NCBI RefSeq assembly: GCF_009914755.1
Contig: NC_060929.1
Source of the DNA: the human T2T-CHM13v2.0 reference genome, Homo sapiens
DNA length: 64,000 bases
Strand: one strand, 5' to 3'
Shown here in pieces: positions 1 to 64,000 of this stretch (position 1 is the first letter of the stretch; every line of letters begins with the position of its first letter). A model generated the notes under the pieces. The model saw nothing but the letters and a program-made list of their open reading frames with translations. It was not told the DNA's origin and ran no database searches. The translations under genes and the position numbers were made by a program.

Positions 1-524
1 CAGAATTCGATCCTTTGGAAAGAGTTGACAAAAAATTTTTCAGCTTGTTCAGAATCCAAGTAGGAGACGGAACTCATGTATTTTAGGTCAATTGAATGAT
101 CAGCTGGCTGAACAGCTATTAGGTATGCATTAAACAAGTTTTAGTACAAAGCACTATGTTAGAGTTTGCTTCTGGGTTTTAAGGAAGAACTGTTACAGAA
201 TCCTCAGGGCACAAAGAGCATGGGGGTCTCTTCCTCTCTGAACAAGCATGTGCCCCTGGGCCCTGCTGGCTGAGCCTGCTCAGTGTTTGTGAAGAATAAT
301 AGGGAAGTCGTGCACGTATCTCTCTCGGGTTCTTTTTGACAATCTACTTTAATATAAGACCTTGAACTTCAGTGGTGCTTCTTAGTGCTATGTATTTTAG
401 GTTGGTTAGCCTTATTTCAACAGCAATGATTCCACACAATCCTTTGAACACAATGCAAAGGATCAATCAAATCATACATTCTGGAGCCACAGTGTCTTTC
501 TTTTAAATCCTCAATCTTCTTGCT

Positions 525-690
525 TTTAGCTTTGTGGCCAAATACGTCTCTGTGTTTCTGTTTCCTCAACTGTGGAATAGAGATAAAAATGACAGCAACC
601 TCAAAGTATTTTCAAATGAATAAATGTATATATAAACAAAAATACCCAACACAATGCCCAGTACCTAAGATCACACAGTAAACATTTTTA
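525..690. mobile_element. MIR relic
   Basis: Degenerate ctctgtgtttctgtttcctcaactgtggaatagagataa MIR core. Confidence 0.6.
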
Positions 691-779
691 TATGTATAGA
701 GTGTGATGAAGTTGGATAGGACTTTCACCATGGGCTCCTAAAAGAGCCCTACTGGCTCTTTTTTTTTTTTTTTTTGGTT

Positions 780-1200
780 CTTTCTAGATCCATTTTCTAT
801 GTTTCTTTAATCTGCTCTGTTGATAAGCTACATGCTGCTGTCTCCTAAAATCTATAGACTGCGTCACTGGACTTTCTTGTCTTTAAGTTTCCCATAGGGT
901 TTCACCAATGGGAAACGCCAGTAGATAAGAGAGCAAATGGGGAGAAAGGGCAATATATTGTTGTCTCTGCTTCCGCGAGTAAGGTATTAGGCTGATTCCT
1001 CTGCCACAGATCCTGACTAAGGACCATACTCCAGTGTTGTTCTTGAAACACTGCTTCTCTCCTTATTTTTCGGGACTCTGGGGAAAGCCTTCTGTCACTG
1101 GTCCCTGGGTGCTTCACTGTTCTTTGTTGGTTCTCTTAATTCTGTAAACTCTTTCATATAGAATCTCTTTCTTCAGTTAAACACATTGAACATGTTGAAT
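780..1200. mobile_element. Old ERVL LTR (LTR33-like)
   Basis: Resembles recalled consensus (gtttcaccaatgggaaacgccagtaga...); boundaries approximate. Confidence 0.45.
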
Positions 1201-1459
1201 ATGACATCTTTTTGTTTTGATGAATTAAATATGAGGGCAAAAATGTGTCATTAAAAACTTTTTTCAGACTCACTAAAATATCCCTAAAATGTCTCTGCTT
1301 TCCAATCCTGAGGCATCTTCCTTCATCTATTTGTACATGCTTAATATTATAAAGAAGCAAGGGGTTAACCATGAAATGTCAGAGGTTACAAAAATATCGT
1401 GTTCATGGAAAATGGGTATTTGGATCCTCTTCCTCAATGTGCAGGAGAGGAAATCATTC

Positions 1460-1910
1460 TTCTGCTATCTGTTGCTATATAAAAAGTCCCTCCAAAATGT
1501 AGTGGCACAAAACCAACCATTTCATTTGGATCACATTCCATGGATCGGCAATTTGTCCTAGGCTTTCATGGGTGGCCCTTCTCATATTGACTTAGATAAT
1601 ATTTTCTGGGCTTAATGATAGTTCTAGAGCATTAACTGTAATAGCTAAGAGTCTCTCTTTACATAAGTATGAATTCTTATCCTCCAGGAAGCTAGTCAGG
1701 CTTGTTCCCATGGTGGAGGAATGTTTCTTGGGGCAAGGGCAGAAGCTAAAGGTCCTCTTGAGGTTCAGAACTGGCACAGATTACTTCTTTCCTAGTCTAT
1801 AGGGTTAATGCAAATTAGCTCAGATTCCCTCAAGGGATGAGGGAATAGACAACAGTTTTGGGTGGGAGAGGTTGTAGAGAATCTGTGTCCATTTTTTCAA
1901 TCTACCCCAG
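1460..1910 (-). mobile_element. Old MaLR LTR (MLT1-type)
   Basis: Start gctatctgttgctatataaaaagtccctccaaaatgtagtggc and end caatctacc resemble reverse MLT1. Confidence 0.5.
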
Positions 1911-2235
1911 TCCTAAATCCCAAAATCAGGTGAAGGATTGCTACAAAAAAAGCAAACATTATTCACAAAACCGTTGTGGGATATCTTTTAGAAAATGAAA
2001 TTCAGCTTCTTTTCTCCACTTAACTAGACTTTGCTAAGCTCTCGAATAAGTGATTTGCACTATTGTTATAATCAGAGCAGAACAGAGCATAGTGAGAATC
2101 TTTTGGGGGGAAATCTGACATGTTTCCTATGAACATGATTTTGGAGGCAGTTTTCACTAATGTTTAGGTATTGAAAGCTTTGATACTTGTTGAAACCGCC
2201 CATGATGGTAAGAACAATGTGGAATAAGACTGCCC

Positions 2236-2509
2236 TTTTTTTTTTATACTTTAAGTTTTAGGGTACATGTGCACAATGTGCAGGTTTGTTACATATGTAT
2301 ACATGTGCCATGTTGGTGTGCTGCACCCATTAACTCGTCATTTATATTAGGTATATCTCCTAATGCTATCCCTCCCCCCTCCCCCCACGGCACAACAGGC
2401 TCCGTGTGTGATGTTCCCCTTCCCGTGTCCCAGTGTTCTCATTGTTCAGTTCCTACCTATGAGTGAGAACATGTGGTGTTTGGTTTTTTGTCCTTGCTAT
2501 AGTTTGCTG
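2236..2509 (-). mobile_element. 5'-truncated L1PA (PA4/PA5-like) 3' end
   Basis: poly(T) followed by tatactttaagttttagggtacatgtgcac...; candidate TSD ctgc(c/a)ctttt. Confidence 0.9.
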
Positions 2510-3266
2510 CACTTTTAAAGAGGGAGGCTCTCTCCTGACTCCTTAATGCTACCCCTCACCACATTCTCCATGACTCTTAGAGGCCAAAGAAGAGTATCTT
2601 GGAATTTCTGTAGTTTCAGTAGTCCCCTGGGAAGGCTCTCAGAAGCATAGAGAGTTTACCTGAAGTAAAGGCACAAATGATCTCTAGAAAATGGGAGAAC
2701 ATTGATTTGTGAATATGAAGACAATTGGTCAAGTTAGTAAATGGTACTATACAAAACTGATTCAGTGCTTACTGAAGGAGATGATGTTTTCATAGACATT
2801 ACTAGAATCTGATAGTATTTTTTAAATGTTATCTTTGTAAGTGTTGTCTTGAGTCTTTAAGTTTCTTCAGGAGTCCTATCAAAAATTTAATATTTAAAAT
2901 AATGCTATTAACCCAAACATTTGACCGTCCTATGGGAATGGGTATATACATTTTGTCAGACATTGAACTTTAAAGGAGCCTGATTGCCACTTTGTTTACC
3001 TAATCTCCAACATACTGCTTGGCTCACACTGGAGTCTCAAACACCTTTAGAAGACAAACCCATTAAAACATTGTGTTCACATGAAAGGTCACAGTTTATT
3101 ATAGAACAGATTTTAGCACAATGGTTTTCACAATAATTTTTGTAATGCTTACAAAGGTAAATAAGTGTTTATTTTTCCCTGAAACTACCTGTTAGACTCT
3201 AATCAGAAAACAATTAAGTTATATGATCTTGACATATTAACCTTAACTTAAAAACATAATTATATA

Positions 3267-3608
3267 CAGACACTCCTTGAATTACAAAGAGGTTAACCTA
3301 TGTGAGCTGACGATATTGCAAGAAACAACACATTGAACATCATAGCTTAGCTTAGCCTACCTTACATGTGCTCAGAACACTTATATTAGCCTAGACTGGG
3401 GCAAAGTTACCTGGCAACAACAGTACGCTGTAGTATATCTGTTGATCATGTGGCTGATCATGTGGCTGAGTGACAGCTACAGCTCACTGCTGCTGCCCAG
3501 AACAGTGAGAGAGAGGATCCCACTGCTCGCTACTAAATGTGTATGGCTTCTGCAACCATGGGAAAGTCAAAAAATTGTTAAGTTGAATCACTGCAAGAGG
3601 ACTCTCTG
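3267..3608. mobile_element. TcMar-Tigger MITE (MER47-like)
   Basis: TA-flanked cag...ctg ends; agcctaccttacatgtgctcagaacactta core. Confidence 0.7.
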
Positions 3609-3624
3609 TATATGTATGTTGAAA

Positions 3625-3840
3625 TTATATATATAATATATAAATATGTATATTATATATATAAGATATATAGAATATATTATATATAAGATATATAGAA
3701 TATATTCTATATATAAGATATATAGAATATATTATATATAAGATATATAGAATATATTCTATATATCTTATATATAGAATATATTCTATATATCTTATAT
3801 ATAATATATTATATATTTTATATATTATATATATATATTT
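3625..3840. repeat. AT-rich ~26-28-bp minisatellite with an orientation switch (palindromic)
   Basis: Units ataagatatatagaatatatt(a/ct)tatat are followed by their reverse complement. Confidence 0.9.
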
Positions 3841-6800
3841 CATTACCAATGGAAATGTTATAACTGTTCCAGGGAAGTAAGTGTCGATGAAGCTTCATCA
3901 GGATTTTGAGTACAGAATTCTTTTGGCCCCATGCAGTTGACAATCGCATTACACATATTTATATGTACCTATTCATCTTATTGGAAAAACAGTTTCAGAA
4001 GGAAAGATTTCTCTATTGGATAAGTATAGTACTAAGGAAACTAATCACTTAGAAAATTGGCACTTCAACAGCTCCAAAAGTGCAAATGGAAAAAAAAAAC
4101 ATAGTTTAAAGAAGATAAACAAGACAAACAAGGGAAGGTCAAGCATTTTGTTCTTACTACTTAATGTCCCCCAGTTACCTATTTTTAACTCCTGTCAATA
4201 CGAATTGTTAGCCTTTGTATTCATAAAGTACATTTGGCTAGAAAGATGATAAATGCTATAAGAACACGTGAGAACTTTCATAAGAGCATATTCTTTTTTA
4301 AATCATTGTCATCTTGGTTCTCAGTGGGTTAGAATTCAACTCATTTCTATGGTTTTTTCTCTATCTGGGATTTAATTTTAAATTAAATTTTAATGAAGTA
4401 GTTTCCTTCTCCTCATAAATTGGAGAAAAATGAGAATGAACATTCTTCTTCTTTCCTCAGAACAGACTTCTGCTTCTACAGTACTTGAAAATACAACTAC
4501 CCTAGAGATTTGTCGCATATATTTTAGCTTGGGGCTTTCCTTTATGATCACTTACATTTACTACTTTTCCTCTTCCTCTTGGACTCTTCAGAGAAATCTG
4601 TAAAATGAGCCTTTTCATCAAAGATGAGCAGAATTTCCACTTAATCTTAAATTAATATTTTAATCCCAATTCACAAATGTTGTTTTTGCTGCATATGCAG
4701 AAATTTATCAAAAATAGATGCCTAAAATTGTTAAGTACACATTTGTTTTTGTTCTGAAAGATTATTTTATTTGTAGGCTTCTGTTGCCTAGTGGCATTCA
4801 TATTTATCCTTAAATGGAAGAAGAATATAGTATTTTGAGGGAAATAGAACACATTTTTAAACTACTGAAAAAAGCATATCATGCTAATTAATTAATTTGT
4901 TATACGTAAGCCAATAGCAAGCAGTTTAGTTCTATTAGTTTCAATTGAATTAGAGCAGATTTTAACATAAAAATGTTTAGAAATTCCAATCACTCTTACA
5001 GTTACCATAGATTTATATTTAAATATCTTTTAGCATTTGTCCTAAATTACTTGTTATTCAGTGAGCAAAGCTAATGGTTATTGCATTGGAGATTTAATAA
5101 ATAAAAGTTGAGAATATTTAATAAAATTTCATGATAATAAGCATGAGAGTACATTAATAATGAAAAAATGCAGAATGAGATTTTTCATCATAGCTGGAAG
5201 GTTAAGGAATTAATTTTACAGACTATGAAATGGAAATAGCTTCCCCACCATATTATTAACCAATGCTTAGATCAGTATAATCAACTCCTTTATTCAGAGC
5301 ATGTCTATTCTCATATTTAATGGCACTAAATAGGCATTTCCATCAGTTCAATAGGTTAATATAATTCAATAAATAATATCCAAGTAAGAAGTAGATCGCA
5401 TCATGTGATGATTCCTTGATAAGATGCCTTATTTTATTAAGCAAATACATCAACAATTCTGAAGCTAATGTAAGTATAATTTTGTTAGCTACATTTTTAC
5501 AAGTTACACAGTATATTAGCATGCTGCCACCAATACAGAATGTGACCATTGTAGTGAATGGAAAATAAGTGGGATATTTAGAAAACGATGTTTCCCAGAT
5601 AGATCTTTCCCAATAAACGATGAATTGTGATTCAAAGTGTGGATTATGTTTCTATAAAAATTAAAATATCAGTTTTTAAACATATTCAGATAACATAACC
5701 CTCCACACTGTCAAAATATATTGTTATATAGATGTCAGCATATGACAGGGAACCAATACATTTACTTCTGTTTAACAAAATGTTATACTAGTTTTTGCCC
5801 TTGGCAGCGTATGGAGCTTTCTGTCATTACAAAGTTGTCTCAGCACTGTAGAAAATATTTGCACTTTGACACATTTAAAGTCATGCTGGAGAAATGGGTG
5901 GATATGTGTGGAGCAGAGCAAAGGACTACTAAAATACCTCCTTGGTTCACCTCTGAGATTTTATTTAATTGAATACCATTGACAAAAAACAAAACAAATA
6001 AACAAAACAAAAACACAGCATCTTATTCAGAGGCCAGAGAAAAATAAATATTGAAATTAGTGTCACCTTTGTTCATTTATCTAGTTTCTCATTTCCCCAG
6101 AAAGATGTTCTTAAATTCCAGGCTGTTCTCTTTATGATGGATGTACCTAATAACAGGGGTGATGTTCAATATTATTTCTTGGAATTAGACTTAACTGCTG
6201 CTAGTCCTCATCTTCATTTGATTGCTCCTCAGATTAATTCAAAAACGGTCTTTCACAGTTTTAAAGCATCATAGGGATATGTCAGACATATGGTCTCACT
6301 CCTGATCTCAAATCTCTGTTTGTCACGGTACTTCCTATCTGTCTTCAAGGTGTGAATACACATTTATCTATTAGTGTTTGTTTTTGCAGAAGTCTCAGAC
6401 ACTTCAGCTTTCAATGAAAAGTGGACTTATATCTAACCCTACAAACACACCACATGATGTATCCACAGTCAAATAATATTATACAAAATTCTGTGAGAAT
6501 TTCTCCAATCAGAGATGATTTTTTCCCTTTGAGAGGGATAATTGACAGAAATTTTCTGATGTGCTGCATTTTAGCTTTACTGTTATGATTTTTTTTGGAC
6601 ATTGATTTTATAGTTACTAAAAATTATTTGTTAAAAATTTGGATGTTTTCTATAAGGCAGATATTATTATATTGTTCTTTAATGACATTTCTCATTTTTC
6701 CACCTAGCCTATCCTTATTTTCAGCCTTTCAAGAATGGTAATGAATATAATATAAGTACACAGTAAATCTTCATTGTAGGTACTATACTAAACTGCTTGC

Positions 6801-7139
6801 TTTATACTACAGCAGGGGACATTGCTTTAATATACTGCAGTTTTAAGTTAGCTTTGGCTATTTATTATTAGACTTTTAATGGCATCAGTTTCAGATATTA
6901 TCCTTATCAAGACCTTGTTTGTATAATTTCAGATCCTTTCTTTACAAGAAAAATGTCATATTTTTTGTTTTTTCAAAACTCCAAACTCTTATTAGACCAT
7001 TCATTATTTTTTCTTCTCTCTCAGCAAATTGAATATAATATTATATTATCTGAGAAAAATAATTTGATTAGACAGTTCCCAGCTCAATGCCACCATCCTC
7101 TGAGTTTTATACAATGATGCTGATCTGGAATAATATACT

Positions 7140-7350
7140 GATTAAAAGGAAAGTCTACTGAGTCAGACTGTCTGAATTTAAAACTTCCCTCCACATTTTA
7201 CCAATTTGTGACGTTATATAGGTTTCAGTTTCCTATTATATAGAGTGGAGATAAGAATTATAACCAAGTGAAAGACTTTTAAGAATTCAATGAGTAATCC
7301 CCGTAAAATGATTAGTACAATGCCTGGCATTTATCAAGTATTCAATTCAT
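7140..7350. mobile_element. MIR relic
   Basis: gtttcagtttcctattatatagagtggagataa...tagtacaatgcctggca. Confidence 0.6.
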
Positions 7351-7619
7351 GTTCATTGGGCTTCACATATGTTAATACATGTTGTTATTCTATGCCTCTA
7401 TTTACGAAACTCTTTAGTCTTTCAATAATCCAATATAAATCACCCTATAGTTAAAATCACAAATACATTCTATACTAATATATAGTATTTAACAAATAAA
7501 TACAATACAATTTTGAGCCATTTCTTTATAAGAAAATCTTTAGAAGATATTATCTTTAAAGTATTGTGAAGATGGGAATAAAAAGGCAATGCAAAATATT
7601 TCTCTTTAAATGTTTATCA

Positions 7620-8072
7620 GAGTTCTGTGTGTATTAAGTTGCAGTTAGCCTAATCAAATAACCATTTTAGACATCGGTAACTTTGCAAAGGCTGATGGAC
7701 CTTCACTTACAGTTTGGTATGGACATTGACACTAACGATGCCCCCCACACATCAAGAGGTTATGGAAAGGTTGATCATTTATGTAACTGAGGTCTCTGGG
7801 GAGAGCAGGAAGGACTCTCAGGAAGATCCTAAATGGCTAGAGAGAGGAAGGAAAGAGACTTGCCTAGGTTTTTATTGTATAAGCTGGTGAGATCTTGCTC
7901 ATGTAGCGAGGATTTATGAGATTTGAATTTCTTGCCTGCACCAAAGGAGGGAATACCAGCACTTTCTTGCCAGCTTGTCCAGAAGCGGGGATCAAGGGGA
8001 AAAGGGAAGGATGAGGCTCGAAAGCTATCAGCAGTCAAACATCAAAAAATTGAGTCAGACTCCTTGTTAACA
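7620..8072 (-). mobile_element. ERVL LTR (MER54/MER73/LTR53 group)
   Basis: Ends cagcagtcaaacatcaaaaaattgagtcagactcc...aca, the reverse of the family start. Confidence 0.55.
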
Positions 8073-10166
8073 AACCGTGACATTAAATTTTAGTAGCAAA
8101 ATTGGCTGAGTTTAATCAACCAGAGAGTGTCTTACATATGTTATTCAAAGGTACCTTTGATTGATTTTTACTGGATATAGCAATCTTCATTCAACAATTT
8201 TTAAACAATATAATGTGACTTGAAAACTCCTAAAAATGTGAAGCCAAAAACACATTTTGTTAATTCTGTTATTTCTAAGCCCTTATCACATACCACTTTA
8301 TATTTTAGTTAATTGTGTTTATTGAACTGAATTCCAAAATCTTAAGAAAATAAGAGGTGCGCATTATACTATTTTAAATTTGTTGCATGGCTTTGCATAA
8401 TGCTAGTATTTAAAAAGAATTTATAAAATTAATAAATCAATTAATTATTCACTTACGTAAGACTCTATCCATGGAGTTTTTTAGACATAGCATCCTGAAG
8501 AAAATAAATTAAAATTTGAAGCATCAAGAATACTTTTGATTAAAATCATTACTTTTATAAGTATAATAATCCTATATTTAATAAAAAAGGCTCTAATGTA
8601 TTTTCTATGAAAAAAAAGTTTGAAACTACCATGTCATAAAACTGAAGTATTCTTAAGAAGTTAAATTATAAAGTGGTTATAAATGTGACATGCTCTGATA
8701 ATTAGAACTCTTAATTCAAGTAAATATATAGGAATAGTATACTTGCCCTGGTTTCATTTGCTGCCATATAAATGCTGTTCCGGGTCATGTTATAATTGGC
8801 TATTAAATGAATGTGTGCATAATAAATTTCTAATATATGAAAGGCATTAAATGAATCTAGAATAAAATGCACTGAAAAGTAGTATTGAATGAATGTAAAG
8901 ACAAATAAAAAAATCTGAATACTTACATTCATCTCAAGAACATAATCACCTGAAAAGATATTTTTCTTGTAATTTTCTACATATGAATTTCTTATTTGCT
9001 AATATGAATAAGGATTATGTACTGGACTTAAAATCATCAAAAATCAAAAATAAGGTATTTATTAACAGCATTTATAACATTTAAAAAATTGTAGCTAATG
9101 TTACATAATAGAAGTTACCAACTTAAATGCTCAATACCTGCAAGGAGCAGCAGATAATATAATTTAATAAAACAGCATGTAAGTATCTGTAAGAGAGATT
9201 TCTGATGACCAAGGAGTTAAAATACATCCTTCCTTCTAGCACAACTCCAAAGTGCCCAATACAGCCAGAGCAAAAAGCACAATTGATTACCAGGAATATT
9301 TTTAAAGTATAACAAAGCTACAATATTAGACAAAAATAAACAATAACATCATTTTGGAGATGTGTAGTCCAAATTATCTTATACTCGGGAGGAGGCAGAG
9401 CAAGGAAAACAACAGAATGTGATTGCTGTGGGATGTGAGGCTCGGGACTCTAGCTTTTCAGGGGAGATCAAGGCCATCCCCAGTTGCTGGTAGAACGAAA
9501 CACCAGAATGAGGGCTCAGCACAGGTAGAGTGAGGAACTGGTCTGTCCAGACTGGAGCAGTTCAGCAAACTGCAGTAGAGATTTCCTCAAGAATCTAAAA
9601 TCGATTCCCTACTTGTTTGTGTCTGAAGCTGAAATTTAGACAACTGCCATAGAGTCTGGGGCAGAATTAGTAATAAGGAAACATAGAAAACCAAGCCAAA
9701 AATGTCATGGAATAGCATACACCATAACATATATATTTTTGATTACACTAAAATTAAATATAATAAAAAGATAAGCCTCTTATTTGTGAAATATAGTTAT
9801 ATATTGTTGAAAAATTATTACTCTCAAGAGTTTTGTACTTATCAGTTCATAAATAATAAGAATGTTAAAACATATAAAAGAAAACTGTTATAGACATGAA
9901 GTGGCAAGTTATAAAATTACCTTAGTGGGACATAAATATAATGAATAAATGCTTAAATTAACTTAACTGTTACATTATTTTAGAAAATCTAGAGAGAATA
10001 ATTTATAGGTAAAATATCTTGATTTTTAAATGCGGTCCATAGTGTGGTAAATTGTTACAGTTTTAAACACAATATGAGCTAGCAACATATTTTCCAAAAC
10101 AAACAAAACAAAACACTGACTTAGGTCAGATGAGGTTCAATGTCTCTGGGTTGCTATTGTCAGTGT

Positions 10167-10482
<316 letters not shown>

Positions 10483-11087
10483 GCTATTTTCACCATAAAG
10501 ATTGAAGTAGCTGATATTTCTACTGCATTATAAACAATTATTTAAGTGCATTTTTTTTAAAAGTCCCAATATTTTTATTGAAATTTGGAAAGTAATTAAT
10601 CATATTTAAGTAAGACAACATTTTCTTAGAGCTGAACTGTTCAGCTTGCCAGAAACCATATTCCATGACCTGAGTACAAGATAATAGTGGGCAAAAAGCT
10701 GCTCAATAACTAGGCCGTCATAAAGTTAATTACAATTGCAAAAGAGAAGTGTACATATTTTTATTCCTTCTCTGTGTGAGCTTGTGTTTTGATTCTGACA
10801 TTTAGAATTGACGGTCTGAAATGTAGTAAAATCCCTTTACCGTTATCTGTTAGAAACCAAGATTATTAAACACAATTTTAGTTGTGTCAGGTTTTTATTT
10901 TTTAACTTGAAAAATTATTCAAGTTTTTCAGAAATTTTGAAAAGATTCTTTCAAATAGTGATTTAATTGTGATCAACCAGAATTTAGCAAACTATCTTTC
11001 AATTTAACAGTCTAGAGTATATTCAATATTGCATTGAAGGCAGGTACGTTGCTGCAAATTTGAGTATAATTTTCCCTTTTTTTCACA

Positions 11088-11416
11088 TTTATTTATGTAT
11101 GTATGTATTTATTTATTTATGTTTGAGACAGGGTCTTGCTCTGTTGCCTAGGCTGGAGTGCAGTGGTGTGATTATAACTCGCTGCAGCCTTGAACTACTG
11201 GGCTCAAGCCATCCTCCTGACTCAGCCTTCCAATTAACTAGGACTACAGGCATGCACAACTCCACCTAGCTAATTTTTTTTAAAAAATTCTGTAAAATGG
11301 GTTTTCCCCTGTGTTGCCCAGGCTGGTCTCGAACTCCTGACCTCAGCAATCCTGCCACCTCAGTCTCCCAAAGTGCTGGGATTACAGGCATGAGGCATGA
11401 GCCACCACGCCCAGCC
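11088..11416 (-). mobile_element. AluJ
   Basis: gagacagggtcttgctctgttgcc...gcagccttgaac; tail decayed to (TTTA/TGTA)n; TSD acattt. Confidence 0.9.
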
Positions 11417-11489
11417 ACATTTTATTTTTCATTTCCCATGTATTTATAATTCTACAAAATTTTTAAAATGCTCATATACAAATATTGAG

Positions 11490-12790
11490 CATTTTATTCA
11501 ACATTGGGCAAGTATTTGCAGCATGCCAACAAGGTATGAGACAACAATCTGGGCACGTGAGATACTTTAATGAATAAAATATATAAAAATTATTGTCCGG
11601 AGAGATCAAGCATTCTAGTAGAGGTAGACAGACACAAAGTTAAAGGATAAACAAATTCTATATCAGGTTGACTGGTGCTATGTGCTGTGGCAAACATTTA
11701 TTTTTAAAAATAGAGAAAGGAGAAATGGGTGTGGAGGATGGTGATTTTAAATAGACTGTTCAATGTAGTTCTCACTAAGAAAGTCACATTTAAAAGTGGT
11801 CTTGAAGGTAGTTATGAAGTTAACTTTGTGGATATCCGGGGAAAGATTATTCCAAAGAAAATAATTAGCCAGTCGAATGGAAAAAAATGCTTGCCAGTTT
11901 TGAGGAAAAACAAGGAGCCCAGAATAATCTAATTGAAATGAGTGAAAGAAATGAGAATAATTTATCAGAGAAATACCGGGAATCTGATCTGACAGGTCCT
12001 TAGAGGCCACTGTGAGGACTACGTCTCAATGCAAATGAACAATTGGTAAGTTCTGAAAAGAGAACTGAGATGTCCAAACTTAGCTAGTTAAAAAAAGAAG
12101 CATACCTGCTCTGTATTTGGTTGAAAATAGATGGCAGGAGCGGAAGCTAGTGAGAAGAAACACTTAGAAGAACACTGCAATAATCCAAGTATGGGTATTA
12201 GACCAGCATTGTAGCAGGAGATATGATGAAAAGACATTGTATATCAGTTAAATTTTGAAGGTATCACTAGTAGGATTTTCTACAGTATTAGATATGGAAG
12301 ATAACAGAATGAAATAAATGAAGATTGACTGCTTGGTTTATGGCCTGGACAATTAGAAGGATAGAGCTGACATTAACGAAGATGGGGGAAGTTGAGTAAC
12401 GACAGGAGCGAAAATTAGTAGTTAAAATTTGGACATGTTACTTTTGACATGTTTATTCAAGTAGAAATTTAGAATAGTTGGATATATGTTCGGATTATTA
12501 GATAGAGGTGAAAGTGGGAGGCATAAAATCAGAAAATTTCAATCTATATCTTAGATACAGATATAGATATAGACGTGTATAGTAACATGGAAAATTGCTA
12601 AGAATACCGAGGACCTGAATTTAACTAGAAAAGAAAAAAGCCTGGACAACTCTAAAACAGAGAGCAAGAAAAGAAGAGAAAGAACCAGTAAAGAAGACTG
12701 GGTAAAGTTAAAGAACAACCAACAGAATAAAGAATCCTGGAGGCTAATTATGATACTTGTGCCAAACTGAAAGGAATGATCAATATCCAC
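11490..12790 (-). mobile_element. L2 relic
   Basis: Typical reverse L2 3' region (ttattcaaca..., cattctagtagagg..., ttggacatgttacttttgacatg). Confidence 0.65.
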
Positions 12791-15309
12791 CACTGACTAA
12801 GGTGAGGTATTATTACTTTTTTCTTGTTTGTTTGCTTGCTTTTATTGTTAATTCTATTTTATTTTCTTTACTAAATTTGGTATTTAAGTCATTGAAATAG
12901 ATTCAATGTGCCTGAGAGCAAAATTGAATGGAATAATATCTCCACTGTGTATTAAAATGTAAATAGTGTAGACAGGTTATTCATACTGAAAGAAATTCAG
13001 ATATAAATACAGACATATTCTAAAAATTATTGAACTTTCTAAATAAAACAATGAAATTAAGTTTAATTATATTTGGGATAATGGTTACTCAATTGATTTT
13101 AATTTAATTCTATTTTAGTTTGAAATAATCAGAGCTAATTAATTTAGTTTGGTAAGTACACATTAAGAATAAATTATCTTCAAATTTTAACAACCCCATA
13201 GTTCATGAGAATAAAGTAACAGAAACAAATCTTACTGAGAATATTGTGTGCATCTAGTAAAATAAATTCCAAATTCAACAGGGTGAATATTATGATGTCT
13301 GTTTTTCTGAAGAATTTCAATGATTCATTTAGTTTGCTAGTAAGGAAATAATAAAATCTGGTCCATCTGGCTCCTGAATGCATTTTTCCTATTATGGACA
13401 TTTCATAGATTACTGGAAAAGTATAGAAAGTATTAGTGTTACACAGATCTGTTAATTTCCTTCATTCAATCAGATCCTCTGATTCATTGCTTTTAAGTCA
13501 GGTATATAAAAACAATCACATACCAGTTAATATTAATTCTTCTAGCTCTGTCCTCCTTACAAAGACTACCATAGGGCAGTCATTTCACAGATCAAGAAAA
13601 GTGAGAACTTTGAAACTAACTTCATTATTTCTCAAAAAAAGACAGCCAAATAATATTTCGCAAGTTAAAATATTTAATGTCTCATTCTATCTAATGACAA
13701 TCTGACTCTCTCATATCAATCAGAGATCTACAGCTTGTAGGTAGCTTGGTTTGTTGCAGTGTTCTTAGTATTTCAAGCATGGTAAGCCCAGGCAAGCTAT
13801 GTAACTACGAATTTCCTCATCTCTCCTGCCACATATTGTCTTCTTTTTTTAAACAGCCATTACATGTACAGTCAGTATAGGTCTTCTTAGAGCTGATTTA
13901 CTTATTGTTATTTAACCTTGTAGTGATTATAGAATAAAGTGATCATAAGAGGCCTTGCTCGATGCCTAACATTTTTAATCACCTCAACCCACTCTACATA
14001 TCCTATTCGAGTATTTGTCTGATCTATGATGGATGAGTTTTGGCAATGGGGGAACTAATTCCTTTCTAAGATAAAACTAAAATTATCTAAATTAAAACTG
14101 AAACTAAAAATCTTTCTGTTTCCTGGGTGATTGTGTCCTGAGAAACATTTCAAGTAATTCTTAATAGTCCAGTATGTTTTTTTTCTTAGCATTAAATTCA
14201 ATCTTTAATGTGTGTTAGTTACTGAAGATAAAGTTCTTGAGTTAGTCCTGGTCTACAAAAACTTTACAACATAGTGATATAACAACAAATAAGTACATGT
14301 TTATAATTTTGTATTTGCTCAGTAAAATCTCTTGGTAACAGACTAGACAAAGTTAAATTTCTCCTATATGAATTCCACCTAGGAATCACCATGAGCATGG
14401 CATCTGCTGCCTAAAGGATGAATAATTAAAGAGGAATAAAAGGTTAATTCTTGGCACAGAAAATAGATAACATGCAATCTCTCTGTGAAGTTCCCCTATC
14501 TTGGTTTAAGTTTTACACTGTAGGCCATATCAGGGCCAGATTACACATGGCAGTCTTTCAAATATTTGCAGATGATGATTGTTTACGATTCCCATCTCTT
14601 CTTCTCTCCCATGCTTTGAGGTGCCTACATTCTATTTTCTGGACAATCGCAATCATTAGTTAACCATTGCATTCTTTTAGGTTTCTTTTCTCTACTTTTC
14701 CTTAGCTCTTTCAAAATTTTCTCAAATATAATGACTTGGAATTTCCTCAATAAAATAATAAATTTAAAAACAAGCTCTCTAGTCTTCAATACACATTTTA
14801 AACATGTTACCCACACCTGAGCACATATTCCATTAATTGTCTCATCATGAAGAAAAAAAAATTAGAACTGTGATTTCTCATTTTAGAGAAGGTTGATTTA
14901 GATTTTTTCTATATCTACATGACATTACTGATACACACTTCATTTACTCTCAAATATAATCCACTAGTTGATCCATAGTAAAGACTTGCAATAAAAACTT
15001 AAAGTTTATTATCCACAACTATATATATATGTATATATATAATATTTTATATTCCAAATGTGTCTCATACTCTATTGATGGTTAGACATCAGTGGTTCTA
15101 TAAACATTAGTCAATATTTAAGTGATGAAACGGAAAAATAACAATTTGTACCAAAGCTATTTTATAGTTTCACTACATTGTAGGTCCAAATCCATGCAGT
15201 AGTTTCTGAACTGCTTATTCCCTGAGTGAATCACGTTTTACATTTAAAGGTGTAAAACATTTTTGTTATAAATGAGATCAGATCTGCCTCTAGGAATTAA
15301 ATAAAATGA

Positions 15310-15850
15310 AATGTGTTTTATAAATACTAGTTTATTTCATAAAAATACAAAAATATAAATATACATTTATAAAAATATGAATGAATTAACACAAAGACAT
15401 TCTTCAACTAAATAAATATGGCAGTAATAGTCATTCCTATTTCATTAGGGATATATCTTCTTCATATTAATTTACAAAGCGGTTGCACAATATTTAGTTT
15501 AATTGTAAAGGTGACTGAAAGTCAGTTAAGAAAACATTTATAAATTATTATACCTAAGAAAAGGCACAAAAAGCCTTTTACTTATTTTTATTGATTATTG
15601 ATGTGATATATTTTCCTTCCGAGATTGTTAGGCAAAGAGGGTGAACTGGTTATTACTTTTTTAAAAATCTGTATCATTCGTATTCATTCACAAAGACTTA
15701 CTGATTAAGCAAATCCCTACTTGACAACATCTACGTATTGTTTGTAACTTCAATTTTTGAAAGATTTCCTCCCAGGAAGAGAATGCAGGCCACTCAATCT
15801 AATAACATAGACAGTACTTCCACTAATATTGATTAAGTCAAACAATCCTC
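15310..15850 (-). other. CDH9: CDH9 3' UTR (approximate end)
   Basis: AU-rich, repeat-free sequence after the stop codon. The end is inferred from the AATAAA at 15331-15336. Confidence 0.7.
15331..15336 (-). terminator. Candidate polyadenylation signal AATAAA
   Basis: Plus-strand tttatt. Alternative hexamers lie at 15587-15592 and 15005-15010. Confidence 0.6.
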
Positions 15851-16338
15851 TTAGTCTCGGTCACTATCATCACCCCCATACATATCGGCAAGTTTTTTGA
15901 AACGAGGCCCCCAGTCACTGAGGTAATCATAATCTTGGTTACAATCAGCTGTGAGAGATTCCAAAGAACTGAGCGAATCTGCTATGGAATCATTCCCTTC
16001 ATAGGCATACGTTGCCAGCGAATCATATGGAGGTGCACTTGGGTCTGCGTCGTTTTCTTTTAATCTTCGATGGATAAAATCTTGTACATCAATATTTTCC
16101 CACAGAGGCACAGTCCTCCTTATCTGAAAAATAGTTTCAGGCATTACATCCCGTCTAAGTTTACTGTCTTCTCTTGCCTCTGGATTCCTTAATGTGCCAA
16201 TGTCAAAAGCTTGGGTATCTTCTTCCCCGCCGCCTTCATCGTTGTAGGTCACAATGTTGTCCCGGACATCGTCTTTTGAAATTATCAGAGGTTCCTTTTT
16301 TCTTTGCCTCTTCAATGCAGCAAACAACACGACTAAAA
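15851..16338 (-). CDS. CDH9: Cadherin-9 last coding exon 12 (cytoplasmic p120- and beta-catenin-binding domain, stop TAA)
   Basis: aatag|TT acceptor; [16 protein letters not shown] and [15 protein letters not shown] motifs; 488 coding nt. Confidence 0.97.
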
Positions 16339-17751
16339 CTATTAATAAGAAATGGGAAAATAGTGAGATTTCATGAGTCAGGATAAAATAGAGTACACTT
16401 CTGAGTGTGAAATTCGTTTGGTGCAGGAGATATTAAGATTGATCGAATAAAAAGAATTAACTACCCTGTACAAATACAGAGTTCCTCTAGGCAATGACTG
16501 GATGCACTGTATTGATAAAGGAGCAGATATTACCATGCCTTTAATTTACTGTCAAGACATACTCTCCTATGAACTTCTGGCTTTATTCAAGTACAACTAT
16601 TATATTTATCCAACTGCAATTGCCTGACACCTCAGCAGTCTTTCCAAATGTGCACTCATTTCAAATACAAAAACACTAAAGCTCTACTCATGGTGATATT
16701 GATCATTCCTTTCACTTTGGCACAAGTATCATTTCTTAATGATTCAAGGGAATATATGCAAAACATTACTCATATATAGATACATATATACTTGTATATG
16801 CATTATATTTATATATTATGAGTGTACATACACACATACATGAATATGTATGAGTCACTGATTTTACCACTTCCCGTATCTCATAGGTTTAACTAAATTC
16901 CTTTACTGGTCTAATTTTATAGGAGGCTTAGAAAGCTGAAATATAACTCTAAAAGTTACAATATAAAACTCAAACTCAAACTCATCTTTAACTTATCTTG
17001 CAAAACACCTCAGACTGTATCTTGTTAATGAGGACTTCCTTGACATACAAGGTCCGATTTAAGCTTTTGGAATGAAACGTTAATTGTATTCCCTCTATTT
17101 GCTGTATTATTTTTATTGTTTACATGTCTATGTTACATAGTTAACTGTGAACTTCCCCTCATATAATATATTTTCTTATTTCTCATTATAATACTGGGAT
17201 TCAAATTATGTGTACTGGAAGATGAACCTTTTTCTAATAAATGCATGTTGCAATTAATAAGATTCATTTTAAAAGAAGCAAACACGATTTTAAAAATATA
17301 AATTTTCCATTAAAGATTGCACAAGCCCATAGCTTTACATATAAGAAAGGTGAGAATAAAACCAAGAAAATATCTTCAAAACACACTTCAGCATTACCAG
17401 GGAAAAATACAAACTAGATTTCCTTTACTTTAGGGTTCTTAACTGTTTGTCAGTATTATTTATGCTTCACAGAAAATAAGAAAATGTTGGCTGAAGAAGC
17501 TATTATTCTTTTTCTCAATTTTTACATTGAGATTAAACAAAGCATACTCATTGTCATTGAGACTACACTTCAACATGGCCCGTGAGGCCCCTATAACTAC
17601 ACTAAAGCCCTGTCCAGTGTTATTTTCACATTGGCCAGCAGACTTTTCTCAGCTCTTCCTAACTGAAAGTAAGATTTTATGAAAGATAATTAGAAGTATC
17701 TGTAGTTAGCCTTCACAGAATGGGCTTTGGAAGCTGAGCTATATTCAGGAT

Positions 17752-17755
<4 letters not shown>

Positions 17756-17790
<35 letters not shown>
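17756..17790. repeat. (AT)n microsatellite
   Basis: Perfect AT run of about 17 units. Confidence 0.95.
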
Positions 17791-17794
<4 letters not shown>

Positions 17795-18100
17795 TGCAGT
17801 AAAAATGAGACCTCTGTACTCTTCTTTTAAAAGATGGACATAAGATTAATTAAGTCCAACATAGATCTGACATCTATCAAATTTGAGCCATGCACTAGAA
17901 AAAGAGATTTCTTTCTAAATTTAATATTAAATAAATTTATAAGTTCTCCACTTTTCAATCAGTAAAATAACAATTGTGTAGTCAAATTGTATTAAGGGTT
18001 TCTCAACTAATAAAAATGTACTAATTCCCACAAATGGTCCTTAGAATCTGTTCTGAGCTTTTCCTTTTCTACCGTATTAAAATTATCCGATCATTTCTTA

Positions 18101-18514
18101 GATTGAGGTTATTAATCTGGGGCACGTGAACAGAATTCAGGAAGAATAGGATAAGAAATGAAAAAAAGTACATCATTATTTCCATCCATCTGTAACTCAA
18201 ATTTAGCATTTTTTTCAATAGGATTATTGGCATAAACTATGGTGATAGTGGCAGTGTGTGTGACAGATATTTCATATTGCATTACAGTTTGACAGATAAA
18301 TCAAACCATAGTTAGACTTGCTCCAGAACACAGCATGTGTGATTTGATAAGCAAGCACGGTTTTCTTTGTGTTTTTTGTTTCATTTGTGTAAGCGTATTT
18401 CCTTTTTGTCTTACATGTTTTACTCTAATAAATTTAAATCATCATTCTGGCTAGATCCATTCTTTTCATCAGGCTGAAAAGTGTCCCTACAACCAAAAAG
18501 TTTAAAAAGCCCTG
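18101..18514. mobile_element. hAT-Charlie relic (Charlie4a-like)
   Basis: gaggttattaatctggggc...aaaagtttaaaaagccctg terminal similarity. Confidence 0.55.
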
Positions 18515-20308
18515 CCCTAGATTTTAATCTTCCATCTTGCCTTATAAAATAGATATAAACTAAGAGCTACATTTCTTCAAAATGTACGAAAGTACATTTA
18601 AAATATTATTGTCAGTGCTATGTCACTATCTTATGAAAAGCAAACTCTCTTAACTATAGAAATGCATTAACTACGTCCAGCTATTACCATAAAGACTCAA
18701 AATAACAATAAAGTGCTTTAATAACTTTGCAAATATAAATTTCTAAATTAGAAGCAATTTTAACTACAATAATAAAAAATTACTCCACATTTAGGCAATG
18801 AGCTGGGAAAGTGAAAAATAAGAAATTAGTGCTTTCCATATTGCTCAAGGAACAAAGGTGGCTGACTGCAGAACAGAAGAGGAAACCTTCTAGGATTTCT
18901 GCATAGAAAAAAATAGTATCAAATTAATTTGACAATGTTAAAATATCTAAACTGATTTGGGGGGATGCTTTCAGTTCCCTATGTGTGCATGACTGTCTTT
19001 GTGTGTATGTGCATTACATTAATATAGAAATTTTAAAAATGATCTAACAATAAACATATTTACATGTTGTTCTAAATTAGGAAAGTGGAACTTCCTGAGC
19101 GAATAAAACAACGTGAAATCAGTAGCACTTAGCTAAAAGGCTAAGCCAAATTTTTATCTCCATAGGAATATAAAAATATTTTACAGAGGAGTTGAACTCT
19201 CTAGCAGTAGGTGGGGATTGAAACTGCTGATGGTGATGGTAGCAGTGTGTTTGTTCTAAACCACACTGAGAAAATGTTTTTCAAAATAGTTGGAACATCT
19301 TAACTGAGACAAATGTTTTTCCCTCACTTTCATCAATCCCCTACTGAAGTCCTGCAAGGATATCTGGCCAAAGGGATTTCATCCAGATAGCTTGAAAGGA
19401 TTTGCAGAGAAAAGGAGCTAGCACATACGAGCATTAGAACATAAATTTGGCTAGCTCTCCTGCCCTAAGCATAAGCATTTGGGCTGAATATTTGATAGAA
19501 ACAATTTTTTGGGGAATGTTTTCCAGTGGAACAACTGTTTAATTGAATTAAATCGTTGTCCTGTTAGTGCATGCTCAAATAAAACATTCGCTGTTGGAAC
19601 ATGACTTTATTTAGAAAATATTGCAGGGCTAGGTAGGACCACAGCGACATAGTGATATTTTTTAAAACAGAATTTTAATTTTTTAATTTGTTATGTCACA
19701 CCAATGCACAACAAGTTATATAGGGGAAAATGTCTAACTTACTGTGACAACTTTAACACATTTGCATGTTAGACATCTGATATAGATAATTCAGAATATG
19801 TTAGTAACTGTTAACAGTTAGTAACTATAAGGGCAAAGTAGTCTTTGGTTTGGGAATAATAGAAAGGAGAACTCTATGGTAGAGTAATCTGTGTTTGAAT
19901 ACTAGCTAAAGCTTTTCCTAAATGAGTGACTGAGTAAATTATGCAGCCTTTCTCTAGAAGAAAAGTATTTACCTTATACAGTTGATGCAAAGATGAAATC
20001 AATGAAATCAAATGTCCTTAGAACAGTGAACATAGTCAAAAATATAATAGCTAATGCTATAAAGTATATATTTTTAAATACGCATGTGTATAGCATTTGT
20101 TAGATGTTTCTTTTTGGTCTCTGGAAAGCTGGGCCTATCCCCACACACAAAAACGCTTATTTTTTCCTAATTGAAAGAAGAATTTTAATAAAAAGTGAAA
20201 ATGTTCTATCTTTATCTATAGAGAAAATTGTTATTCAGTGCACCATGCTCAGACAGTGAGGGAGAGATTTTTGTGAGTTAAAGGATCATTCAGAGGGGCA
20301 GAGCTTAC

Positions 20309-20560
20309 TAAGCAGTATGAGGACACAGAGTAGAATCGCAACGAGAGCTCCCGTGCTCAGGCCGGCTGAAAGGATCAGGGCTTCTGCGGTGCAGGATTGC
20401 ATGTTTCCTTGATTATCGCAGGCACACACACGGATAGTGAGTGTACCAGTGCTGCTTTGAATTGGATAATCGTTGTCAAAGATTAAAATCGGCAATAAGT
20501 AGGTGCTCATTTTGTTGCGACTGTAGCCATCTTTCCGAGTCATGATTCCTGCTGTATTAT
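20309..20560 (-). CDS. CDH9: Cadherin-9 exon 11 (end of EC5 and most of the transmembrane helix)
   Basis: ccag|AT ... TTA|gtaag; 252 nt; VCACD...[18 protein letters not shown]. Confidence 0.96.
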
Positions 20561-20660
20561 CTGGGGGAGAAAACATGTAAAAAAACAAAAACTTTCATAT
20601 TTGTTTTTAACTGTGTATCTTAAAGTTTCATAATTTTTAGTTTTAGAAATTTTCTTATAC

Positions 20661-20778
20661 CTTTATTATCTACAATGGTGAAATTCGGATTGAGAGTAAA
20701 TTCTGGCACTGGTTCAAAAAAGAATTTGTGACCTCGGGGAGGGTCATCCTTATCCATGACACTGACAGTCTGAATCAA
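20661..20778 (-). CDS. CDH9: Cadherin-9 exon 10 ([12 protein letters not shown]...VDNK)
   Basis: ttcag|TTG ... AAG|gtata; 118 nt. Too short for the ORF track and translated by hand. Followed by a 100-nt intron. Confidence 0.94.
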
Positions 20779-22288
20779 CTGAAACCAAAATTAATTAATT
20801 AATTAATTAAGCCTAAGGCAATGTTCTTGTTATTACAAGATATCTTAAATCCATGTATTTGTGCTTTAAATACATCACGAAAACAAAGCAAGAAAACAAA
20901 ATAAATGCCATTTTCAGAAAATTATGCCAATGTCTTATTTTTTACAGTTTTGTCTTAGATAACTTATTTAGTTAAGAGTGGAAGACATCCATTAAGCAAT
21001 GGTTTGCAAGGTATCTTAATGCATTATTGTCTTATACCTGGCCAGCTTAAAGAAAAATTCAATCCCTCCAATACCTATCCTCTTTTGATATTGTTGAAAG
21101 GCACAGTCCATTGTATTATTAATTGATGAGCAATCTGTTACTTCCACTAGACAATAATTCTTCAAAGGACGAGTACACAGAAGATGCATTTTTAAAAACA
21201 CCAATGCTTAGCACAATCCCTCCTATATATTAACAATATTATTAATATATTTTTAAAATAAATAAATTTGTCTGTACTATCAGAAAGAAAATGATTTTGA
21301 AGCTATGGACACCATTACTATAATTGAACTATTTTATTTAAATTGCTTGCTTTTCCTTTAACAGTATTTGCAAAGACAGATATACAAAGAAATGCTTTTA
21401 AGATTTTGTAAAATCAATGTTGAAGTTTCAAAATTAGAGCACCTCTTGGCTGAGCTAGTGTAAGTAAATAAGAAGTGTGTCCTAATGGAATATGGAACAG
21501 CCAACTATGGGTTGGGCAGAAAAATTTCACTGAGCATTTTATAGTGGAAAAAGCACTGAGCTACACATTGGGTTGCCTCCCATCTGTGTGATTTGAAATC
21601 ACAGCCATTTAATTACTCTGACTTTTAACGTTCTCTTCTACAAAAATAGACAGGTCTCATAGTCTAACATTGTGTGGTGAAAAGTTATTGAAATTCACAA
21701 TAGTTTAAGCTTTCCATTGTTTTACTGTATACCTTTTATAACTATACTAACCTACATACTCACTAGTCAGTGTTATTTTCACTTTAATTTTATATTAATG
21801 ATAATTACATCATTTTGACAGCATGATATGTAACTGTATTTTTAATAAAGTGCTTTTGAAAGTGCACAATGCACAATTTTTAATAAACTTTTCTCCTTAG
21901 AAAATTGGAATATAAGAAAATAATTATATAGGATCTAATATTTTTGCTCAACCTTCTGTTCCTACATAGCAATAACAAATCTAACTTTTAGTAATAATTT
22001 AAATCATAAAAAGTTGGTCTTTTAGTTATATATGACATTTGAAGTCTTGAAATTATTAGATGAGCTTTGTATAAGTATATTTTATGAGGATATACATATA
22101 CTTAAAATCTATTTTATTTTTAACTTTGTTAAATTCAATTAGGGTAATATATATTAAATAATTATAATTAGTTAATATTAATTATACTTAATTTCTATAA
22201 AATATTAGCATATAATATATCAATAACACACATGAATCAGTAAAAGACAAGCATACTGATAGATAAGTGAGTAAAGAATATTTATATG

Positions 22289-22754
22289 TGATTGTAGGTT
22301 GACTTGTGTTCCCCCAAAATATCTGTTCAAGTCTTAAATCCCAGTACCTGTGAATGTGGCTTATTTGGATATAGGCCGTTTGCAGATAAAATCAAGTTAA
22401 AATAAGATCATTCTAAATTAAGGAGGACTCTAATTCGATGACTGGAGTCCTCATAAGAAGAAGCAAGTTTGGACACAGAAACAGATACAGGAAGAATGCC
22501 ATGAAATGATGGAGACAGAGATTGGAGTAATTGGCGTCCACAAGCCAAAGGATGTCAAGGATGGCTGGCAAGCACATGAAGCTAGAAAGTGCCAAGGGAG
22601 GATAGTCTCCTAGAACCTTTAGAGAGAGCATAGATAGCCCTGCTGCGTGTTAATTTTATACTTCCAGCCTCCAAAACTATGAGAAATAAAATTCTGTGTT
22701 TTAAGTCATTCTGTTTGTGGTAATTTGTCATGGCAGCCCTTGGAAACTAATACA
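22289..22754 (+). mobile_element. MaLR LTR (MLT1B/C-like)
   Basis: gttgacttgtgttcccccaaaat...gcagcccttggaaactaataca. Confidence 0.8.
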
Positions 22755-23344
22755 GCTGTAAATTATTTTTAAGTCCACATTTTTATGAAAAAAAAATGTT
22801 TGGCCTTAATGATTTTAAAAGAATTCACACTAAAAGTGTTATGAGAAATTTACATATTGGCAGACATTTAAAATCTAGAGTTGCCAAGTACATAGGCAAT
22901 CATATGTATTTGGTGGGAATATCACCTAGTTTACGACAGATTTGGAGAAGTATTTGGGAATAGTTATTAATATTTATAGATACAATTTAATTTTTCCTAC
23001 TTTGAGAATTATATCAAAAGAAAGAGTACCAGGTGGTAAACAAGCAAAATGTACTACAGTGTTCATTATAGTATAACTGGGGTACTGCTAGGGTAACATT
23101 TTGTGGATAAACCAAATTTCCATTAAGAAGGTAATAATTGAATAAGTAATATGTAACTATGTTATGAAAATTAAGCATCAAATTCAAAAAAATCATTTAC
23201 TAAACTGAGATGCCCATTATATGTTGCAAAATGAAAAAGAAAAGCACATTTTTATCCAAATAGCTATGTGAAAATTCCATGTTATTACAAATAAAAATCT
23301 CATTTGCATTTTTGTATATGTAGGTGGAATGTACTGTGTATCTC

Positions 23345-23747
23345 TGTCTTAGTCAGCTGGGCTGCCATAACAATCCCACACACTCAATGGCTTAAACTAC
23401 AGAAATGCATTTTCTCATAGTTCTGGAGAATGTAAGGTTGAGATCTAGAGGCTAGCATGGTTGGCTTCTGGTGAGGGCTTGCAAATATTAATAGCTACCT
23501 TCTCCCTGAGTGCTCTCATATGGCTTTTCCTTGGCCCACGAATTCAGGGACAGGGAGAAAGAGAGAGCATGAGCTCTCTGTTATCTTTTCTTTGTATGCT
23601 AATTCCATCAGATCAGGCTCTATACCCTTATAACTTCACTTCATCTTAATTACTTCTTTGAAACACCATCTCCAAATACAATGACACTAGGGTTACATTT
23701 TCAAGATTTGAATTTGGAGGAGGGCTACAAACATTCAGTTCATAATA
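23345..23747 (-). mobile_element. MaLR LTR (MLT1A-like)
   Basis: tgtcttagtcagctgggctgccataaca...acattcagttcata. Confidence 0.75.
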
Positions 23748-24530
23748 TTCTCTATTGGAATAGAAGAAAAACTGTATTTCAGTTTATTTTCTACCTTAAA
23801 GAGACATGACAGAATTAAAGATGATTCTTAACATCTACCTATTTTATCTTTAAAGTAGTTAATTACATGGTTAAATTACTTTTGGTAAAATTTATGCAGT
23901 TACTGTTATTGAAAAATACTACATTTTTTTGTCAAAAATGAGCATATTCTGCATTTATTTAGAATTACTTTATATACATTTGAAAGAATTACTTTGTAAG
24001 AAGACTTCATAATTCTTTTACAAACAAATCTACTTCATTTCAATGATATGAAACTTTAAAACTTACAAAATATCACTCATATCAAAATCTGAAACTATTA
24101 AAAGTGGCAAAATGTAATCAAGAAAACAATGATTATGATTACCTTTATAATAACATGAAACAATTTCATTTTCATACTTCAGGTTTTATTTAATGATATA
24201 TTTTCATTCTATTAGTGAAGATAACTCAGCATAAGCATAATTATGAATGCAGGTAACAGCTTCTACATATGTGATATTCACTATAAACCTAGTATATAAA
24301 TTAAAACATATGTTATAATATTCCCTACTATATTATTGATTCCATTATAAAAACATTTTTAAATCACCTTTTTAAAAAATCACTGTGAGTTCTTTGTTAA
24401 GGATAAATGGTGGACAAGAAGTATTGACAACAGCCTGCACAAAAGAAATCCTGCAAATAAAGTGATGTAATGTCATTTGACTTTGTAAAGAGAAAATATA
24501 TTCTTTTAAGTTTTTAATGATTTTATTTAC

Positions 24531-24652
24531 CTGCCCAGGTTTTGCATTTTCACAAACAAATGTTTCATAATACATGGCAAATTCCGGAGCATGGTCATTT
24601 ATATCTAGAATTCTGATGAAGACAGGGATGTGGCTACTTTGTTTTGGGTTAT
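24531..24652 (-). CDS. CDH9: Cadherin-9 exon 9 (NNPKQSS...DINDHAPEF...AKPGQ)
   Basis: ttgcag|AT ... CAG|gtaaa; 122 nt. Confidence 0.95.
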
Positions 24653-25122
24653 CTGCAACGAGAACACGTGTAAGATTTCAGTCTCATTTACACAGAAGCA
24701 GTGAAACCACTCACCCATTTGTAGCTTAGCAACAGATCCTTTTTGTGGTGTTCACTTTCTCAATTGGGCTGCTGATGAATATCTCAGCTCTCTTACATGG
24801 TCCAAAAGAAAAGCACAATAAAATTGAGGAAAACATAATTGAGAATGAAGTATTATTTGTAATAGATAATTTTCTTAGATTATTTTTATGAGGTTAAATT
24901 ATATTTCTCTCCTATATAAGGTGTAAAAGAAAATCAAATTTGAAATGAATGATTTGATAATCCTTAAAAATAATTTAAAAATGTGTTGATATTCTAAGCC
25001 ATTTCTCTAAGATCTTGCTAAGGATACAATCATACCACTCAAGAAAATGAGTCTAGCTGGTGCTATTATTTTACCACTTTGATGAAAGACAGTGTCTTCG
25101 GGTAGATGTAGCTCCAACTTAC

Positions 25123-25259
25123 TTATTTCTGTGGCTGTAACAGTGATGTTATGCCAAGGAGATGATTCCCGGTCAAGGGCTTTCAAAGTGAAAATAGAAC
25201 CATTTTCTGAGTGAATACCAAAAATACGGTCCATATCAGTATGCCGATCAACAGAGTAC
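25123..25259 (-). CDS. CDH9: Cadherin-9 exon 8 (YSVDRHTD...ATEI)
   Basis: gccag|G ... ATAA|gtaag; 137 nt; LDRE motif. Confidence 0.96.
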
Positions 25260-25894
25260 CTGGCAGAAGACAGACTCATAAATCCAGGCATTCTTCTAAG
25301 GTTATTAGTTCTACTCTTTCTTAAAGCTATAGGTAATTTCCACAATGATCTGACAAAGACATGAAATGCAAAATGCTAACAACTTTCTTGAATTTTTATT
25401 TTATAGAATTGTTATTTGAGCAATTTCATATGTTTGACTCTTTCTACTTACTATATTATCCTATGTGTACTTTAGAACTGTTATTTATACACATGAATCT
25501 GGATGGCAGCTGTTAAAGTGAGTTCTTAAGTATCACTTGGTTCACTTATCCTATCGTAGGCCTACTGCAGTGCTTGAGACACTTTAAACAGTAATGTTAA
25601 ACTTGACTGAGTCAATAGTAATGAATAAATCGAAAGTATGTTAAAAAATACATAACTGTGTCCAGAGTCCTCTATAAGTGAATATCGAGAAGGCTATTAT
25701 AAAATACATCGCTCTTGAATGTTTTTTTATTCAAGGAATATCCAGCTGAATCAAGGTCTTTCTCTACTCTATCCCTCCAACTTATTTCAAATCAAAATGA
25801 AATGTTATATCACCACAGAGTTCTGTGACTTTCTCATTAGGGCTGTATTTGGAAGAGGTCATTGTAAGCTTTGTATCTTATTAAAGATAAGACT

Positions 25895-26836
<942 letters not shown>

Positions 26837-26979
26837 ATCCTTAAAAGATAAATTTTTGAAAAGATTAATTTATATGAAAGTCCTTCAGTTACATCAGACC
26901 ATGTTATGCCGTACTAGTTAATTTTTTACATCTTTGTGAGATTTCTGTTGCAGTCTTTAATTGAGCCATATCAGAAAGT

Positions 26980-27142
26980 GAGTGCTTCTCAAACATTAAC
27001 ATTTAGGTGAATCACATACGAATCCTGTTAAAAACAGAGTTTGATTCAGTAGGTCTGGGGTGGGAGCTGAGATTGTGCATTTTTAACAAACTCTTAGATG
27101 AATCCTATGCTGTAGCTCCACAGGCTAGGTTTTATATAGCAG
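26980..27142. mobile_element. MER5A (hAT-Charlie)
   Basis: agtgcttctcaaac...gattcagtaggtctggggtggg...ttgtgcatttttaacaa. Confidence 0.75.
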
Positions 27143-27382
27143 TTTTAGGCTATGGGATGAAGTGATTAGAATAAGAACGGAAACAGGAAAAGCAATGCAA
27201 GACAATTAACAGGCTAATCAGCCTCTGCTGTAGTCCTCATTTTTCTAGGTATCTTATTAAGGCATCTTATTATGAACTCCCTTTTGATCAAGTGAATTGG
27301 GAAATTACAGCTCCCACTGTAAATCTTAAATATATTCACAGTTTGGTGCTGGCTTTGGCAAACATAAGTAATAGACATTTAG

Positions 27383-27731
<349 letters not shown>

Positions 27732-30700
27732 AGTATTGGCAATTTTTAAATTATTGGGTGAACATACATTAACCTAAATTGTATGATTCTTTTGTTTGAA
27801 TTGTTTATTAAAGGACATACTATTTAATCTATTGTTTAAGAATTATGCTGAACTTAAGGGATCTATTAAGTAAATGGGTCTGATCATAATTTTAACAATT
27901 TAATATAGTACATGAAGATGCTTGCTTAATTTATTTTCTGCTAAATTTTATAAAACAATTATTGCTGAGTCATAGATACTGCTTCAAAGAGAGTATTTGG
28001 GCCTTTGGAAAAAAGTTATTTGGTGTCATCTCAGTGGTGGAATGGCTAAAAACTTATATACTTGGTCTCAGGTTTTACCTCACTCCCAGTACATGGAACC
28101 AGTTCAGTTGTCTCTGTTTTGTCATTCAATAGGATTTTACAATGCACAACAGAAGTACATGCAAATGATAGTATTCCCTCAGTTTTTCAATAATCGTTAT
28201 TGTAATCTTTTCACATGGTGTTATGAAAAGAATTTAGGCACTTAAAATACACTCATTTGACATATGATTGCTGCCCAAGAGTAGCCTATATTTCTTGGGT
28301 GGGAAGTCCTAAGGCTATAAAGGAGAAATAGAAACCTAGATATAAAAATATGTAAGAATGCATAACAGCATATATATATATTTTATTTTATTTTATTTTA
28401 TTTTTATTTTTGGAAGCAAATGTCATGCTGGCTTTTAGCCAACAATTGTTTGTCAGAGTATTATCAGAGATAGATCCGATTTGCAAAATAACAATGTAGT
28501 AAAATTGAGCATGCAAGTCATACTGAAATTTTTCTTTTAAACCTCTATTTCCAGTTGTGCTAACATGAAACAAAATATTATGTTTCCTACCTATAGGTTT
28601 CAACCCTTTCACAATTCCTGATGTGGGCTTTATTGATGTTGGGACCAAATCACTATTATAAGGTTTTTGAGAGAAAAGCAAATAAAGTCATTGGAACAAC
28701 AAAAATATTTTATTTTCCTTAGCTACACAAATTCTGCTTATGAATAAAAACAAACCTAAAACGTACACAAAGAAAGAGGAAGCAAAAGAACATAATTACA
28801 TCTGTGCATTGAATGGAGCTCAATTCATAATATTCACCTGTAAATATTTCTCTCTATTGTTGGAAAGGTCAATAGTTAACCATTACCTGCTTATGTCTGA
28901 ATAGATCTTGGATTTCTTCCTGCTGTTTGCATTGAAGGTCAAAGAGGAAAATAAAATTTCCTTTTGTGCTCATTGCTAGCTGCCCTAGCGTTTAGCCTAG
29001 AGATTTTGATGGTATTTCTATAACTGAGGAATAGCTAACAATTGCAACATGATAAAAATCAAGCTTTGATACACTTGTATCTTTTTTCAGGATCAAAATA
29101 GATTTGGGTTTCTGGCCACCTTACTCTTAGGTACAACCTTGAAAGACACTGTTTTTCACTTTAAGAATTCATGAAGGCACTCACAGACGATACAGAAATA
29201 GCTCACTTTTAACTTTGACAGCGCCAACTTCCAGGTCTATATTCAAATTTTTGTTTCCAGTGCAAGTGATGTCTCACAATTTGTCAAAGCTCAGAGATAA
29301 TTTTCTTTTATTTAGCAGCCAAACTTCTATTTTCACCCAGAATAGCACATTCAGATTTACTTATTAATAATAAATACATTGGATTACCACAAATGACCAG
29401 AAAGAGCCTGATAAACCCTTAACACAGAACAAAGCTATCTCTATGTTCCAGCAGATGGCCTACTATAACAACAATATTTTATTGGTCCCCCTGCATTGAA
29501 TTTTGAACAATCAGTTTAAAAAGGCCATTGTCATAAGTTTTGTATAAATACTCTCTGCAGAGACAGGATCCAATCATATAGGCATCAAATAACATGTGAA
29601 AGAGAGCACAAGGGCTCTCTTCCCACAAAAGCTGAACTCTGCTTTTCATTTTTCTTATTTGCTTTATATTTTTATGTTCTACCATTAAAAGTCAAGCATG
29701 TATCATATATCTATATTTTTACCTAGCACAAATAATCTAAACTCAATTATAGACACCAGAATAAATGAGTAATATGCAGAAATATGTCAAGAATGCATTC
29801 CTTTTTCTCTGCTGGATTCCATATATTTCTTCCACTGACTAAGTCAATTTAGGTAGGACATAATTTGCTTTTTACTTTTCAGCTACTGCTTTCCAGAAAC
29901 ATGTTTTCATAGCTGTGACCTAGCCATTCATTATCCCTCAAAAATGAATATTGAGTATTAGCTATACAATGACATTATTTATAATTTCATTTGAAAAAAT
30001 AGTTCAAATCTTTTTTGCAGAGATTAGTGATATTATTGTTAGATTATTATTATTTTACCTTTTGCAATAAAATCAAGCAAATATGAGAGAAGCACCACTA
30101 TACAGGAATGCACTTACACATTTATTCCAGTTTATTTTGAAGTCATGGACATTTTATTGAGGCATAATTAAATCCCTCACCAGAAAGTTTGTTTTGTTAC
30201 TTTTCAATTCCACAGCAGTAGAAAGGATCTTTTAAAAATCATTGAACTTTAAATACGTTAAGCATAAAATAGGTGTAAAATGAGGCAACATGTTATTTCA
30301 GATCTTGTAAAGCTATAATCAACCCTATAACTTTGGAGATTCGTGATTACTAATGAGGTGAAGCAGAGCTGACAACAGCTGCTAATTGTAACCATAATCT
30401 CATGTTGCAAGTGGCAGATGTATTTCAGAAAATATATTTGATGAACAGATTTAATCGTGGATGAGAATTAGTTCCCAATCTTTCCCTGGAAAAATGTTTC
30501 TCTGTGATGCTTATCATAGCCTATTTCTGCTCTGAGATCAGTCATCCTTCTAAATTTGATCGTAGCAAACAAAACAGTCCCATGCTACAATGTTGCATTC
30601 TTGTTGAATTATTGCTGATTTTTCTTCACACTATAATTGGATATCTAAGGCTTTTTTGCATACATTTTGAATGCTAACAGAAGCCATCCTCTGTGCTATG

Positions 30701-30993
30701 CTTTCCGGTATGGCCTTGCAAATTGGCAGAATTGGTAGTACCATCTGAAGAATACAATTTGAGATTAATTTCGCTCAATATTTTTCCACTCCTTATAATA
30801 ATCTTGAGATGCTACAGGTGAAATTATAATTGATTATTTCTAGGACTTGAGTACCCTATACAAAACAAAGATTTCCGGATGACCTTTAAACTGAACTTTT
30901 TTAAAGCCATTTTTTTAAACACTGGGAAGCAAGTTTGCAAATTTTACTATCAGTCTTTGAATGAGAAATTTTACTTTTGAAATTATATCCTTG

Positions 30994-31075
30994 GGAAATT
31001 ATCAGATACAGGAGAGGTTTTATATACACACATGGAAATTATCAGATATAGGGAGATTTTATATGCACATACACA
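30994..31075. repeat. Diverged 40-bp tandem duplication
   Basis: ggaaattatcagata... starts at 30994 and again at 31034. Confidence 0.8.
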
Positions 31076-31163
31076 CCAAGTATATGTGTGTATGTAAAGA
31101 TTGTATATATCTCTAATCTAAATATTTATTTATGATGTATAATATACATGATAGTATATCATT

Positions 31164-31289
31164 TATACAATAGTATGAAATGAAATGAATTTCATTTCAT
31201 TATAGAATAGAATGAAATGAAAATTTCATTTCATTATACAATAGAATGAAATGAAAATTTCATTTCATTATACAACAGAATGAAATGAA
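31164..31289. repeat. 34-bp tandem repeat (~3.6 copies) with a palindrome in each unit
   Basis: tatacaatagaatgaaatgaaaatttcatttcat variants at 31164, 31201, 31235 and 31269. Confidence 0.92.
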
Positions 31290-34200
31290 GGCAGAAATAA
31301 ATAAGTTATTTGAAACCTATAAGAACAAAGACACATATAACAGAATCTCTGGGACACAGCTAAAGCAGTGTTTAGAGGGAAATTTATAGCACTAAATGCC
31401 CACAGGAGAAAGTGGGAAAGAGCTAAACTTGACACCCAAACATCACAATTAAAAGAACTGGAGAAGCAAGAGCAAGCAAATTCAAAAGCTAGCAGAAGAC
31501 AAGAAATAACTAACATGAGAGCAGAGCTGAAGGAGATAGAGACACAAAAAAACCCTCAAAAAAATCAATGAATTCAGGAGTAGTTTTTTTGAAAAGATTA
31601 AGAAATAGGTGGACCACTTGCCAGACTAATAAAGAAGAAAAGAGAGAAGAATCAAATAGACACAATAAAAAATGATAAAGGGAATATCACCAGTGATCCC
31701 ACAGAAATACAAACTACCATTAGAGAATACTATAAAAACCTCTATGCATATAAACTAAAAAAACTAGAAGAAATTCATAAATTCCTGGACACATACACCC
31801 TCCAAAGACTAAACCAGGAAGAAGTTGAATCCCTGAATAGACCAATAACAAATTCTGAAATTCAGGCAGTAATTAATAACCTACCAACAAAAAAAAAGCC
31901 CAAGAACAGACGGATTCACAGCCAAATTTTACCAGAGATACATAGAGGAGCTGGTACCATTTCTTCTGAAACTATTCCAAACAATAGAAAAAGAGGGACT
32001 CTCCCCAATTCATTTTATGAGGCCAGCATCTTTCTGATAACAAAACATGTCAGAGACACAACAAAAAAAGAAAATTTCAGGCCAATAACCCTGATAAACA
32101 TTGATGTGAAAATCCTCAGTAATATACTGGCAAACTCAATCCAGCAGCAAATCAAAAAGCTTATCAACCACGATCAAGTTGGCTTCATCCCTGGGATGCA
32201 AGACTGGTTCAATATGCATAAATCAATAAAGTAAGCCATCATATAAACAGAGCCAATGACAAAAACCACATGATTATCTCAATAGATGAAGGAAAGGCCT
32301 TCAATAAACTTCAACACCCTTTCATGCTATAAACTTTCAATAAACTAGGTATGGAGGGAACGTATCTCAAAATAGTAAGAGTTATTTATGACAAACCCAC
32401 AGCCAATATCATACTGAATGGGCACAGGCTGGAAACATTCCCTTTGAAAACTGGCACAAGACAAGGATGTCCTCTCTCACCACTCCTATTCATTCAACAT
32501 AGTATTGGAAGTTCAAGCCAGGGCAATCAGGCATGAGAAAGAAATAAAGGGTATTCAAGTAGGAAGAGAGGAAGTCAAATTGTGTCTGTTTGCAGATGAC
32601 ATGATTGTATATTTAGAAAACCCCATCGTCTCAGCCCCAAATCTCCTTAACCTGATAAGCAATTTCAGCAAAATCTCAGGATATAAAATCAATGTGCAAA
32701 AATCACAAGCATTCCTATACACCAATAACAGACAAACAGAGAGCCAAATCATGAGTGAACTCCCATTCACAATCACTACAAAGAGAATAAAATACCTAGG
32801 AATAAAGCTTACAAGGGATGTGAAGTACCTCTTCAAGGAGAACTACAAATCACTGCTCAAAGAAATAAGGGAGGACACAAACAAAGGAAAAAACGTTCCA
32901 TGCTCATGGATAGGAAGAATCAGTATCGTGAAAATGGCCATACTGCTCAAAGTAATTTGTAGATTCAATGCTATCCCCATCAAGCCACCATTGACTTTCT
33001 TCACAGAATTAGAAAAAACTAGTTTAAATTTCATATGGAACCAAAAAAGAGCCCTTATAGCAAAGACAATCCTAAGCAAAAAGAACAAAGCTGGAGGCAT
33101 CACGCCACCTGACTTCAAACTACACTGCAAGTCTTCAGTAACCAAAACAGCATGTTACTGGCACCAAAACAGATATACAGACCAGTGGAACAGAACAGAG
33201 CCAGCAATAATGCCACATATCTACAGCCATCTGATCTTTGACAAACCTGACAAAAGCAAGAAATGGGGAAAGGATTCCCTATTTAATAAATGGTGTTGGG
33301 AAACCTGGCTAGCCATATGCGGAAAACTGAATCTAGATCCTTTCCTTACACATAATACAAAAATTCACTCAAGATGGACTGAAGACATAAACGTAAGACC
33401 TAAAACCATAAAAACCCTAGAAGAAAACCTAGGCAATACCATTCAGGACATAGGCATAGGCAAAGACTTCATGACTAAAACACCAAAAGCAATGACAACA
33501 AAAGCCAAAATTGATAAATGAGATCTAATTAAACTAAAGGGCTTCTGCACAGCAAAAGAAACTAGCATCAGAGTGATCAGGCAAACTATAGAATGGGAGA
33601 AAATTTTTGCAATCTATCCATCTGACAAAGAGCTAATATCCAGAATCTACAAAGAACTTAAACAAATTTACAAGAAAAAATGAACAATCCTATCAAAAGG
33701 TGAGTGAAGGATATGAACAGACACTTCTCAAAAGAAGACATTTATGCGGCCAACAAACATATGAAAAAAAGCTCATCATCACTGGTGATTAGAGAAATGC
33801 AAATCAAAACCACAATGAGACACCATCTCCATCAATTAGAATGGCAACCATCAAAAAGTGAGGAAGCAAAAGACGCTGGAGAGTATGTGGAGAAATAGGA
33901 ACACTTTTACACTGTTGGTGGGAATGTAAATTAGTTCAACCATTGTAGAAGACAGTGTGGTGATTCCTCAAGGATCTAGAACCAGAAATACCATTTGACC
34001 CAGCAATCCCACTACTGGGTATATACCCCAAGGATTATAAATCATTCTACTATAAAGACACATGCACACTTATGTTTATTGCACCACTATTCACAATAGC
34101 AAAGACTTGGACCAACCCAAATGTCCATCAATGATAGACTGTATATACACCATGGAATACTATGCAGCCATAAAAATAATGAGGTCATGTCCTTTGCCGG

Positions 34201-34590
34201 GACATGGATGAAGCTGGAAATCATCATTCTCAACAAATTAACACAGGAACAGAAAACCAAACACCACATGTTCTCACTCATAAATGGAAGTTGAACAAGG
34301 AGAATACATGGACACAGGGAGAACATCACACACTGGGGCCTGTAGAGGGTAAATGGAGTTGAACAATGAGAACCCATGGACACAGGGAGGGGAACATCAC
34401 ACACCAGGGCCTGTCAGGGGTTGGGGGAGCTAGGGGAGGGATAGCATTAGGAAAAATACCTAATGTAGATGACGGTTTGATGGGTGCAGCAAACCACCGT
34501 AGCACGTGTATATCTATGTAACAAACCTGCCGGTTAAACACATGTATCACAGAACTTAAAGTATAATTTAAAAAAAAAAAGAAAAAAATA
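31279..34590 (+). mobile_element. 5'-truncated L1PA7/PA8-like, 3.3 kb, disrupted ORF2
   Basis: ORF 32505..33521 has the RT FADDM motif; frameshifts and stops present; 3' UTR and poly(A). Confidence 0.95.
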
Positions 34591-35120
34591 AGCAAAAAAT
34601 ATATAAAACCAGAAGTTAGTTTTTTTTGAGAAAATAAATAAATTTCAAAAAAGTTTTGTCACACTGATCAGGATAAAGTAGATAAAAGTTAACAATATTA
34701 AAGATAGCTTTCATCACTACAGATATCAAAGGATAATGTGAAAATATTTTGAACAACTTTATGTTAATACATTTGACAACTTAGATGAGATTTACAAATT
34801 CCCTGAGAGATAAAAAATTAAAAACAAAACTTAGCTCATTAAATAATTAGATAACCAGAATAATTCTGTAACTACTAGAGAAATAAAATATGTAGATACA
34901 ACTCATATAAAAAGCAAAATTACAGCCCCAAATATTGTCATTTTTAAATCCTACCAAACATTAAGGAAACATTCTAATTCTGTGCAAACTCTTTCAGAAA
35001 ATTAAAGAGCATATTATATATCCTACTGTATTCTATGAAGCAGTACTTCCATTTTACCAAATTTAGACAAAAACATTACAGAAAAACAAAACTATAGAAG
35101 GTATCTCTTATAAGCGTCAT
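34591..35120 (+). mobile_element. Old L1M ORF2 fragment
   Basis: Degenerate L1 ORF2 DNA (tttgacaacttagatgag..., aaactctttcagaaaatt). Confidence 0.65.
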
Positions 35121-36988
35121 GCAAAAGTGACTAAGTGGCTAATTTATTTTACAAAATAAATAGCCTTGGTGACCTAGAAGGGGCATCATGCCTCTTGCAA
35201 GGTGCCCAGCATTTACTGAATTCCTAATAAGCAAATATGCTAGATGAATGAAGAAAAGATAACATGGATTATTAAAAAGATTTGGTCTCATTCAGACTCA
35301 AAAATGTTCAATTGTCCAGCAATAACATGTTTCATCATCTAAGTTGATATGATGTCATTGTTTACAGTTTTCCAGTAATGTGTGATTGCACTGAAACAAG
35401 TTACAATCAATTACTTCTAAAATGAATGTAGGATTTCTAGCATAAAAATATGGTGCAACAGACACTAAGGAGAAATCAAGACACAACCAACATTGATGAT
35501 TTTTTTGAAACATGACAAATACTATAAAAAAACAGACACTTGTTGAGCATTTGTAGCTACTGGTATGACCAACCCCTTGTCCTTTAAAAAATAGATGAAT
35601 ACTTTTATTTCCATTTCAGTACTGCAGAAAACATAAAAATAATTTACACTCTTTTCTAATAAACCCTCATACAAAAGACACCAACAAGCACTCATATACC
35701 ATTTCAATAAAACACAAATCTACATTGCTTTGGATATGAACACGCTAGTGCATATACATTGGTCATTGGACGGCTAGATTAATTTTTCATTTTATTTCAA
35801 GAGTTTTACTTTAAGCAATATGAACATTTTAATTAAGCATTTTATGTATCATGGTAAAAATCCTGCCAGAGGTAAATAATCTCCAATAATAACAAGAAGG
35901 TGTGTTTCAAAATGATGTTAAACAATATAACAAGTACATAATTTGATACTGATAATGTATTTTTTTAAAACAGATGTTTAGTGAATTATACTGTAATAAA
36001 CCTAAAACTAACCCTAATTTTCAATCTAATATAAGCTCTAGGCATTAACTACACATTGGATTTTATGGACTGTTTCTTAATTACAAAGGTTAACATGTTC
36101 TTAATCTCACCAACAAATTAAATCATCATTAAAATATATTTAGTGCAACAAATTGCTTTATGAATTAACATATTTGGATAGTCCTAAAATGAAAATTAAA
36201 TGGTTATATATTTAGTATTGTGATTATTAATATGCTATATGTAAAGGACAACATGAAAAGAATTTAACCATTTTCCCTAACTAATTAAATGTTAAGCAAA
36301 GTAGAATTTTAGATAATTTATTAGCCATATATTTAACAGATTATTGTATTGTCTATCTCTTCAGCTGTCTATATGTTCCTCCACACATCCACCTATCATT
36401 ATTCATCCCATGCATTAATCTATATATGCCCCAACTATATTTAAATTCCCCTTTGAACAATATATGAGATTCATTTATATTTCTGACATATTTAAAACCT
36501 TTAAAATGGTGAAAACTATTCAAAATTTGGAAAGATATGCTATACAAATTAATACTTTTACCTTTCTTATTCACTTAAATGTCATATCTTTAGTAATACT
36601 CTGTTATGAGAATATAATTGACATAATATTCTTCAAAAATTTTGATATGTGTTAGGCCCAACAATTTTCAAAAGAAAATATTTCATATTTTCTAGGAAAA
36701 CATTTTTTTCTAATTTATTTATTTAGTTCCTTATTAATTTGAACTTGTATTTAACCAAGAGGGACAATGAGACAAGGACTACGGCAACAATAAAGGTATT
36801 AAAATCATTGACTCTGGCATTAAACTGCCTGGTTCTTAAAATCAGCTTTGCTAATAAACAATGGGCAAATTACTTAAGTACTTGGTGCCTCAGTTTTATC
36901 CTCCCCAAAAACAAATTATAATACTATCTACCTTGTACCCAGAGCATTTCAAAGACAGCCAAGCTAAGAATTTGTTCTCTGGAAGTGT

Positions 36989-37132
36989 TTGGTATTATTA
37001 CTGTGCTTGATTATACATTGTGCAACCATTTTTTCACACAGTTTGTAAATAGTGAGATTATTGGTATTATTACTGTGCTTGATTATACATTGTGCAACCA
37101 TTTTTTCACACAGTTTGTAAATAGTGAGATTA
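36989..37132. repeat. Perfect 72-bp tandem duplication
   Basis: 36989-37060 is identical to 37061-37132. Confidence 0.97.
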
Positions 37133-37174
37133 TTATATTTCTAAAAACATAATAAATGTTTTCAAAGTACTTAC

Positions 37175-37428
37175 TTTATTAAATTGTTCCTGGCATCTGG
37201 ATCGTATGCTGTAACCTGTCCAATGATACTGCCCTCCTTTACATCTTCATCTACTTCTATCAAGTAAGAGACTTTAGTGAACACAGGAGGCTCATCTATA
37301 TCTTCCACAGATATTTTGACCACAGCTGTATCTTTGAAAGGTCCCAGGTGTAAGAATCGTGGATCAGGGTGAGTGTTACTTGCATCCACTCTTAAAGTAT
37401 AGAGCATTTGATTTTCAAAATCTAAATT
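37175..37428 (-). CDS. CDH9: Cadherin-9 exon 7 (NLDFENQ...NNLIK)
   Basis: ccag|AAT ... AAA|gtaag; 254 nt; LDFE and DIDEPP motifs. Confidence 0.96.
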
Positions 37429-38335
37429 CTGGAGTTAAATAACATAAAAGAAATTAGCATAATTCAGAAGATATGACAATGAAAGACGATTTCAAATTTT
37501 AATAGCCAGCGATCATGATTATACCAACAATTCTATTTAAATGACAATGATTGCTTCATAGGTATATGAAATAAATTTATAAATATATGTTTTGCCATAC
37601 ACTTATTCACAGAGGGTTAACTTAATATAATGGCATACACATTGAGATTGATTCTCACTTAGTAATATGCTTCATTTTTTTGGTGACAAGTAAATGAAGT
37701 ATTATCTAATGGATTTATACATTATGTATTATCATTATTAAAGTTATGCAGTTATAATCAGAAGAAAAATATAAAATAGAAGTATAGAATAAAAATTATT
37801 TCTACTTCAATTATTTGAGCACTTGTGGAAAGTAAGATATGAATAAAAAGTGAAATAAGGACAATATGAAATGATAATATTGAGCTCTATTATTAGATGT
37901 AAAGATTAAGAATGTTCTCCCACATTGCATTGAAAATCGAGGCAACCAATGGAAAACACAAAGCATCTTCAGGTTTTATTTATTTAAATATATCATCACA
38001 CTTACAATGAAAATATTTTGAAAAGTGCATGAAATAATGATGGCTGTGTGTTTATATTTTCCTCTATGGAGAAATACAAAACAAGTACCTTGAAGTTTAT
38101 CTAATTTTAATTTGACTGTTTTCTAGTTTTAGCATGAACAACTGAGGTTTTAAGTGTCAATTATGAAGACATTTAACTTGCTTGAAGTGATATCACAACT
38201 ATTCTCATTTATCTGAAGGATAGACAGCATGTAAAAGATGGGGGAAAATAAATCCCAGGCTTTTTTTCCCTTTACTGAAAAGCAAACGTAAATTATAAAG
38301 CACTCAATGAAAAGATGAAGACAGTGAAAAGAAAC

Positions 38336-38523
38336 CTGTTTGACAGTTATAATCCCTTCCTGTGTATCCTTGTCAGTGATGACATCGAACATGTCTGCAC
38401 CATCTCCTTCAGCAATGCTATACTCCATTTCTGCATTTTCCCCCACGTCAGGGTCATTGGCTTTTATCCTTCCAAGATGAGTTCCAAGAGGTACAGACTC
38501 AGGAGAATTAAATTGATACGTAC
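38336..38523 (-). CDS. CDH9: Cadherin-9 exon 6 ([10 protein letters not shown]...GIITVKQ)
   Basis: tttatag|GT ... CAG|gtttc; 188 nt. Confidence 0.95.
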
Positions 38524-39129
38524 CTATAAATTAAGTAAGAGCTGTTTTGACATTTCATCTTTATATAACATTTTTTCATTTCCTCTGCATTTTTAACTTA
38601 AATACATTAATTTTAAATAGGGAGAGTTTTTATCATATTGAATTGTAAGCTGTCAAAATTGTATATTTATTAATTTGGAAAAATAATTTATAAAACAGAA
38701 CACTCTCATTTAGTAAATGAGAAGTGTAAGTCCCAGAAAAAAAAATTAGAGAATGTCCCAAATTTATTTAGACTATAGATGGTAGGCCTGATATAAGAAT
38801 CCAGAACTTTTGGCTTAAAAGAACATGAAAAACAAATATTTACTGCTCATCTGGGGCTTTCAAAATGGTCATCACACTTTTTTTTTTAACATGTATTCAA
38901 TTATTTTTTTTAAAATGCATTTATTATTTTATTCTAAATCAGGAATAAAAAATAATGCCATACAGACCAATGTTTCTTTTTTTTGCTGTTTGTTTTAGTT
39001 TTAATATCTTTTAGTGGGGCATGGATGTTTGTATTTTTTGTAGGTTCAGGCAAGTGTTATATTGTATTCTGGTAACCCTAAAAGCATTTTAGTTTGTGGC
39101 TACCTATTCAAGAGACAATAGAAAAAAGA

Positions 39130-39570
39130 AAACTTTAATGTTAATGAAGGTCAGAAATATTTTTAAACATTTACAATGTGCTGCAGTCTATACAAGGTCT
39201 AAAGGCTTATATGCTAATTTATTTAATCCTCACACTAGTCCTCAAAGGACCAATTTAGCTATATCATCTTCAGGGGCAGGTCTTAAGGAAATTATCCTGC
39301 AGACTTGGGAAAGGGAGGATGCAAAAACTAATTCTTTCTGACTTCAAAGTCTATATTCTTTCCAATTTATTTGGTGGTTAAGAATATGAGTAAATAAATT
39401 CAACTGCCTGGGTTTGAATTCTGACCACCTGGCCAGTTAGTTAAATTCGCTAAACTTTGATGTCTGCGTCTAAGAAATAAGGATGATAATGATAGTAATT
39501 CACTCATAGGTTTGTTTTATGGGTTACAAAAATTTAGTTCTGGGTCTAGTCCTTAATATTTTATTATTAC
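39130..39570. mobile_element. MIR relics (two fragments)
   Basis: tttaatcctcacac...; tgcctgggtttgaattctgacc... Confidence 0.5.
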
Positions 39571-40655
39571 TCTTATAGTTCCAAAGTTTTGTTAGCATTA
39601 TTATAGATAACAGAATTACAGAATGTCAAGGCATTAAAAATGCATCGAGTCTCTTTATAAAGGAATATGAATGCAAAGATTAAGTTTATGTTATTTAGGC
39701 TTATTATTTATGTTCTCAGCAAACTTTATTGTTTTACATATAACATATGAATATGTCCACCAATCAAAGATCAATACAACATTTTAAATATAATTGGCCT
39801 GGAAAAATGTTTTACTGTATTGAGATTAGCGATATGAATTTAAGTTTCAGCATTTAATTGAATATTTTGAAATAGGGGTCCTTATATATTTATTCACTGC
39901 AAAATAACAAATTTCAGCAGAGAATGGAAATCTTTTTCTGCAGGACATCATGAAATGCAAAGCATCCATGGTTTAATGTCTATCCTAAAATGGTGACAAC
40001 TGAAAGAGTGTTAACTGATGTAATCTTCATAACTTAGTACCAGAGATACTACCAAACTTGAATACGTCTAAAATGCCCTCACAAACATAGTAAACCATAA
40101 CTCTATGGGCCACTAGGAAAATATAAAAATGATGCTAAATAAGCCCATCTGCACTGATATCTTTAAACTATCAAGAAGTCTGTGTTTCAGAATCAGTTAG
40201 ATAAGAGATTATAAGTCTGCGTGTAAAACAAGGTAGCTGAGGTAAGACAAGTGAGAGACACAGGATTTGAATCCAGATAGGCAGACATGAGAGCCCACCC
40301 TCCTAACCAAGAAGTGGATCCAAAGGAAAATGTTGAGACAATCTCAGTGAATGATGAGAAAGGAAGTCTGGAAAACTTTATAATCCTTCAAAGTTAGAGA
40401 AGTTAATTTAAAAGTTGCCAGAGAAGCTTAATACTTTGTTTTCTTCCACTACATACTCCAAAAAATGATGAAAATAATCACCATCACTCTCTATTTGTGG
40501 GAAATTGTGTTTTTTTTTGGTAGAGGAATGGATTATGGTTTTTTCTTTATGCATAAACCAATAGCAAAACTACTAGTATGAAATGTGAATATTAAACTCG
40601 GCTACTAGTGTATTTGAGAAGTTTTTGGACATGAGATCACTGAAACATTTCTTAC

Positions 40656-40823
40656 TCTGGGGAAATCGAGGAGGGTTGTTGTTGACATCTGTCAGCGTGA
40701 TGTTCACTGTGGTGGTTCCAGAAAGGCCTCCCATCTGGCCACCCATGTCTTTGGCCTGTATAACAACCTGGTACTGCTCTCTATTTTCTCTGCTCATGTC
40801 TGGTAATGCAGTTTTTATTATGC
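40656..40823 (-). CDS. CDH9: Cadherin-9 exon 5 ([13 protein letters not shown]...[11 protein letters not shown])
   Basis: ccaaaag|GC ... CAGA|gtaag; 168 nt. Confidence 0.96.
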
Positions 40824-41415
40824 CTTTTGGAAAAAGCAGACAAAAGTTTTGCAATTAAATCGCTGAGTTTTAAAATTAAGCTAGACAAGACTCATTTTAC
40901 AAAAGTTGATTATAACAAACATAAAATGTCAGTGTATTTAAATATGTCCTTCAATCCATAACCACTTTAAGATAATTCACAGAACAGGAAGGATTTTCCC
41001 ACGGGCTATAGTTCATGAAATGGGTTTTGCTAAATCAATGTATTTAATTTTTTTGATTACAAAAATTAACTTCAGTCAAAAATCTTTAGACATATACAGT
41101 TGTTTAATTTTGATAATTGTCATATTCAAGTTTTGAGTATTCTCTATGCCACACAATGTGCTGAATCTCTGTGAAATTTTGTATTTAGTGTTTCAAATTT
41201 AAACCCAATGAATAATAGTTTAAAGAGCTAAGGGTTCAAATAAGTTATTAAAATAATAGAAAGTTTGCATTTGTTTACATCCAATAATGACAGGAAACAA
41301 ATAGAAACATGAAACTGAAAGAATAATGGTTTTAAAATATTTTAAAAATCTCTAAATTAATTATGCATCTTAATGTATTATACAATAAGAAGTCAGCCAA
41401 GTTTAAATGTTGTAC

Positions 41416-41535
41416 CTGATTCTGGGTCCACTGAAAAATATGGCTGTCCTTGCAATATGCTATAGACCACTTTGGCACTATTTCCATAGTTGGCGTCATC
41501 TGCATCTGTTGCAGTTACTTGTATAACAGATGTAC
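41416..41535 (-). CDS. CDH9: Cadherin-9 exon 4 ([14 protein letters not shown]...DPES)
   Basis: tgtag|GT ... CAG|gtac; 120 nt; in frame with the flanking exons; ATDAD motif. Confidence 0.96.
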
Positions 41536-43634
41536 CTACATGAAACCCCCATCCCCAAACAGAGACATTTACATACTTCCAAATCTGAAACAATCTTTCT
41601 TAAAAATATGTTGCTCTCAGTGTTTTGTATTAGATGATGTTGTATGTTTGAAGAAATTTATTTAAATACTTCCTCAAAAAAGTTACTTTCCTTTCTCATT
41701 TTCTATAAACTGAAGTGTTTCTTAATTTTTTTGTTTATCTAAGAAAAAGTATCAAAATATATTATCAGTAAGGTGAATATAATAAGACTAATTAATGCAT
41801 CACATTTTTAATTGATTGGAAGTGTTTTAGGGCAAACATTCTTAAAATGAATATAACACACATGAAATTTGTAATTAATACATTTACCACTAACTGGAAA
41901 CATGTATTTAAAAGATAAATCTAACATTTTTTAACCTGCTGCTGCTTTTTATTCTGGTATATTTGACTGTAAATGGTAAATAAAATAAAAAAATAAAGAG
42001 AAAATTTCTATGAAGAAATAAACCAAAATGCTGTAAAATTGACCTGCAAGATATTTTTTGTTCCCAAGATATACCTAATTATGAAGGGCCTATGCCTCTC
42101 TTTTAAATATAGATAATATGGTTCTTATGATTACCTCTATTGATATGCTGCATAATACTGGTTATTTGCTGCACATTTGTAAATCATTATTCTCCAAAAG
42201 AAGATCTAAAGTGTGTAATTCTGTGTCACATGCAATACTGCAATTTAACCTTACTATCTAATTTTATATCATTAAATTTAAATTATGTTAAATTTTGTTT
42301 CAAATCTTTCAAAACATAAAAGTGCTTTAAAAGCAGGGATCAGCATAATAAAATATATTGATGAATTTTTAAAATTATCTTTTCCTGAATTTCTATAAAG
42401 ATTCAAAGCATGGTTCTGACATCACCCTTAAATGAAGCCTACTAGGTTTGCCCTTGGACAAAGCTAGATTGTAGGACATTTTTCAGTATATTTTACATAA
42501 TTTCTAAAAGTTTGAGTCTCACTCTTACATACATTTTAAAGATTTTGAAAATAGGAGGAATTCCATATTGGCCCTACCACCTAATTTAATAGCCCACATG
42601 CATTACACACTCAATAACTTGTCTAATTGAATTATGGTGGATGTTTCTCAAATGTTGCGTGTATATGTGTATGCCAATTCCAAAAATTAATATATAGTAA
42701 TTAAGATCAATATTAACAGCTCATTTCCTGTCAATATGTTTGAATGTTAACACATCAATTGAGCAAGGCTTTTTAATGTTTTCTCAAAATTAATTAGCAT
42801 AACAATGACAACTTGAGCTCATTCTCTTGAGGCCTCTGTTTTCTCAACTGTGATGGAATTGATGTGTCCTGTGAGTGAATGGAAACATTGCATATTTACT
42901 TAATCCATTCCAGCTGTAAGCTTTTATCATTAAAAAATTATCCACCCATGTGTTCATTAGATGAAAGCAAAAATGATAAAGTGATTTACATTCCCCCCAC
43001 ACAAATCACTTTATGATGTGCAGAAGTTCAACAAAGTGTTTTTTTTTTAATTTACATGTAATGTCCTTTTTATATAACCCTATGTGATATATATTAGAAT
43101 AAGTGTGGTTTTCACAATTGGAGGTTATTGAAATATGAATTATTAAGCATTACCAATATGCTGAAAATACAAGTAGTTCGTTCATCAATTTTAGGACATT
43201 TCTTGAGTTACCCATTTTATTTTTCTTTTAACATGAACATTATTGTAAGCTTTCATAATGGGTACAGGTAAAAACAATCTTTTATGTTTATTTGACTCTT
43301 TCAAATAATATTTTTGTGGAATTTTAATTTCGATTATTAGCTCTATTAGTCGGTAGATGATCTTTGAAGTTACGCAAGGACGCTTAACAAAGAGAAAGAA
43401 GTTAATATAAACAACAGAAATAAACTCTATGATGTGGCCAAAAAGCTAAAAGCACACATAAAATACTTGTTCCACCTCTCAGAGCTCTGGTAATAATTAA
43501 GAATGCTTTTAAACACTGGTAGTCACTGACAAAATATCATTGATATGTTATTTTTTAGCAAACTGAGAGACAGTGTGTTAGATTATAGGGAATAAAGAGT
43601 TGTAGTTTTTTTCAGAGGTGTAATTAAAAGTTAA

Positions 43635-43981
<347 letters not shown>

Positions 43982-44226
43982 ATTTTATACTAATTTTATA
44001 AATGTTTCTTTATAGAGACAAAATAAAAGAGAATACACATGGATATTTACATCCCACTAAATTTTCCAAAATATGTATAATTTTTATTTGTTCTTTAGTT
44101 ATTTAAAATAAATATTTTATTTTCATATTAAAGATAAAAATATAGTAAGTAAAATATAGTGAAACTTGAATGACAAATTTATATATTGCATCTCATATCA
44201 AAGAGGTAAACACGATTTTGAGACCA

Positions 44227-44354
44227 TTTTTTTTCTTTTTTTTTTTTATTATACTTTAAGTTTTAGGGTACATGTGCACATTGTGCAGGTTAGTTACATA
44301 TGTATACATGTGCCATGCTGGTGCGCTGCACCCACTAACTCGTCATCTAGTATT
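44227..44354 (-). mobile_element. Very short L1PA2-type 3' end
   Basis: cacattgtgcaggttagttac...gtgcgctgcacccactaactcgtcatctag (GAG type, not Ta); TSD gagaccatt. Confidence 0.9.
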
Positions 44355-44911
44355 CGCGAGACCATTATTTTTGCAATTCACATTTTTATGAGTTTTGCAT
44401 ATAATATCTTACTTTAAATAGAAAATATGTTAAGGAATCAAAGAAGTTTACTGTAATTCTTAACTCATTATTTACTTAACTGTATAACTAATAATCTTTA
44501 GGAAAATTTCAAAGACTCAAAGGCTAATTCTATAATAGTAAATCATGAAGAAATGTTAAAAGCTGATAAATAATTCGGTGGCTAAAGATTTTGGGGAACC
44601 AAAAGCATTCCTCTGGATATGGGAGAAAAATTCATCAATATAATTATTATTATAATTTAAAGATAAGAAAAGTTTAGATTACACAATGTAACCAAGTTAT
44701 GCCAGTTGGTCTTACATATATATTTACACATCATATTAGAGGAAGTTAAATCAATTCATTTTATTACACTATACAAAATAAACTTCATATATAAAAGAAA
44801 AAACATCCCTCTATATATTTGTGCCTTATATGCAAATATGAAAATGTTTTGAATCTAGTGTTTGAAATATTTAAAATCGCAAATGTAAATGACCCCAAAA
44901 CCTAGGCCTCG

Positions 44912-44923
44912 TATCTATCATCC

Positions 44924-44966
<43 letters not shown>
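44912..44966. repeat. (TATC)n tetranucleotide STR
   Basis: Direct reading. Confidence 0.95.
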
Positions 44967-44967
<1 letters not shown>

Positions 44968-45456
44968 GGCATTAATTATCTCTCTATATAAACTTACAAT
45001 AAAATATTTGTATACAAAGATTACTTAGTCAGTATAAATGTTACTAATTTAAACGGTTTTCTACACACAGATAGTATAGAGAAGGGGAAATACTGCCTTT
45101 ATTCTTCTTTAACAAACAGCAACTTTGTGGCATGGTAATGTCAGAAAATATGTATCACAGCCTATTATGTTGTATAACATGTAAAAGCTTTCTCTCTCTC
45201 ACACACATTCTCTTTATCTGTATCTATGTATATCTATCTATCATCTGTCTTTCCATATGTCTGGAGTGGTTGATAGAATGGTAAAACCAACTAAAGTTTA
45301 AAGAAACAGAATCACTCTATGAACTAGAGGAAACAAAGAAAAGAGGTGAATAGTATGGGCTTTTTCCTGCCCTGTAGCCTAAGGCCTGTCTTTTGAGCAC
45401 TGTAGAAAAGAGACTGGAATATTTTGACTTGCTTCAGTGTGAGAATAAGTTAACGA

Positions 45457-46014
45457 AAGTTACAGAAAGTGAAAAACGAGTTTAGTCTTCACACCTCTAT
45501 ATGAATCTGGTTTTGACAGAGTCAACTGTTTTCTTCTGCCATAGGGCGATGACAGCCACTAATTTGAGGAGCAGGGGTAAACAGTGCCCTTGACATAAAT
45601 GTTTGTGCTGTGGGGGCCACTAATAAGAGAAGTAGGGGTGATGTTTTCAGACAGTGTCATGGAATTATAAGGGGTCCATTAATTCGATGTCCAGGAATTT
45701 AAATCATGCTTTGTTAGATATAAGTTTATTTTACTGTGAAATGCAAACTCTTTAAGGGCAGAGTCCATATCTAGTTTGTTCAACACTTTATACTTAAAAC
45801 CCAGCAGAGAATCTAGTGCAAAATCCTAAGAACTAACTTTCACAGAATGCTTAATGTAGACTAGACATAGTTCTCAGCACCTGACTAGTTTTTATTACTT
45901 AATCCTCATGATACATGTGGGATGTGGGCCTTGGCGTACATAGAAGTTGCTAATGACCACAAACCCGGTATGTGATAGAGCTGGACTAGGTCAAAGTCCA
46001 TTATAAATATATTT
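45457..46014 (+). repeat. Donor copy of a 558-bp inverted duplication
   Basis: Its reverse complement aligns without gaps to 62190-62747, with 17 mismatches by hand count. Confidence 0.96.
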
Positions 46015-47467
46015 GGTCAAGAATTTTCTTTATAAATACTTTACCAAACGGCCTATCTCTCTGGTGTTAGAAATACAATTGGATACATTATTGAATCCAC
46101 ACATAGTGAACCTCTGGGACATGAAGAATTCATTGACCGAGTTATTTTTGTTGTCTGTAAAAAATTACAAAGGGATTCCTGGTTGGGGGTCAAAGTGTTA
46201 GGAAGAGGACTGGATAGGTTTTTGAGAGTGAAGGTGGGGGAAATTTCCAGTCACTGAGAAAGGAAGCATCCCCAATCACCAAATTTACAAAACAAAAATT
46301 TGCCTAGGTGAAGACGAAAGCATGCACATGAAGCAAGTTGATAGAAAATATTTTATCAATAGTGTAATGATCACAAGAAAAAAAAAGTAGAAATAGAAAT
46401 GGAAAATACAAAACATTGTAATCAAAGTGTATCCCATTATCTTTAAATATATATCTTTGTATATCTTCCAGATTATATGTTCTGATTAGAATATGCTAGT
46501 GTATTTCAGATTTCATGAGTTTATTGGAGTCATTTTATTTTAACCGAAAATGGGTTGGGCATTTGGCACTAAAAATCCAATGTGAAATATGGCATATGAT
46601 TGTGACAGACAGAAACTGAAGCAGAGGGAAACAAGAAGGGAAGGAGTTGGTAAGAGAGAAGAAGAAGAAACAAATACTTTAAGAAATAAAAATGAATGGA
46701 AATAAGGGGCAGATAAATAGAGATCAACAGAAAATAACATTGTAAAGAAGAGTAGGGCAATAATAGAGAAATCTTATCTTATTCCATAAGACTCTATTTC
46801 TTCACAAAGCTAATACTTGCAGTTTTTAACTCTTTGATTTAAATGAAAATATCTTGTACTATCTGAAAATAATTTTAGAATTAAATCATTGTGTATTATT
46901 TATAGATGTATTCTTAATTCTTTGATTATGCATCAGATTTAACTGTTAATATATGGGATACACAAGGCATGACAGAGTTCCTAAATATTACTTGTTAGTT
47001 TTCCTATGTAAATTGGTTTATTTGGATACATAGGAGTAAAGAAAATCACACCTGCAATAATTATAATGTTAGTCTTTTATTTTCCTTTAAATAAGGTAGG
47101 AGAGTTACAATAAAAGATCAATACAAGTTTATGAGGTAAAATATATCTACTTTTTATTTAGACACATTTATATGGTTATATATAGTGATATATGTGATTA
47201 TATATAGTTTTATATATATACAGATATATATAGATATGTATGTATTAAAATGCAGGGGTTTTATCCCCTTATATTCTTATTTAGATTTAATTTAAATGAG
47301 AAGGACATTTGATTTAAAGTAATAAATAAGAAAGATACTAATTTACAGGAGTTACTCACGATTGAATAAATTAAAAGATTTCCAGACTAGATTTTGAATA
47401 ATAAATAATAAACATAACTACTTAACAGAGAAAAATAGTAAGGCATAAAATTGTCCAGCTATCTCTG

Positions 47468-47832
47468 TGATATGGTTTGGCTATGTTCCCACCCAAATCT
47501 TATCTTGAATTGTGACTCCCACAATTCCCATGTGTCACGGGAGGCCCTGATGGGAAGGTGATTGAATTATGGGGGAGGGTCTTTTCTGCATCTTTCTCCT
47601 GAGAGTGAATAAGTCCCAAGACATCTGATGGTTTTAAAAACAGGAGTTTCCCTGCACAAGCTCTCTTTCTTTGCCTGCTGCCATCCGTGTAAGACATGAT
47701 TTGCAACTCCTTGCCTTCTGCCATGATGATTGTGAGGCCTCCTCAGCCATGTGGAACTGTAATTCCATTAAATCTCCTTTTCTTCCCAGTCTCGGATATG
47801 ACTTTATCAACAGCATAAAACAGACTAATACA
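47468..47832 (+). mobile_element. THE1 solo LTR (MaLR)
   Basis: tgatatggtttggct...gactaataca; perfect 5-bp TSD ctctg. Confidence 0.92.
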
Positions 47833-48455
47833 CTCTGCATCTATTAACTTTTGTTTTTCTTTTTAAAATTAGGCTAGTAGTAACTTGGCCAAGTCAGTTT
47901 AATTCTTCTGGGCTCATGTTTTTGTATTTATTAAAATAGGCAATTAAACCAAATATAGTATCTTCTGCATATGCATATTGTATATAATATATTATACATT
48001 TATATTTAGGTAATGGAAGCACATACAAAGTTATAGGTGAACCAAAGTGGAAGCAAGTAATATAATGTTAGTATTAGTAATGAAGAATAACAATTGTCCT
48101 CTACAAATAGGATTAAAATTTATCTGTATTCTTAAATCTTTATTTTTTAGTTCCAAAAGCTGCAGCCAGAGCCATACATCTGCCTGCTACTATATCCTTG
48201 TCTCATTTTGTGGGAATTCTAGCCAGGTAGTGAATGCAACTGACAATGGCTCAAATCCTTGTATCTGCAACCTACACTGATCCGAAGTTGTACTGCTTAC
48301 ACTTTAAAGCTTATGTAAATGAAATATAGATTGCCTTACAGAAAGATAGTTTGTACAATATAAACTACAAAACATCTTTCATGCATAAACTTATATATTG
48401 TATATTTTATTATGAGTGATGGAACCAGTGAAGGATTCTAAAATATATACATATA

Positions 48456-48459
<4 letters not shown>

Positions 48460-48493
<34 letters not shown>
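48460..48493. repeat. (TG)n microsatellite
   Basis: Direct reading. Confidence 0.95.
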
Positions 48494-48494
<1 letters not shown>

Positions 48495-50329
48495 ATATTT
48501 CAGTTCTGATATTGTTACTCAACAAATATTAATAGAACCTAGTTGTATTAGTATTTCACATGAGACAAAATACATTTGAATTATGTATACAGGTGACAAA
48601 TAGTAATACACAGAGTAAAATATAATAGTCCATTAAGTATCAGAAAACAATGTAGGAGAAAATACAGGTTATGTGCGATTAAATATCAATAGTCTCTGAT
48701 AGGGAAATACTTGTTTTTTCAAAAAAGTGGGGTACTTCTTTGAAATACTTTGTGTATTCACATTTAAAATAATTATTCTTAAAGTTTCTCATATTCAAAT
48801 ATTTCCATTATCTTAATTATACTTTTTACTTTTCTAGGTATGTCAAATCTTTCTGGGGAAGGATAAGTGAAAGTTTTATATTGTAAGGTTTCAACATATC
48901 TGGTAAAATAATATGTACACAAGAGAAACAATAATATTTTACAAAAGGTACTAACAAAAACAGAATTACTTTAAAATAATCATCAATAGGAAATTGATGA
49001 GTGTAATTTTATATGTACCTTAATCTCACATATAAACCCATTAAAAAAAACATGGTATGTGTTTAAATTAGCGCACTGGTCGACCTATACAAACCAATCT
49101 AGTACTTTCCATGCAACTAAGATACTAAAAAATATAACAGGGAACATATCCACTCATTTTTTGTATTAGAGCTTTATGATTTCACAGGACTCCTGTCTAA
49201 TTTGATAAATTCCTTTTGTTTTATTAGAGTGAATACCTGAAAGTGCTATTTCAGTTCTATTTAACTGTGTTTTCCTCAATTAGATGACATTTCATTTGAG
49301 GTGAGAATAAATACGTTTTTAAAAATTCTTGGTTCTTCCTGCTAAATATCTCACATAGTTAACATTTTACATTAAACATTCAGTAAAGGTGGATAAGTTT
49401 GTTTCTCCTTCTATAGAAATTATTTTAGACTGAAACATATATTAGTTATAAGAATGTCAAAATCATACACTGAAAACTGGTTTTGAAATAGTATTCAACT
49501 AAATTGTATCAAATTTGGGAAATTGGCTGCAGATCTTGTAAATTAAGTTTATGTCAGTTATTTTAGAAATATTTTTATGATGTGAATCAGTTCTCATTGT
49601 CTCGTTAACAAACCTAAACCTTTTATATTAATAGAGTTAAATGTAGTCATACACATATAAAACTCCGCACAAGTGGTATCTAAAATGGTGGGCAGCCTTA
49701 AGAAGTGAAACAATTATTTTCAGTTTGCATAAGGCAATGTTCAGTGGTAGAATGTGCACAAAAATAACATAAAGAGACTTGCAATCTTGTCATGATGCTA
49801 CCAGGTTATTTGATCTTAATTCAGTTGCTTAATCTTTCTGAATCTTGAGTTTCTAATTAACAGAATAGGGATTTAAAGTTCTATTTCTCATGCCTACCAC
49901 ATAAGTTGGCTTTAATGATCAAATGAAAAAACACTTCAGTAGAAATTTGCCAAATGCAAGCATTGTTATTCAAAATAATGCAAGCAAAATTGTCCAAAAC
50001 TGCTGATACTATCTATTATTCTTTTGATTTCTGGCAAAAATACATTCCACTTGACTGCCATTTGAATGCCAGTTAGTAGAGTTGAGGGTATTGATTGAAA
50101 TAAAATGAATTAACTGCTATTGATAATCATATTTTATATAAATTACAACATAACAGGAGAATTAAGATATATAGAAATAAAAATAGAAGAGCTAGTTTAA
50201 GCTAAATAGTAGTTAACAGTTATAACTCTTATTCTGAAAGAGGCCACATATCATAACCACAAGTCAATAATAATTACCTGAGCAAACAAACAAATAAAAA
50301 GTAGTTTACATGGATTAGAATATACCTAC

Positions 50330-50624
50330 CGACTCCAGACATTTCAGGAACACTGGCAGTGTATAAGTCTTTTGTAAATTTTGGCTCATTGTCATTGATA
50401 TCATGTATTTTAATGATAAATTCCGATTCCGGTTCCACCTGCCGCCCAGTTTTTCTGTCTATAGCCTTGGCACGAAGAATGTACAGAGATTTTTCTTCTC
50501 TGTCTAGTTTCTTTGCAGCATGAATGTCTCCTGTATTTTCATCTATAACAAATAGACTGCCAGCCCCATCTCCTGTTAGTATGTATTTTAAATTTCCATC
50601 TCCTTTATCTTGGTCAGTGTGAAG
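50330..50624 (-). CDS. CDH9: Cadherin-9 coding exon 3 (EC1 and start of EC2; [10 protein letters not shown]...PEMSGV)
   Basis: ORF 50274..50684 has LDRE and DINDNEP cadherin motifs. Acceptor ctaaag|CTT, donor G|gtaggt; 295 nt. Protein recognised as CDH9. Confidence 0.97.
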
Positions 50625-51096
50625 CTTTAGAGAGGTAGAAAAGAAGAGTTCTGTAAATATATACATTATCATTACATAAAACATAATTTTGGCGCTATCA
50701 ATTCGTCTCCATATAACAGCTCTGCAATAATTATCTTAATGGTTATCTTGACTTTTGCTGTGAGAGGGAGTTAAATATTTCAGTTCTTATTACACTCAAA
50801 ATTTTTAACAGTCATATTTAGACATCATAATGGACTAGATTTAAAATAATGTGAAAATTAATATGTATCTGTCAAAACAAAGATATTTATGAATAAAATG
50901 TTACCAAGATTTAAACCTCCAGTGCATTACAAAAAAATCCATTAACCTACATCTTGAGTGTAAAAGATTAATTAATGTTGATTACATTTAAAATGACTAA
51001 GCTCTAAGATATGATTTGAGAGATTTCTGAAGGTATTATAATGACAAGTTCAGAATAGCTACCTTAATTTTTAACTGATTTTATTCTCCTTCAGTA

Positions 51097-51408
51097 CAGA
51101 GTATCCCCTTATCTGTGGGGGATACATTTTATAAGTGGATCCCTGAAACTGTGGAGTGTACCGAAACCTGTATATATTGTGTTTTTTCCTATATGTACCT
51201 TCCTATGACAAAGTTTAATTAATAAATTAGGCACAATAAGTGATAAGCAACAATAACTAATGATAAAATTGAGCAATTATAACCATATACCGTAACAAAA
51301 GTTATTTGAATGGTCTCTCTTTCTCTCTCTCTCAAAATATCTTGTTGTTATTTACTGTGGGTAATTAAAACCTCAGAAAGTGAAACCATGATTAAGGGGG
51401 AACTACTG
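51097..51408. mobile_element. TcMar-Tigger MITE (MER44-like)
   Basis: TA-flanked; TIR-like ends cag...ccccttatc and gattaaggggg...ctg. Confidence 0.75.
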
Positions 51409-51814
51409 TAGAACATTGATTGTAGATTCACGGGCTCTGTATTCAGAGAGACTAATCAGAGAGAGAAAGAGATTTGTAATTACTTATTTTCTATACGACT
51501 CTGAGAGAATAGTTCTTCAACCACGATGTTCTCATTTTTAGAAAATGTTTTATTTTTTATACCTTTTAGATTTCAAGTAATATAAAACTCACAGCCTGTC
51601 CTCTGGCCATATGAACTATGTCTTAGGAAAAAATAGGATTATGTTTTCATAAATTATCTTCTTTTCATTGATAAATGTCCATCTGTAAAAATAACTTCTT
51701 AATGTAGGAGGCTGATCATTGAATATTTACAACAAACAGACCATGTAATCCTAGGAATTACGAATTGAAAAACAACCTTAAAGATTTTACAATCCTAACA
51801 CGATTCTGAAAATA

Positions 51815-52123
51815 ATTTTTTAAAATTAATTGAAAACAGTAATTGTTTTATCATAAAATTATGACTACAGTATATTTTGATATATGCTTACATTATAAAA
51901 TTATTAAATCAAACTAATTAACAAATTCATCACCTCACATACTTATCTTTTTTTTTGTGGTGAGAACATTTACAAGGATGTGGATGCAGATGGGAGATAT
52001 TGATCAAGGAATGCAAAATTTTATTTATTCAGGAGTAATAATCTTCAGTGGTCTTTTGCCCTGCATGGTGACTATAATAAATAATAAACTATATATTTGA
52101 AATTATCAAGAAAGTAAATTTTA
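51815..52123. mobile_element. Old L1MA 3' end with an inverted 5' segment
   Basis: Minus-strand terminus 51815-51972 abuts plus-strand upstream 3' UTR sequence 51975-52123. Confidence 0.6.
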
Positions 52124-52189
52124 GATAAAAATGGAGTTTTAACTAGCTTACCCCTGTTATGTTGACTTACATCATATACTTTACAATTC

Positions 52190-53170
52190 CCATTTACATC
52201 CTGCCCTCACCTATTTCTTCAGCATTCCATTTTATCTTTGAATTATTTGACTATTTAAATTATGTTTTTAAATCATAGCCAAAATTAGAAATGTTTCACA
52301 TTTTACACCTCCTTTGCAAGCTCAGCATCAAAATAATTGTCACATGTAGCCTTCCCATCTCTGAAATATCTTCTCAAGACATCTGTCTCCATCTCTATGG
52401 CTACATCATGTATTTTCCTTCATCTTATCTTCTCTGGACCACCAGAGCAATCTTCTAATCATGCTGCCTCCACTCTTGCTCTACTCCAAGCAATTTTTCA
52501 TACTAAAGAGGGTGATTTTTCCACATCACAAATGTAGTCTTATTACAATCTAGATTAAACATCTTCAAGTCACAGCATTTAAGAACTGTAAACCTGAAGT
52601 CATAAAAACCAGAGTTAGCATCATGCACATTTTGGTGTTATATTGGCCTGTGGTTTGCTTGTTTGTTTTTAAATCTAAGTTTATTTTATTGAAAAAATAT
52701 AACTTTTTAAAACTTTACTTTTATTATTAATGTAATTGCTTGAATTCTATAACCTTATTTATACATCCAGGATAATCTGGCCCTGAATTCCAGAGGCATC
52801 TCTGCCTCTTTTCCCTCTTGCTATACATTCTATACATAGCAATTGTTTTGTTTTGCCTTTATGTCTCAGAAGGCCTGTTCTAGCTTTCAAGCCTGATGTT
52901 TGCATCTGTTTCCCTCACCTTTTTACACCTTTACCTTCTTTTTTGTATTTTCCTCTAACTAAGTATTTGTCATATTTCATTTTACAATTTCCTCCTTAGG
53001 GAGGCCTTTCCTGACTCACTAGATTAGGATGGATGAGCCTGCTCTTGACTTACATAGCACACTTCATTCCCTATCATGATATTCATCACATTTGATGTAA
53101 TTGTTTACCATGCCCACTAAACTGTAAAATACATAAGGGAAAGACTGATATTCTTCTATTAAGTCACTTA
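52190..53170 (+). mobile_element. L2 fragments
   Basis: Pyrimidine-rich L2 sequence (cctccttagggaggcctttcctgac, cactaaactgtaa). Confidence 0.55.
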
Positions 53171-53269
53171 ACATATATTTCTTGAAGACCATAAATATTT
53201 CCTCTTTTTAAAACTAACTTTTCACATAAAATCAGATCATAAATAAAACTTGCCTTTTTAACATAAGTT

Positions 53270-53660
53270 GAATGGATAGACTTGAATTTGAATGGCTAGA
53301 CTTAGTAAAGTGGATTGCACACCTCAGTATGGGTGACTAGTCTTTAAACAATCCCTTAAAGTCCTGAGTACAAAATAAAAAGCTGAGTAAGAGAGAATTT
53401 ACTCTCTTTGCCTATCTGCAAGCCAATGTATCAATCTTCTCCTGCCTTTGGACTCAGACTCGATGTGGAACTCAATACCATATATTCTCTAGCATCTCAG
53501 TATTTTGGACTCAGACTGAAACTATACCATGGTTCTCCTGGGTCTTCAGCTTGCCAACTGCAGCTCTTGGAACTTTCTGGCCTCCATAATCTTGAGATCC
53601 AATTCCTTATAATAAAATTACATATGTTTTATGTGTCTCTGGAGAATCCAGGCTAATAAA
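53270..53660 (+). mobile_element. MLT2 (ERVL) LTR
   Basis: gaatttgaatggctagacttagtaaag...gtctctggagaatccaggctaata. Confidence 0.7.
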
Positions 53661-55792
53661 ACATCTGAGTTTAACATCTTTTAAAAAATGGATTTGTGGA
53701 AGAGGAGGTGGAGGAAGGCAGCCAAGTTCAAGCCTACAGTGAAAATTCCTCCCACAGGAACATCAGATTGAACAACTATCCACAAAAAAGCTTTCATATG
53801 AATGAAAAATCAGGTGAGTGACCACAGTACCTGATTTTACCATCATATTAATAAAAGAGGCACTGAAAAAGGTAGAAAAGACAGTCTTGAATTGGCTGGA
53901 CCACTCTTCTCTCATCCCCTTGCACCAGCCACATGGTGAGGAGTGAATCTATGTGCTGGAGCAGGTGAATGTAGTGATTGTGAAACTTTGCATTGGAACT
54001 CAATGCTGCCCTGTCACAGTGGAAAGCAACTTAGGGTAGAAGTCAGCTGGCACCCATGGAGAAAGCATTTAGACTAACCCTGGCCAGAGAGGAATTGCCC
54101 ATCCCAGTGGTCAGAAGCCAAATGCCAGCAAGTCCTGCTACCATGGGCTAAAGGGTTCTGGGGCCTAAAATAAACTTGAAGGGCCATCTAGGCCACAAAA
54201 ATTGTAATTCTTGGACAAGTCCTGGTGCCTTGCTCGGCTCAGAGCCAGTGGACTTTCTGGGGATGTGACCTAGTGAGACACCAACTAGGGCAGCCAAATG
54301 TGTACTTGTGCCACCTCTCTCCCAACCACCAACAGCACAACTAGCACCTCTGGGAGGGATCTTTTCCTCTGCTTGAAAATAGGAGGTGGGAGGGGAAAGA
54401 GGATTTTGTCTTGCAACTTGGATACCAGCTCAGTCACAGTAGGATAGGGCAGGGTCCTGAGGCCCCCATTTCCAGACACACCCTGGGCCAGAAGGGAACC
54501 TACTATCCTTAAGGGAAGAATCCAATTCTGGCAGGACTCATCATCTGCTGACTAAAGGAGCCCCTGGACCCTGAATTATCAGCAGTGGTAGGCAAACAAC
54601 ACTTGCTGTGGGCCTTGGGTAAGACTCAGAGCTGTACTGGCTTCAGGTGTGATCAAGCACATTCCCAGCTGTGGTGGTCGTGGGAAGAGAATCCTGCTTG
54701 AGGGAAGCAGAGGGACTTTATCTTGCAGCTGGTGGACCAGCTTGGCCACAGTGGGGTAGAGCACCAAAAGTAATCCTGGGGTACCAATTATGGGCCTTGG
54801 CTCTTGAACAGCATTTCTGAACCTGCCTGGGGACAGAAGGAAGCCCACTTCCCTGAAGGGAGAGACCCAGGCCTGGCAGCTGACAAAAGAGCCCTTGGGC
54901 CTTGAGTGAACATTGGCGGTAGCTAGGCAGTACTTGTCATGGGCCTGAGGTGGTATGGTTACAGGGAAAGACTCTTCTGCTTGAGGAAAGGGGAGGGAAG
55001 ACTGAGGGATTTTTTCATGTGGTTTGGATGCCAGCTTAGCTTTAGTATAGTAGAGAACCCACACAGATTTATAAGGTTCCTGACTTCAGGTCTTGGATAT
55101 TGGGTGGCATCTCTGGACCCACCTAGGACCAGGGGAAACTCACTGCCCTGAAAGGAAGAATATAAGCCTGGCTAGATTCACTGTGTGTTGATTTTAGAGC
55201 ACTCCAAACTTGAGTGAACACAGACGGTAGCCAAGCAGTGGTTACTGTGGGCCTTGGGAGACACCCAGTGCAGTCCCAGTGGCGGGGGCCACAGGGGTGC
55301 TTGTGTCACCCCTACCCCAGCTGCAGGCAGCTCAGCGCAGGGAGACAGACTCTGTTTGCTTGAAGAAAAGTGGGAAAAGAAAGAAAGCAAGAGTCTTTGC
55401 CTGGTAATGCAGGTAATTCTCCCAGATCTCACTCAAGACCACCAAAGCAGTACCTCTATGAGTCTGCAAGAGCCACAGCATTAATTACTGAGCCTGGGAT
55501 TCTCTTATGCAGATATGGCTTCAGTGACAAAGACACCAAAGATTACAACACCCATGTTCCTTCAAATACTTGAGACGCCTTCCCAAGAAGGACGAGTCAA
55601 ACAAGCACAGACTGAAAAGACTACAATAAATATCAAACTCTTTAATGCTTTGTCACTGATGAACATCTTCAAGCATTCAGACTAGTGAGGAAAACATGAC
55701 TTCGTCAAATGAACTAAATAGGGCACCAGGTACTAATTCTGGAAAGACAGAGCTATCTGACCTTTCAAACAGAGGATTCATGATACCGTTTT

Positions 55793-56508
55793 TGTTAGAG
55801 TAGGCAGATAGCTAGACATGAGCAGGAGGGACAGCACCTGAGAAAAGAGAAGTCTGGAAAATCTCACATCCCAGAGACCACCTAAAATATGCATACCAGA
55901 TATGAGCAGAGAAGATGGGAAGTACCTATGCTGAAAGGAACACCCTTAAGATGCCCAGTAATTACTCACTCTGTAGTTAACCTGTCAGAATATAGCTTAT
56001 AAGGAAGAGAAGAGGGCAAAGGAGAAATTCCTAAGAGATACCAAGGCACGATAAGTATAGATTTGACCACTACTCAACCTTCCTGGGGTGACAGGAATAA
56101 GCAATGCAGCCATTGGGTAGAATTTGTATCCAACACTGGACCCACACATGCACACCAAGTAATAGTCACTGAGAATCCCACCATCCTGGGACGGGAACTA
56201 GGTAAGGACTAAAGCACAAGTGGAAAAACTGGACAAACAAAAAGGTGGAAACTTAAGACAGAAACAGAAACTTCAAGAAAATATCTGGCATCAATAAAAA
56301 CCAATGCAGAACTCTCGGGGCTGTTGCTGATTCATTCACTTTCGACAGCCTGCTCTGCCTCATCTTTGAGTGTACTGTCTCTCTAAATAAACTCTCTGCT
56401 CTCTACTTTTCTTCAGTAAATTCTCTATTTTTGCCTAAATGGTCTCTTTGCCGAATTCCTTCTTCCAAGTGAGTCTAAGAACCGAGGACTCCACACTTCC
56501 CGGTAACA
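55793..56508 (+). mobile_element. ERV1 MER4-group solo LTR (MER50-like), 716 bp, nested in L1
   Basis: TGTTA...TAACA termini, internal aataaa and 4-bp TSD tttt/tatt. The L1 sequence resumes across it. Confidence 0.8.
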
Positions 56509-59220
56509 TATTGAGGAAACTCAAGAAAACACAGAGAAGGAATTCAGAATTCTATCAGATAAATTTAACAAAGAGATTAAAATAACTAAGAGGAATCAAG
56601 CAGAAATTCTGGAGCTGAAAAAATGCACACTGAAGAATGCATCAGAGTATGTTAAAAGCGGGATTGATTAAACAGAAGAAACAATTAGCTTGAAGACAGG
56701 CTATTTGAAAAAACACAAAATAGTCCAAAAAAAAAAAAAGAGAGAGAGAGAAAGAGAGAATAAAAATGAATGAAGGATGTCTACAAGATCTAGAAAACTG
56801 CCTCAAAAGGGAAAATTAAGTTATTGGCCTTAAAGAGGAGAGAGAGATGAGAGTAGAAAGTTTATTCAAAGAAATAATAACAGAGAACTTCCAAAATTTA
56901 GAAAAAAATATTAATATTCAAGGACAAGAAGTTTATAGAACACAAAGCAGATTTAACCCAAATAAGAACAACAAGACATTTACTAATCAAACTTCCAAGG
57001 TCAAGGACACATAAAGAAAGCATCCTAAAAGCAGCAAGAGAAAATAAAAAAACAACATACAAAGGGGCTTAAATGCACCTGGCAACAGATATCTCAGTGG
57101 AAAACTTACAGGATAAGAGAGAGTGGCACAACATATTTAAAGTGCTAAAGGAAAAAAAATCACTTTTATTCTAAAATAGTATATCCAGTAGAAATATCCT
57201 TAAGAATTGGAGGAGAAATAAAGATTTACATAGACAAACAAAAGTCAGGGGACTTCATCAACACCAGACCTGACCTACAAGAAATGCTAAAGGGAGTTCC
57301 TTAATGTAAAGGAAAAAGATATTAATGAGCAATAAGAAATCATCTGAAGGTACAAAACTCACTAGCAATAGTAAGTACCCAGAAAGACACAGAATATTAT
57401 AACATATTATAAGACTGTAATTACTGTGTATAAACTACTCATATCTTGACTAGAAAGATAAAAACAACCAATTAAAAATAACTACAACTTTTTAAGACAT
57501 AGTATAATAAGATATAAACAGAAAAACAAAAAGTTAAAAAGCAAGCAGATGAAGTTAAAATGTAGAGTTTTTATTAGTTTTCTCTTTGCTTGCTTGTTTG
57601 TTTATGCAGTTAGTGTGGAGTGGATAATGAGGTTAAAAAAAGAAAGGAGTGAAGGAAGACAAACAACCAGAAAAAAAATGGAGGATTAAATTCCTACTTC
57701 TCAATAATAACAATAGATGTAAATGGTTTAAACCCTCCTATCTAAGACATAGTGTAGTTACATGAATTAAAAAAAAAAAAAAAAACACAAAAAAAAAACA
57801 AGACCCAACAATCTGGTTGAATGGATGAAAAAAAGAAAGACAAAGCAATCTATTGTATTCAGGAAACACTACATCTATGAAGACACACATTGACAGAAAA
57901 TAAAGGGATGGAAAAACGTATTCTATGCCAGTAAAAACAACAACAACAACAAAAAGCAGGAGTAGCTATATTTAGACAAAATAGATACCAAGACGGAAAT
58001 ATAAAAAGAGACAAAGAAAATTATTACTATATTATAATAAAGGAGTCAATTCAGCAAGAAGATATAACAATTGTAAATTGAGCAACCTATATATAAAACC
58101 TTAGCACACCTATATATACAAAGCAAACATTATTAGAGCTAAAGGGAAAAACAGATCTTAATACAATAATAGCTAGAGACTTCAACACACCACTGTCAGC
58201 ATTGGAAAGATCATCTAGACAAAAAAATCAACAAAGAAACATTGGAACTTAATCTGTACTGTAAACCAAATGGACACAGTCAATATTTACAGAAGATTTT
58301 ATCTAATGGCTGCAGAACATACATTCTTATTGATAATTTTCAAGGATAGATCATACGTTAGGCCACAAAACATATTTTGAAAATCTAAACAATTGAAATA
58401 ATATCAAGCATGTTCTCTGACCACAATGGAATAAAACTAGAACTCAAACACATGAGGAATTTTAGAAACTATACAAACACATCGAAATTAATCAATATGC
58501 TCCACAATGATAAGTGGGTCAATGAATAAATTAAGAAGAAAATTAGAAAAGTTCTTGAAACTAATGAAACCTACGAAAACCTACAGAATACAGAAAAAGC
58601 AATAGGAAGAGGAAAGTTCATAGCAATAAGCACTTATATCAAAAAAGTAGAAACACTTCAAATAACCTAATAATACATCATAAGACACTGAAAAAGCAAG
58701 AGAAAACCAAGCCCAAAGTTAGTAAAACAAAAGAAATAATAAAGATCAGAACAGAAATAAATGAAATTGAAACAAGAAAAACAATACAGAAGATCAATGA
58801 AACAGAAACATGGTTTGTTGAAAAGAGAAACAAAATCAACAATCATTTATCCAGCCTAAATAAAAAAGAAGTAAATAAGTAAAATAAGTAAAATCGAAGA
58901 TAAAAAATGACATATTACGACTGAGACCAGAGAAATTCAAAGGATCATTACAGGTTCTAAGAGCAATTATGTGCCAATAAATTGGAAAACCTAGAAGAAA
59001 TGAATAAATTTCCAGACACATTCAACCCACCAAGATTGGACCATGAAGAAATCCAAAACCTAAACAGATGAATAATAATGAATGAGACTGCAGTTGTGCT
59101 AAAAAAGTGTTCCAACAAAGAAAAGCCCAAGATCAATGACTTCACTGCTGAATTTTACCAATCTAAAAATAATTCAAACCAACTATAGTCAAACTATTTA
59201 AAAAAATAGAGGAGGAAATA

Positions 59221-61550
<2,330 letters not shown>

Positions 61551-62189
61551 GGAAGTACTTCTAAACTCATTCTGTGAAGCCAGTATTACCCTGATACCAT
61601 AGTCAGGCAAAAATACAGCCCCCCCCCCGCAAAAAAAAAAGAAACAAAGAAAGAAAATAAAACTGCAGGCCAAAATCCTTGATAAATATTGACACAAAAA
61701 TCCTCAACAAATTCTAGCAAACTGAATTCAATAACAGATTAAAAAGAATATTTATCATGTCCAAGTGGGGTTTATTCCTGGGATGCAAGGATGGTTCAGC
61801 ACATGCAACCCCAAGCAATGTGATATAGTGTATCAACAGAATAAAGGGAAAACCATGTGATTACTTATAATGATGTTGAAAAGGCATTTAATAGAATTCA
61901 ACATCCCTTCATGATAAAAACCCTAAAAACGTAGGGATAGAAAAAAACATACTTTAACACAACATGAGCCATATATGAAAGATCCCCAGCTAGTATACTG
62001 GGGAAAAAGTGAAATACTTTCCTCTAAGATTTGGAGAAGACAAGGATGCCCAAGTTCACCACTGTTATTCAACATAGCAGTGTAAGTCACAGAGCAGTTA
62101 AACAAGAGAAAGACATAAATGGCATCCAATGCGGATGCCATTATAATTAGGATAGCTTTGGCTACTCTAGGTCTTCTATATTTAGAAGG

Positions 62190-62747
62190 AAATATATTTG
62201 GAATGGACTTAGACCTAGTCCGGCTCTATCACATACCGGGTTTGTGGTCATTAGCAACTTCTATGTACCCCAAGGCCCACATCCCACATGTATCATGAGG
62301 ATAAAGTAATAAAAACCAATCAGCTACTGAGAACTATGTCTAGTCTACATTAAGCATTCTGTGAAAGTTAGTTCTTAGGATTTTGCACTAGATTCTCTGC
62401 TGGGTTTTAAGTATAAAGTGTTGAACAAACTAGATATGGACTCTGCCCTTAAAGAGTTTGCATTTCACAGTAAAATAAACTTATATCTAATAAAGCATGA
62501 TTTAAATTCCTGGACATCGAATTAATGGACCCCTTGTAATTCCATGACACTGTCTGAAAACATCACCCCTACTTCTCTTATTAGTGGCCCCCACAGCACA
62601 AACATTTATGTCAAGGGCACTGTTTACCCCTGCTCCTCAAGTTAGTGGCTGTCATCGCCTTATGGCAGGAGAAAACAGTTGACTCTGTCAAAACCAGATT
62701 CATATAGAGGTGTGAAGAATAAACTCCTTTTTCACTTTCTGTAACTT
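62190..62747 (-). repeat. Inverted 558-bp copy of 45457-46014 inserted in L1MA ORF2
   Basis: Ungapped ~97% identity; L1 sequence on both sides; no poly(A) or TSD. Confidence 0.96.
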
Positions 62748-64000
62748 AAGTTAAATTATACATATTTTTAGATGATATAATCTTCTATTTTGAAAAACCT
62801 AAAGACCCCACCAAAAAACTGTTAGAACTAATAAAACCAATTCAGTAAAATTGCAGGATACAAAATCAACATACAAAAAACAATAACATTTTTATATTCC
62901 AACAGTAAGCACTCTGAAAAAGAAATGAAGAAACTTATCCCATTTACAATAGCTACAAGTACTATAAAATACATAAGAGTTTACCTCACGAAAGAAGTGA
63001 GAGATCTCTGCAATAAAATCTATAAAACATTAATGCAAGAAAGGAGAGGATGCAATAAAATAGAAAGAATTTTATGTTCATAGTTTGGAAGGATCAATAT
63101 TGTTAAAATATCCACACTACTCAAAGCAATACACAGAGTCAATGTAATCCCAATGTAAATACCAGTGACATTCTTCTTAAGAATAGAAAAAGAATCTTAA
63201 AATTTTTATGGACTCACAGAAGACCTAGAGTAGCCAAAGTTATCCTAAGCACAAAGAACCAAACTGTAGGAATCACATTACCTGACTTCAAATTATACCA
63301 CGGAGTTATAGTAACCAGAATAGCTTCGTACTGGTGTAAAAACAGACATAGACCAATCGAACAGAATAGAGAACCCAGAAATAAATCCATACATCCGCAG
63401 AGAACTCATTTTCAATAAAAGTGCCAAGAATATATGCTGAGGAAAGGACAGCCTTTTCAATAAATAACGTTGGGAAAACTGGATAGCCATATAAAGAAGA
63501 ATGAAACTAGACTCCTATCTCTCACCATATACAAAAATTAAATCAAAATGAACTAAAAACTTAAATCTAAGATTTCAAGTTAGGAAACTACTAAAAGAAA
63601 ACATTTGATAACCTCTCCAGGATATTGGTTTGGGCAAAAATTAGTTAAGCAATACACCATAAGCACAGGCAACAAAAGCAAAAATGGATGAATGGGACTA
63701 TATCAAGTTAAAAAGCATCTGTGCAGCAAAAGAAACAATCAACAAAGCAAAGAGACAACCTAAAGAATGAGAAAAAATGCAAACTATTCATCTGACAAGG
63801 GATTAATAACTGAATATATAATGAGCTCAAACAACTCTGTAAGAAAGAAAATCTAAGTATTCGATTTAAAAATGGACAAAATATCTCAATCAACATTTTC
63901 AAAAGAATAAATGCAAATGGCAAACACGTATATGAAAATGTGTTCAACATCATTGATCATCAGAGAAATGCAAATCAAACCTACAATGACATATCATCTA

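What the first reader, a model, noticed from the sequence alone, without database searches (positions are those of the whole stretch)
62118..62753. Multi-template, fold-back insertion: 558 bp copied inverted from 16 kb away into an old L1
Seen in sequence: the L1MA ORF2 breaks after ...ggcatccaa (62129) and resumes at aagttaaatt (62748), about a dozen bases short of the recalled consensus. The breakpoint region holds five parts. (1) A fold-back: aatggcatcc 62118-62127 pairs with ggatgccatt 62133-62142. (2) 31 bp (62147-62177) that are the reverse complement of 63218-63248 in the same L1, with 1 mismatch. (3) A second hairpin, cttcta-tatt-tagaag (62173-62188). (4) 558 bp (62190-62747) that are the reverse complement of 45457-46014, with 17 substitutions and no indels by hand count. 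(5) A junction palindrome, taactt|aagtta (62742-62753). There is no poly(A) or TSD, so this is not retrotransposition. Inference: it is a fixed germline scar of break repair with repeated template switching and snap-back synthesis (MMBIR/FoSTeS or polymerase theta type). The ~3% divergence makes it much younger than the host L1, plausibly from the ape lineage.
Basis: partly seen in the sequence, partly recalled or inferred. Interest (0 to 1): 0.85.

Follow-up and report, generated by a model that had tools for sequence, protein, structure and literature searches.

The report
Old multi-template repair scar in CDH9
An ancient L1 element inside a CDH9 intron was once broken and patched with 618 bases copied backwards from three nearby places, a clear but not unprecedented example of error-prone, template-switching DNA repair fixed in our genome.

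Summary
62190-62747 is the reverse complement of 45457-46014 with 17 mismatches in 558 and no indels. The T2T genome holds only these two copies, and the donor's flanks are single-copy. Two other L1 copies in the window run straight through the break, so 13 L1 bases were replaced by 618 foreign bases. The 10-bp fold-back at the break is one of only two such hairpins outside simple repeats in 64 kb. The 31-mer and the junction palindrome are also real. There is no poly(A) and no target-site duplication.

Three caveats apply. The 31-mer is conserved L1 sequence, and one chr3 site matches it as well as the local site does. The second hairpin is at chance level. Perfect microhomology is absent at the main junctions.

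The best reading is one DNA-templated, multi-switch break or fork repair event (MMBIR or polymerase-theta-like). It dates to roughly 9-24 Myr ago if the rate is 1e-9 per site per year. No primate outgroups were available, so the date and fixation are untested. This is a new member of a known kind.

As a side effect, the two copies form the only large inverted repeat bracketing CDH9 exon 3 in the window.

The parts
61700..62129 (+). Left part of the broken old L1 (ORF2 region, heavily decayed), ending at ...GGCATCCAA
   Evidence: blastn matches two other L1 copies in the window at 67% identity. There are 8 stops in 143 codons. Pfam gives only a weak RVT_1 hit, E=0.035, below the cutoff, on 61845-61931. 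The subfamily (L1MA) was not tested.
62118..62127 (+). Left arm of the fold-back (L1 sequence, template of the snap-back)
   Evidence: Perfect 10-bp stem with 62133-62142.
62130..62132 (+). TGC, 3 bases of unassigned filler in the hairpin loop
   Evidence: Not L1, as shown by comparison with two other copies. No template was assigned; a 1-bp-primed snap-back on 62122-62124 is possible but is inference only.
62133..62142 (+). Snap-back copy: reverse complement of 62118-62127
   Evidence: It is one of 2 hairpins of this strength outside simple repeats in the window.
62143..62146 (+). ATAA filler. Together with the preceding CCATT it equals donor + strand 45998-46006, a candidate brief visit to the donor primed on 5 nt of microhomology
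   Evidence: 9-mer match. Empirical p=0.008 for one 60-nt zone, about 0.1 after correction for 12 tests. Suggestive only.
62147..62177 (+). 31-mer, reverse complement of L1 sequence 63218-63248 (1 mismatch)
   Evidence: Genome-wide, the local site is tied best with one chr3 site among 188 other places within 3 mismatches.
62178..62189 (+). ATATTTAGAAGG filler with several ambiguous AT-rich candidate templates
   Evidence: Candidates: an abortive copy of the donor start (TATATTTA); the right L1 flank at 62762-62772; or a snap-back on CTTCT. 8-mer matches have p=0.06 per zone. The 6-bp hairpin at 62173-62188 is at chance level.
62190..62747 (+). 558-bp inverted copy of 45457-46014
   Evidence: 17 mismatches in 558, ungapped. 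Only two genomic copies.
62748..63400 (+). Right part of the same L1, resuming at AAGTTAAATT. The first 12 bases match the donor's continuation at 9 of 12 positions
   Evidence: For random pairs, P(>=9 of 12)=0.0012. A palindrome is centred on the junction.
45457..46014 (-). Donor segment in CDH9 intron 3, intact and in single-copy DNA
63218..63248 (+). Most likely donor of the 31-mer, 1.04 kb downstream in the same L1
50330..50624 (-). CDH9 exon 3 (295 nt), bracketed by the two inverted copies: 11.6 kb from one and 4.3 kb from the other
   Evidence: Hub annotation table. The 570-nt pair is the only substantial one of 3 inverted pairs that straddle the exon, out of 11 pairs found in 41536-64000.

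Best explanation
A break, or a collapsed or stalled replication fork, inside an old L1 in CDH9 intron 2 was repaired in the germline of an ape or catarrhine ancestor by a polymerase that switched templates repeatedly.

Thirteen L1 bases were lost. A 3' end then made these products in turn:
1. A snap-back copy of its own last 10 bases.
2. A 31-base copy of L1 sequence from about 1 kb away.
3. A 558-base copy of unique intronic DNA from 16 kb away.

Short stretches of filler, either unassigned or from aborted synthesis, lie between these pieces. The nascent strand then rejoined the other L1 end at a 9-of-12 homeologous site.

All three templated pieces are inverted relative to their sources. One + strand 3' end copying + strand templates therefore explains all of them. 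[quoted passage not shown]

Shown: the anatomy, the copy number, the direction of transfer, and the absence of retrotransposition marks. Inferred: a single event, the order of the steps, the pathway (MMBIR/FoSTeS versus polymerase theta) and the date.
For: - Donor and copy: 558 bp with 17 mismatches and no gaps. There are exactly 2 places in the genome, from 2 first-look candidates. The donor flanks are unique apart from one 57-bp chr7 hit.
- The insert interrupts an L1 that is continuous in 2 of 2 other copies, with 13 bases lost.
- Homology stops abruptly on the left: 8 of 24 bases match beyond 62190.
- The 10-bp hairpin sits exactly at the break and is rare (2 in 64 kb outside simple repeats; fold z=-4.57).
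- The 31-mer shares three minority variants with the local L1 copy, which is tied best among 188 other genomic matches.
- The divergence of the 31-mer (1 in 31) is the same as that of the 558-mer (17 in 558), consistent with one age.
- No TSD and no poly(A).
- Right junction: 9 of 12 homeology, P=0.0012 for random pairs. A zero-loop palindrome lies exactly on the junction; such palindromes occur at 0.04-0.1% of positions.
- Published germline MMBIR-type templated insertions can copy from up to five templates and often use imperfect microhomology (PMC8421209, passages). Fold-back inverted insertions at breaks are documented (PMC11724301, abstract and passages). Polymerase theta alternates untemplated, snap-back and in-trans synthesis (PMC4912351, abstract in the listing).
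Against: - There is no perfect microhomology at the junctions into the 31-mer, into the 558-mer or back into L1, whereas most published MMBIR-type junctions have at least 1-2 bp.
- 558 bp from 16 kb away is far beyond typical polymerase-theta inserts of up to about 30 nt (PMC11724301, passage) and beyond the short-range switches catalogued in apes, whose maximum is 128 (PMC7954356, passage).
- The 31-mer's template lies on the far side of the break, which a simple fold-back of one resected end does not reach.
- A chr3 L1 matches the 31-mer equally well.
- That all parts arose in one event is not shown.
- No outgroup or population data were available.
Confidence: 0.75

Rival explanations
1. RNA-templated patch (class 2 templated sequence insertion). 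Pieces of nascent CDH9 pre-mRNA were reverse-transcribed, by L1 ORF2p acting without its endonuclease or by polymerase theta, and used to fill a double-strand break.
For: Read on the + strand, all three templated pieces have the sense of the CDH9 transcript (gene on the - strand). The 31-mer and the 558-mer lie in the order they have in the pre-mRNA. No TSD or poly(A) is present, and there is a microdeletion with filler at the junctions, as described for class 2 TSIPs (PMC5110952, abstract and passages).
Against: The same orientation is equally expected from DNA fold-back, so it does not discriminate between the two models. The 10-base piece is out of transcript order. The primer end would have two mismatched 3'-terminal bases. 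The donors are intronic and very local (0, 1 and 16 kb), which DNA proximity explains without requiring germline expression of a mainly neuronal cadherin; that expression pattern is recalled and was not tested.
Confidence: 0.12
2. Several independent events at one fragile site: a plain 558-bp insertion first, with the hairpin and the 31-mer added later or earlier by separate short-range template switches.
For: Short-range template switches are common in great-ape genomes, with thousands catalogued (PMC7954356, passages). The 10-bp stem has no mismatches, so its age is unconstrained. The second hairpin and the fillers are individually at chance level.
Against: All parts abut within 60 bases at a single L1 discontinuity, with no intervening L1 sequence. 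The divergence of the 31-mer equals that of the 558-mer. One event is more parsimonious.
Confidence: 0.1
3. The 558-bp unit is an unrecognised low-copy mobile element or repeat, or the structure is an assembly artefact.
For: The genome search scores only the best candidates and may miss copies that are much more diverged (caveat stated).
Against: Only 2 places were found in 3.1 Gb. The donor is embedded in unique DNA, with homology ending at the same points. There are no terminal repeats, TSD or poly(A). Seventeen differences between the copies exclude a chimeric-read artefact.
Confidence: 0.03

Closest known systems
MMBIR/FoSTeS-type templated insertions (MMB-TI), germline class (Osia et al. 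2021, PMC8421209)
   Same: The donor is intact and several templates are stitched into one insertion. Orientation is inverted and there is imperfect microhomology ('microhomeology') at a junction. Such events are tolerated as neutral germline variants in non-coding DNA.
   Different: One templated piece is 558 bp taken from 16 kb away, much larger and more distant than the short-read-detected events. Most junctions here carry 3-12 bases of filler rather than microhomology.
Polymerase-theta-mediated end joining with snap-back and in-trans templated inserts (PMC4912351, abstract; SD-MMEJ, PMC5728401, abstract)
   Same: A small deletion at the break, a snap-back hairpin made from the break end itself, and a mosaic of untemplated and templated short stretches. 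Possible aborted copies of the eventual template are also present.
   Different: Typical inserts reach about 30 nt and come from the immediate flanks (PMC11724301, passage). The 558-mer needs a more processive synthesis.
Class 2 templated sequence insertion polymorphisms (Onozawa and Aplan, PMC5110952)
   Same: A patch from a distant genomic region at a break, without TSD or poly(A), with a microdeletion and extra nucleotides.
   Different: Those are proposed to be RNA-derived and come from anywhere in the genome. Here the donors are all local and multi-part, and polymorphism is untested (the insert is probably fixed).
Short-range template-switch mutations of the four-point model in great apes (PMC7954356)
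   Same: A reverse-complement copy of nearby sequence replaces a few bases and creates a perfect hairpin, as the 10-bp fold-back does.
   Different: The catalogued copied fragments have a median of 12 and a maximum of 128 bases, taken from tens to hundreds of bases away. The 558-mer from 16 kb lies outside that model.
Fold-back inverted insertions at double-strand breaks in yeast (PMC11724301)
   Same: [quoted passage not shown] Complex inserts with inverted pieces are also seen there.
   Different: The yeast events run from 2 to about 150 bp and are primed on defined inverted microhomology next to the break. No such priming microhomology is visible here for the 558-mer.

Membership tests
MMBIR/FoSTeS-type templated insertion | Inserted DNA is a copy of sequence elsewhere in the genome and the donor remains intact | tested here: met
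MMBIR/FoSTeS-type templated insertion | Two or more templates joined in one insertion | tested here: met
   10-bp snap-back, 31-mer and 558-mer lie within one 618-bp insert. That they arose in a single event is inferred.
MMBIR/FoSTeS-type templated insertion | Microhomology or microhomeology at the switch points | tested here: inconclusive
   0 bp of perfect microhomology at the three main junctions. There is 9 of 12 homeology at the return junction and a candidate 5-nt CCATT switch (p=0.008 uncorrected).
MMBIR/FoSTeS-type templated insertion | Dependence on replication or BIR factors | not testable with these tools
   Needs genetics.
Polymerase-theta end joining scar | Small deletion plus short templated insert copied from the break flanks, including snap-back | tested here: met
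   13-bp loss. 10-bp snap-back on the break end.
Polymerase-theta end joining scar | Insert length typically up to about 30 nt, from nearby sequence | tested here: not met
   558 bp from 16 kb away. The size range is taken from a PMC11724301 passage.
Class 2 templated sequence insertion | No TSD, no poly(A), end-joining features at the junctions | tested here: met
Class 2 templated sequence insertion | Donor is a transcript (RNA intermediate) | tested here: inconclusive
   The pieces have CDH9 transcript sense, but DNA fold-back predicts the same orientation.
L1-mediated retrotransposition (TPRT; class 1 insertion, processed copy, twin priming) | Poly(A) tail, target-site duplication, endonuclease-type target | tested here: not met
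   The longest A run is 5. No repeat is shared at the junctions, and there is a 13-bp deletion rather than a duplication.
Interspersed repeat family | Many genomic copies with shared ends | tested here: not met
   2 places in the genome. The donor flanks are unique.
Short-range template switch (four-point model) | Reverse-complement copy taken from within tens to hundreds of bases | tested here: inconclusive
   Met for the 10-bp fold-back. Not met for the 31-mer (1.04 kb away) or the 558-mer (16 kb away).

The most novel reading that the evidence does not exclude
The repair scar gave CDH9 pre-mRNA a lineage-specific 558-nt, 97%-complementary intronic duplex that brackets exon 3. This duplex measurably changes RNA processing in neurons: back-splicing of exon 3 into a circular RNA, looping-out and skipping of this 295-nt frame-shifting exon, or formation of an A-to-I-edited long dsRNA. 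A second, bolder reading is that the patch was copied from the nascent CDH9 transcript itself, since all pieces are in transcript sense.
Probability: 0.15. Interest if true: 0.55.

Novelty: new member of a known kind. Interest (0 to 1): 0.35.

Why it matters
This is a clean example, resolved to the base, of a complex templated insertion that survived in the human germline. The host L1 supplies the pre-event sequence, so the deletion, the fillers and every junction can be read exactly. It shows that a single scar can combine polymerase-theta-like features (snap-back, filler, possible aborted starts) with a long, processive 558-bp copy of the MMBIR type. That combination bears on the open question of whether these pathways act in sequence at one break.

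It also placed the only large inverted repeat around CDH9 exon 3 in this window. That is a testable candidate for lineage-specific circular RNA, exon skipping or dsRNA formation, and for rare inversion between the arms (the longest identical tract is 164 bp).

As a class the phenomenon is already known, so the general interest is moderate.

Tried and rejected
- Earlier findings of this scan could not be consulted (closed).
- Pfam on the L1 flanks: the first request failed because of stop codons. Stop-free pieces gave only RVT_1 at E=0.035, below the cutoff, on 1 of 3 pieces. The L1 identity therefore rests on homology to two other copies in the window and on the 189 genomic matches of the 31-mer. 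The L1MA subfamily name was not tested.
- Clustering of the 17 differences is only marginal. Four statistics gave p=0.079, 0.039, 0.043 and 0.022. The post hoc split, 10 of 17 in the first 140 bp, gave p=0.003. This could reflect error-prone synthesis or later gene conversion, and I do not claim either.
- I looked for a local template-switch explanation of the two mutation clusters (62200-62222 and 62303-62326). Nothing convincing was found: one 8-mer for the first and none for the second.
- I tried to assign templates to the fillers. Several AT-rich 8-9-mers near the donor start and in the right L1 flank match, but none survives correction for 12 tests.
- The second hairpin (62173-62188) is rejected as independent evidence, because such hairpins occur at 3.8 per kb.
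- An inversion of the 16 kb between the arms is rejected, because the L1 flanks are collinear and exon 3 has the orientation of the gene (annotation).
- Literature: no paper in the library links CDH9 with this structure. Searches were 'CDH9'+'inverted duplication' (2 unrelated hits), 'CDH9'+'circRNA' (12 hits) and 'circCDH9' (7 hits). The one passage read concerns a mouse circCdh9 (PMC12830984). Supplements were not consulted.

Full report
**What is there**

- **The inverted copy.** An ungapped comparison of 62190-62747 with the reverse complement of 45457-46014 gives 17 mismatches in 558 positions. The repeat finder ranks this pair first of 22 inverted pairs in the window (570 nt, 96%).
- **Its left edge.** To the left of 62190 the similarity stops at once: 8 of 24 positions match.
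- **Its right edge.** To the right of 62747 two mismatches are followed by 9 matches in the next 10 positions, so 9 of 12 match. After that only 6 of 20 match. Random pairs of positions in the window reach 9 of 12 with frequency 0.0012.

**Is it a repeat, and which copy is derived?**

- A DNA search of the window's own assembly (3.1 Gb, 24 contigs) with the 558 bases finds 2 places from 2 first-look candidates: the query itself and the copy at 45457-46014.
- A 1.7-kb query centred on the donor finds three things: itself, the insert (over 45445-46014 only) and one unrelated 57-bp hit on contig 7. The donor therefore lies in single-copy DNA and the homology has sharp ends. The tool warns that only the best candidates are scored, so much more diverged copies are not excluded.
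- The copy at 62190 is the derived one. The sequences on its two sides match two other L1 copies in the window at 67-69% identity (32112-33221 and 60566-61497). In the alignment both of those copies run straight through the break. The broken element lacks 13 bases between ...CATCCAA (62129) and AAGTTAAA (62748). In total, 618 foreign bases (62130-62747) replace 13 L1 bases.
- The host is a decayed element: 8 stops in 143 codons and only a sub-threshold RVT_1 hit (nothing on two other pieces). The L1MA subfamily label was not tested.

**The 60-base junction mosaic (62130-62189)**

- **Fold-back.** The 10-bp stem (62118-62127 with 62133-62142, loop of 5) is perfect. It dominates the predicted fold of 62110-62200: -16.3 kcal/mol, z = -4.57, and 0 of 200 shuffles as stable. 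Outside simple-repeat zones the whole 64 kb holds only two perfect hairpins with arms of 10 or more and a loop of 8 or less. The other is at 12542.
- **31-mer.** 62147-62177 is the reverse complement of 63218-63248 with one mismatch. This stretch is conserved L1 sequence, so I searched the genome with it. There are 189 places within 3 mismatches (110 forward, 79 reverse; reversed-pattern control 0 and 0). Apart from the query itself, two places have 1 mismatch (the local one and one on contig 3) and 23 have 2 mismatches. The local copy shares the three minority variants of the insert. It differs at one position where the insert carries the family-majority base. A local origin is thus well supported by rank and by proximity, but it is not unique by sequence.
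- **Second hairpin.** The hairpin at 62173-62188 (6-bp arms) is real, but such hairpins occur at 3.8 per kb, so it carries no weight.
- **Junction palindrome.** TAACTT|AAGTTA is centred exactly on the 62747|62748 junction. Zero-loop palindromes with 6-bp arms occupy 0.04-0.1% of positions.
- **Fillers.** For ATAA and ATATTTAGAAGG there are candidate templates at the very start of the donor. CCATTATAA equals + strand 45998-46006. TATATTTA equals the inverted donor at 46011-46004. A further candidate lies in the right L1 flank. The best has p=0.008 for one zone, about 0.1 after 12 tests; the others have p=0.06. They hint at aborted visits to the eventual template but do not establish them.

**Not retrotransposition**

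The longest A run in the insert is 5. The flanks share no repeat at the junctions, only two off-junction 5-mers. The target shows a 13-bp deletion rather than a duplication.

**Age**

- 17 differences in 558 is 3.05% (Jukes-Cantor 3.11%; Poisson 95% interval 1.8-4.9%).
- At 1e-9 substitutions per site per year this is about 15.6 Myr (8.9-24). At 0.5e-9 it is twice that. The rates are recalled values, not tool results.
- The 31-mer's 1 difference in 31 is the same divergence.
- The differences are 10 transitions and 7 transversions, 3 of them in a CpG context. They are mildly clustered (p=0.02-0.08 by four statistics; 10 of 17 in the first 140 bp, post hoc p=0.003). This could reflect error-prone synthesis after the switch or later gene conversion. 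Without an outgroup I cannot tell which. A search for local templates for the clusters found nothing convincing.
- The 3% divergence rules out a chimeric assembly or a recent cell-line event.

**Mechanism**

All three templated pieces are inverted relative to their sources. A single + strand 3' end (the left break end, or a rightward leading strand) that copies + strand templates would produce all three in the observed order.

- It would copy first its own last 10 bases, then 63248 to 63218, then 46014 to 45457.
- It would rejoin the right L1 end where the donor's continuation resembles the L1 (9 of 12).
- The template 16 kb behind could be the same strand exposed by long resection, or displaced during break-induced replication.
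- The template 1 kb ahead needs the sister or homologue, or an unwound fork.

These steps are inference.

Published work describes each ingredient:

- Germline MMBIR-type templated insertions can copy from up to five templates, and many of their junctions use imperfect microhomology (PMC8421209, passages read).
- Fold-back inverted insertions occur at breaks, completed by end joining with 0-5 bp of microhomology. That paper also notes that polymerase theta alone mostly makes inserts up to about 30 nt (PMC11724301, abstract and passages).
- Polymerase theta oscillates between untemplated, snap-back and in-trans synthesis (PMC4912351, abstract in the search listing only).
- Leading-to-lagging strand switches generate inverted copies (PMC10766183, abstract in the listing only).
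- The short-range switches catalogued in great apes copy a median of 12 and at most 128 bases (PMC7954356, passages). The 558-mer is therefore outside that class.

The scar thus looks like a hybrid: a polymerase-theta-like mosaic at the left junction and a long, processive MMBIR-like copy.

Points against a textbook MMBIR call are the lack of perfect microhomology at the three main junctions and the 3-12 bases of filler.

**Rivals**

- **RNA-templated patch (class 2 templated sequence insertion; PMC5110952, abstract and passages).** It cannot be excluded. Read on the + strand, all pieces have the sense of the CDH9 transcript, and two of them are in transcript order. DNA fold-back predicts the same orientation, and the extreme locality of the donors favours DNA. 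I give it about 0.12.
- **Several separate events at one site.** About 0.1.
- **A repeat or an artefact.** About 0.03.

**Consequence worth testing**

By the hub annotation the insert lies in CDH9 intron 2 and the donor in intron 3. They sit 11.6 kb and 4.3 kb from exon 3 (50330-50624, 295 nt).

Of 11 inverted pairs found between 41536 and 64000, three straddle this exon. Only the 570-nt pair is substantial; the others are 35 and 32 nt of low complexity. Only the first 13.4 kb of intron 2 is in the window.

Long intronic duplexes flanking exons are associated with exon skipping in primates (PMC13019944, abstract in the listing only). They are also, from general knowledge, associated with back-splicing.

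I found no paper on a human CDH9 exon-3 circle or on this structure. The circCdh9 in reviews is from a mouse model (PMC12830984, passage), a species that would not carry a primate-lineage insert.

**Verdict**

This is a new, unusually legible member of a known class of germline repair scars, of moderate interest.

Noticed in passing
window 3616-3847: A dense AT-rich cluster of nested perfect palindromes, with arms up to 41 bp at 3726-3810 and many overlapping inverted pairs (I12-I21). This is a palindromic AT-rich repeat of the kind prone to hairpin or cruciform formation.
   Followed up: no
window 31175-31269: Three tandem copies of a roughly 25-base perfect palindrome built from AATGAAATGAA and its complement (31179-31201, 31211-31235, 31245-31269), inside a masked repeat.
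   Followed up: no
window 33239-34110 and 59673-60543: A pair of L1 fragments in opposite orientation, about 870 nt at 87-88% complementarity (I2, I3, I7). They lie in CDH9 introns on either side of exons 3-7 and form a second long intronic inverted repeat.
   Followed up: no
window 60508-60543 and 61515-61550: A 36-nt inverted match at 97% between the end of a minus-oriented L1 fragment and a plus-oriented L1 fragment 971 bases away (I4). It could be two adjacent L1 insertions or another small inverted copy.
   Followed up: no
window 12542-12568: The only other perfect 10-bp hairpin outside simple repeats in the window (loop of 7). Its origin is unknown.
   Followed up: no
window 62200-62201 and 62317-62326: Within the 558-bp copy there is an adjacent double substitution and four differences within 10 bases. 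No local template explains them. The cause could be synthesis errors at birth or later mutation clusters.
   Followed up: partly
window 44912-44968: A 57-bp stretch about 500 bp from the donor has a single 96% match on another chromosome (contig 7). It is probably a small old repeat fragment.
   Followed up: no
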